NCBI GenBank assembly: GCA_964016885.1
Contig: OZ024741.1
Coordinates: forward strand, 329,158,001 to 329,222,000
Source of the DNA: Eledone cirrhosa
Taxonomy: Eukaryota
Length of the DNA stretch: 64,000 nucleotides
Direction: 5' to 3'
The translations under genes and the position numbers were made by a program. Under the pieces are notes generated by a model. It saw only the letters and a list, made by a program, of their open reading frames with translations, was not told the origin of the DNA and made no database searches. Each line of letters opens with the position of its first letter. Positions within the stretch are counted from its first letter, which is position 1. Of the stretch, positions 1 through 64,000 are shown one piece after another.

Positions 1-190
1 AGCCAAATACTATAAAGGAAATCAATGTCTTAATCTCCCATAGAACTCAACATAACTACGAAGGAAATGGAAAATTTATCCAAAGATAAAGATCTAGAGA
101 TAGAAATAACCCGGATGTTGTTGATGAAAACAGGCACAATATCTACAATAATATTAGGTGCTTTGGGAATAATAAAAAAACGCAGTCAGA
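1..190 (+). mobile_element. R4/Dong-type (RLE) non-LTR retrotransposon, degenerate C-terminal fragment
   Basis: Translates to EMENLSKDKDLEIEITRMLLMKTGTISTIILGALGIIKK, matching the K-Y-x-DLEIE...I(V)GALG end of R4/Dong ORFs. Confidence 0.65.
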
Positions 191-489
191 GACATGTATG
201 TATTTGTGTGTGTATGCGTGTGTATGCGTGTGCAAAATCACCATAAGCAAAATATTTGAACTCGCATCAAGTAAACCTTATATTACACTTAACGACTCTA
301 AAGCGTATTCTTAAACCAAATGAACTAAGTATAGTTAACAGGCGTAAATCTGACACGATTGAGCTACAGATCAAACATATCTTAAGCATGAAAACATTAC
401 GATATTGCCTATATCGGGTGCTCATAAGATTTATAGAAAACTATGAGAGATATGAATGGAACGGTGCTACTCATACACACACACACACA

Positions 490-520
<31 letters not shown>

Positions 521-1342
521 AACACATCATAAGCTATATATTGAAAAAAAGGCTACGCGACTGAATGACATAAAGACACTGACAAGTTCGTTCCAGGCTC
601 TAGAAAAAACAAACGGTCTGTCTTCTCCGTTTGCTTTTTCTACCACTAATATAATGGCTTCTGCTCTTTAAAACTGGTTGACCACATGCTGCATCACACG
701 TCTCTCCTCTCTGATACTCTATGTCGTGTCCCCCCCACCCATATCCCTCCCATACGAACCAAAACGCTCCGTCCTTCTTCCTAGAACACAGCTACACACA
801 TTCAAATTCTTTGCTTGCACATGCCTTTCCTGCGGTTGTCAAACTGCACCAATTCATTCTAAACATCAACAGAATCGGCCTCAGACAGACTGCAGTGATA
901 ATGGACACGGTCCCTTCCCCCAGATGTAACAAATACAAGCAAAGCATGACACACTCAATGGACTAACTAGCATCGGTATCTTTGAACTGTATAGAGACAA
1001 CGAGTTAGCAGTTTCGACATTAAGAATGTATGCATAGACAAACATTAGAAACACATTGGCATCTAGTAAAATATCAGAGAATTGCAAACAGAGAGAAGGA
1101 AATTCATTTAAAGAGACGGATCAATAGACACATAAGCATAAGCACACACAGTGGTATATGTATACATATGTAGATAAATATATATGCACCTGCGTATGTA
1201 TATGTATGTGTATATGTATATGTATACATATCTAAGTATGTGTATAAATACAAATATATATATTTATATATATATGTGTGTGTTTGTTTGAGTATGTGTA
1301 TGCATATATACATGCATAACGATACATATATATATATATTAT

Positions 1343-1847
1343 ATTAAGGATACTATTTATAGTTATTTACATTTTAAACTATAAAAAGGGAAGGTCAGTA
1401 ATTTATTACTACCTTATTACCAGTAAGATAAATAGCTCAATGTAAGAACATCAGTTGTTCTACAGAGCAGTTATATAGAATTCACAAGAATCAAAGCTAT
1501 GTTCAAAGCATTTATTCACTTACAATTGTTTCATCCAAACCTGGAGTCTCCAGAGCATTTTTCAATGCCTATACATATAATTGACCTCCTATCCAACGCA
1601 AGAGACATACAGATACATATATATATATTGATGTACAGTGGAGTGACATATATTATACTATACTATCTCTGTACAGCAATTCAAATTTAAAATCAAAATT
1701 AAAATACATGCAGCAGATAACACAGATAATGCAATAGGATAGTTCGATAATCAGATCTAGTAGATAGTGTATGCGTTAGTCATACATGGTGCATGCAAGT
1801 GTGTCTCATTTATATACGAGTATTGTGTGGCAAGGTGTTACATGTAA
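1343..1847 (-). repeat. 3' pseudo-LTR of PLE-A
   Basis: Near-identical to 5499-6041; contains HHR. Confidence 0.9.
1517..1557 (-). ncRNA. Type I hammerhead-like ribozyme (CUGGAGA core) in PLE-A 3' pLTR
   Basis: ugcu-CUGGAGA-c-ucca ggtt ugga-u-GAAAC-aauu-GUA-agug. Confidence 0.65.
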
Positions 1848-3054
1848 TGCAAGCACTTTAAGCGGGTAAGCAAGAGTATTATAGTGGTTGTAGTGGGAGG
1901 GTATTTTTTGTATAGATCAAAAAAGTATGTGTGCAGAAAAAGAAAAGAAAAAGAAAAAGAAAAAGAAAAAGAAAGTTATAGTTTTCGCATCCACCACCAT
2001 TTTCACATTCGGAAAAAGGAAGTTATAGTTTTCACATCCATCACATATGTTACGATGAATTCGTATTGAATGTTTGATGTAGTAAATGATTGTAACATAT
2101 TGAGGCTCAGTGTTATTTAATACATATTTATAGAATAGGTTCTTTCTGCTGCGAGAATTTACAGTGGTTTATTATCCGGAAGTAGGTGTGTAATTAAGTG
2201 AAGTTAATGCGTAAGGGGAGGTAACTAGCTGATTCTCATAACTAAATTCATTGTTCTAACATACATTATATGGTACCTCAATTGAGTCCCTTATATAAAA
2301 GGTTATATATTTATATTTAATTTTAAATACAGTCTACTCTATCATAATGTATTAAAGGTATCTACAGGAAGTTGATTACTCCTTATTATATATCGCTATT
2401 ATTGAACTTCCCACAGAAAGTGCTATATCTTTATATCAAAATTCACTGTAAATACAGTCTACTCTCAAAACATATCAAAGGATCAATTAGAATTTTGTCT
2501 ACATAATCCCTGGTAAGCTATAGAGCAGCGTACGGCTGTTTGCACGATAAAATCAAATACATCTCTTGGGTAAACAAATACATCTCTCATTTACAATGTC
2601 ATTAATCTATCCATCAAGTTATACATGCATATATAATTCATATACAATTCATTGCACCACCCTACATATAAGTTAGACAGATCCCTTATGTTAATAAATT
2701 AATCCTATATATATCTGATGTTATTACTCTATACATTTAATTACAGATGCATATATAATTCACTGCCGTATCTAGTATTTAAAGTTTATATAGACTGTAT
2801 TATATTTCAATCCCTATATAATTATAAGTAATTAAAAGTAATTATATTAAAAGTTGGTGTTTATGGGGACATTTCTAGGGTATAAAGTTATAGATAGATA
2901 GAATGATTTGTGTCGAGGAAAGGGTGGATCAGAGAGTGTGGTGTAGTGGTGGAAGGCAAGCCCTTGAGGTGTAGTGTTAGAAGCGGTGATGGGTTCTAAT
3001 CTGACATTGTTATATATTGGGTTTAAAGCTTTGGAAGGAGTGTCGGAAGCAGTG

Positions 3055-5449
3055 TTGGCACGACGCAAACACTTTCGATTTTTTATTAAGGAGGTTAAGG
3101 TTTGAAAAGATTATAGTATGGGTCTCTAGTAGACAAAGGTTACAGAATGTATTAGGTGGTTTGTAGGATGCCGCCTTACCTATCACTTCCCATTGAAGTG
3201 TATATGATCTATTTCTAGTTTTCAGATAGTGTATGTAGCTAGATAGTGAAGTGGAGTTGGCTAGACTGTGTTTTTTTGAAAGAATGGGGATGTGAGTTGT
3301 ATCTCGTTTTGAAGCAGTTCGAAGTAGAGCCTATATAGGTTTCAGAAGTTCTGACCGTGCATGAGTAGATGATGTCCTTGATTGAGCAGTTTTTACCTAA
3401 AGGGCAGGTTCTATTAGATCTACAGTTACAATTATTTTGGATGTTAACCTGTCGGTTATTATGTTGTGTAGAAGTTTGGTTGCTAGGTATTGCATTATAG
3501 CTATGAAGATTGTCGTTCCTAATGTTATTGATTTCATTATTGTTATTACTGTTATTACTATTGATATCAGGGTTAGCAGTTTTTACGTTGTTTTGAAAGT
3601 TTACCCCCTGCTGTGTTTTAGTTTGTTGAAAGTAAGTATTAATCTTTCATTTATTGCTAATAGCTATGTGGTATGCTATGTTTAGGCGTGGTAGAGTAGG
3701 AGATTTTAATTGTTTTAATTTATAAGACTATGGTACTTGTGGCCAGATGGGAAGTTTTTATCCAGGAGTGAGAAGAAAGCCTTAGGTAGATTGGTAGAGA
3801 CGTTTAGATTGAAAGGGGGGGTTGAAAAATGTATTAGTTCTTCTATTTTTGTTTTTTTATATCTGTTGAAGTGTTTCCGTTTATGGTATTTTGGTGTCTT
3901 CTCTGGTGTGAGTTATGTTTGTTGCTACCCTTTGTATTAGTGTGTGTGTGGTTATTACTCCTATTACTATTTTTCCTCGTGATCATATTGTGAGAAATAA
4001 TGTTGTAACTATGTGTTTTTATAGGTAGGAACTCAATCTCATTATTATGGCCTGATCTAGCTAATGCCTGATTATAGTATTGTGAGTTTTTGCTAAATAT
4101 GGTTTCGTCAAAAGATAGATTAAAGATTCTATTGGATATTCCTTTAGAGATAGAGTTTAATATTGGTCTAGGGTGGTTAGACTTGGTATCTACGTAAATT
4201 AGTTTTTCGTTAGGTTTATGGAATGGTGTATATATCCTTGAGTCTAGGTAAAGGGTAGCATCAAGGAAGTTAACGTTTTTAGTGTTTTTGTCTATGGTGA
4301 TACTTAGGTTATAGTTTTTGAAAGTTTTATGCAATAGTTTCCTAGTTCTTTCTATATTAAATTTGTTATAGTCTATAAGGAGTAGTGCATCATCGCGGTA
4401 CAAACCACCGTTGAGGTATGGTAGGTCCTTATGGATTTCGTTTAGTAGGTATAGGCCCACCAAATCAGTGACCTCCGCCGAGTCACTAGATCCCATGGTT
4501 ATGTCAAAATTGTTATGCGTATCCTTGCGGGTCCATAACTGATCTTCAAAAGTGATTACGGTTTTACGGGCCGCAAGTATGACATCAATCTGGGGTCTAG
4601 TCAGGTCACTATTGTTCATGGCCATAATTAGTGCCTTATTTAATAGGATAGGGGAAATAGAGGTGTAGTATGAATTGATATCAAACTGAATAAATTTTTT
4701 AGTTTTGTTCTCTTTGATATCCTTAGACCATTCAATAACTTCCCCCGTATTTCCCCACTGTTTAAGGTATATTTTGTGTTTAATCTGTGGGATAATTTTA
4801 TCTAAAATGTTCTTACTGATAATGCCAATGTCAAACTTGGAAGGGCAGATTAGTCTAATCGAAGGGTTACTAATGAAATCCTCCTTATGGTCCTTCAGAG
4901 AGAATCTAGGGGGGGGGGTCGGGGTGTATGGTTGTGTATGTCTCTGAAGTCCCAATTTGGACACTATATTACGGCCTTCCTAATTAATATCTTCTAGGTT
5001 TTTCATAGTAGTTTTCTTATAGCTCCTGTGTAGTTCTTTATATATAAATTTTCTATATGTATCATAATCTAGGCTGTATATGTTATTAGTTTTGTCCGCA
5101 TGCACAATAATTTTACTACTTGTTTTGAATCCATTAATAGAGGAGTTGAGTTTGTTTAAGAAGGTGTTGTTTCTATTACGATGCTTTTTGTATTTAATGT
5201 TCTTAACTAATTTTATTAGGTCATTTTCAAAGGTGTTTAGTAGTGTGTTGTGAGGAAGGCTTCTAAAAGTTTTAAAGCCGAAGGAGTCGAATTTGTTAGT
5301 ATCATCAATTTTGTTAGATCTGTTTTTATCATAATGGAATGTCCTCCATCTCACTCTATTGATAAAGGGGTTGATACTATTGATCAATAATTTTTCGTAT
5401 GTATCTTTGGATGGTATTGGTATGTTCTTAGTTGATCTTTGATCAGCAT
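3055..5449 (-). pseudogene. PLE-A polyprotein (N-terminal domain, RT, GIY-YIG), frameshifted
   Basis: STKNIPIP and RVRWR N-terminal motifs, HADKT, FDI, MGSSDSAEV, LYRDD and NFLD in ORFs 4980-5387 and 3843-4964. CNCRSNRTCPL...IIY...YIGSTSNCFKTRYNSH reads at about 3300-3430. Probable ATG at 5449. Confidence 0.9.
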
Positions 5450-5498
5450 ACTGGTAATTTAATGTATGTTAGCTCAACAGTATGGAGCAGTTAATAAT

Positions 5499-6041
5499 AT
5501 TAAGGAAACTATTTATAGTTATGTATATTTTAAACTTTTTATAGTTATGTATATTTTAAACTATAAAAAGGGAAGGTCGGTAATTTATTACTACCTTATT
5601 ACCAGTAAGATAAATAGCTCAATGTAAGAACATCAGTTGTTCTACAGAGCAGTTATATAGAATTCACAAGAATCAAAGCTATGTTCAAAGCATTTATTCA
5701 CTTACAATTGTTTCATCCAAACCTAGGCTTGGAGTCTCCAGAGCATTTTTCAATGCTTGTACATATAATTGACCTCCTATCCAACGCAAGAGACATACAG
5801 ATACATATATATATATTGATGTACAGTGGAGTGACATATATTATACTATACTATATTTGTACAGCAATTTAAAATCAAATTTAAAATCAAAATTAAAATA
5901 CATGCGGCAGATAACACAGATAATGCAATAGGATAGTTCGATAATCAGATCTAGTAGATAGTGTATGCGTTAGTCATACATGGTGCAAGTAAGTGTGTCT
6001 CATTTATATACGAGTATTGTGTGGCAAGGTGTTACATGTAA
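5499..6041 (-). repeat. 5' pseudo-LTR of PLE-A
   Basis: Near-identical to 1343-1847; contains HHR. Confidence 0.9.
5699..5745 (-). ncRNA. Type I hammerhead-like ribozyme (CUGGAGA core) in PLE-A 5' pLTR
   Basis: ugcu-CUGGAGA-c-uccaagccu/agguuugga-u-GAAAC-aauu-GUA-agug. Confidence 0.7.
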
Positions 6042-6148
6042 GTGAATAAATGCTTTGAACATAGCTTTGATTCTTGTGAATTCTCTCTCTATATATATAG
6101 AGAGAGAGAGGGGAGAAAAAAGATAGAGAGAGAGGGGGGAGAGAGAGA

Positions 6149-6252
<104 letters not shown>

Positions 6253-6454
6253 TGTGCATATCCATAAAATGAGTGACAAAAATTGCTAAGAGGATGTCTG
6301 AATTACAGGAAACAGACTGTATCTCAGCTTAACGAAAAAATAAATATTTAACGTCTTTGACTTTTCGCATATATATGCGTAGGTTTTCCTCCTATTGAGA
6401 AAAACATTTTAGTATGTGTACACGTATTTCTATATATTTATAGGCATGTGTATG

Positions 6455-6535
<81 letters not shown>

Positions 6536-6548
6536 AGAGTGATAGGGA

Positions 6549-6595
<47 letters not shown>

Positions 6596-6621
6596 ATAAA
6601 TAGATAGATAGATAGATAGAG

Positions 6622-6672
<51 letters not shown>

Positions 6673-6696
6673 CTATTTATTTCTTTATATAGATTT

Positions 6697-7092
6697 AATA
6701 ATTGTTTCTACTTTAGGCACAAGGCCATCAAAATACCCAGTACATTACTGGTACTTTATTTTATCGACCCCGTAAGGATGAAAGGCAAAGTTGACCTGGG
6801 CGTGATTTGAACTCAGAATGGCAAGGGCCGTTACTCTATACGTCAAAGCATAGCGTCCGACCCTCTACCAATACTGCGAATCCCCACCTTAATAATTGTT
6901 TCTACTATTGGAACAAGGCCAGATATTACCCAGTACATTACTGGTACTTTATTTTGTCGACCCCGTAAGGATGAAAGGCAAAGTTAACCTCGGCGGGATT
7001 TGAATTCAGAATAGCAAGGGCCATAACTCTATGCATCAAAGCATGGCGTCCGACCCTCTACCGATACTGCCAATCCACCGCAATCTCCACCT
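6697..7092 (-). mobile_element. Two tandem tRNA-derived SINEs (about 190 bp each; MetaSINE-like central domain)
   Basis: Pol III A box (TGGCAGTATCGG) and B box (GAGTTCAAATC) on the minus strand, GCCTTTCATCCTTACGGGGTCGATAAAATAAAGTACCAG core, (ATT) tail; many copies in the window. Confidence 0.85.
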
Positions 7093-7144
7093 TAATAATG
7101 ACTACCAATATGAATATAAAATACAACTTTTCGTAAAGCATAAT

Positions 7145-7191
<47 letters not shown>

Positions 7192-7455
7192 GGGGGGAGG
7201 GTATGGACACACATACACAAACACATTTATATCTGTATAAAGAAACACACATACCGTTATATATTTATATATATATATATACATATATATTATTTATATG
7301 TACATATATATATTATTTATATGTACATCTATATATATATACATATGTGTGTGTGTGTGTGTGTGTGTGTATAAGTACATACATGTATATTTATATGTAT
7401 ATATATATATATATAATGCATATATATGTGCATGTATGTATATATATACGTATAT

Positions 7456-7531
<76 letters not shown>

Positions 7532-7598
7532 GTTTAAGCGTCAGTCATACAAAAGTGAGTTACAAACGAAACGAAATTTAATTTCGTTTCGTTATTTG

Positions 7599-7643
<45 letters not shown>

Positions 7644-7692
7644 AAATGCGCATAATAAAATACATGGAACTCTTTTAACCATCTTTTGTTCT

Positions 7693-7736
<44 letters not shown>

Positions 7737-7994
7737 TAGATGTATATATACTTGTACATACTCATATATTCATACATATAACATAATGATATGGGTGTGT
7801 GGTAAGTTACGTGTTTGCATAGGAAATATTTAACATTTTGACATATCAAAGACTATATGACATTCAATTTTGCCCTTACCTCTATTTATTATTCAGAACG
7901 TACTGGATGTAAAAATGAAATGAAATATATATGTTTATATGTGTGTGAAAGAAAGAGAGGGAGAGAGTATGTGTGCGCGTGCGTGTTACGTAAT

Positions 7995-8071
7995 CTGATG
8001 ACGCAATGAATTCTCGACAGTTGGATTACGTAACTGTCTTTATCCCATTGCAGAAACTAATTAGTTGGAGT
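7995..8071 (+). ncRNA. Hammerhead ribozyme copy lacking the 5' strand of stem I
   Basis: Identical to 8553-8629, but the upstream acucc is replaced by a short inverted segment (gttacgtaat). Confidence 0.7.
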
Positions 8072-8547
8072 GAAAATTTAAGTAAGTAAAAAATTAAAAA
8101 AAAATTTTTTTTTTTTAATATTTTCTTATTTTACGTCTTTTATATTATTGTTCTGCATTCTCCTGCATTGAACCACCTAGGTACTATGACATAACCTGTG
8201 TATTTGCTGGCATGGGCGTGCATCTGTGCGCTTATGTTAGTTGATATATTAAATTATCTATATTTATCTCCAAATCACTGATTTGTCGAGCAAACTTGCC
8301 AAAACCACTTCTAAAAAAACTTTTTTTTGGGGTGTTAGTAGGTGTCAGTCATCTTACCATCCCATTCCTTCTAACTAGCCTCTGTGTCACGTGATTGATT
8401 CTTTAGAATCGGCCATTTGACTTGAAGCAGTGAGAATTTCGGTACATAGAATCCAGTCCTCGCAAGCTGTTCGATCTACCGAATTATTATTATTTTTATA
8501 TGAGCCGCCAGTGTCCGCGCATTGCCTGGAGACTTAACTGAGAATAG

Positions 8548-8629
8548 ACTCCCTGATGACGCAATGAATTCTCGACAGTTGGATTACGTAACTGTCTTTA
8601 TCCCATTGCAGAAACTAATTAGTTGGAGT
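8548..8629 (+). ncRNA. Type I hammerhead ribozyme
   Basis: acucc-CUGAUGA-c-gcaaug..gacaguu/aacuguc..cauugc-a-GAAAC-uaauua-GUU-ggagu; canonical core, all three stems pair. Confidence 0.88.
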
Positions 8630-8888
8630 GAAAATTTAAGTAAGTAAAAAAATTTTTAAAAATTTTTTTAAAAAAATATTTTCTTATTTTACGTCTTTTA
8701 TATTATTGTTCTGCATTCTCCTGCATTGAACCACCTAGGTACTATGACATAACCTGTGTATTTGCTGGCATGGGCGTGCATCTGTGCGCTTATGTTAGTT
8801 GATATATTAAATTATCTATATATATATATATATATAGATGAGATTCTACAGCACTAGAACTGTTTCATTCTTTAGAAATCATCAGGAA

Positions 8889-8922
<34 letters not shown>

Positions 8923-8924
8923 AT

Positions 8925-8986
8925 AATATTGACATACCCTTAAAGAATGCGACCATGGTCGCATTCTTTAAGGGTATGTCAATATT
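8925..8986. repeat. Perfect 62-bp palindrome at the start of an HHR cassette
   Basis: aatattgacatacccttaaagaatgcgacca|tggtcgcattctttaagggtatgtcaatatt. Confidence 0.95.
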
Positions 8987-9010
8987 CGTTTATAAAACTG
9001 ATCTATATTA

Positions 9011-9075
9011 TATTTTATCTGATGAAAGCGCACCATAATTTGCTTTGGTGTCCTTGAAATATGTATAATGAAATA
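9011..9075 (+). ncRNA. Type I hammerhead ribozyme in ORF-less cassette 8920-9210
   Basis: uauuuuau-CUGAUGA-aagcgcacca..ugguguccuu-GAAAU-augu-AUA-augaaaua; homologues at 28181 and 28332. Confidence 0.8.
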
Positions 9076-9223
9076 AATATGGTTTTATAAATATAGTTTC
9101 CATTTGTTAATATATTGTATTTTTACTCCAATAATTTGTTGAGTGCTTTATATCATTTATAAAAATATTTGCTTGTTGTATCCCAACAAATTAAATATAA
9201 CTTCTACATATATATATATACAC

Positions 9224-9288
<65 letters not shown>

Positions 9289-9289
<1 letters not shown>

Positions 9290-11565
9290 CATGGATCTCT
9301 ACAATGCCAACTGGGATGCAATTATGAACGAACTATCACATGTCGACTGGTCTTTTATACACGCACACACTTCAACCAACATCAAAACATCTTGGCAGAT
9401 CTTTGTAGACACTGTCGCAAATATATGTACAAGACACACCCCACCAAAACCTCTGAACAAAATCAAGTGCAGTATCCCCCAAAACAGAAAAACAATTATC
9501 AGAAAAATAAAAAGAACAAACAAAAAAATGAACACACTAAAATACTGCCAACAGCAACACACACATTCAATGGCTATCACCCTGCTTGAGTAAAAAAACT
9601 ATAACCTCCAGCAATGCATGATGACCATCAGCAATAAACTGAGAATAGCTGAAGAGAGGTAGACCATTGAGAAAATCAAACTCAACCCCAAAGTGTTCTT
9701 CTCATTCGCTATAAAACACAAGGTCACCATCTCCGCTGTTGGCCCCCTAGTTGATGAAAATGGCACATTCCAGGACAATGCCAAAACCATGGGCGAGATA
9801 CTGCAGAAGCAATACTGCTCTGTTTTCAGCAACCCTGATATGGCCGATCTGGGTCGTATCAGTGATATTAACCCCCAACACACTATATCAGACATAACGT
9901 TTGGCGCCCCTAATGTCTTAGCGGCAATAAACGAAATTAAACACAATTCAGCAGTAGGTCCCGACAGGTTCCCTGCTTGTGTCCTGAAGGTGTGTCGACA
10001 CCAACTTGCAACTCCTCTTGCTTATCTGTTGAGGAACTTACTGGACACTGGCTATATTCCTGAAAACTTTCTGTCCCAGTCCGTTGTCCCAGTCTTCAAA
10101 AAGGGAAATAAGTCCCTTGCAGTGAACTACCGTCCGATCTCACTCATCTCTCATATTATCAATGTATTTGAGAGGGTGGTGAGATCAGGAATAACCCACT
10201 TTCTTGAAAGCAACGGCCTGCTGAACTCCAACCAACAATGGGTTCCGTAATGGAAGGGACTGCCTAACGCAGTTCCTGCATCACTTTGACGATGTTTTGA
10301 GAGCCTTGGGAGAGGGCTCCAATACTGATGTCATCTACCTTGATTTCAGCAAGGCCTTCGACAGGGTTGACCATAAGATTCTACTGAAAAAACTATCCAA
10401 TGTTGGTGTCTCTGGAAGGTTACTACAGTGGATCAAATGTTTCCTGACAGGCAGAACCCAGCATGTTGTAGTCGAAGGAGTAAAATCAAGCCCTGCCAAA
10501 GTCCGCAGTGGCGTCCCACAAGGCACTGTGTTGGGCCCACTTCTTTTCATCATTTACATTAATGACATTACTGACATCATCAAACACAGTAACATCAGAA
10601 TCTTCGCAGATGATTCTAAGCTCCAAAGGGTCATCAATAAGGTGGGTGATCGGACTTGCCTTCAGTCAGACCTACTGGCTGTTATCCAATGGGCAGAGAT
10701 GAATAATATGCTGTGGAATGAGAATAAATTTGAACTAATCTACTTTGGAAAAAAGGATGCTCTGAAACTACCATACTTTCTTCCTTCGGGTGAAACTCTA
10801 GTGGCTTCCAATAACATCAGAGACCTGGGAGTAATTGTGGACAACAATATAAGCTGGGCCACTCATATAAACAGAAAAGTTGATATGGCCCGCAGAATGT
10901 GTTGCTGGGTTCTCAGAACTTTCCAGTCGAGAGATATCCACACTGTTGTCCTTCTCTTCTCCACTTTTGACCGACCCCACCTTGAATACTGTTGTCCACT
11001 GTGGTCACCCCACACGAAACAAAGTATCATGAAAGTTGAAGCACCCCAAAGGTCAATTACAAAAAAGATAGTTGGCATGACAGGCCTTGACTATTAGGGT
11101 CGATTAGAAAAGCTCAAACTTTATTCTCTTCAACGTCGCCGTGAGCGCTACATTATCTGTATGATGTGGAAAATATTCCATCACCTTTGCCCAAATGATG
11201 TTGGCATCATCTTTAGTGTACACCCAAGGCTTGGACTCCGTGCTATCCGCCCAGGACAAAAATCCCACTCGCATCACATAACAACAATACGGCACAATTA
11301 TTTCACCTCAATTGGCCCTGCACTCTTTAACATTACACCAACACTCATCAAAGCAGAGGCAGGCCCCATCAAGTTCAAGAAGTCTTTGGATAAATTCCTT
11401 CAAAAAATCCCGGATAAGCCTCCTACACCCGGATATGCCTCCGTAAACAATAACTCTCTGCTCGAGTGGGCCATGGTGCCCAAATACTGATTTGTAAGAC
11501 TTCGCCAAGTGGTGCTATTGAGTTAGACATGGCCTGGGCCAATACTGGCCGAAACCTATCAAAGT
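9289..11565 (+). mobile_element. 5'-truncated LINE of the CR1/L2 group; RT pseudogene
   Basis: ORFs 9693-10250, 10297-11097 and 11161-11490 carry NYRPISL, YLDFSKAFD, SGVPQGTVLGP, FADD, RDLGV, PHLEYC and LDKFLQKIPD; stops and frameshifts; flanked by (TA)n. Confidence 0.92.
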
Positions 11566-11581
11566 TATATATATATCTCTC

Positions 11582-11684
<103 letters not shown>

Positions 11685-11879
11685 AGATAAATCTACCAAA
11701 AGTTTACGGTAGTGTCCAATCCGTATGAAGAACTCAATGTAATCCGGATATCATGGAAAGAAGAGATGCATTCAAAAATCACTTTCGGTGAGAGATAAAC
11801 GGAATACAGGGTCAAGATAAAATATTAAAAAAATAATGAATAAAACAATGAAACAGTTCCTTATATTAAACAAAAAAAG

Positions 11880-12032
11880 TTCATTATTTAACGATCGTTT
11901 CTAGGACATATATGTGTTAGAATTGGTATGCATACTCAACAGATCTATGTACAAAATTATACAAAATTATACAAATTATCAAATAGAATATACATACCAA
12001 CACATACATATGCCGTCTTCAGAAATAATGAA
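11880..12032 (-). ncRNA. Type I hammerhead ribozyme with about 114-nt stem II
   Basis: Reverse complement of 19001-19153. Confidence 0.85.
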
Positions 12033-12655
12033 ATATATTTATTGATAATAACAACAATTCAAAATTATAGGTCTGTTTGGGAACAGAGTTCAAATAGACC
12101 AATGAAATACACAAAAATATATCAAGAAAATACAGTTAGGTGTGTGTATATATGTAAGTAACTTCGTTCACAAATATGCATAAAAATATATGTTCACATG
12201 CATACGCATGTCGAAAAAATGTATGTAAATACAAAAATTCAGGGCTAATGTCTCTGTTTGTTTATAATCCACAGACAAAATACACATACGTATATAAACA
12301 TATATACACTCATATATACACACATATACATACATTCATACACACACACGCATATATACATAAACATACACATACCCACGAACATACACACACACACACA
12401 CACGCACACACACACATACGTTTATATTATTATTATAACTATATGGATACTAAGGCGCACACATAAACACTGCCACATATATTTACATCTAGATGCAGAA
12501 ACTAAAGTAGGTAAAGGGGGTCAGTAATTACTGAGGGTGTCAGACAACAGCCTATTTATAAAATGTATCTATAAATTTAGAAATAAAAAGAAATATATTA
12601 AAAAGAAATAAACAAGTAAAATATATACTCATACATAAAATACACACCGATATAC

Positions 12656-12732
<77 letters not shown>

Positions 12733-13139
12733 TATATAGAGACATATACATATACATATATAAATACATAGACACACATACATACACACATATATATATA
12801 CATATACTCACAACACACATATATATATATACACATATATGTACATACACATACACACATACATACATATACATACATATATATACACACATATATATAC
12901 ATACATATATACACACATATATATACATATACATACACGCACATATATACACACACACACACACATACATATACGTATATATTCATACACATACACATAT
13001 CCATGTATATATATACACATACAACCACACGCTCACACACAACTCAGACATACATAAATAAAGAGATATACATACACACATATATATATATAGATATATA
13101 CATACACATAAATATATATATACACACACACATACTCAT

Positions 13140-13214
<75 letters not shown>

Positions 13215-14530
13215 TAAATAAATACACACAGTCAGACAATTATGCACATATATAGACATACGTACACACATCTCTACAAATATATATACACACATACACA
13301 TACATACACACATATACATATATATACACATATATATATAGACATATATATACATATATATACACACACACATATATATACATATATATATATATATATA
13401 CAATCATACACATTTATTTACAGGCGCACATATGTATATTTATACTCACATACGAACACCCAAACATACATACATACTTACATACACATACAAACATCCA
13501 CGCTTACAAATACGAATAATTATAGGGGGGGGGAGGGGATTAAAATTATTAGTGGGAAATAGTAAATATAGGTTTCACGGAACATAGAATATTAATCTGC
13601 ATTTAGATTATAATATGTGTTTACATAGTAGTTTCAGTATTAGGAAATGTAAGAAAGAAGGCAAAATTATGCATTTTAATATAAGTAGACTATTAATTAT
13701 AGGTTAACTAAATTAAAAATAGTTAATATATTGATTTCTAAGGTGTATACTACTTAGGTTTATAATATTTAAAGCGGAATTTTGAAGTTAAACAGTAGTA
13801 GAGTATTAATTATAGCATAACTAAATTAAAAATATTAACATTATGGTATCAATTTTAGGAAATGAATTTAGTAATAGGGAAAATCAAATCAAGTATTTCA
13901 TCGGTAGTAGAATATAAATTATAGGTTAACTAAATTAAAAATTATATATTAATTTCTATAGTATATGTTAATTAGGTTTATAATAATTAAAGCAGATTTT
14001 GTATTTTATCTATAGTAGAATATAATTATAGGTTAACAAATATTAAAATTAATATATATATATATATTTAATTGTAAAGAATATATTAATTAGGTATATA
14101 TTTAAAAGTTTATCTCAGTTTAAGATTACATGATATTCTGCAATCCATCTGTATTAGAATTTTAATTTTAAGCTAACTAAATTAAAATTATAGGTTAACT
14201 AAATTAAAATTAATCTATAAATTAATTTCTAAATTGTACATTAATTAGGTTTATAATATTAAAAAGTATTTCTCTGTTATTGATTACACGATATTTTGTT
14301 ATATTTCATCTGTAAAGGAATTTTAATAAAAGGTTAAATAAACTAAAATTAATCTATAAATTAATTTACAAAGTATATATTAATTATGTTAATAATATTT
14401 AAAAGTTTTTCACAATTTATGATTACACAATATTTTTTATTCTCATCTGTAGTAGAATTTTAATTAAATTAAAGTTATAGGTTAACTACATTTAAATTAA
14501 ATTATATATTAATTTCTAAAATATATATTA

Positions 14531-16661
14531 TTAATTAGGTTTATAATATTTAAATGTTTTTCTCAGTCTATGATTACACGATATAATTAATTCCTGTCGC
14601 TTATTTAATAGGATATCCTTAGATTTCATTATTTCAAATAGTTCTTGGGAACATAATCTACATTCATTTCTATTATTTTGATAAGGGGTGGCTCTTTTGA
14701 GCACACTCCAGGTCATATCATATTCTATATTCTTATTTCTATAACTATTAATTTTTTCTGCTAGAGATGTTGTATTAACCAGTGCGGCATTTTTAAAACT
14801 GTTTGTGGGTATTAAACCTTACCTTAAAATTGTTAGAAGTAGCTCCTATATATGAGCAAATAGAATCTTTAGTTTTAACTTTACATTTATAAACTATGTT
14901 GTTAACAAGACAATTTCCTTTTAATGGGCAGTTTGCTTTGTTTCTACAGTTACAACCTTTCGTTAATTCTGTATTTGAGGAGATATTATGGTTAGTTTGA
15001 TGTATTGGTGGTATACTTATGGTTTTTTTACATTTATATGCATTATAGGCACTTATATTTTGTTTTATGTTTTTGGTTGTTGAGTATGAGAATTTAACTG
15101 TTGATCTATTTAAGATTTGATGGTATTTGTGGTTTGGCGGGAAGTTCTTCTTTAGGATATAAAAGAATTTTTTAGCAATATTATCCTTAATTTGTAAATT
15201 AAATGGAGCATTATACCAAGTAACTCGTCTATTACGGTTTCTATGTTGTTTATTATTTTTATAGGTTGCATCGTGATGTTTACTAGGAGGATTAATGTTA
15301 ATGACCTCACCACGCACATTTTTAGTTAGATTTATTGATTTAGGTGTTTTATCTTGTTTATTAGGAGTTTTATTATTAACATTTATTAGAGTTGTATGAT
15401 GAGTAGTTTTTTGAGAGTTACTATACTTTATATTAGAGGAGTTGTTGGTATTTTGGGGTATAGTGTGAGTGGCATTTAGGTGTGTACTTTTCATTTGGTG
15501 TTTTTTGGTAATATTAGGTTGTATGTTTATAGTATTTTTAGTAGAAGGTATATATTCTAATCTATTTTTGTGGCCACTTCTATCTAGAGCTTCATTATAG
15601 AAGGTCGCATTTTTATCAAATACATCTTGGTTAGACGAAAGGTTAGAAATTCTAAGTGATATATTATATGCAAGGTTTTTAAGGATAGATTTAGGGTGAT
15701 TAGATTGTGAGTGTATGTAGTGTAAGTTTTGGTTGGGTTTATGGTAAGGTTGGTAGATACCCGTAGCTAAGTCTAAAGTTATATCTAGGAAATTAACTAC
15801 TTTACTTGTGTTTTCAAAAGTAATATGAAGACTATAATAGTCTTTAAGGAAAGTTCTAATAAGCTTTTTATTTTTTTCTATTTCTGAGAGGCTAAGGTTG
15901 TTGGAAAGAAGAAGACAGTCATCACGATATAAACCACCTTTAAGGTGGGGAAAGGAAGCATTTATGTTGAAAAGAAGAAAGAGGCCCACAAGATCAGTAA
16001 TTTGGGCAGAATCGCTTGAACCCATAGTAATATCAAATAGATTACTATATGTGTTTCTGGTCCAGTATTCATTCTGAAATTCAATAAGTGTTAGTCTAGC
16101 ATGTGTAATAATATTAATGTCATCCAAAGTTAAGTTAGATCTATTTTTAGCAAATATCAAAGCTTTGTTCAGGAGTATAGGTGATATAGAAGAATAGTAA
16201 TTATCTATACCAAATTGTAGAAATGAGGCAGAAGATTTACATCTAATATTTTTAAACCAGTTAATTACCTGGGAAGTGTTTTCCCAGAGTGGTAAATTAA
16301 CATGTTTTCTTATTTGTGGGATGACTCTATCCAAAATTTTTTTGCTAATTATTCCAATATCAGATTTGGAGGGACATATAAGTCTTATAGAAGGATTAGA
16401 GTTAAAGTTTGATTTATGATCCTTCAGGTTGAAGTGTGGTCTTTTCAATGCCAAAGGTTCAGTTCTATCTTCAATATTTAGTTTATTTACTATGTTGTGT
16501 GTTTTGTTGTTGATGTTGGTGAGTGACGCATTATTAGATTTTTTATAATTTTTCCTGAGTTCTTTATATATGAACTCATTATAATTTTCAATATCCATGT
16601 GATACAAGTTTCCAGTTTTGTCCGAGTGGACATGGATTTTTTTAGACTTTTTTAGGTCCAA
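14531..16661 (-). pseudogene. PLE-B RT + GIY-YIG endonuclease (622-aa ORF plus frameshifted C-terminus)
   Basis: HSDKT, MGSSDSAQI, LYRDD, NFLD, CNCRNKANCPLKGNC..IVY..YIGAT..FKVRFNTH, CRLC..E..LLNKRQELIISCNHR. Motif-A Asp reads FGI; frameshift near 14795. Confidence 0.92.
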
Positions 16662-16691
16662 TAGGGTAGAATCAAGGTCCTTTTGAAAGAC

Positions 16692-17877
16692 AAGGTAATT
16701 AACTGGTTTAAAAATATTAGATGTAAATCTTCTGCCTCATTTCTACAATTTGATATAGATAATTACTATTCTTCTATATCACCTATACTCCTGAACAAAG
16801 CTTTGATATTTGCTAAAAATAGATCTAACTTAACTTTGGATGACATTAATATTATTACACATGCTAGACTAACACTTATTGAATTTCAGAATGAATACTG
16901 GACCAGAAACACATATAGTAATCTATTTGATATTACTATGGGTTCAAGCGATTCTGCCCAAATTACTGATCTTGTGGGCCTCTTTCTTCTTTTCAACATA
17001 AATGCTTCCTTTCCCCACCTTAAAGGTGGTTTATATCGTGATGACTGTCTTCTTCTTTCCAACAACCTTAGCCTCTCAGAAATAGAAAAAAACAAAAAGC
17101 TTATTAGAACTTTCCTTAAAGACTATTATAGTCTTCATATTACTTTTGAAAACACAAGTAAAGTAGTTAATTTCCTAGATATAACTTTAGACTTAGCTAC
17201 GGGTATCTACCAACCTTACCATAAACCCAACCAAAACTTACACTACATACACTCACAATCTAATCACCCTAAATCTATCCTTAAAAACCTTGCATATAAT
17301 ATATCACTTAGAATTTCTAACCTTTCGTCTAACCAAGATGTATTTGATAAAAATGCGACCTTCTATAATGAAGCTCTAGATAGAAGTGGCCACAAAAATA
17401 GATTAGAATATATACCTTCTACTAAAAATACTATAAACATACAACCTAATATTACCAAAAAACACCAAATGAAAAGTACACACCTAAATGCCACTCACAC
17501 TATACCCCAAAATACCAACAACTCCTCTAATATAAAGTATAGTAACTCTTAAAAAACTACTCATCATACAACTCTAATAAATGTTAATAATAAAACTCCT
17601 AATAAACAAGATAAAACACCTAAATCAATAAATCTAACTAAAAATGTGCGTGGTGAGGTCATTAACATTAATCCTCCTAGTAAACATCACGATGCAACCT
17701 ATAAAAATAATAAACAACATAGAAACCGTAATAGACGAGTTACTTGGTATAATGCTCCATTTAATTTACAAATTAAGGATAATATTGCTAAAAAATTATT
17801 TTATATCCTAGAGAAGAACTTCCCGCCAAACCACAAATACCATCAAATCTTAAATAGATCAACAGTTAAATTCTCAT
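16692..17877 (+). pseudogene. PLE-B RT fragment (inverted arm)
   Basis: ORF 16683-17552 with intact FDI/YRDD, premature TAA at 17550, continuation in 17646-17877. Confidence 0.9.
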
Positions 17878-18316
17878 ATATATATATATATGTGTGTGTA
17901 TGAGTATGTGTGTGTGTGTGTGTATATATATTTATGTGTATGTATATATCTATATATATATATGTGTGTATGTATATCTCTTTATTTATGTATGTCTGAG
18001 TTGTGTGTGAGCGTGTGGTTGTATGTGTATATATATACATGGATATGTGTATGTGTATGAATATATACGTATATGTATGTGTGTGTGTGTATATATATGT
18101 GCGTGTATGTATATGTATATATATGTGTGTATATATGTATGTATATATATGTGTGTATATATATGTATGTATATGTATGTATGTGTGTATGTGTATGTAC
18201 ATATATGTGTATATATATATGTGTGTGTTGTGAGTATATGTATATATATATGTGTGTATGTATGTGTGTCTATGTATTTATATATGTATATGTATATGTC
18301 TCTATATATATATATG

Positions 18317-18381
<65 letters not shown>

Positions 18382-19000
18382 CGGTGTGTATTTTATGTAT
18401 GAGTATATATTTTACTTGTTTATTTCTTTTTAATATATTTCTTTTTATTTCTAAATTTATAGATACATTTTATAAATAGGCAGTTGTCTTACACCCTCAG
18501 TAATTACTGAATCCCTTTACCTACTTTAGTTTCTGCATCTAGATGTAAATATATGTGGCAGTGTTTATGTGTGCGCCTTAGTATCCATATAGTTATAATA
18601 ATAATATATACGTATGTGTGTGTGTGTGTGCGTGCGTGTGTGTGTGTATGTTCGTGGGTATGTGTATGTTTATGTGTATATGCGTGTGTGTGCATGAATG
18701 TATGTATATGTGTGTATATATGAGTGGATATATGTTTATATACGTATGTGTATTTTGTCTGTGGATTATAAACATACAGAGACATTAGCCCTGAATTTTT
18801 GTATTTACATACATTTTTTCGACATGCGTATGCATGTGAACATATATTTTTATGCATATTTGTGAACGAAGTTACTTACATATATACACACACCTAACTG
18901 TATTTTCTTGATATGTTTTTGTGTATTTCATTGGTCTATTTGAACTCTGTTCCCAAACAGACCTATAATTTTGAATTGTTGTTATTATCAATAAATATAT

Positions 19001-19153
19001 TTCATTATTTCTGAAGACGGCATATGTATGTGTTGGTATGTATATTCTATTTGATAATTTGTATAATTTTGTATAATTTTGTACATAGATCTGTTGAGTA
19101 TGCATACCAATTCTAACACATATATGTCCTAGAAACGATCGTTAAATAATGAA
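19001..19153 (+). ncRNA. Type I hammerhead ribozyme with about 114-nt stem II
   Basis: uucauuauuu-CUGAAGA-[ggcauaug..uugguauguauauuc/gaguaugcauaccaa..cauauaugucc]-GAAAC-gauc-GUU-aaauaaugaa; 10-bp stem I. Confidence 0.87.
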
Positions 19154-19207
19154 CTTTTTTTGTTTAATATAAGGAACTGTTTCATTGTTTTATTCATTAT
19201 TTTTTTA

Positions 19208-19333
<126 letters not shown>

Positions 19334-19340
19334 GAGAGAG

Positions 19341-19553
19341 AGAATTAGTATATTTACCAACATATGCGTACAGATGTACACTAATGCTAGCAAATACATA
19401 AGTTATGTCATAGTACCTAGGTGGTTCTATGCAGGGGGATGCAGAACAATTATATGAAAGACGTAAAATAAAAAAATTTTAAAAATTAAAAATTAACTTA
19501 CTAAAATTTTAGTAAGTTAATTTTTTATTTTTTAAATTTTCGTATTTTACGTC

Positions 19554-19560
<7 letters not shown>
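19341..19560 (-). mobile_element. Diverged tail fragment of the 558-bp HHR family with fold-back
   Basis: Reverse complement resembles 8630-8815 (acctaggtactatgacataac); palindrome centred near 19506. Confidence 0.75.
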
Positions 19561-19615
<55 letters not shown>

Positions 19616-19626
19616 ATATATATATG

Positions 19627-19677
<51 letters not shown>

Positions 19678-19694
19678 GTATATGTATATATATG

Positions 19695-19760
<66 letters not shown>

Positions 19761-19782
19761 CGTATATATATATATCTGTATG

Positions 19783-21654
<1,872 letters not shown>

Positions 21655-21962
21655 GGTGTGGGCTGCCCGTGTCCGTGTGGTTGAATTTGCAGTAACAATC
21701 ACGAAGGTTGAGAATATATATTTATTATATTACTGACATTACTCTCTCGTGCTACTAGTTTCGTGGATTGTTGCTATCCGTGAGTTTCAGCATTAAAATG
21801 GCAACAGCCTCGTCTACGTTTTAATGATTGTGAGTTCGAATTTTACAGACTACGAGTTCGAATCTTTCTTCGGTTTATGTTTATTTATTTTGTGTTGTAT
21901 TGTTAGTGATTAGGATGCGTAGTTAGTCTTTATATTTTCATAGTGTGTCGCTATATATTTTA

Positions 21963-23010
21963 AATAATAATTCTTTCTAATATGGAAACGAGGCCAGCAA
22001 TTTTGTGATGGGGAAAGTCTATTATATCGACTCCATTACTTAACTCTATTTTATGACGAAACTCCATGTTAACCTCGGCGAAATTTGAAATCAGAACGTA
22101 GCAATCGTTAAATACCTCAAAGCATTTTGCACAACGCTCTATCGATAATGCCAATCCACCGCCATAGTGAAATAATGGTTTCTTTTATAGGCACAAGGCC
22201 AGTGCGTGACTGGTACTTTATTTTATCGACCCTCGTAAGGATCAAAGGCAAAGTTAACCTCGGCGGGATTTGAACTCAGATCATAAAGGGCCGTAACTCT
22301 ATGCTGCAAAGCATGGTGTCCGACTCTACCGATACTGCCAATCAACCGCTTTTTGAATTAATAATAATAATAATTGCTTCTACTTTAGGCACAAGGACAG
22401 CAATTTGGGGGATGGGAAAGTCGATTAAATCTACCCCAGTCCGTGACCGGTACTTTATTTTATAGACTTCGTAAGGAGGAAAAGCAAAGCTAACCTCGGT
22501 GAGATTTGAACTTATAACGTAAAGGGCCGTAAAATAATAATGATTTCTAGTATAAGCACAAGGCCAGTAATTTGGGGGGAGGGGATTGGCGATCAAATCG
22601 ACCCCAGTACGTTACTGGTGCTTTATTTTATCGAACCCGTAAGGATGAAAGGTAAAGTTAACCACGGCGGGATTCGAGAGTTCAGGGATCATAGATGTAT
22701 AGCAGGATATTATTATTATAAAATAATAATATCCTGTTTTTTGTGTTGTATTGTTAGTGATTAGGATGCGTAGTTAGTCTTTATATTTTCATAGTGTGTC
22801 GCTATGAAATAATTGTTTCTACTTTAATAATTGTTTCTACTTTAGGCACAAGGCCAGCAATTACCCAGTGCATTACTCGTACTTTATTTTCTCGACCCCG
22901 TAAGGATGAAAGGCAAAGTAAACCTCGGCGGGATTTGAACTCAGACCGTAAAGGGACGTAACTATGCTGGAAAGCATGGCGTCCGACTCTCTACCGATAC
23001 TGTCAATCCA
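21963..23010 (-). mobile_element. Cluster of about five tRNA-derived SINE copies and fragments
   Basis: Repeated TTTATCGACCCCGTAAGGATGAAAGGCAAAG..CTCGGCGGGATTTGAACTCAG. Confidence 0.85.
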
Positions 23011-24250
23011 ATAATGATATCCTGCTATACATCTATGATCACTGAACTCTGGGTGGAGTCATAACGACGACTTCATATTTTTTTCTGCAATTTAAAGTGT
23101 CATTGTATCGAGACATTTCAATTTTGATAACATACACAATACTGCTTGATATGCCCGTGTGTTAAGAGACAATATCTCGTCTCTTATGTTACATACAGTG
23201 AATTATTCATTTTAGCAAGGTGTCGGCCTCGCTTTATTTTGCCAATACTGCAGAAAGACCTGGTTATTTGACCCTTGGCTATGACACGGAGACATATTTT
23301 GTGAATGATATCCAAGGATACTTATATTTAGGAATAATTTTTCTTTTTTCCTTTTCTTTTGGGACTATATCTCAAGAATATTGTTGCAAATTTGTCTCGC
23401 CAACATACAAGAATTACAAGCGGCAATTGTTGATGAATGGCCGAATATTGACTTGAATATTGAATATATTAATTAGAAATTAATTAATGACGCATTTGCC
23501 CAGTGTAATCGATTACATTTTGTCTATTCTCTACGATTACACATTGCAACAACCATTAAAAGCTTTCTAAAGCATGTATACAGAACAGTCTATTGTACGT
23601 CTTCGCTATCTAAAATACACTGCTTAGTGCATGAATAATTACTTAATGCATACAGATTGTTTGTTTGTCTTTACCACTTAGTCAGGGATGGAAGGACAGT
23701 GTCCATGGCTCTATAATTCAGCTCGCCCTCCAAGGTTATTGAAAGGAATATAGTGAGTTAAATCAGGGATTCAGCTCGAGTGCTTACAACAGAATGAACG
23801 TCTCCAAACTTTCCCAATATCTAGGTGGCAGGGTTAAACCAAGCGACAGTCAGTTTATGTCTAGCTCCCAGGAACAAATGCCTCTAGGAATACCATGTCA
23901 CGCTCAAATGAATCCATCAATCCAAAACGTTGGACAGTTATTTAATTAGAAGCCCAAAATGGATGAAATGCGAACAGTTGATATTTATACTCATATCTAT
24001 GACAGCCGAAACAACTATACAACACATTTTGTCCTACGCTATTACGATTCTGTGATTTGCCAGCAAAAGACAGTGCGTATTAATCGGCTTTTCCGATATA
24101 TTCACAAGGGCAGTTTAGTGATATAAGCCGTGTCTTCAGCATTTAAATCTAGCGAAACCTATCCCTCTCGAGGTCCAAACACAATCGATTTCTTCCTCAG
24201 AGAAGTGAGAAAGATATTCAGAGGAATAATCGTTTCTAGTACTTGGCATG

Positions 24251-24315
<65 letters not shown>

Positions 24316-24322
24316 TGTGTGT

Positions 24323-24369
24323 AAACTAATAAGACTTTTTGTACCTCTGTTTGTTGTCTCATTGAAATA

Positions 24370-24421
<52 letters not shown>

Positions 24422-24444
24422 TATATATATAAAAACTATATAAA

Positions 24445-24480
<36 letters not shown>

Positions 24481-24552
24481 TGTATATATATATATATACA
24501 TATATATATTTCAATGAGACAACAAACAGAGGTAGAAAAGTCTTATTAGTTT
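24323..24552. repeat. Inverted repeat of about 48 bp flanking a (TA)n tract
   Basis: aaactaataagactttt..tctcattgaaatat versus atatttcaatgagac..aagtcttattagttt. Confidence 0.85.
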
Positions 24553-25074
24553 CACGCTTTATACTGAAAAGAGAAAAGAAAGTTCGACGTGTCGGGCTTA
24601 AGTTTTTCTTCGGGAATATAAATAGTGACAGGATCACAATGGAGAAACAAAGAATGTCCAGTAAAGATATTTTCGGTCTTTTTTTTTCTTTTTTGGGGAC
24701 ATTCTTTGTGTTTCTCCATTGGGATCCTGTCTCTTTTCGTACTCCTACGCCATCTTGAAAACAAGATGGCGTAGGACAGAACAAAGGAGAGGCACAAAAC
24801 AAAGAAAAGAATCCCCAGTCACTGAATAGGTCACAGAATGAGTGACGAAAGAACTTTGACAATATATGAACAACCGTCTGGTTGTGGAACCAACCAACCA
24901 ACCGGAAATTTATAATTTCTTTTTAAATTTATAATTTAATTTATAATAAATTAGAGTGAAAGCAACTGGTGCGTGTGTTTCTCATTGGCAACATGACCCT
25001 CCCAAAGTATAACAATATCGGTTTCAACACACGTTTTCAGATAAAGAATCTTGCTAAACAAATTCAGAAACGAA

Positions 25075-25166
<92 letters not shown>

Positions 25167-25182
25167 TTACATACATATATAT

Positions 25183-25215
<33 letters not shown>

Positions 25216-25489
25216 CAGAGAGAGAGAGATAGAGAGGGGGGAGATATATTTGTGGTAACAGACTCGGTATGGTGCTATATAAGGAAGAATTGGTTGGCTG
25301 GTATGTCTAGCTGATGGAACGACCACATGCAGGCCTCCTTGCTGGAGAGTGTTTAGAGATTTTCTATTGTGTATACAGGTGAATTGAGTAACATTTGATC
25401 CTATTTGCATATCACCTGTCTTCTTTAGGAACACTCTGATCATGTCACAAAGGCAAATCTGCAGATTAAGTTTGCAATTTAATCCCTAT

Positions 25490-25508
25490 ATATAGACATG
25501 TGGGTACG

Positions 25509-25542
<34 letters not shown>

Positions 25543-26300
25543 TGCATGTATGTATGTATCTAGGTATGTGTATATATATGTATGTATGTACGAATGCATG
25601 TATGTATGTGTGTACGGATGTGTGTATGTATGTATATATGTGTGTATGTATGTGTGTACGTATGTGGGTGTGTGTGTTTGTATATATATATATGTATATG
25701 TCTATATGTGTGTATGAGTATGTAAGTATGTAAGTATGTTTCTTTGTATGTATTTATGTATATATGTATGTGTGTATATATGTATGTGTGTATGTATGTA
25801 CGAATGCATGTATGTATGTGTACGCATGTGTGTGAGTATGTATGTATGTATATATGCATGTATGTATGTATGTGTGTATGCATGTGGGTGTGTATGTGTA
25901 TATATATATGTATGTGCATGTATATATGTGTGTGCATGTGTATGTATGTAAATATATTTCTTTGTATGTATGTATGTATGTGAATATATATGTGTGTGTA
26001 TGTATATACGTATGTATGTGTATATGTATGTATGCTTGTGTGTATGTATGTATGTGCGTATGAGTTAATGTACGTAGGTATGCGTATATATATCTATATA
26101 TGTTACATCTATGTTAGTACGTATATATTTATGTATTTGTAAGTATGTATATATATATACGTATGCATATATATACGTATGTATATATCTGTGTAGATGT
26201 TTGCGTATATAAGTATGCTTGTATGTATGTATGTAAGTTTATGTGTATTTATGTGTGTATGCATATATGTATATGTGTGTGTGTGTGCGCGTGAAAATAT
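25490..26300. repeat. Degenerate (ATGT)/(TG)/(TA) microsatellite field
   Basis: Direct inspection; explains the YV/CM/HT ORFs. Confidence 0.9.
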
Positions 26301-26482
26301 GATTTTGCATGAGTGTTTGTATATGGAAATATGCTTAATTTATTAAACGTATACACAAACACAAGCATTCACTCACAAACAAACACATACACACACATAT
26401 ATATATATATATTTATATACATATATATATGTGTGTGTGTGTGTGTTTGTATTTATATATGAGTATATATATATATAGGTAC

Positions 26483-26540
<58 letters not shown>

Positions 26541-26802
26541 AGAGATATATAGGTAGACAGACGGACAGATAAATAGATTTATAGATAGATAGACAATAGC
26601 TAGGTAGATATGTATGTAGATATGCACACATGTGCCAAATAAAAATTGATCCGGTTAATCTATCTTATTAACTCGTATATAACTTGGTGAGGAAGTGCGT
26701 ACGTGCGCAAGTGTGTGTGTACCTGAATATGTTGGGATTTGCATGTGACTTGGCAGGTATAGCTGTATGTTTGCACTAAGATAACTGGGTCTTTCTTTGT
26801 AA

Positions 26803-26836
<34 letters not shown>

Positions 26837-26839
<3 letters not shown>

Positions 26840-27046
26840 ATAATAATAAATTTGAAGACTAAAATCCAAAGAGGCCTCGATAAGGATAAATATATATCAA
26901 ATATATAAGAACCGTAGAGCAAACATTTATTAAAATAACAGATTAAAGTTTAAGCAAAGAATCGCTGCTGTCACCCTTAACGGGATCTTCAGAAGATCCC
27001 GTTAAGGGTGAAAGCAGCGATTCTTTGCTTAAACTTTAATCTGTTA

Positions 27047-27054
<8 letters not shown>
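26837..27054 (-). mobile_element. PLE family C 3' tail with a 127-bp fold-back centred on the HHR core
   Basis: 26928-27054 is a palindrome (one mismatch) with apex gatcttc-a-gaagatc; same sequence as 31150-31210 and 37277-37345. Confidence 0.88.
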
Positions 27055-27113
<59 letters not shown>

Positions 27114-27121
27114 GTATTTAC

Positions 27122-27181
<60 letters not shown>

Positions 27182-27672
27182 GTAAATACACAAATATATA
27201 TACACATATATATGTATATATGTATATATATATATATATATACATATAATTGGTGTTGGATGTTCAAAGCGTCCGTATGCGGTAGGCCGTATGAGCACCC
27301 GATGCCCTCGTAGAGCAGAGTATGATATAACAGAAAAAACAGAATCAGTGTTGCAACAAAAGGAATTTATTGGACATATTACAATTGTTTCTCGGACGAC
27401 CAGCTAGAGGCACGATCGATATGGTGATCAAATCTGACTCTGACTCGGATACGTCTCGATTCTACGAAGCAGATTTTCCTATATATATATATACTGCTGC
27501 ATTAGTGCTGCAGAAACTCGAGTCCGGGAACCTTATAGGCACCTGATTTACGTGTGTTGTGTTGAGGCAAATAACTATGTTTATACTCTGGTAATGTATC
27601 TTACATTGCCCATTGAGTGCGCTGAGATACAACCGGTACTGGCGTTGATAAATATGCTAGGTCCGTCAACCC

Positions 27673-27769
<97 letters not shown>

Positions 27770-27779
27770 TAAATTTAGA

Positions 27780-28040
27780 CCTTCATCAGTGATCTTCCAA
27801 CCTTCATTGGTATTTCATCGCTTTAAAGACCATATACCTCTGGTTGGTGCGAGCAACGCCTAAAAAAATTCGTTGGGACACGTAAATATGGGGAACGAGC
27901 GAGACAGTAAACAAACAAATATGGTAATGCAACGAAAAGTGAGGAAGAAGGAGTCAAGTCCCTGAAATCGATGAACATAGAGGTATATGTTCTTTAAAGC
28001 GATAAAATACCAATGAAGGTTGGAAGATCACTGATGAAGG
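27780..28040. repeat. Inverted repeat of about 62 bp, each arm ending in CTGATGAAGG (HHR 5' half)
   Basis: ccttcatcagtgatcttccaaccttcattggtat.. versus ..ataccaatgaaggttggaagatcactgatgaagg. Confidence 0.8.
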
Positions 28041-28180
28041 ATATATGCAGAGGTTATATTTAATTTGTTGGGATTCAAGAAGCTTAAACATTTTTATAAA
28101 TGATATAAAGCACTCAACAAGTTAGTGGAGTAAATATACAATATATTAATAAATGGAAACTATATTTATAAAACCATAAT

Positions 28181-28246
28181 TATTTTATTATATATATTTC
28201 AAGAGCAACCAAGGTAAATTATGGTACGCTTTCATCAGATAAAATA
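28181..28246 (-). ncRNA. Type I hammerhead ribozyme (9011 family), left arm of inverted pair
   Basis: uauuuuau-CUGAUGA-aagcguacca..ugguugcucuu-GAAAU-auau-AUA-auaaaa. Confidence 0.78.
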
Positions 28247-28331
28247 CAGATTTGTTTCTATCCAGCGAATTTCAACCGTTGAGGTTGTCTTTTTTCCGGG
28301 TATGTCAATATTTATTTATAAAACAAATCTG

Positions 28332-28397
28332 TAATTTATCTGATGAAAGCGCACCATAATTTACCTTGGTCGCCCTTGAAATATATATAATAAAATA
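28332..28397 (+). ncRNA. Type I hammerhead ribozyme (9011 family), right arm of inverted pair
   Basis: uuuau-CUGAUGA-aagcgcacca..uggucgcccuu-GAAAU-auau-AUA-auaaa. Confidence 0.78.
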
Positions 28398-29122
28398 ATT
28401 ATGGTTTCATAAATATAGTTTCCATTTATTAATATATTGTATATATATATATATATATATATTAAGGTATTCGCTCATATGCGTATGTGTATTTTTATAT
28501 GTAGTGATATACGGTATGTTTACAAATAAACATTTGAAAGCGTTTAGCTGTGAATTTTGGAAGTTGATGACATCAGGCGAATTCCGGTAGAAGCAGGGCG
28601 GTCCCGTTTCTGACTCTTGTCATTATCAAGACAACGCTCCGTCACCTTCCTCTTTGCTGGATTCCAATATAGGCGAAAACGTATATTTTTGACGCCTATG
28701 TACATGGGATGATTAGTTTTATTTGTATATGGAGTTGTCGGCCAACTAAGAACTAAAACTACCCTCATACAAAAGTCACAAAACATGGCACTGTAATTTT
28801 CTCCACAAAATGATGTCAAGGCAGTAAAATTTATACATGGCAAAGTGTTGGTTAGAATCTTTAAAAGAAACATCATTCGGGTATTCAATGATTCGAACCA
28901 AACGCTGTTATGTGTCATTTAGTATTAAACGCTTACCTTGCAAGTTCCTCGTAAAAAGAATTAGTTTTTCCATAAATAAAATTCTTACTTTATAAATCCC
29001 GAGCAAATTGTAGCCTTAATTCTTATTTTATTTTTAATATTCGGCAAAGCGAGCCGCAACGCGCTCGGTATGCAAATGAGGCTACTCAGCCTATGTATTC
29101 TTATTATATATTTTTAACAGTT

Positions 29123-29206
29123 CAACATATTGGCTGTGAGGTATACAGTCCTGATGAAGGTTAATGACCCAGAAACATGTTGATTGTTCCTCAAAGCCAG
29201 TGTTGT
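29123..29206 (+). ncRNA. Minimal type I hammerhead ribozyme
   Basis: acaguc-CUGAUGA-a-gguu aau gacc-ca-GAAAC-au-GUU-gauugu; extended stem I gagg/ccuc, uggcu/agcca, caaca/uguug. Confidence 0.85.
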
Positions 29207-29325
29207 ACAAACAGGTGACGAACGGTCACCGGCACGGCACAGCTTCTAATCGGGCTCTCTTGTTTACAAACGTATCGAACATTATTATTGATGTTCGATA
29301 TAACCCATACGTACATATGTATGTA

Positions 29326-29357
<32 letters not shown>

Positions 29358-29385
29358 GATACATACATATATTTATATAAATGTG

Positions 29386-29468
<83 letters not shown>

Positions 29469-29520
29469 GTATGCATACTTAATTTTGTATCATGTGTGCT
29501 AGAGCGAGAAATAAAATTCT

Positions 29521-29558
<38 letters not shown>

Positions 29559-29579
29559 CGAAGTAAGTGTGGTAAGGAA

Positions 29580-29756
29580 CCAGGTGGATCATAACGCACC
29601 AGAGTACTCAATACTTAGGGTAGTAGAGTGGGTACTAGGAAAATGTTCAAGAAACCGACAGCAGAGCTCATAACCGTTTCGACGGCTATTTCTCAGTCCA
29701 GAAATAGCCGTCGAAACGGCTTGAGCTCTGCCGTCGGGGTCTTGAACATTTTCCTA
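29580..29756 (-). mobile_element. Short ORF-less cassette with a 120-bp hairpin; related to 63602-63778
   Basis: Inverted repeat 29636-29756 containing GTCGAAACGG; tail (acccactctactacc..ggtgcgttatg..cacctgg) shared with the 63.7-kb copy. Confidence 0.7.
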
Positions 29757-29869
29757 TATATATATATATATATATATATAGGGAAAGAGAGGGACAGAGA
29801 AAGACACATATCTGTGTATTTGTGTATCTCTATATATGGATATATGGATATATATATAGATATTGATAT

Positions 29870-30433
29870 AAATGTAAGTATGTATGTATACGTACATACA
29901 CATATGTATACAGACGTACAGTAGTATGTATATATATATACACACATGCACACATATATACATGCACGTATCGGTTTACCGAACATTTATTATAATGCTC
30001 GGTTTGTTTGTAAACAAAGAAACAGCCCGGATTACGCCGTACAGTGTTTAGGCAATCACGTCACATTTTTTTTTTTTTTTTGTTCAACACTGACACGGCT
30101 GCTCAGCCGTTAATATGCATCAGGAAAGTATATACTTTCAGACGTTCAACCATCTGGCAGGAAGGTATACGATGCTGACGATAGCTAATAAGCTTGAAAC
30201 TAGTACATCGTTCCTGTGTCAGTGTTGAACAAAAAGGTGACGTGGTTGCCTAAACACTGTACGGCGTAATTCGGGCTGTTTGTTTGTTTACAAACAAACC
30301 GAGCATTATAATAAATGTTCGGTAAACCGATACGTGCATGTATATATGTGTGCATGTGTGTATATATATACATACTACTCTACGTCTGTATACATATGTG
30401 TATGTATGTATACATACATACATACTTGCATTT
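29870..30433 (+). mobile_element. HHR cassette with an inverted tail copy of about 220 bp
   Basis: 29870-30096 is the reverse complement of 30216-30433; HHR lies between the arms. Confidence 0.82.
30144..30230 (+). ncRNA. Minimal type I hammerhead ribozyme
   Basis: cgaug-CUGACGA-u-agcu aaua agcu-u-GAAAC-ua-GUA-caucg; extended stem caggaa/uuccug, guucaac/guugaac. Confidence 0.9.
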
Positions 30434-30514
30434 AAGTAAGTGCCGTACTAAGAGTGAGAAATGAAATTTGGTTTCATTCTATTCGATATAAATGTATATA
30501 TATATATATACGTA

Positions 30515-30561
<47 letters not shown>

Positions 30562-30974
30562 GATATATATATGTAATATATATGTGTGTGTGTGTGAGTG
30601 ATTATCAACCTCCAGGATAGCAATAACGTTGATAGAAAATAATGTTTGGAGAACACGTGATTGGGACATTACATAAGATCACAGATGTTGATATGGAATT
30701 CCGGAAATTAATAGATGTTTCCATAATCTTCCCCCATCAACAAAGATAATGATGGATTCTGCTTGAAACGACTATTTAAATAGTGGATTGTTTTAATAGT
30801 GTTGCTGTTGTTGCTGTCGCTACTGTTGTTTAGCCCATCTCATCTATCGACCTTGATTGAATAAACATATGACGAAAATACTTACCAACTTTGAATATTG
30901 AATGCACTAGAGCTTCATACACACATACACACATACATATATATATATATTTATATATATATATATACACACAT

Positions 30975-31025
<51 letters not shown>

Positions 31026-31074
31026 TATATATATATACATATATAGATATAGATATAGATATAGATGTATATAT

Positions 31075-32901
<1,827 letters not shown>

Positions 32902-33404
32902 CATGTATATATATATGATAAACTTAGGGAAATTAACAAAGAGGACAAGACAACGATCGAAAACAAAGCAAGACGAAAAACATTTTTTAGGGGAACCATA
33001 AAGAATTGTTTTTAAAATAAATAAAAATACAGACGAAAGACACAGAACCCCAGGGTCATCGGTCGTTAACGTAGACTTTGGCAGTTTCAACCCCTAGTCT
33101 GACATACCGAAACGCTGTCAATTTTGATTGTCTCGGGATCATAACCTTATTATATAAGAAGCTGTCTGATGATGTCACGGCACTGGGTATACAGAAACGT
33201 GTGGCCACTGTCGTCATTGAAATATGTATCACAGCATTATCATTAAAGGACTTTAACATCTGAAAAAACTACTTTGCATTTTCTTATTATATCTATATAT
33301 ATATGTCGGGGGGGGGGGGGGTAAACAGTAAACAGAAATAGTAACACAATCAGTACAGTATATCGAAGGAGTATATTAGGCTAACACTTGCAATAGCAGG
33401 AAGA

Positions 33405-33445
33405 GTGTCTTAACGTTTCGGACGCCAGTTTTTCATCAGAATAAA
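33405..33445 (-). ncRNA. Degenerate minimal hammerhead
   Basis: CUGAUGA..ucc-GAAACGUUA; stems I and II are poor. Confidence 0.4.
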
Positions 33446-34360
33446 GATTAAGAAATAAGATAGATTGAAGGGGTGGGCCGCGTGGAATTGGAAAAAATGT
33501 CTTTACATAAAAATAACAGGACCATTCATGTTGACATCTCTTAATCTTCTAGGTAATCAAGGTAGGTTTTATAATCCTTTTAGAACTTGATTTAGAGTTC
33601 ATGTAAATATCCAACCGAAACAAAGTGAAATCCGTTTTCGTGGAATGATGATATCCCATTACATGTCTTTGAGTGTTCAGAACTACAGGGTTAGATATAT
33701 AATATTGTGTTTAGGGATAGACAGTAGAATGGATGTGTCGAGGCTAAAGGTATGGAGTTGCATAAGTACCATTGATAAATTTGCACTCTGATGATATGGC
33801 CCTCTGAAACTATCGTCAATCAAGGGATTAATTAACTACCGCACTTTTTCTTATCATTTCATATCTTGACACACGCACACACACGCGTGCGCGCACACAC
33901 ACGCACACACATATATATATATATACATATATACATATATATATATATCGTGTCTATGTAGCCGATCTCTCAGACTTTTACGAAGTGCTAAGGGCATCCG
34001 CATGTGCGGAGATGCTTTGAAGTAACTTGAAATAAAGTGAAAACTCTCAAAGACGGAAAACGAAGTTGCCATCGGCTGCTACGAGGAAACGAACCTCGTA
34101 CCTGCCAGATATTCCACATTATTGACTATGGAAAAGCGAAATTCCTAAACATATGATTTATAACAGAGACGCATTTGGAAGCACATACAATATGTTTGTG
34201 TATAACAAGCATACATAATTTAACTGAGTATGGGAACAACCAAATATTGGTATTTCAAAACATTTGGTCCTAATTTAGAGATGCTAATTGTATATATATT
34301 TCCGAGATATTGAATAATTGATATTCGCTTATATATATATATAAACGAATATCAAAAATG

Positions 34361-34404
<44 letters not shown>

Positions 34405-34634
34405 TTATTTATTTATATATATAGCATTAATATATAAGGAATCAAAGAATCAGTGTTGCATCATATACATATTTAATTACATATTACATATGTTTCACTG
34501 TCGATCAACTCGAGGAACGATCTATTAATGATCGAACCTGACTCTGAAGCTTGTCAGATATGTTTTAACATGTAGACTTGAACCATAAGACCTATATATA
34601 TATATGTTTGTGTGTGCGTGTGTGTGTGCGCGCT

Positions 34635-34704
<70 letters not shown>

Positions 34705-34705
34705 T

Positions 34706-34798
34706 GGTTACATAACAGTTAGTTCACTATACCGAGAACAAGGATCGGCTAAGGTGAAACAATTGTTCTCGGTATGGTGAACTAACTGTTGTGTAACC
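34706..34798 (+). repeat. Fold-back hairpin with an HHR 3' half (GAAAC-aatt-GTT) at the start of the right arm
   Basis: ggttacataacagttagttcactataccgagaacaa versus ttgttctcggtatggtgaactaactgttgtgtaacc; between (TA)n tracts. Confidence 0.75.
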
Positions 34799-34880
34799 TC
34801 TTCTACTTAACTCGTCCCATGGACTGAGTGCTCTACGACTACGGCTATTACCTTCCAGTGTTCTACCACTATATGTATGT

Positions 34881-34993
<113 letters not shown>

Positions 34994-35002
34994 ACTAAAA
35001 TC

Positions 35003-36527
35003 CTACGAAGTCCGATTTAGGTAGACTTAGTAAAAGGATTTTAGATAGGATATACCTGAAATTAGTAGTTTGGCCCCTCTTGCACTGTGGAACAATTCTT
35101 TCGCAGTAATTGATTGGTTCAACGGCATATGCAACAAGGAACATTGCCGTTTTATCTAATTCGACATCAATAATTACTACTCCTCCATCACTTTACCACT
35201 TCTCCTTAGAGCTATCAATTTGGCTAAAACACTCACAGGGGTTAAGGATTTCGAAGTTGATGTCATCCTCAATGCCCGTAAGTCGGTGATTAATTTCGAC
35301 GACTCTATTTGGATTAAAAAATCTAATAGTACCCCATTCGACGTGAGTATGGGCGCCAGCGATTCTGCGGAGGTTACTTATCTTATCGGCCTTTTCCTTC
35401 TTTTCTCTATCAAGGAAGAATTCCCCAATGTGGGCGGTGGTTTGTACCGTGATGACGGTCTTTTGACAAAGTGGGGCCCACATGCTTGCGACAGGTTCAG
35501 AAAAGAACTCATAGCCTTCTTTAAAGGCTTCAACCTCTCCATACAGGTTGAGGCCAACCTCTCGGTCGTTAATTACCTCGAAGTTACCCTCGATTTGTCG
35601 AATGGCTTGCACTACCCGTATAGAAAGCCGAATGATACGCTTAATTACATAAGTAAGCATTCTAACCATCCTGCCAGCATAACCAAGAACCTGGTAAGAA
35701 ACGTTTCGTTGAGGCTTTCCCGTCTATCTACAAACGAGCATATTTTCAACGACCATTCCATATATTACAATGAAGCTCTTGCTCGGAGTGGATTTGTCGA
35801 TAAGGTAGCTTATACAGAGTACGAGAATAGACCTAGGAAAAATAGATCCCGAGGCATTATATGGTATAACCCACCATATACTATGGAGTGGCCACACTTT
35901 TAGCTAAGATCTTTCTCTCCCTTATTATGAAGCATTTCCCCCAGCACATAAATATAGTAAAATTTTTAATACCATTAAATTTCTTACTCTACGACACCTA
36001 ACCTTGCACATAACATCACAGCTTCAAATTTACCTAAATTACCTAGCCGTAGGAACACGTGCAACCCTGTAGCTAGTACTAACTGTAATTGTAGGAATCG
36101 GGTTGACTGCCCCGCCCCTATCCGGGAAATGCCTCTTTAGTAACGTTGTCTACAAATGTAAGGTTGAAACACCCACGTCCCGTAGGGCCTACATAGGGTT
36201 AACCGCCAATAGATTCAAGCAGCGTCTTTACATGCATACCCATTCTTTTCTTAACCCTTTAAGAAGGAATATGACGTCACTTTCGGCTTATATCTGGAGT
36301 CTAAAAGACAACGACACCCAATATAAGTTACACTGGGAGATCCTAGCTTAGGCTAGATCGTATAACGGAAATAAAAGACCATGTGACCTCTGCGCCGATG
36401 AGGCCCTGGAAATACTCTACGCCAAAGACCACATCTTAAACAAAATATCTGAGGCAATTTTGGCTTGTAAACATAAATTGCACAAAACTATACTGTATTA
36501 TAGCCCCACATTATACCCTAACGGATA
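35003..36527 (+). pseudogene. PLE-C RT + GIY-YIG (disrupted)
   Basis: TKSDLG, FDI, MGASDSAEV, LYRDDG, WYNPPY, VYKC..YIGLTANRFKQR..H; stops and frameshifts. Confidence 0.9.
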
Positions 36528-37256
36528 GTACGAACTATACGCGGATATTTTACGTCTTGATGTGCTAGCTAAGTATATGTTATGTTAATACCATCACTTA
36601 TTCGTATAGGTAAGTATATATTACCAATATGTTTTGTGAAGGTACGTATATTTTCTCGTACGTATATTTGCTTGTATATGTTATTGGCGTATATATTATA
36701 TATACTGGAACATGTGCATTTGGTTATGTGTATACGTGAGTTTTGCGTCTGTGTGAGTATGCGGGTTCGTACGTATGTAGGGTGTGTGTATATGTGTAGT
36801 TTGTGTTTTGGTTGACGTAGTCCGCGAACATGTGTGTCTTTGCATGTGGGTGTGTGTGTGCGCGCGTTGTATACGTATTTATGCGTGTATATTTATATAC
36901 GTTTATTTAATTATGTATACACGCACACACACACACACATGTGTATATATATATGTTTTATTTATTTTTTATGTGTATTATTTGGTGTATCCGTTCGTAT
37001 GTGTGCGGTACAGGCGTTGCGTGGGTTCTGTATATACGTGTGTCTGTGTTTTTTTGTTGTTTTTTTGTGTACGTGCTTGTATTTGCATACCCATGGGGAG
37101 TGTTTTCGTGTACGCTTGTGTATGTACGTATATGGATGTGTGTATGTATATATTTAATTTCAATTACCTCTGTATTTTATTTATTTTATTCTTAACTCTG
37201 AAGCCGAGAATCATTCGGTTTCCTAAATAGAATTTTAGTAAGTCAATCTGCGTTCA

Positions 37257-37330
37257 CAGATTGACTTTTTTAGTTTCAGAAGATCCTGTTAAGGGTGAAA
37301 GCAGCGATTCTTTGCTTAAACTTTAATCTG
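37257..37330 (+). ncRNA. Hammerhead-like fold with CAGAAGA core (PLE-C)
   Basis: cagauuga..aguuu-CAGAAGA-u-ccu guuaa ggg-u-GAAA-gca gcgauucuu ugc-UU-aaacu-uuaaucug. Confidence 0.72.
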
Positions 37331-37338
37331 TTATTTTA

Positions 37339-37374
<36 letters not shown>

Positions 37375-37437
37375 TTATTAAAATAACAGATTAAAGTTTA
37401 AGCAAAGAATCGCTGCTTTCACCCTTATATATACACA

Positions 37438-37497
<60 letters not shown>

Positions 37498-38019
37498 GCA
37501 AGTGAATATATGTCTGTCTGTGTTTATGTTTCTTTGTGTGTATACGTGCCTGTGTGCTGTGCTGAGCGTATGTACATGTATATGGAAACGAAGGGCTTCC
37601 GCTAGATTTTCTCCTAGCAATTTCACTTGCATTGGTCAATAGAAGACACTCAATGGGACTGAAACTGAGACTATGTGGGGGTGAAACAAACTTTTCGGGA
37701 ACACAACCATGACTATTCCATCGTGTTTTGTGTTGTTTTGTTGGGTTATTTTTTGTTTGTTTTTTATATTTTTTTAATAATGCTGTGATCGCTGCCAACG
37801 ATAATTTACTAAAAACAAAACAATAAAATCACTGATGCTGTTTTTCTGGAGCTAGCTAATTATGGAGGCTGTTGACCTTACAAATCGTCGGCAATTTTCA
37901 CTGTTTGGGAGATGTTGCTATATAAAAAAAGTTAATAGAGTTGTGTCAGTGACCTAACCACAGATGTGTGGCGAAAATTTTCTCACTGCGAAATTAATGA
38001 ATAGTTCTTCTTGTCGTGT

Positions 38020-38290
38020 CCACAAGAGTATCAGTTACAAAGCTTGGCTAGATGTGGTTCCGCCACAGCTGAACACATTGATGTCCTTTCTTTCTCATTA
38101 AACTCTGCCAAGTCCAATGCTGTACAGAGGTATTCCAGCAGGGGGAATATCAGAAGATTCTGCATAGTTTGTGGTTCGATGCCGCAGTCACACGCAACTT
38201 CGCCATCCCTTAAATATCCCCATTTTCCAAGACTAACTTCTTGCACGTCCAACACCAGATCTTTGCATTTCCACACTGCATAGTTTGTAT
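38020..38290 (-). mobile_element. Non-LTR retrotransposon 3' fragment (degenerate Zn knuckle)
   Basis: KWGY..CDCGIEPQTMQNLLIFPLL..CTALDL resembles the C-terminus of Ingi/Vingi/RTE-X-type ORFs. Confidence 0.55.
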
Positions 38291-39551
38291 CTGCTCCAGG
38301 GGGCAGTGCCTCGCTCGCCTTTAGCTCCATTGTTGTTACTGATAAGAGTAATGAATTGTGATTATAACATTTTTTGTGTTTGTCTTTTTCTAATGGCTAA
38401 AATAGTTCTTCCATGATATCATTGCTTCCTGTACCCCACACTCTCAGATCAAGCCTCCAACGTTTTTACAACGGTTTTCTGCAAGTGAGAACCTAACATA
38501 GAAAAAGGATTACCATCCAGTATTTAACTGGTACTTTATTTATCGACCTCGAATGGTTGAAAGGCAAATATCCTCAAATAGAAACTAATTCTTCATACAA
38601 TCACATCAAGGCTTATTGTCTTTAAAATGAAAGGAAGGATTCAATGCATTACTGAAGATATGCATTACTGAAGATGATTGGAGCACATTTGACCACAATT
38701 CTGGATAATCAGCGCTCACTTGGTGAGTAAACAACAACGACATGTGAACAATTCAACAGCAAAAACAATAACAATGGACGCTGGAAAAAACCGACTTTGT
38801 TTTTTCCATCCCTCATTGGACTGACAAATATGTTTCGAAGTGAACGTATGAATAATTGATCTATGTTGAACAAATTTGTAAATAACTGCGAATTGATAAA
38901 AGCATTAGAGTATCGGAATAATTCCTCAATGATTTACTCTGAATGATTGAGTTCAAATACAGCTGACTGGATGTTTATATTTCAACCTTTCGAGACCAAT
39001 AAAATAAATGTACCAATCTAAAAAGTGGCGGACTGGTGGAATTTTAAAAGGGACAGGACGGATGCCTAGCGGCTTTTTATCAAATCTTTGAATTGGAACG
39101 GATTGAAACTCCTCATCTGATATCGCGAGCTACAAGTTCAGGATGGAGATGGTCGTCCGCAAGAAGAATCCCCATAAGTTGGACTGACTCTTCCAGGATA
39201 TCTCCCTAGGATATCTCCCTCGCTATTATCCAAGTTAGCACATTCGCCATTCCGCCCGGCTGACAGGAAGGCGAATGGCGAATGTTTATATGTACAGTGA
39301 GTGTATAGAGGATACACCACCACACAGCATTGCGAGACATTCGTCAATTCTATACCTCAATAAGAATGCATAATCTACTTATGTATTCTGGTCAATTTTC
39401 ATCCGCTTTGTTCTTGTTTCACGGCTGAGCATTTGGGTTTGTGTTACTGATATGGTATATTAGATTCAAACGTCAATTTCAGCCCCTTAAAAGTAGCATC
39501 AAATAGTAAACCTCCTAAATTTAACTTTAAAAAAGGCCGTAAAAAAATCCA

Positions 39552-39587
<36 letters not shown>

Positions 39588-39619
39588 CCATTTATATATA
39601 TATATATATATATATATGT

Positions 39620-40640
39620 CCTATGTATTACATACACCCCTCACTAGCTATGCTGATGACACTAAGGTAACACAAGCAATCCACAATCCGGCTACATCCA
39701 GATGCTACTCCTTTACCTAACCCTAACCCTAACCATATATAAATGAGCTGAAGACAACAATATGCAATTTAATGCTAAGAACCTTCAAATCCTACGATAT
39801 CACCTGCAAACAAAAGGAAAGTTTAACAAAGCTACACCAAACCAGGGCGTGGGGGGGGGGGATATCGAAATCCCTGTGTCACAATCGATAGAATACCTGG
39901 GTATAGACATGAGCGATGATGTATCATTTCATTTACACATCATAAAAATTGCAACAATGTGCAGACGACTCATTGGCTAGATCTTCAGGATGTTCGAGAA
40001 AAGAAACCGACAAACCATGTTGGTGTTAGGGAGGACATTTTTACTAAGCCGACAGTAGTATTGCTGTCAACTGTGGTCAGCCATAGTGTCAAACTAACCA
40101 TGGAGCTTGAAGCAACCCAACGAAGCTACACGAAGAGGATTGCTACCATGATGGAAATGAGCTACTGGGAGAGGCTAATAGAACTAAATCTCTACTCCTT
40201 GGAACGAAGGCGGGAGAGGTATGCAGTGATATACATATCAGAAGATACTGAAAGAATTAGCATCGAACTTTGGCATTGAGATCTGGACCAACCTTCAAAC
40301 AGGACGTCATTCACATCTAAAGTAAGAAGCAGATATTGCAATAGCCTGGGTTTCAAAGGCCCCCAATACTTTAGTAAGGTGCCAAGAAACTTGAGAGATG
40401 TGCATGGTGTGGACGTGGATATTTTCAGAAAAGATCTCGACATGCTGCTATCCAAGATCGCAGATTAACCCACAGCACGGAAGGAAGGTAACCTAAGGGC
40501 ACCAGAAGCGAACTCCCTCCTACATTAATGGCTAGTCAACGCAGGGTGGATATAGAAAGTGAAGCAACAAGGGCGGTGCCCCAGCATGGCCTCAGCTGGA
40601 TTATTGGAACAGGTAAAAGAGTAAACGAGAATAAAAAAGA
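39620..40640 (+). mobile_element. Degenerate CR1/L2-group LINE 3' fragment
   Basis: SYADDTK, MQFNAK, YLGI, SYWERLIELNLYSLERRRERY. Confidence 0.82.
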
Positions 40641-40784
<144 letters not shown>

Positions 40785-41154
40785 ATTTAGCAGTAATTCT
40801 GGCGACAGAATTAAGGTGAGTGACAGCTCACGCCTGAATGGAAATGGTCAGTGGACAGCTTTGAATGGTCAAGCATACAGATGACGTCTCGAACTCTTGA
40901 CCAATCGACGGGCAGCGCAAACAGGATAATGACAGATGATAGAAATTCTAAGGGTGGGAGTCCAACAGACAGAGGATTTGCTTCGAAGTCACTAGACGTA
41001 TCGGAGGAACTTGCGAATCCAGAGTCAGGTTCGATCCACAAATAGATCGCACCTCGAGCTGTTCGTCGGAGAAACAATTGTAATACGTTAATAAATTGAT
41101 AAATTGTTCCGATGCATCACTGATTCTTCGTTTTCCATATCATATATATATATC

Positions 41155-41227
<73 letters not shown>

Positions 41228-41232
<5 letters not shown>

Positions 41233-41524
41233 GTGACATTATAAGACTCAGGAAAACAAAAAACACCGTGTCTGGTTTTATTATTACATCAAAAAGTGTG
41301 GTTAAAAACAGAAGCAATGAAAAATAATTCAGTACTCCAGTGTCTGAATCAAATTATATAAATGTTATATTTGAAACATATATCCATATCACACCAAAGA
41401 ATCTTGTGAAAGGAGGTTGTTACAAAGCCAAAGCATTAATGTAATAACACCAGACATGCTGTTTTTGTTTTGCTTTTTTTTTTTTTTGCTTTATTAATCT
41501 GACCTTTATTATAACGTCACCTTT
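41228..41524. repeat. Element of about 300 bp with imperfect terminal inverted repeats
   Basis: aaaggtgacattataa..gtgtctggtt..ttattacat versus atgtaataacaccagacat..ttataacgtcaccttt. Confidence 0.55.
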
Positions 41525-41551
41525 TCCTTTTTTGTATTTGAATGATTACAA

Positions 41552-41662
41552 CAACATCTATTGTCCTGAGGATATATAGAACAGCGGACCGGCCCCCAGT
41601 ATATCTATTGAGGCACGGCCCGCCCTCCTGCATTGAAATGTTCGTAGAGTAAAATAATGTTG
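41552..41662 (+). ncRNA. Probable degenerate hammerhead ribozyme
   Basis: caacau..uc-CUGAGGA-..-GAAAU-guuc-GUA-ga..auguug; followed by a short tail and (TA)n. Confidence 0.5.
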
Positions 41663-41694
41663 TAAATCTTAATTGGTTATTCATTGTTATTTTA

Positions 41695-41763
<69 letters not shown>

Positions 41764-42038
41764 TATAAAGTATGTCCATAGAATCATTTGATAATATATA
41801 TACACCATTTCCTCTCCCAATTAGCACAATTAACCACACAAAAAATCAATTAGACCAGGCTATAAGATTAAAAGGCACCTATGAAGAAATAGTAAATAAA
41901 TAAACCATAGCAATCTCTTCGCGGCCAACCGCCATAGAATATTTACCCAACATTTCAACATTTCAACAGCACGTGGAAATCGATTAAATATACGGTCAAG
42001 CATACACAATTAGGTATAAAATTAAAGTTAGAAATGCT

Positions 42039-42069
<31 letters not shown>

Positions 42070-42237
42070 ATAAGAATATTTATATTTATATATATTTGAT
42101 ATAACTTTAAGTATGTAGGGTAGTACTAAGTACTAGCAAGTTACCGGTATGACAAAAGGCTCAATGCAAATTTTCAAGTGTTTTACAGAGCCGAGAAACA
42201 AAGTGTTAAAATGATCAAATTTTGGTTTAGAACATTT

Positions 42238-42292
42238 ATTACCTGACAATTGTTTCTTCCAGAGGGGAGTCTGGAATCATCGGAGCATAAGG
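42238..42292 (-). ncRNA. Hammerhead-like fold with CCGAUGA core
   Basis: CCGAUGA-uuccaga cucccc ucuggaa-GAAAC-aauu-GUC; perfect 7-bp stem II, weak stem I. Confidence 0.62.
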
Positions 42293-43027
42293 AATATCGA
42301 AATATGTTACTAAAATCCTAGTGATTTAGAACATTTAGGTACATAATTGTTATTAGTGTCAAAGGCATCATGTGGAGAGTCAGGAGTTAAAAAGATGTTC
42401 TGCTTGAAAGAATACAATTACAGGCAGCACTGGTTGGAAGTGTAAAAAGCACAAGAAAAAAAACACAAGCAAAACAAAAGCAAAAGAACACAGACAAAAA
42501 AGTTATAAGCAAGGAAAATTGGTGTACAATGCAGGAGTCAATACAGTCAATAATGCATGTATGAGGAAAGAGTTATAATGTAGTTGAAATAAACGTATTT
42601 TGTGTGGGGTGTAAAGCATGTTATAATTGTTATAAATGTTTAAGATAGTGTGCAATTTGTTACAGAGGCGTGTGGTGATAATGTAGGTATTTATTATGTA
42701 AGATGTAATGCAAAGCACATGATAGAGTTGGGTATGTGATTTTCATTTAAGTGTTTTTGTGTTGTAGTTCGTATGTACGTGTGTGTGTGTTACTCACAGC
42801 TATTAACCATGGGATTATTTTAAGTCCTTTATAGTCAATAATGTTTGTTTGTTAAATGTAAATTTCGCCGAATTACTGGCCATGTTGTTATTTTAGGTAT
42901 ATTATTTTATGCATTTTTTATCTACAAATTATTTTTTCTAGGGTTTGTATTAACCGTTATTAAGCTGTTGGTAAACTGTTGTGTTGCTTAATTTTACAGG
43001 TTTACACAAGTAAACTTCTAAAATTAA

Positions 43028-43108
43028 GCTGCTTTCACCCTTAACTTCTTCTGAAACTAAAAACATCAATCTGTGAACGCAGAAGTAAATATTTCGAAAA
43101 ACGTTACA
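43028..43108 (-). mobile_element. PLE-C fragment retaining the CAGAAGA core
   Basis: gctgctttcacccttaac..tcttctgaaactaa..tcaatctgtgaacgcagaa matches 31184-31265. Confidence 0.75.
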
Positions 43109-43249
43109 TACTATATATATATATACATACTATATATACATATATACACACACACACAGCGTCGTAATGCAGACAGCCAGACATACAGACAGATATTATA
43201 AAGGCGCAACGTTATATCTATGTATCTATCTAAAAAGAAAGACTAAGAA

Positions 43250-43433
43250 TTATAGAGAGAGATCGCAAAATCGCCTAATGCGGTCCCTAGGGCATTAAAA
43301 ATTTGGAATGTATTTTGCTCAAAACACTCACAGGACCATAATTATTACTTGTGTAAAGTTTGAAAATAATCGGTTGGGTGGTTCTCGGGTTTTAGGGAGT
43401 CATACAGACATTCTCTGTTTTAGATATATAGAT
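43250..43433 (-). mobile_element. Putative non-autonomous Helitron 5' part
   Basis: Minus strand begins A|TCTATATATCTAAAAC..TGTCTGTATG..AACCGATT.TTTTCAAACTTT, a pattern typical of Helitron-N 5' ends. Confidence 0.45.
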
Positions 43434-43436
43434 AAT

Positions 43437-43625
43437 TAGGCGCGTGGCTATGTGGTAAGAGAATGGGTGCGCAATCGTCAGGTTGTGACCGTGTGATGTG
43501 TTATTCCCTTGAGCAAGACACTTTATTTCATGTTGCTCCTTCTACCTGGAATTGCGACAGATAGACAGTATTAGCAATTGGAAACACCAACGGAAACATT
43601 GTTTCCTCAGTCCGATTTGACGAAA
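43437..43625 (+). mobile_element. Second tRNA-derived SINE family (CORE-like)
   Basis: GGCGCGTGGCTATGTGGTAAG A box and CCTTGAGCAAGACACTT core; related copy at 59270-59430. Confidence 0.6.
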
Positions 43626-43857
43626 GTCGATCGAATATCGATATATATATATACTTTGGGAGAGTCATGCTGACAATAGATTCAAAACAAATTCAAAAAC
43701 GAAATATATGTATGTATATATATATATATGTGTGTGTGTACGTATAGTATATCTAATAATATACTGCATGTTTATTTAAAAACATTTTGAAGACCATTCG
43801 CTTTGAATTTTAAGTGACTACGTCATTTACTTAGTGTCAGCAAAAGCAACGGAGAGT

Positions 43858-43894
<37 letters not shown>

Positions 43895-44055
43895 AGATTC
43901 TCGAGTAGTATTGGGGGTAACCACAGGTAAAATGGTACTCAATACATTGGTAGAGTATAGGAATCTTTATTACACATGACTTGAACTGTTTCATTCGTAT
44001 GAAATGATGATTTCATACGAATGAATCAGTTCTAGTCTTGTATAGGTCTTTTCTG

Positions 44056-44102
<47 letters not shown>

Positions 44103-44935
44103 ATGTGTGTGTGTGTACATGTGTGTGAGTGTGTGTGTGTGCACAAAGAATTTAACACCTGTATATTTTCTTTTATGGATAGATAAATAGATAGATAGAT
44201 CGATAGATAGATATGGTTGAGAATGAGTTTCTGTGCGATTGTTTTCAAATATATATTTGTGTAGTCTTGTATATACAAACACAAACAAACATATACGTAT
44301 ATATATACATACATATGTGTATATGTTTTGTGTGTGTGTGTGTGTGTCTTTGTATGTGTGTATATGTTTGTGTGCGCACGTATGTACGTGCCTGCACAGA
44401 TATAGACAGATGCACTAGCCCATACATATCAACAAACATGTATATGAGCAGAAACAGTTAATGCATATGTATTCAAAAATATAATACTATATTATCGATA
44501 AAATTTTGCCTTTGCTTTGTATTTTTCTTTCGTTGTTCTTACTTTTTTTATTATTATTTTTTTTTTTTTTTTCCAGAACTATAAATCTGTTATGAATAAA
44601 ATCACGTAAGCAGCTGTGATCATGTATGTCGTTTGCTACAATGATTTTTATCTTTCACGGATTTTAGACCTTGTTAGAAATGAATACGAAAGTGTTTGTG
44701 GTTTCTTTTTTCTTTTTTTCTTTCTTTTTTAAAGTTTTAAGAAGTGTGATCTATTTCTTTAAATTATTCCATATACGATAGGGGTGAGTTGGCAAAGTCG
44801 TTAGAATGCCATATAGAATGGTTCGTCTTGTTTCTTTATCGTCTGAGTTGTAATCCTGTCGAGATCAGGTTTGCTTTTCATCTTTTCGGGGTTGATATAT
44901 AAAATACTTGCGTCGTTTCTTCCTATATATTTCTC

Positions 44936-44980
<45 letters not shown>

Positions 44981-45077
44981 ATATCTCCTTTGCTCTTAAT
45001 CTCTCCGTCACTCTCTTTCTCCCCATTTCTCTCTCGTTATCTTTCCTTGTTCTTTCTTCTCTCTCTTTATCTCTCCG

Positions 45078-45146
<69 letters not shown>

Positions 45147-46140
45147 CTCTCTCACTCTTTATATATATATGATAAAGTTATATCTGTATATATACACAGA
45201 AAAGAAATAAAAAGTAACTGAAACTGATTTTACGTATATATAAATTTACACATTTTTAATATATAAACATGTAAAAATGCCAAATACATATTTCCCTTTA
45301 AATTGAAAATGATAAGGCCTATAGTAGAACTACTTTCTTTACTTTTCATAGCAAGGCTAAACTTATATCTGTATCTAAAATTTTCAAATGATCTGAAAAC
45401 GCTCTGTAAGACGCTTAGAATCCATTAATTTATTAATGTTGCCAGCGCATGTACTATAATATAAATTGTACTGGATCCTAGTTTGAACACACTATAGATA
45501 TAAGTTTCTTACCACCCCATGATGGGAGTCTTTATCTGATGAAGTTCAAAGCCGGCTAACTAGAGAGATGGTCCCATTTTTTTCTATTAATGTTATTGAT
45601 TTATCACAAAGAGGCTAAAATTACATGTTTATCAAAAACGTTATGCGTTACATTTTAAATTTTCTATAGAAGAAAATCATAAAAACAAAACTCAGTGCAG
45701 TTCCTTATTTTTCAAAAATTTAATTACAATATTAATTTTTGATTAATATTATTTTATTATTTTCGTATGTTGAATTTTTTCTTTCACCTTTATTTTATTT
45801 TTATCTAACTATCGTTCTGAGATTGTCGTGAAAAATGGTGAAATGTTTTACTATTTAAAGAAAAATATTTTTAAAACGGCCCCAAAAATTAATTAATTAA
45901 TTAATTATCAATATGATTTATTAATAAACGTAGTCCTTGGTAAACTATGTCTGGTAATAACAGGTTGATCATAGCTGCAATGAATCTGAACATAGGTCTG
46001 CTCAAACAAGGTTAGAGCTAGGGCTAAACAACAACAACGGCAGCAAAATTGCACTAATAATTTAGTGGTTCTTGTCGCAGTTAATGTCACTTGTCCAAAA
46101 GAAAAGAAGAGTGCTCTATGAACAGTACAAAGCTATTTAA

Positions 46141-46193
<53 letters not shown>

Positions 46194-46344
46194 CTTAGGT
46201 TGTAACTCTATAGATAATGAACACAACCACAAGGATATGGTCCGAACGTGGAAAAGCCGAACTTTCACTGTCATCGCCTCCATCTCTCTCGCCCTCCCCA
46301 TCTCTCTGTATGGTGATCAAATCGGGTCCCACGTGCTGGCCTCC

Positions 46345-46516
46345 CCACAGTCCTGGCGGACAGAATTGAGAAGGCGTTTCCCCGAAGGATGGTAAGGGAG
46401 ATGCTCTGGAAGAGCAATTCCAACTCGTGAGGCTCAAAACTGCGGCTGGCCAGCTCTGCGCCTATGTTGGTGAATAGGGAGGTAGCCCTAGGGCCAAGGA
46501 CACCAGAAGTCTCCAT
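46345..46516 (-). mobile_element. CRE-type (RLE) non-LTR retrotransposon C-terminal fragment
   Basis: METSGVLGPRA..FEPHELELLFQSISLTILRGNAFSIL matches the ET-G-xG...QR-S-xx-RGNA end of CRE ORFs. Confidence 0.65.
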
Positions 46517-46528
46517 TTGTTATTAGAG

Positions 46529-46569
<41 letters not shown>

Positions 46570-47314
46570 ACTGTTGTTTAGTCACAGGTCAGTCTTGATC
46601 AGGTAAGTCTATGATCGTATCATCTTTTCGTTACTTTTTTTTTTCAAATATGTATCTAGGACAAAGTTATTCTCTTTGACATTTTAATGTATTCAAACTT
46701 TGTGATTTATGAAGGTTTGCTGCTATTTCTAGCAAATTGAGTCACCACCACATAAAGGCTCCTCTCATTGAATTCTAATTCTGTTGATGGTGATGGCGGT
46801 GGTGTTGATGGCGTTGTTGTTGTTGTGGTGGTGGTGGTGGTGATAGTGGTGTTGATGGTGGTGCTGGTACTAGTAGTGTTGTTGTTATTGTTATTGGTGA
46901 TGGTAGTGGTCGTGGTGGTGGAGATGGTGGTAGTTGTTTTCATGATGACGGTGATGATGTGAACGCTAGTGTTATTGAAGTTGTGATTATTTTCGTCATT
47001 TGGTCCCAGCTCAGCCTTGATCAAGCAAATCTACGAGCAAAGGCATTCCAACAGTGACAATCACGTCTTTTTCTCTTATGTTCAGAGAACCTTCGGCCAC
47101 ATTATTGCTTATCAATTTTTGCCATTTCGTACAAGCTATCTAGTCATTTACAATCTACCGTGCAGTCTCTGTTCAGTTACACTTAGCGTGCTGTCTACCT
47201 GGTAATTAACACTTTACCTTGCAATCTACCTAACGTGAGATTAACCTGGTTATTTAACGTGCCGTCTACATGGTAATTTAGAGTTAAGTGTGCAATCTAT
47301 CTTAACTACCAAAG

Positions 47315-47720
47315 TTAAACCTAATGGCAACATTAACCACAAAAATAACTAATCTTAACCACAAAAGCTAGCCCTAATACGTATCACAAAAACTAACCCT
47401 ACCACAAAAATTAACCCTAACACTAACCACAAAACTTACTTTAACCCTAACCACAAAAACTAACTCTAAACCTAACGACAAAGCTAACCCTAAACCTAAC
47501 CACAAAAACTAACCCTAAACCTAAACACAAAAACTTACCCTAAGTCTAACCACAAAATCTAACCCTAACCCTAACCTCAAAAACTACCCGTAACCTAACC
47601 ACAAAAACTAACTATAACCCTAACCTCAAAAACTACCCTAAACCTAACCACAAAAACTAACTATAACCCTAACCACAAAAACTAACCCTAACACTAACCT
47701 CAAAAAAAAATTAACCGTAA
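47315..47720. repeat. Telomere-like tandem array, about 25-bp unit (CTAACCACAAAAACTAACCCTAAAC)
   Basis: About 15 degenerate units built on CCCTAA/CTAACC. Confidence 0.85.
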
Positions 47721-47909
47721 TCTGGTAGACACGGCGTAGACTATCATTATGGCGGCAAACCGTACGTTGAATCAACACCGTTCCTAAGATGATTGGCTGT
47801 GCGATTTGAGGGACCTTTGGCTGCTCTTTCTAGCGTACAGTTTCTGCCACCTATACGCCTGTTTCAACAACTGCTGTACATCTATTGTTGCAGTTGCTGT
47901 TGTCACCCT

Positions 47910-48330
47910 GCGATTTTTGTTGTCATAGCAACTGTTGTGACTATTGATATTGTTGTAGGTATTGTTGTGGTTACTGTTATTGTTGTGGTTATTGTTATTG
48001 TTGTAGTTGTGGTTATTGTTATTGTTGTAGTTGTGGTTATTGTTGTTGTTGTAGTTGTGGTTATTGTTATTGTTGTAGTTGTGGTTATTGTTATTGTTGT
48101 AGTTGTGGTTATTGTTGTTGCGTTGTTAAATGTTGTTGTTGTTGTAACTGTTGTTATTGCTGATGTTACTCTTAATGTTCTTGTTGATATTATTGTTGTT
48201 GTTGATATTGTTGTTACAGTTGAAACTTTATTTAGTGTTATTGTTGTTGTTGTTGCTGTTGTTGATGTTATTGTTGTTTTTTGTTACAGGTGTTGTTACT
48301 ACTACTGTTGTTATTACTGTTGTTGTTATT
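47910..48330. repeat. (GTT/ATT) cryptic trinucleotide repeat with about 24-bp subrepeat
   Basis: gttattgttattgttgtagttgtg repeated. Confidence 0.85.
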
Positions 48331-48611
48331 ATTAACTTTGCCTTTCATCCTTACGGGGTCGATAAAATAATGCACTGGGGTAATTGCTGGCCTTGTGCCA
48401 AAAAGTAGAAACAATTATCTTTATATATGTTGTTACTGTTGTTGATGTTGTTAGTGTTGTGTTCTTTTGCTGAGATTTTTTATTGTTTTTGTTGATAAAA
48501 GGCTTTCCAGTCGTGCCCATCCCATTTTTAGGTTACATCACTGCTGCTTCTGCTGCAGACGTTGCTATTTCTGCTAATATAGGTGTTGTTTCTACTGCTG
48601 ATGATGAAGAT

Positions 48612-49962
48612 GTTACTACTATTGGTGCTGCTGTTCTGCTGTTGGTGCCGTTACTGTTTCTGTTGCTACTAATCGTGCTGCTGTGCTGCTGTTGGTGCTG
48701 TTACTGTTACTGTTGCTACCAATGGTGCTGCTGTGCTGCTGTTGGTGCTGTTACTGTTTCTGTTGCTACCAATGGTGCTGCTGTGCTGCTGTTGGTGCTG
48801 TTACTGTTACTGTTGGTACTATTGGTGCTGCTGTTACTGTTTCTGTTGCTACTAATCGTGCTGCTGTGCTGCTGTTGGTGCTGTTACTGTTACTGTTGCT
48901 ACCAATGGTGCTGCTGTGCTGCTGTTGGTGCTGTTACTGTTTCTGTTGCTACCAATGGTGCTGCTGTGCTGCTGTTGGTGCTGTTACTGTTACTGTTGGT
49001 ACTATTGGTGCTGATGTTACTGTTTCTGTTGCTACTAATCGTGCTGCTGTGCTGCTGTTGGTGCTGTTACTGTTACTGTTGCTACCAATGGTGCTGCTGT
49101 GCTGCTGTTGGTGCTGTTACTGTTTCTGTTGCTACCAATGGTGCTGCTGTGCTGCTGTTGGTGCTGTTACTGTTACTGTTGGTACTATTGGTGCTGCTGT
49201 TACTGTTTCTGTTGCTACTAATCGTGCTGCTGTGCTGCTGTTGGTGCTGCTACTGTTACTGTTGCTACCAATGGTGCTGCTGTGCTGCTGTTGGTGCTGT
49301 TACTGTTACTGTTGCTACTATTGGTGCTGCTGTTGGTGCTGTTACTGTTACTGCTACTACTATTGGTGCTGCTGTTGGTGCTGTTACTGTTACTGCTACT
49401 ACTATTGGTGCTGCTGTTGGTGCTGTTACTGTTACTGCTACTACTATTGGTGCTGCCGTTGGTGCTGTTACTGTTACTGCTACTACTATTGGTGCTGCTG
49501 TTGGTGCTGTTACTGTTACTGCTACTACTATTGGTGCTGCTGTTGGTGCTGTTACTGTTACTGCTACTACTATTGGTGCTGCTGTTGGTGCTGTTACTGT
49601 TACTGCTACTACTATTGGTGCTGCCGTTGGTGCTGTTACTGTTACTGCTACTACTATTGGTGCTGCTGTTGGTGCTGTTACTGTTACTGCTACTACTATT
49701 GGTGCTGCTGTTGGTGCTGTTACTGTTACTGCTACTACTATTGGTGCTGCTGTTGGTGCTGTTACTGTTACTGCTACTACTATTGGTGCTGCTGTTGGTG
49801 CTGTTACTGTTACTGCTACTACTATTGGTGCTGCTGTTGGTGCTGTTACTGTTACTGCTACTACTATTGGTGCTGCTGTTGGTGCTGTTACTGTTACTGC
49901 TACTACTATTGGTGCTGCTGTTGGTGCTGTTACTGTTACTGTTGCTACTATTGGTGCTGCTG
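48612..49962. repeat. Minisatellite: 183-bp higher-order repeat (about 3.7 copies) followed by a 42-bp unit (about 15 copies)
   Basis: AATCG marker at 48671, 48854, 49037 and 49220; then attggtgctgctgttggtgctgttactgttactgctactact repeated. Confidence 0.92.
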
Positions 49963-50545
49963 TTTTTTTTGTTTGTCTTTTTTACGGCAGGCGCCTGAGG
50001 ATTAGCCTCAGTCGCGCTAGACTGGCGTGTGGGAGACGCACGAGTTCATCTATGCTGGAGCCGAGTTGGTGGTGATAACAATCCACCATCAAGGCTGGAC
50101 ATCTCATCCAAGGATGTTCGGAGGATTCTTCTTCCTCTCCGCACAGACGGCATGTGTTGATTTCCGCTTGGCCGATCATATGGAGCCTCCTCCTTAATGA
50201 CGTGTGATGTCCACTGCGGAAGCGGACGAGATGGTTCCTATCTGCTTTGGAGAGAGTTTGCTCACTCTCTTTATTTGGGTGGCGGCTAAAGACTGACTGT
50301 AGACGTTGATGCTGGAGCGGTGGTGGGCGAAATTCCTGGCAAATGACGGCGTGTTGGGTGGTGGCATCGATTGAACTTTCCAGTTGAGTAGATGCTGAGC
50401 CGTGTTACGCCTGGGCGTCCGCCAGTTCATTCCATTTAATGTTGCAGTGCCCCGGGACACAGAGAGCTGCTAAGGTTCACCCCTTTGTTATTTTGTTAGC
50501 GATCCCTTGCAGCTCGGTAATGAAAGTGTCATGGGGGAAGGGGTT
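49963..50545 (-). mobile_element. Non-LTR retrotransposon 3' fragment with CCHC knuckle, inserted in the minisatellite
   Basis: CRLCGEEEESSEHPWMRC (CX2CX8HX4C) followed by an A-rich tail; the minisatellite resumes at about 50550. Confidence 0.72.
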
Positions 50546-50753
50546 GTTGACTGCTGTTGCTACTATTGGTGCTGTTGTGCTGCTGTGCTGTTGTTGGTGC
50601 TGTTAATGTGGTTAATGGTACTGTTGTTACTGCTGTTACAGGTGCTGGTGTTACTGCTGCTGTTGCTGGAGCTGTTACTGCTGCCACATGTGCTTTCGAT
50701 ACTACTGCTGATGATGATGATGATGATGGTGATGATGTTACTGCTGCTGCTGT

Positions 50754-50791
<38 letters not shown>

Positions 50792-51496
50792 CCGCTGTTG
50801 CTGCAACTCCCTTTACTGTTGCTGCTGTTGCTGCTGTCGTTGCTGGTGTTGCTGCTGTTTATATATTTTCCACCTGTGCAGTACCATTGGATACCGGTCT
50901 CTTGTTCCTAATGTGATTGTTGTTGTTGCTCTTATTGTTGTTGTTGTTCTTCTTCTTCTTGCTGATTGCTTGTTGATATTGTTCTTGTGGTAGTGTTTGT
51001 TGTTGTTGTTGCTCTTGTTATTGTTGTTGCTGTTGTTGTTGCTTAACTGTTGTTGTTGGTGCTGTGGTGTCTGTTGTTGTTGCTGCTGTTGTATTTGTTG
51101 CGGTTGTAGTTGTGGTTGTACTTGTACTTTTTGTTGTCGTAGTTGTTGTTGTTGTAATTGTTGCTGTTATTGTTATTTTATTGCTGTACTTGTTGAGGTT
51201 ATAATTGGTGTTGTAGACTTTTTTTATTTTGTTGGCGTGGGGTGTAATATAGGATATTGTATCGATTCTAAAATATTACTGGTATTTCTGTTATATATAT
51301 CAAACACTGGAAGATTGAAAACGGAAGTAAAAGTGGGCTTCCGTTTTCCTGCTAAAAATAAGGTGAAGTTCGTCTTGCTTGAGAAATGTGGTGTGGCTGA
51401 TGCTGCTGGTCTCTCTGGCTGTCTTATATACCAGTGTTTCGCAATCTTGCTTTGCTGGGGTCAGCAGAGATATACCGCCTAGCCAGTGGGTGTAGA

Positions 51497-51572
51497 GCAG
51501 TCACGGGCAAACTGCGATCCGTTTGGCTTTCTGAATGCATGCCTTCTTCTTCTTCTTCTTCTTCTTCTTCTT

Positions 51573-51603
<31 letters not shown>

Positions 51604-51893
51604 ATTGGCCCACTTATTCTCACACATGTCAGGGGGGCTGAGTCCCCAAACACTCTCTTCCAGAGGGTCCTGTCAAAAGCAACTGTCTCTAAATGATCTG
51701 GTTGGATCCTCAGGCGAGACCACCTGGGTATTATCCAACCATTTGACTCACCTGTCGGTTAGTTTTCCCTGTAAAATCTGTCCAGTGAACCACACAAATT
51801 TCAAAATTGACTTGAAATTTTTAGTAGTGCTGCCCACCTTATGATGAGTCACAGCCTATGTGGCCCAGTGCTCGAAAAAGGTTTCCCCATCTC
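51497..51893. mobile_element. hAT/Charlie-like MITE interrupted by a (CTT)n-tailed insertion
   Basis: Ends cagtcacgggcaaact and aggtttccccatctc; internal sequence is shared, uninterrupted, with 56897-57018. Confidence 0.5.
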
Positions 51894-52044
51894 GTTCCTT
51901 TTCTTTCTCTCTTTCTCTCTCTCCCTCTTTCAATAATAAGTGTTTTCTCTCTTTCTGTTTATTGTGTATATACGCAAACAGAATTGAACATAAATATAAA
52001 CGTAACTATTACGTGTATCAATAAAACAATAACAATAGCAACAA

Positions 52045-52590
52045 TAATGATTTTTAAAGTAGGTACAAGTCCATCTGATTTGAAAGGGAAAGGACAGGCG
52101 GTTAAATCAGCCCCAGAATTTTGACTGGTACTTTGTGTTATCGACCCCGGAAGGATGAAAGACAAAGTTGACCTCAGCTTGACTTGAACTCAGAACATAA
52201 AGTGCCTGAGTAAATGATACGAATTATTTCCTCGACGTTTTATCGACTCAGCCTAATAACAATAACAACAATAAAAAGAACAACAATAACAGCAATAGCA
52301 CAACAATGACGACGACAAAATCAATAACAATAACATCTACAATAATAACATTTATAACATTGACTACAACAACAACAATAACAGCAATAACAATGACAAG
52401 AATAGCAAGAATGAGACATAAAGGAAAAAATCGACCCCACAACTAGACCAGTATTTTATTTATCAGGTTTTTAAAGGTCAAAAGGCAAAGTTTTGGTGGG
52501 ATTTGAACTAAGAGAGCAGAGAGCTGAAACAAATACCACTAGACATACTATCCGACCTAATAACTAATCTGCCAATTCGCTTCCTAATAA
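52045..52590 (-). mobile_element. Two diverged tRNA-SINE copies
   Basis: TATCGACCCCGGAAGGATGAAAG..TTGAACTCAG core. Confidence 0.7.
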
Positions 52591-53282
52591 ATATACATAA
52601 GAACAGATAAAAAACATAATAGATGTCATCAAAAACAAGTTCTCCAATAGCGTAATTCTAGGAAGAAAACATACACAAACCTCCGAATTACTCTGTTACT
52701 TCCTTTCCTCCTGCTTAGCAAACCATAGTCAGTTTTTACCCGTTCAGACTCGTCCATCTCATCGCTCTCACCCATATTTTATAAAACCCCTAAAAAGCAG
52801 AACCTCCCTCTCTAGCTTACCTTCCACTTCAAATGAAACTTGAAGTTGATGAGGGCTTAATCAGGGAGGAAGATTCCTGTCCTTCATCATTTGGTTGTGT
52901 CTACCATACAGCTTCTTTCGTTATAGCTACCAGGCAGAGGAAACTTTTACACCTATCTTCTAAAAGAAGCAACTGATTTCATTATAGACCCAGCTAATAG
53001 TCAGCTCTATCCTACACGTGATAGCAGTGATTTGATAGAAGCGCATAAATCTCTACTGCACGGACACTGGGCGATAGTATGCAGGACGAGTATGTCGCTC
53101 CGTGTGTATCTCAGCAGGTCCAGCTGTTGGCACTTCTGTGCCTGTAGAGCTTGGCTCTACAACTTTGGCTCGCTAACTATTTTTTGGAAATTGGCCATAA
53201 GAAAAATAAAGAAAATAATAATAATAATAAAAATAAATATATTTCTAAATATATGAGGGATTCAGTGTTAGAGAATATATGT

Positions 53283-53373
<91 letters not shown>

Positions 53374-53374
<1 letters not shown>

Positions 53375-53893
53375 TTATTTAAAAGATTGTTTAATGTTTG
53401 CTTGTTCCGCTAATCTTAATTTTATAGTTCTGGTATCTCAAATTAGTACCATTGAACAACAAATGTATTATAGACACCCTATATATTTCCGTAGGTACTT
53501 AGTATCTGTGGGGATATTAATCTCATTTTATGTATATTCTCCCATGTGTAGAGAAAAAATCGTTGTACCTTGCTGCTATTTTTAGTGGCGTGGCAAACAA
53601 CACGTCTATAATATTCCCGCTTTTACTAACGGCCAGTTTATGTGTGGGTCACTTTAACGGCCTGACCTCATACTATCTAGCAGTAAGCGATATATTTACA
53701 AACTGTGAGACTTTACGTCCTATAGAATGGAAATAGCTATCTGAAGAGCTGATCTTTCCGTTGGAAATTCTCTGGATTTCCAATCTTTTGTGAAGCGAAA
53801 CTGTCGGTAATAGCATTTTGGACAGGTGAATATTTAAATCGTATTATAATTTATTTAAAATATTGTTTAATGTTTGCTTGTCCCGCTCATCTC

Positions 53894-53900
<7 letters not shown>
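53374..53900 (+). mobile_element. ORF-less HHR cassette: 477-bp unit with about 50-bp terminal direct repeat, in (TA)n
   Basis: 53374-53423 is repeated at 53851-53900; HHR lies inside. Confidence 0.8.
53731..53818 (+). ncRNA. Type I hammerhead ribozyme
   Basis: gcuau-CUGAAGA-gcu..uuggaaauu/ggauuuccaa..agc-GAAAC-ugucg-GUA-auagc. Confidence 0.85.
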
Positions 53901-53986
<86 letters not shown>

Positions 53987-54069
53987 TTATATATATATAT
54001 ATATAAGCTGAAAGGTTATTGAAAGTATATATATATATATATATGTATATACATATATATACAGAGAGT

Positions 54070-54130
<61 letters not shown>

Positions 54131-54276
54131 TTGGCGCTTCACCACTGGATAGAGCTAGTCATTCTGTATAGTTAACCATGATATAATAGTAGGAAAAGCA
54201 CTCGCCGTTATGCAACTCATCCATCTTTGATGTTGAATCTTGTTGGGGGTGCTAGAACGTAGTTATTTATGGAGAG

Positions 54277-54471
54277 AAATGACAGGAGGCCGGACTAGTG
54301 GAATTCCTTCAAAGATTTATTCACCAAACAATGTGTACATTTCAGTGGCTAGGTTACGTAAGATCCTGGTGATGTCACCAGGATCTTACGTAATCTGGCC
54401 ACTGTAGTGTACATAGTGTTTGGTGAAATAAATCTTTGAAGAAATTCCACGAGTCCGGCCTCCTGTCATTT
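54277..54471. repeat. Imperfect palindrome of about 195 bp
   Basis: aaatgacaggaggccggac..gatcctggtga-tg-tcaccaggatc..gtccggcctcctgtcattt. Confidence 0.9.
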
Positions 54472-54659
54472 TACTCAATAATAAAATATAGTGTGTGTGT
54501 ATGAGCGTAAACAATCTCTTTTAGAACCGTTTAGGGAGATATGGTCGTTGTTGACTATGAAATATAATCCATTAAGTTGGGGCCCGGATAAAAAAAGTGG
54601 AAAGGAATAAAGAAAGAAATGGGATACAATGATAAATCAAAAACTGTTCATCCTCATTA

Positions 54660-55048
54660 TTGTGGATTGGCAGTATCGGTAAAGGGTCGGACGCCATGCT
54701 TTGACGCATAGAGTTACGGCCCTTGCCATTCTGAGTTCAAATACCGCCGAGGTTAACTTTGCCTTTCATCCTTACGGGGTCGATAAAATAAAGTACCAGT
54801 AATGCGCTGGGTAATTGCTGGCCTTGTGCCAAAAAGTAGAAACAATTATTAGAAGGCGGTGGAATGGCAGTATCGGTAGAGGATCAGACGCCATGCTTTG
54901 CAGCATAGAGTTACGGCCCTTTATGATCTGAATTCAAATCCGGTCGTGGTTAACTTTGCCTTTCATCCTTACGGAGTCGATAAAATAAAGTACCAGTAAT
55001 GCACTGGGATAATTGCTGGCCTTGTGCCAAAAGTAGAAACTATTATTA
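54660..55048 (+). mobile_element. Two tandem tRNA-derived SINEs
   Basis: A box TGGCAGTATCGG, B box GAGTTCAAAT, shared core and tail. Confidence 0.88.
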
Positions 55049-55558
55049 TGGAAGGATAAACAAAAGTGTCCCCACCTCCATACTCCCTTTTCCACAAGTA
55101 GGTATTTTGTCCCTACTCTATTACAGACCACACATACGAACATAGACACAGAAACATTCATACATACACACACACCAAAACAGGCATACATAAACACACA
55201 CATATATATATGTGTGTGTGTGTTTAAAATGAAATACACATATCCACATGTACATTGACGGAGAAACTGCGGAAATGTGCGCATGATGAGGTAGGCGAAC
55301 ACACATACACAGACTCTTTACATTTCTCTCTCCACCTTACTTAGTCTCTCTCTCTCTCTCTCTCCCTCTCTCTCTCTCCCTCTTTCTCACACTCACATAC
55401 ACATATAAACACCTAGACTCTCTATCTTCACTCTTCATCCCTCAGTACCTCTCTTTCTCTCTCTATATATATATATCATGCTCTCTCATTCTCTCTTTCT
55501 CACTCCCTCAGTTTCTCTCTGTGTCTCTCTATCCCTCGCACTCTCTCTCTCACACACA

Positions 55559-55612
<54 letters not shown>

Positions 55613-56094
55613 CTCTCTCTCTCACACACACACTATCTCTCTCTCTCACACACACACACACTATCTCTCTCTCTCTCACACACACACATTATCTCTCTCT
55701 CTCTCTCTCTCTCTGATACTCCCAAAACCAAACACACACACACACACACATCTCGTAACACTCTTGCACACTTTCATCCGTATGGAGTCGATAAAATAAA
55801 GTACCAGTAATGTATTGGGGTGATTTATTCGAGTTTCCCCTCCCCAAAATGTGTTGGCTTGTGCCTAAATCAGAAACCATTATTGTTATTGTTGCTGTTG
55901 TTGTTGTGAAGGCGGTAGATTGGCAGTATTTGAGTTCAAATCCCGCCAAGGTTAGCTTTGCCTTTCATCCTTACGTGGCCAATAAAATAAAGTACCATTA
56001 ATGCACTTTTCTCTTCCCTTCAAATCTCTGATCATCTCCTCAAAGTAGAAACAATTATTGTTGTTTTGTTGTTGAACCAAACAATGAGCCTGAG

Positions 56095-56850
56095 ATGATA
56101 CAAGTTATGCAATGTCTCTTTGGGGACAGCATATTCCTCCGTAATATTTGACTTGTTTTTTTGTTGGGGGGGGGGGGGCTTGTATTTTTGTTGGTAAATA
56201 TCTCCAAAGCTTCTTTGATTAACACAAGTTCCTCGATTATTACTGATATGATTTCAGTGGGCATGCCCAACATTGTGGAGATCTTAGTTTCAATGTCTTT
56301 ATATTTAGACAGTTATCCAGAGAACTTAAATGATGTATTACGTTCTGATGTTATTGATATATATATCAATCAGCCTGAAGATTTTATCGCCGTGTTTTTT
56401 TATTGTGATGGCAGGCCTGTTTGCTTTGATTTCCTTATCTGACTGCTCATGTCTGTCCCATATCATGGTAACATTATCATTCTTGGCGACTGGATTGGGC
56501 GGTGGATTGACAGTATCGGTAGAGGGTCGGACGCCATGCTTTGCAGCAAAGAGTTACGGCCCTTTATGGTCTGAGTTCAAATCCCGCCGAGGTTAACTTT
56601 GCCTTTCATCCTTACGGGGTCGATAAAATAATTGTTTCTACTTTAGGCACAAGGCCAGCAATTACCCAGTGCATTACTGGTACTTTATTTTATCGACCCC
56701 GTAAGGATGAAAGGCAAAGTCAACCTCGGCGGGATTTGAAGCGGGGTCGATAAAATAATGTACCAGAAATACACTGGGATAATTGCAGGCCTTGTGCCAA
56801 AAGTAGAAACAATTATCATTCTTGGCGACTGTTTCTGGTTTCCGATCATT
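56095..56850 (-). mobile_element. R4/Dong LINE C-terminal fragment interrupted by a composite SINE
   Basis: KPETVAKNDN|VTMIWD..DKEIKANRP..LSKYKDIETKISTMLGMPTEII reads across the SINE. Confidence 0.7.
56493..56811. mobile_element. Composite (+/-/+) SINE insertion with a 20-bp target-site duplication
   Basis: attatcattcttggcgactg at 56473-56492 and 56812-56831. Confidence 0.82.
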
Positions 56851-57387
56851 TTTCAAAGACTCTGTTGTTGTTATATTCCAGTCATGGAATATAACAACGG
56901 CCCATGAACCGTATGCGATCCGTTTGGCTTTCTAATTTGAAAATTGCTTCGAATTTTTTAGTAGTGCGGCCCTGCCTTCTGATGAGCCACATTTTACGCG
57001 GCCCACTGTTCGAAAAGCATTGCTTATGCCTATTCTAGTCCTTGCCACAATTTCAGTGTAGGTATGCCTCTGTCTTGTTATGGCGTTAGTTATATTCACT
57101 TTTTGCCAATATTGGACAGCTGAAAATAATATGCTTAGTAGTTTCCTAATGATACCCACATATCCTGTACATTGTGTCCATGCCATTATCGTGCGATGAT
57201 GGTATGATCTAGTGCTAAGACTCTGAAATTGAATGGTGCTAACAAAACTGTCTCTCTCTGCAGTATGTCCAATTTCTTTAGGTCATTGATTTATCTGTTG
57301 TTGGTCAACATCTGCCTTTGTGCGCATCATCCATTGGTATCATCACCATAAACATCATCATCATCATCATTATTATTATTTGTATAA

Positions 57388-57572
57388 GGGCGGTATATTG
57401 GCAGTATCGGTAGAGGGTTGGACGCCATGCTTTCTAGCATAGTTACGTCCCTTTACAGTCTGAGTTCAAATCCCGCCGAGGTTAATTTTCCTTACGGGTG
57501 GATAGAATAAAGTACCAGTAATGTACTGGATAATTGCTGGCTTTGTGCCTAAATTAGAAACAATTATTATTA
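57388..57572 (+). mobile_element. tRNA-derived SINE
   Basis: Same family as 54660. Confidence 0.85.
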
Positions 57573-57629
57573 TTTGTCTATTTAAGGTAACTCCAATGTT
57601 TTCATATCATTCCTTGTCATTTCACTATT

Positions 57630-57830
57630 GCTGGTTGTCCAGAACCTTTCTCAATATTCGGGCTGTTCCCAGTAGGCATGACTTCTGGGGCGGTTCAATC
57701 ACTTGTTCAATGTTTATTTTCGCCAGTTAGTATTCAAGATTCTTTTTCACCATGCCGAGAGCACCAACGACCACTAGAACAATGGTAACTCTCTTCACTT
57801 CAATACACCAGCATTTCACGATCTCATATT
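57630..57830 (-). mobile_element. R4/Dong LINE C-terminal fragment
   Basis: VTIVLVVVGALGMVKK..QKSCLLGTARILRKVLD. Confidence 0.72.
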
Positions 57831-58404
57831 TTAAGTCGGTAAAAGTCCATACTTTCTCCTTCAATTCAGGTCTCAAAAGGATACGCTACATCTATGTAGG
57901 CATAGTTTCTTTCCGTCTCAATTACAACAATATTTAGTCTGTTGTGTTCAAACTTCATTTTGGCCTGAATTGAGAAAACCATAGACGCTTTATCTCATCG
58001 TTCTCTGGCACTTTCATATTATTTGTGACACCATATTCGTAGTAGCTTCCTCTATCTGGTGGCTAAAGCGAAGGAAGTGGTATGGTGGACGTATGTTGAA
58101 AGCTTTTTTGTACAGAGCATTTTCTCTCTGGTGAAGACTTCACCAAATTATTAAGCTGAGAAAGAGATTCGCTGCCGTTTAATAAATTTTATTAAATGTA
58201 GGTGAGAGTTTTGAAAATGGCGTGATTAACCTAGATTATATAGGATGTAGGCTGATGATAAGAACTTTGAATAGGCTTTGTCTTTTAATGTGCCAGGGTA
58301 ATCTGAACATAAGTAGTGGGTGCCTATAATCTTTCTATATGCTTTCTCTCTCTTTTTGGCTTTATTTTCTTATTTCCCCTTTTATTCTGTACTCTTATTC
58401 ATAT

Positions 58405-58700
58405 TTCATCATCATCATCGTCGTCATCATCATATACAGCCACTATCTGCCCAAAACAAGACATAGTCCTCACTAAGATAGTTCCATCTTTTCTTATCCA
58501 GTGTATTTTCGCACATATAACGGCCATAAACCTACTCATTCCACCTCTCTATCTCATCCTTTTTCTCCCTCGACTTTGTGAACCTATCCCCCTCTCTTTC
58601 CAGTCTGTACATAGTTTGTTTTTTCCATCTGTTGTCATTTGTTCATGCCACCTGTCTTACTCGCCTCAGTTTTTTCTTCTTAATATATTTTATGATGTTC
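58405..58700 (-). mobile_element. Old RTE-like LINE 3' fragment
   Basis: Degenerate RTE-type C-terminus with (GAT)n tail. Confidence 0.35.
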
Positions 58701-58932
58701 TGAAGTGTTGACAAGCTGTTCATTTTTTTTTTTTTTCTTTTTAGTAATTTCTAATTTTTAGTAATTTCTAATTTTTTAGTAATTTCCATATTTATTTGTC
58801 GTTCTTTGCTTCTCTTCAATTATGTCTCATCATACATTTCATGATGCCAATTAGTTTGGCTCAATCACACCACCCATCTTGGATATTTATTTTACTTTCT
58901 TCTTCCTTTATATCGTTGTATCCCATGTTCAT

Positions 58933-59080
58933 AGGCGGTGAATTGGTAAAGTTGTTAGAACGTCGGATAGAATGCTTTGCGATATTCGTTTCAGCTTTCT
59001 GTTCTCTGCGTTCAAATCCTGCCAAGGCTTTTCATCCATTCGAGGTCGATTAATGAGTACCAGTCTAGTACTGAGGTCGA
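58933..59080 (+). mobile_element. Diverged tRNA-SINE
   Basis: GGCGGTGAATTGG..GTTCAAATCC..TTTCATCCATTCGAGGTCGAT..AGTACCAG. Confidence 0.7.
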
Positions 59081-60504
59081 TTCTTCCTCTATATCTCTTT
59101 CACACTTCCTGTCACTCACCCTATTCTTCTCTAGAAGGAATTTGTTGTATTCAGACCTGGAGAGGAGATGGGGGTCCTCGGATTTTAAAATGTCTTAGAA
59201 ACGCCGTATGTCAACACGGCGCTTCTACGACTTCTTCAGAAGTTACGGGACCATGCATGCATCCCATATTTATTCACAATCGTGAGATCGTGAGGTCGAT
59301 TCCTGTACCGGGTGATGTATTGTCCTTGAGCAAAACACTTTCTTTTACATTGCACCTTTCTGTGGGGGGTTGAGACCTATATTAGCAACGGAATGACCAA
59401 TGTAAACATTGTTTCCTTGGTCTGATTTGAAGAGTTCCAGCCAACTCGGTAAACGAATCTGGGATCTTGTCAATCGCACCATCCCATGTTTATCACCTGC
59501 CCAAGATAAATATTGCTTTATTTACTATTATCGTATCAAGATGATTTCCTTCTTGCAAGGTTGTTGAATAAGACTTGTGCTTTTCTTCGTATTTATTTTT
59601 AGTTTCACTTCATTTCCAGCGATTCCTTTATTCTTTTATAGGCATTAGACATTAGAATGCGCCCATTCTGTATCAGCGCCTTAGGAGATTGTAGTCAATC
59701 ATAACAAACTAGATACACCTTGGCTGTAGTAAGTGCATCTTTCTGTTTGTGTGTAGCCCTCATCTCATTGTGCCATTAATATAGGGTTTTCTCATTTCTG
59801 CCATGGTTTAGTTGATGTTATAATCTACGGAGTTTCTTTCAATTTCCAGGCATAATTAAAGAGTTTTGTTTTATTTCTTTACTACCACACGTCATTTCAG
59901 TTGAACAATAGATACAGTAATAGATTGGATCAGAACATAGATTAGAAGACATATCATTCACTATTTCCAGTGATGAAAAAAGAACATTTCTTTCATATTC
60001 CAAAATACCAGCGTAGGAACAACACGAGATGTCATGTTCTGTATTAGTTTCTTAAACTAGTTCCATTGCTGTAGCCTTTATACACTATATGTGTGTGTGT
60101 GAGGGGGGCGTGTGTGTATATATATATATATATATATGTGTGTGAAAAATTTCTTTCCGTTTCTTTCTTTTCTTATTCTCGTCTATCGTTTTATTTTTTC
60201 AAACTCTTATTCTATCTTCCGATAGTTAACTAACACTATGAAATCTTAAGATATTGTTCATACTATTTCAATCGTTAAACTAACGTATATCATCACAGTA
60301 CTGCATTGTTCTCACCTGTTATTTTTCTTGTTAACATATATACATATTCTTAGATTTCAGAAAAAAGAAGTGAAATGACCAGTGCATGCGTTTTAATTAG
60401 AATTACGACCTTCGGAAACTACAATAAAAACGAAAGAAATAATAAATAATACGGTTACCTCTTCCTTTACAATATTTCTGATTAAATATACTGTATTTGA
60501 ATTA

Positions 60505-60672
60505 CCGTATTTCCCGGCGCCGAAGACGCTTCGACCTCGAGGATGCACCCTAATTTTCACAACTAAAAATAAAAAAAAAATAAAAATACAACCTTCGGCT
60601 TCCAGGACGCATGGTAGATTTTTTAGACTTATTTTAGGAGAAAAGTAGCGTCTTCGACGATGGGAATTACGG
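60505..60672. mobile_element. Tc1/mariner-pogo-type MITE
   Basis: TA|CCGTATTTCCCGGCGCCGAAGACGC versus GCGTCTTCGACGATGGGAATTACGG. Confidence 0.7.
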
Positions 60673-61512
60673 TTATTAACAATGAATAATTAGCATTTAT
60701 GTTCCTTTCATTTACTTTACTATACAACCAGATCTGCCTTTCTTTACCCCTTCCCTCCGTTTGTTCTCATTACTTAATTTTGTTTTTATCCTTTTTAATG
60801 TTTCCATCATTGTATATAAAACGTTAGAAGGTTTTTCTGACAATAAAAAAAATTAATAATTTGCAAAATATAACCTATGGAAGTTGGTGCATAATATAAC
60901 CTATGGAAGATTTGTCACAGCTTCCATGTACCAGCTCGGAGGTCAGCTTGGAATCAAAGGTCGGAAAAGTACAGCAACGATAAAATGTCTGCCAGAGACA
61001 GCCGAGGAAAGGTCAATGTGGTTATAGTCAAAGAGGAATGACAGCTGGAACTAACAGAGGCTACATCAAATCGCGAACATTGATTGCTGTTTAAAAGGAT
61101 GTTAAGTGTTAGTTCTACTGATGGTATTTGTGGCTGGTTGGTGTAAACTGCTGAAATGTGAAACACGATCACTCGCAGGAGGAGGGTAAAAAAACAGCTG
61201 AAGGACAACTAGGAGCTATGACCTGATCGGCCAGACTCCCTTTGGTGTTAGGGAAAATTAAGGGCCAATATACTTGCTTCATGTGAGTTCATCCTCTTGT
61301 TGTCCGCTCATTCCGAGGCCTACTTTCAGATAAAAAGAATAAATTTTTGTGTTGTCCGACTTTTATTAGGTTTAGAGGAGGGATCAAGGACCAAAACTCT
61401 TGCTTGGTGTGAGTTCGTCCTCTAAAGATCCTCCTGCTGTCCACTCGCCCTATCTACCAGTTTCCGCCTACTGTTAAAATTATTAATTATTTTATGTAGG
61501 AAGATTCTAATT

Positions 61513-61617
61513 TACGAGGGCTGACCGAAAAGATCATAGGCTAGCCAAGGTAAATCTCATTTGGTCATTCCATGAGAATATCTTGGTCAGTCTATGAACT
61601 TTTCAGACGACCCGTGT
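61513..61617. mobile_element. Mariner-type MITE (about 100 bp)
   Basis: TACGAGGGCTGACCGAAAAGATCATAGGCTAGCCAAG versus CTTGGTCAGTCTATGAACTTTTCAGACGACCCGTG. Confidence 0.65.
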
Positions 61618-61639
61618 GCGTGTGTGTACACACACACAA

Positions 61640-62722
61640 CAGGAGGAAAAGTTTGAGGAAAACCATGGAAAGTCTGAGGAATATTCTGGAAAAATCGGGG
61701 AAAGTGCGAGGAAAATATGGGAATGTCTGAGAAAAATCCGAAAAAGCCCAAGTAAAATTTGGAAAACCGGGAAAAGCCCGAGGAAAACCTGGGAACTCCC
61801 AGGAAAACCTTGGAAAGTCCGAAGGAAATCTGGGGAATTCCGAGAAAAATAAAGAAAAGTCTGAGGGAAATTTTAAAATATCCGAGTAAAACCAGAAAAA
61901 GTACGAGGCAAACCACGAAGAGTCCGAGAAAAATCTAGGAGAGGCGAGGAAAATCTGGATAAGTGCAAGGAATATTTGGAAAAGTCTGAGGAAACCCGGG
62001 AAATTTCCGAGGAAAACTTGGGAAAGTCCGTGCGGAAATATGGGAAAGTCCGAGGAAAATGGGGAAGAGTCCGACGAAGAAAAAGAAAAGACCAATAAAC
62101 ACTTGGAACGTCCGAGGAAGATCAGGGAAATCCGAGTAAATCCGAGGCTAACCAGGAAAACCTGGGAAAGTCCAAGAAAAATCGGAACAGTCTGAGGAAA
62201 AGCTGAGAAAGCCCAGGAAAACCTTGGTAAGTCTGAGGAAAATATGGGAAAACTGGGAAACTGATGAAAAGAGGGAAAATTCCGAGGATAAATCTGGGCT
62301 AATCCGAGGAAAACCAGGTAAAACCTATGTGAGGAAAGCCTGGGAAAGTCCAAGGAAAATCGTGAAAAGTCCGTGGATCTGCGAATGTCCGACGAGAATC
62401 TGGGAATGGCCGAGGAAGATAGGAAAAGTCCCAGGAAGATCTGGGAAATTCTGAGGAAAATCGTGAAAATTCGAGGAAATCCAGGAAAACCTGGGAAAGT
62501 CCGCGGATATTCGGGAAATGTCCAAGGAAAAGCTGAGAAGGACCAGGAAAACTTTGGAAAGTCCGAAAAAAATCTGGGAAAATCGAGAAAGGTTCGAGGA
62601 AATCCAGGAAAAGCCAGGGATAACCGGGGATTTTACGTGGAAAACCTGGGGAAATGTCGAGTAAAATATGGGAAAGTCCCAGGAAGAGTAGGAAAAGCCC
62701 AGGTAATCATGGGAAAGTCCGC
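61640..62722. repeat. Degenerate purine-rich minisatellite, about 21-bp unit (CCTGGGAAAGTCCGAGGAAAA)
   Basis: About 50 diverged units followed by (AAG)n. Confidence 0.85.
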
Positions 62723-62740
62723 AAGAAGAAGAAGAAGAAG

Positions 62741-62771
<31 letters not shown>

Positions 62772-62802
62772 TAAGTATATATACATGTATAAACCTATAT
62801 TA

Positions 62803-62839
<37 letters not shown>

Positions 62840-63227
62840 CAAAGTGTGTTATTCATAATTTGCCGTTGATATGCAACACGTTATATAGAGATATTTCTGA
62901 TGATTTTAGACTCAATACAGGTATTGATTTGATAATTTTATTGTTATCTGAAACTGTTACCAAAATGTTCTGACATAGACAGCACAATCTATACTCTCTA
63001 ATACGAATACATTTAACACTTTTATACTCGTGCATCCTCATTGAAGTTGAGGGGTAATTGATACATATGGGCTCTTAAAAACCGAAACTCGCTTCCACCT
63101 CATACAACAGCTGATGACTGCCTCTGTGTTTAAATTCTCGGACAGTGGATTTTTTGCATATATATATTCATATATATATATATTCATAACACCGATTATT
63201 ACAATTTCTGCTCTCCTCACCACACAC

Positions 63228-63318
<91 letters not shown>

Positions 63319-63496
63319 ATTGATGACTTTTCATGAACGAAACATATCTATTCAGTTAGAGTCATTTCTGTAATGAGATAAAGATGCCTATACTCTACTA
63401 ACGTATTGAGTACCTTTTTCAACTGTGGTCACCTCCCGATATACATCAGGCATCTGAATCTATATATATACATTTACACACACACAAATACATGCA

Positions 63497-63778
<282 letters not shown>

Positions 63779-64000
63779 ATATATATATATATATGTGTGT
63801 GTGCGTGTGTGTGTGTGTATGTATGTATGTATGTATGTATGTATGTATGTATGTATACAACGATTTATAAATGAAGATATCACAAGATATGACAAAACAA
63901 GATGGTGCTAGGACGCCCAACATGTTGTTATGATTATTAATCATGCAGATCAAATAAATCCAAGGTAAAGTTAGGCAGTTAAGATATCAGACATTGGAAT

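What the first reader, a model, noticed from the sequence alone, without database searches (positions are those of the whole stretch)
37257..37330. Hammerhead with a non-canonical CAGAAGA core (U4->A) fixed across a PLE family
Seen: full type I geometry (stem I aguuu/aaacu plus cagauuga/uuaaucug, stem II ccc or ccu/ggg, stem III A-gca/ugc-U, CUU triplet). The normally conserved CUGANGA reads CAGAAGA in all copies here (37277, 31206, 43048 and the palindrome apex at 26990), so this is not single-copy decay. It occupies the same position as canonical HHRs in the other PLEs. Unlike them, it has a real stem III. Standard descriptors would miss it.
Basis: partly seen in the sequence, partly recalled or inferred. 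Interest (0 to 1): 0.8.

Follow-up and report, generated by a model that had tools for sequence, protein, structure and literature searches.

The report
Jumping-gene hammerhead with swapped core base
A very abundant jumping gene in this animal genome carries a hammerhead-shaped RNA whose normally fixed core U is an A in 99% of copies; the shape has been kept while its loops changed, so it likely still matters, probably as a slowed self-cutter, though cutting is untested.

Summary
Observation confirmed genome-wide: the 33-base motif occurs 15,394 times with A at core position 4 and 139 times with any other base. It lies in the pLTR of a recently active Penelope-like element with the Hydra-clade protein motifs. 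A4 predates today's burst: 22 of 23 aligned copies of an older subfamily, picked by an anchor outside the motif, have it. Old and young consensus differ at 0 of 36 core and stem positions but 7 of 22 loop and bulge positions (p=6e-4). The U·U pair and U17 are ordinary in Hydra hammerheads. A canonical relative (50% protein identity) has the same stem III, so only U4A is odd. Two other families here carry U4C, one with compensatory stem changes. Corrections: 43053 is a broken copy, 26990 is a fold-back whose other strand reads CTGAAGA, and the focal copy is dead. Cleavage is untested. Verdict: new core variant of a known ribozyme, likely slowed. The scan earlier noted other core variants (U3-A8, G3-C8) in Penelope elements on other DNA, not this one.

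The parts
37257..37330 (+). Type I hammerhead-shaped motif with U4A core (focal copy; stem II carries a copy-specific C-to-T change)
37277..37283 (+). Core CAGAAGA; position 4 (A) at 37278
37284..37296 (+). U.U pair at 10.1/11.1, 3-bp stem II, loop GTTAA
   Evidence: U.U common in Hydra hammerheads
37297..37317 (+). GAAA, stem III (A-GCA / TGC-T) with 9-nt loop, U17; predicted cut after 37317
37318..37344 (+). 3' strand of stem I and main 3' end of the element, about 27 bases past the predicted cut, joined to (AT)n
37372..37427 (-). Inverted fragment of the element's 3' end; would pair with 37290-37345 in a read-through RNA
37240..37256 (+). Junction: about 315 bases of 3' UTR missing relative to the 31-kb copy, joined by a short fold-back of the distal stem
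35052..36528 (+). Broken RT and GIY-YIG ORF of the host Penelope-like element (frameshifts and stops)
31159..31232 (-). Second copy with the majority family sequence (stem II CCC/GGG); core 31206-31212
32145..32777 (-). Endonuclease part of the ORF, continuous with the 31.2-kb motif through a 930-base 3' UTR
26886..27091 (.). Fold-back palindrome with apex at core position 4 (26991): plus strand CAGAAGA, minus strand CTGAAGA
43028..43083 (-). Decayed, truncated copy (core 43047-43053)

Best explanation
This is the pLTR hammerhead of a Penelope-like element with Hydra-clade motifs; its core U4 became A in an ancestral master copy, its fold has since been conserved, and it likely acts as a slowed self-cleaving RNA. 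Shown: position in the pLTR (about 190 bases before the start codon and 930 after the stop), A4 fixed in young and old subfamilies, core and stems unchanged while loops, bulge and N7 change, and a canonical relative with the same geometry. Inferred: the four-pair stem III with a 9-nt loop would let it fold as a monomer; the U-rich stem I bulge and the G...A loop II could dock and partly offset the loss of U4; slow cutting after CUU would trim some transcripts while leaving most templates whole. Reverse transcription needs whole templates: 36,244 copies read through the site.
For: A4 15,394 vs 139. Older subfamily found by an upstream anchor: A4 in 22 of 23 aligned copies of 24, N7 split 12 A / 10 T. 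Young vs old consensus: 0 of 36 constrained positions differ vs 7 of 22 free positions (p=6e-4) and 23 of 79 in the 40 bases on each side (p=8e-5). The one distal-stem change is G.U to A-U and keeps the pair. The catalytic G8 and G12, C3-G8 and A15.1-U16.1 are all kept. Canonical family D (7,276 matches, 99 of 100 listed have U4) has 50% protein identity, falls in the same 6-row clade of 18 rows (98/100) and has the same U.U, 3-bp stem II and stem III. Non-U4 recurs: a U4C family with 5,749 matches (97 of 100 listed C) and compensatory changes in stems II and III, and another with 250 matches (78 C, 21 T, 1 A of 100 listed). A natural viroid U4C variant has low activity in vitro yet stays infectious (PMC3088659, discussion passage).
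Against: No cleavage data. In a type III hammerhead library, CUGA-region single mutants had low activity (PMC9901934 passage; the U4A value itself not seen). Stems never vary within the A4 lineage, so there is no two-sided covariation and only one deep comparison (old vs young) supports constraint. The old consensus rests on 24 decayed copies. The hammerhead fold is not the predicted minimum (-10.6 vs -13.4 kcal/mol), though the same holds for canonical D (-4.2 vs -7.6). 5' junctions show no marked pile-up at the cut site (865 vs 582 and 688 in control windows), but canonical D shows none either (174 vs 113). In the anole element, catalytic mutants did not affect insertion in vitro (PMC11167929 passage).
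Confidence: 0.5

Rival explanations
1. Catalytically dead but structurally needed: the fold is kept as a binding or positioning signal for the element's RT-endonuclease next to the reverse-transcription start sites, and cutting has been given up.
For: The two 3' ends lie 27 and about 115 bases past the motif. 36,244 copies read through the cut site. Cleavage was dispensable in vitro in the anole element. Non-U4 cores recur in this genome.
Against: All other catalytic bases stay unchanged between old and young masters while N7 varies; a protein would have to read exactly the ribozyme core.
Confidence: 0.3
2. Fully active variant: loop II docking on the stem I bulge rescues U4A to near-normal rates.
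For: Long bulged stem I and closed stem III; loop II keeps first G and last A in the main subfamily variants GTTAA, GCTTA, GTATA, GTAATA. Perreault et al. suggest tertiary contacts offset core variants.
Against: Three weakening features together (A4, U.U, U17); low activity of CUGA mutants in a tertiary-stabilised construct; stem I pairing probability is only 0.07 in the predicted ensemble.
Confidence: 0.13
3. Neutral relic: a crippled hammerhead carried along by a successful master, with no selection on it.
For: Post-insertion copies decay evenly; constraint rests on a few master lineages; Naiad elements thrive without canonical hammerheads (PMC8557442).
Against: 0 of 36 vs 7 of 22 and 23 of 79; covariation in the U4C family.
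Confidence: 0.07

Closest known systems
Hammerheads of Hydra-clade Penelope-like elements (Craig et al. 2021, PMC8557442, File S2)
   Same: Type I, near the 3' end; 14 of 26 rows have CTGANGA-T ... T-GAA (U.U) and 10 of 26 have U17; stem III of 3-4 pairs; host protein motifs and (TA)n target match.
   Different: All 26 rows have U4; their loop III is 1-3 nt against 9 nt here; stem I here extends past a 7-nt bulge.
Minimal hammerheads of metazoan Penelope-like elements (Cervera and De la Pena 2014, PMC4209133)
   Same: pLTR location, thousands of truncated copies, a known core variant (U3-A8), low in vitro activity.
   Different: Those lack stem III and work as dimers; no position-4 variant in the two of four text parts read (supplementary figures not seen).
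Natural core variants, including viroid U4C and U10.1-U11.1 (Perreault et al. 2011, PMC3088659)
   Same: Position 4 and pair 10.1-11.1 can deviate in functional natural hammerheads.
   Different: U4A is not named in the passages and section read (figures 5, S6, S7 not seen); those variants are rare sequences, not the fixed state of a family with tens of thousands of copies.

Membership tests
Type I hammerhead ribozyme | Three stems around the core, open end in stem I | tested here: met
Type I hammerhead ribozyme | C3-G8 pair, G5, A6, A9, G12-A13-A14, A15.1-U16.1, H17 | tested here: met
   (H17 is U)
Type I hammerhead ribozyme | U at position 4 | tested here: not met
   A in 15,394 of 15,533 matches
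Type I hammerhead ribozyme | Purine-pyrimidine pair at 10.1-11.1 | tested here: not met
   U.U; a known natural variant and common in the Hydra clade
Type I hammerhead ribozyme | Stems supported by covariation | tested here: inconclusive
   Stems invariant in the A4 lineage, one G.U to A-U change; covariation only in the separate U4C family
Type I hammerhead ribozyme | Match to an Rfam hammerhead model | tested here: not met
   No hit among the 150 of 269 rows shown, none; canonical family D was also missed
Type I hammerhead ribozyme | Stem I / loop II tertiary contact | not testable with these tools
   U-rich bulge and G...A loop are present; contact inferred only
Type I hammerhead ribozyme | Site-specific self-cleavage after NUH | not testable with these tools
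   No raw RNA reads; junction test did not discriminate
Hydra clade of Penelope-like elements | Single ORF, RT then C-terminal GIY-YIG; RWK-type, DKT, CxCX5C, CxxC and CxH motifs; no CCHH | tested here: met
   709-aa ORF with RWR, DKT, CNCRNRADC, CDLC, CKH read against section 11 of PMC8557442; Pfam gave no relevant hit
Hydra clade of Penelope-like elements | pLTR tandem and inverted structure, optional tail, (TA)n target | tested here: met
   5 of 10 full-ORF loci have a sense motif before the ORF, 4 only an inverted one, 1 neither; tail and (AT)n ends
Hydra clade of Penelope-like elements | Placement with published Hydra proteins in an RT tree | not tested
   Tree holds only proteins from this genome

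The most novel reading that the evidence does not exclude
Hydra-clade elements in this genome have repeatedly replaced the U-turn uridine of their hammerheads (A once, C in two other families) while keeping the fold. Either position 4 is a natural dial that slows cutting so that templates survive to be copied, or the hammerhead has become a protein-read structure. A hidden class of non-CUGA hammerheads would then sit in elements scored as lacking one.
Probability: 0.35. Interest if true: 0.7.

Novelty: new variant of a known kind. Interest (0 to 1): 0.5.

Why it matters
What hammerheads do for Penelope-like elements is an open question (PMC8557442, PMC11167929). This genome offers a matched natural series in related elements with similar geometry: U4, A4, C4 and U3-A8. 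Rates measured on that series would show whether these elements select for fast cutting, slow cutting or only the shape. It also shows that CUGANGA searches miss some of the most abundant motifs in a genome.

Tried and rejected
Canonical sister subfamily with the same stems: two U4 patterns gave 1,187 and 1,005 matches; 24 of the 30 loci examined are fold-backs with apex at position 4, not a U4 subfamily. Origin of A4 by strand flip of the TTC-N-GAA palindrome: attractive, but T is only 34 of 100 listed non-A variants, so it is not shown. 5' junction pile-up as a trace of cleavage: ratios 1.3-1.5 in both the A4 and the canonical family, uninformative. Expression: no RNA holder listed. Other organisms: 8 of 24 runs were laid; contigs of 7 cover position 4 with no other letter listed, but depths of 2-27 for so abundant a repeat fit trace carry-over, so this was not counted as spread to other species. 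Rfam and Pfam gave nothing relevant. Folding z-scores were not significant (-1.1 to +0.4). Literature searches 'hammerhead'+'U4A' (0 papers), core spellings CAGAUGA/CAGAAGA/CAGANGA/CCGAUGA (0 occurrences in the 10 of 11 papers listed), 'U4C' (4 papers) and hammerhead+octopus+Penelope found no report of U4A. Four relevant papers were not held (PMC5785218, PMC2271363, PMC3334697, PMC147498); the first, on small variants in Penelope-like elements, could list such a core.

Full report
Setting. The window is G000:C2:329158001-329222000 of a 3.0-Gb, microsatellite-rich genome; the host was not identified. It holds remnants of several Penelope-like elements.

The observation. The motif at 37257-37330 has the stated type I geometry, A at position 4 (37278) and a predicted cut after 37317. 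CAGAAGA alone is at chance level in the window. A 33-base pattern with A4 matches 15,394 places in the genome, and the same pattern with C, G or T matches 139. In 80 stretches of 10 kb taken at even steps, 27 family hits were found; 21 cover the core and all 21 have A4. In loci chosen by protein alone, 45 of 45 cores have A4. A4 is therefore the family state.

Corrections to the window evidence. The copy at 43047-43053 lacks part of stem II and ends before stem III closes. The 26990 site is a fold-back whose apex is position 4, so the minus strand reads CTGAAGA. This junction is a hotspot: 1,187 matches to a U4 pattern, and 24 of 30 examined are such fold-backs. The focal copy is a dead insertion. 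Its ORF is broken, about 315 bases of UTR are missing, a C-to-T change in stem II leaves the hammerhead fold 7.5 kcal/mol above the predicted minimum, and a downstream inverted fragment would pair with its 3' half. The interest lies in the family, best shown by 31159-31232.

The host element. Ten loci chosen for long open frames carry 713-726 codon frames (709 aa from the start codon), with the motif about 190 bases before the start and 930 after the stop. The protein shows RWR, DKT, CxCX5C, CxxC and CxH and no CCHH, the marks given for the Hydra clade (PMC8557442 section 11). Ends lie 27 bases past the predicted cut, joined to (AT)n, or after a further tail of about 90 bases. Intact frames and near-identical copies point to recent activity (inference).

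What is unusual and what is not. In File S2 of that paper, 14 of 26 Hydra rows have the U.U pair beside stem II, 10 of 26 have U17, all have a 3-4 pair stem III and all have U4. In this genome, family D (7,276 matches, 99 of 100 listed U4) has the same U.U, 3-bp stem II and four-pair stem III with a long loop. It lies the same distance before an ORF 50% identical to ours, falls in the same clade, and has a copy at window 8879-8885. So stem III is shared and U4A is the single derived oddity.

Is the fold constrained after the change? Older subfamilies with other loops exist (130 matches, 95 of 100 listed A4). To avoid circularity, 24 old copies were fetched with an anchor upstream of the motif: 22 of the 23 that align at position 4 have A, and N7 splits 12 A to 10 T. 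Old and young consensus differ at 0 of 36 core and stem positions, at 7 of 22 loop, bulge and N7 positions (p=6e-4) and at 23 of 79 positions in the 40 bases on either side (p=8e-5). The one change in 16 distal-stem positions turns G.U into A-U. Limits: this is one deep comparison, invariant pairs prove no pairing, and the old consensus rests on decayed copies.

Position 4 varies elsewhere in the genome. A descriptor scan of the 800-kb sample gave 64 U, 15 A and 2 C. The C hits belong to a family with 5,749 matches, 97 of 100 listed CCGAWGA, linked to the element at window 3013-6041. In 10 aligned copies it shows A-U to G-C changes in stem II, which the search pattern left free, and in stem III, where the pattern allowed either purine and pyrimidine. 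Another family has C4 in 78 of 100 listed of 250 matches, with 21 T as CpG decay would give. One copy of a family near ours has the published U3-A8 core. In the 18-row tree our family and the U4C families lie in different clades, so A4 and C4 arose separately; whether the two C4 families are independent is not resolved.

Does it cut? Not shown. 36,244 copies read through the site. Junctions within three bases of the site number 865 against 582 and 688 in two control windows, and canonical D gives 174 against 113, so the test does not discriminate. The literature points both ways. CUGA-region single mutants of a type III ribozyme had low activity (PMC9901934, passages). A viroid U4C variant is weak in vitro yet infectious, and U10.1-U11.1 occurs naturally (PMC3088659, passages and section 8). 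Metazoan Penelope hammerheads are slow in vitro (PMC4209133, parts 1-2 of 4). Cleavage was dispensable for insertion by the anole element (PMC11167929, passages). That minimal-hammerhead U4 mutants are strongly impaired but not dead is recalled, not read here. Also opened without bearing on U4A: bioRxiv 2026.07.22.740005 (part 1 of 5), PMC11014351 (outline and a term search), PMC6155905 (passages). Figures and supplementary figures of the 2011 and 2014 papers were not seen and could list U4A.

Verdict. A real, family-fixed U4A variant of the Hydra-type hammerhead whose fold appears constrained. Most likely a slowed ribozyme (0.5), else a structure kept for protein recognition (0.3), a fully rescued ribozyme (0.13) or a neutral relic (0.07). 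New variant of a known kind; interest 0.5.

Noticed in passing
window 42241-42287 (-); L241-L252, L149, L188: Second high-copy family with a U4C core (CCGAWGA), 5,749 matches, compensatory changes in stems II and III; linked to the element at window 3013-6041 (-), whose own two copies of the motif are decayed.
   Followed up: yes
L140:5736-5835; L332-L341: Third family with C4 and a stem II closing a loop of about 65 bases; 250 matches, 78 of 100 listed C.
   Followed up: partly
L147:4881-4990: A family 53% identical in protein carries the published U3-A8 core with a long stem II insert; one copy seen.
   Followed up: partly
window 26991; L046-L075: Inversion junctions pile up at core position 4 (TTC-N-GAA) and at the 5' edge of stem I; family D also shows many junctions at the 5' edge of its stem I. 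Cause unexplained.
   Followed up: partly
window 8879-8885 (-); L277-L301: Canonical-core family D with the same geometry; natural control for assays.
   Followed up: yes
window 12021-12027 (-) and 19011-19017 (+), approximately: Canonical core with a stem II insert of about 130 bases in the element forming the 11.8-19.2 kb palindrome.
   Followed up: partly
L326-L331 (G000:C2:61196555 onward); G000:C4:32972971: Short tandem arrays of 103-151 base units that begin at the predicted cut site and run through the tail; could be template jumps by microhomology or copies of a cleavage product.
   Followed up: no
L180: Tandem array of 310-base units, each with a canonical hammerhead (11 units seen): retrozyme-like satellite.
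   Followed up: no
window 9019, 28238, 28340, 30175: Other canonical hammerhead cores of further repeat families, with short palindromic stem III.
   Followed up: no
window 47800-50075: Low-complexity tandem repeat (42-base unit) with long open frames on both strands.
   Followed up: no

Follow-up and report, generated by a model that had tools for sequence, protein, structure and literature searches.

What is the short hammerhead-bearing repeat that lies between two (TA)n tracts in a 64,000-nt stretch of the Eledone cirrhosa genome (hereafter the window), and how did it come to be there? The earlier note on this DNA had offered two readings, a retrozyme-like circle copied slightly more than once or a solo pLTR with a duplicated tail. 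Based on a comparison with related copies sampled from the 3.0-Gb genome, we consider it very probable that the repeat belongs to a non-coding 476-nt hammerhead tandem family with two fixed 3' ends, whose insertion into TA microsatellites was carried out by the reverse transcriptase (RT)-endonuclease of an autonomous Penelope-like element (PLE). The family behaves as an animal non-LTR retrozyme and most likely is one, that is, a non-autonomous element mobilised by Penelope. Its main feature, which is absent from the earlier note, is the presence of two fixed 3' ends, A and B, one each per inverted insertion.

The element occupies 528 nt between the two tracts and consists of a 476-nt unit plus 52 nt of a second unit. 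A direct repeat was found at an offset of 476 (44 of 50 matches, compared with 15-22 at 14 other offsets tried), and positions 53373-53424 and 53849-53900 were identical at 47 of 52 positions. The one unit with a short, terminally redundant overlap between (TA)n tracts (53275-53378 and 53895-54061) was thus confirmed, whereas its length was corrected from 477 to 476 nt. The features are as follows.

53275..53372, no strand: 5'-side (TA)n tract, the insertion target (the part outside the unit; whole tract 53275-53378)
53373..53848, plus strand: full 476-nt unit, subfamily F1
53424..53426, plus strand: internal copy of site A, read through
53427..53516, plus strand: region between sites A and B, with two hairpins predicted (53427-57 and 53484-516)
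53535..53537, plus strand: internal copy of site B, 204 nt past the cut, the family's second fixed 3' end; read through here
53729..53759, plus strand: possible 5-bp contact (pseudoknot) of 53729-33 with 53755-59, conserved in sequence
53736..53814, plus strand: type I hammerhead, from the motif scan and the stem changes of the copies
53736-40/53810-14, plus strand: stem I of the hammerhead, with the core at 53741-47 (CUGAAGA) and 53797-800 (GAAA)
53748..53796, plus strand: stem II, its 43-nt insert containing an 8-bp hairpin (53761-53783)
53800..53808, plus strand: palindromic stem III, with two pairs within the palindrome
53849..53900, plus strand: beginning of the following unit, up to fixed 3' end A at 91-93 nt past the predicted cut
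53901..54061, no strand: 3'-side (TA)n tract (the part outside the element; whole tract 53895-54061)

The window copy consists of one arm that ends at A; its 5' end is a variable truncation point located 40 nt past the predicted cut of an upstream unit. The terminal redundancy is likely to be incidental and not a feature of the element, the duplicated end being just where copying stopped. The longest ATG-started frame in the doubled unit had 68 codons and the overlapping frame gave no Pfam match; the unit is non-coding, in agreement with the absence of an ORF reported before, and appears to have no LTR structure. Hairpin 53427-57 was predicted in all three subfamilies folded, and an exact degenerate pattern of the A-B hairpin region had 959 genome matches (control, 0). 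This region is a candidate protein-binding element. The window copy was 98.1% identical to the majority of the 30 best copies, which were themselves 89-98% identical to it; it looks dead, and its subfamily F1 looks older and inactive.

A BLAST search with the unit gave no match elsewhere in the 64-kb window, and the unit is therefore unrelated to the other hammerhead cassettes there, as had been claimed with respect to a 558-nt unit. Hammerheads of a different (TA)n-flanked family, which showed no match to the 476-nt unit and is probably that of the 558-nt unit, are located at 9011-9075 (plus strand), 28181-28246 (minus) and 28335-28394 (plus), the latter two being head to head. A very small hammerhead-like cassette between TA tracts at 8833-8890 (minus) ends a few bases past stem I, and a similar piece is present in another locus (L050, 3330-3390). 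CTGATGA-containing hammerhead-like motifs at 27780-28040 and 29150-29200, uncalled by the motif scan, are possibly of a differently wired type. A 5'-truncated LINE reverse transcriptase (9663-11490, plus strand; RVT_1, E 2e-19) lies in a TA tract and adjoins a hammerhead cassette. The window also contains a SINE-like repeat of ~195 bp that is abundant and often forms tandem dimers (6695-7076, 22171-23017, 54662-55048 and 56500-57570), a 25/49-bp array with telomere-like CCCTAA units (47393-47706), and a 42/168-bp array that is rich in trinucleotides and has long open frames (48636-49964). At locus L297, one copy of the SINE-like repeat splits an F1 element between sites A and B.

The motif scan placed the hammerhead at 53736-53814, with the predicted cut after 53809. 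The hammerhead called before at 53731-53818 was thus found again, but it is not fully canonical, because stem II carries the 43-nt insert and stem III has two pairs; the extra span is a bulged extension of stem I that is not kept in the sister subfamilies. Rfam gave no match at gathering in the window, and no hammerhead even at E<=10. The predicted lowest-energy fold (−19.1 kcal/mol; z −1.46) differs from the hammerhead fold (−9.4 kcal/mol). The core was intact in 37 of 50 F1 copies, and one stem I pair was AT in 20, GC in 12, TA in 11, GT in 2 and unpaired in 5 of them. Among 11 sequences of several subfamilies, 18 double-sided stem changes were counted compared with 5.8 in shuffled sets (0/500), a control that kinship inflates. 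At the level of sequence comparison, the copies support the predicted hammerhead fold. For the 5-bp contact between 53729-33 and 53755-59, no compensatory change was seen across the copies. Stem III was short and palindromic in every subfamily aligned. Because dimerisation improves cleavage by axolotl hammerheads whose helix III is similarly weak (PMC7229834), it is a fair inference that stem III may cross-pair between two units to form a dimeric hammerhead. In the window copy, one change weakens this cross-pairing (predicted −6.9 vs −11.3 kcal/mol).

Scoring of 40 of the 3295 first-look candidates in the genome yielded 83 family matches. An F1-specific 20-mer had 91 exact, dispersed genome matches (control, 0), none of them at a 476-nt spacing, which suggests that F1 copies may number some hundreds. 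F1 copies extending upstream continue into the previous unit; two tandem hammerheads were present in L007, L016 and L018, and one in the window copy. No F1 arm reached two units (0 of 62; longest, 1.69). The sister subfamilies, with units of 457-490 nt that are 72-73% identical to F1, are young. The genome comparison proposed in the earlier note thus returned tandem copies, with sister subfamilies in long arrays and without a joined ORF, and the term retrozyme-like is upheld for a self-contained tandem family in which no junction between a copy and an ORF was seen. A hand tally was made of the first 30 of the 91 motif loci, three of which overlap one site and five of which repeat earlier loci. 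It comprised 20 single-arm copies of 0.28-1.24 units, seven of which reached at least one unit, with 3' ends at A in 16, at B in 3 and at another position in 1. Most loci elsewhere were picked by best score to the query, which biases their lengths and the single-arm A:B ratio. A further unit subfamily of ~480 nt with degenerate hammerhead cores was observed at L168 (938-1620).

The 3' ends were classified as A (76-97 nt past the predicted cut) or B (184-208 nt). The count was based on 119 non-redundant insertions, ten edge-cut locus rows and two short fragments being left out; three complex insertions were set aside, leaving 116 insertions with 177 arms. Ninety arms ended at A and 73 at B, the fixed ends being ~92 and ~204 nt past the predicted cut, respectively, and 14 ended elsewhere; 161 of the 177 abutted a TA run. 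Among 61 head-to-head two-armed insertions, 49 were A+B, none was A+A or B+B, and 12 had at least one other end. In F1 only, 13 of 17 two-armed insertions were A+B. Partial tandems, an inverted 5' arm, a tail on one end and a microsatellite target were all found in the family. The 5' ends were scattered: those of 7 arms out of 177 lay no more than 6 nt from the cut compared with 4.5 expected, and a cut linear monomer as template was rejected on this count. L1-style twin priming on one RNA was likewise rejected, since a start of the B arm no more than 25 nt from site A was seen in 5 of 49 cases compared with 5.3 expected. The predicted cut site was read through in every copy longer than 93 or 204 nt. 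Therefore, the template was either uncut there or re-ligated.

The genome holds ORF-bearing families with RT plus GIY-YIG at the C terminus. One of these, probably Hydra-type by its motifs, is represented by 74243 first-look candidates, with numerous 713-aa open frames, and Pfam gave no match for its protein. Pieces of Hydra-type PLE ORFs are also located in the window (14793-17552, 32145-35903 and 3843-5468), two of the three as head-to-head inverted pairs (15085-16270 vs 16693-17878, 99.6%). One end of each kind was present at all six inverted Hydra-type loci checked, one of which is rearranged. The dominant family appears to be Neptune-type, judging from a cysteine linker as described in PMC8557442. 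Its 3' ends lie +79-82 or +150 nt past a hammerhead-like site; in 25 loci, 9 of 11 two-armed insertions were A+B and none was A+A or B+B, and three more A+B insertions were found among 30 further loci. Because the same end rule holds in Neptune-type and Hydra-type elements, the one-A-one-B rule is common to the PLE class and does not name the partner of the repeat.

No sequence shared with the ends of autonomous families was found among the seven families sampled, in searches that score the best candidates. BLAST of the unit against Neptune-, Hydra- or Penelope-type flanks gave no match, and alignments of the leader to the seven PLE families scored no higher than shuffles (the best p among 21 tests was 0.01). 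Queries with the GIY-YIG family, the Hydra-type protein or divergent units found no partner with shared sequence, and a distant Neptune-type homolog returned the dominant Neptune family again and no partner. An ORF with RT and GIY-YIG joined to the repeat was not found in the loci examined. Loci L132 and L133 contain a young autonomous Neptune-type family with many 775-aa open frames, a variant hammerhead core and a loopless palindromic stem III; it is a candidate source of enzyme for work in vitro.

The following course of events may be proposed. The units would be transcribed as multimers, and monomers may be released from these by the hammerheads, probably acting as dimers, and then circularised by a host ligase. 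A borrowed PLE protein would bind the leader past the ribozyme and nick (TA)n, and cDNA would be primed inside the RNA at site A or B. Copying would proceed upstream, pass the ribozyme, enter the previous unit and stop at a variable point; the window copy would have started at A and stopped after 528 nt, giving one unit plus 52 nt. Where both target strands were primed, one cDNA would start from A and the other from B, and the two would be joined head to head. The protein of Poseidon, a PLE of Anolis, nicks AT-rich DNA on both strands, uses two internal RNA start sites that bound the genomic tail, extends both strands in vitro and is a predicted dimer (Frangieh et al. 2024, PMC11167929). In its full form, the proposal is that a PLE RT-endonuclease dimer primes both nicked strands on one ribozyme-made circle, at A and B, and rolls up to ~19 times; we put this forward tentatively, as a reading with appreciably less than an even chance. 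Ribozyme cleavage was dispensable for insertion in vitro (PMC11167929), and eight of nine tested frog retrozyme dimers did not cleave (bioRxiv 10.64898/2026.07.22.740005). With no arm of two units, F1 falls outside what the latter source calls active.

The same element and enzyme could also have operated on a template that was always a linear uncut multimer from a genomic array, with no circle and with an incidental ribozyme, and the chance of this comes close to even. The footprint of the window copy fits a circle copied slightly more than once, as had been suggested, but an uncut multimeric transcript would leave the same footprint; moreover, autonomous elements leave the same partial tandems (a 4979-nt tandem unit), and uncut RNA was the main substrate in vitro (PMC11167929). 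The long arrays of the sister subfamilies bear on this question. Near-identical ORF-less arrays reach 15.65 units in L150, and the L202/L203 insertion (G000:C1:156425694-156438640) comprises ~28 near-identical 457-nt units in two inverted arms, ~19 in one orientation and 9.3 in the opposite one, at 99-100% identity. This extent in one insertion argues against the linear multimer. The insertion also ends at A and B, outside the 61 counted above. In many arrays (L150, L212 and L205), locus-private variants were present in every unit and in both arms, and repeated copying of one unit is therefore favoured. On the other hand, variants alternate between units in some arrays, with a period of 3 in L209 and scattered in L202 and L208, which fits a multimeric template or later duplication; in L202/L203, a single substitution recurs in scattered units of both arms. 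The covariation of the hammerhead stems also speaks against an incidental ribozyme. The unit folded as a circle was more stable than shuffles (z −4.3 to −6.0, 30 shuffles), although a linear repeat could show likewise.

Priming from both strands at A and B was further compared with an origin of the inverted arm at the DNA level, in which the cDNA folds back and primes itself and an endonuclease resolves the product at the other site. Such self-priming with endonuclease resolution has been proposed for the one-sided tail (PMC3846280, PMC8557442). The two arms of one insertion were mutual best or tied matches in 30 of 36 testable cases, and one arm lay within the span of the other in 39 of 49 A+B insertions, both as expected of folding back. 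However, neither arm contained the other in the remaining 10 of 49, by 29-211 nt, a pattern that might stem from later deletion at the centre of the palindrome, and both strands have been extended from two start sites in vitro (PMC11167929). We regard the fold-back origin as unlikely, though not negligible.

A solo pLTR with a tail, left by a 5'-truncated autonomous PLE as yet unfound, is improbable. The hammerhead, the two ends and the TA target are pLTR anatomy, and a rare parent may be missed by genome searches that score the best candidates alone. PLE ORF remnants lay within 1.5 kb of 16 of the 119 insertions, but only two had the same strand and an upstream position. At L133, a relative of the unit follows a Neptune ORF but was rejected as a link, being a separate insertion past the Neptune element's own end and TA tract, and the remnant at L193 has 33% identity and lies 0.9 kb from the insertion. 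Furthermore, copies extending upstream enter the previous unit, no copy was seen to run into an ORF, the sister subfamilies form arrays without ORFs, and none of the 30 motif-selected F1 loci had a same-strand PLE ORF joined upstream.

It is scarcely credible that the family is an ordinary satellite dispersed through DNA recombination, or that the repeat is host DNA duplicated at the target site: the homogeneous arrays of the sister subfamilies are long and unit-level duplication may have acted in some, but the copies are dispersed on many contigs at TA targets, show 5' inversions and have 3' ends that are fixed and 5' ends that vary, and the repeated 52 nt are element sequence present in other copies, which rules out duplicated host DNA.

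The single copy in the window is ordinary, and the significance of the locus lies in the end rule of its family. So far, proposals on what mobilises animal retrozymes have relied on co-occurrence and sequence likeness, and it is still unsettled how the one-sided tail and inverted arm of Penelope arise. A countable end rule is now common to a non-coding hammerhead repeat (49 of 49 classifiable inverted insertions) and two autonomous clades. If the proposed mechanism is true, the one-A-one-B rule would be a genomic footprint tying animal retrozyme circles to Penelope enzymes, and two-site priming on a circle would explain both the one-sided tail and the head-to-head inversion. Tests of two-site priming and of the circle could draw on the family's short template with its two defined start sites, on the young subfamilies and on ORF-bearing candidates that are likewise young. 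Inverted arms with a one-sided tail are already in print for PLEs (PMC3846280, PMC8557442). In the main text of the open literature searched, neither a one-A-one-B count nor such a rule in a retrozyme was found, and supplements may show end maps; no mention of 'ribozyme' was found in a recent annotation of cephalopod repeats (PMC13282606).

Among known systems, the plant LTR retrozyme, with type III hammerheads in its LTRs and a 4-bp target-site duplication (TSD), does not correspond to the repeat, whose motif is open at stem I. The overlap length differs among copies, unlike a fixed 4-bp TSD, and a TSD is unreadable within (TA)n. Animal non-LTR retrozymes, for which a PLE has been proposed as mobiliser (Cervera and de la Pena 2020, PMC7229834; Li, Clavereau and Pollet 2026, bioRxiv 10.64898/2026.07.22.740005), are alike in their non-coding low-GC units (35% here) with a type I hammerhead, in their monomer, dimer and multimer forms, and in their co-occurrence with PLEs; the weak palindromic stem III resembles axolotl motifs (PMC7229834). 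The repeat differs from them, as far as these sources describe them, in its long stem II insert and in its two fixed ends with the one-A-one-B rule; no sequence link to a pLTR was found, and its 476-nt unit compares with RNAs of 170-400 nt (PMC7229834) and units of 51-972 bp (bioRxiv 10.64898/2026.07.22.740005).

The insertions of endonuclease-bearing PLEs (PMC3846280, PMC8557442) share the head-to-head arms, the tail on one arm, the (TA)n targets and a hammerhead near the 3' end, and non-autonomous multicopy derivatives have been described for the Chlamys elements in the same sources. In contrast to these PLEs, the repeat has no ORF, its tail (the A-B distance) is ~111 nt compared with 30-40 nt for published PLEs, and a sister subfamily reaches ~28 units per insertion. 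The closest parallel in the placement of the start sites is Poseidon (PMC11167929), which also has two internal start sites defining a tail and an AT-rich target; its first start site is ~85-92 nt past the cut, as derived from that work, compared with 91-93 nt here. Poseidon is autonomous and starts in an AC-rich loop unlike its target, whereas both sites in the repeat hold TA that could pair with the target. In addition, the published account of Poseidon reports no strand difference in start site, whereas the genomic arms of the repeat use one site each.
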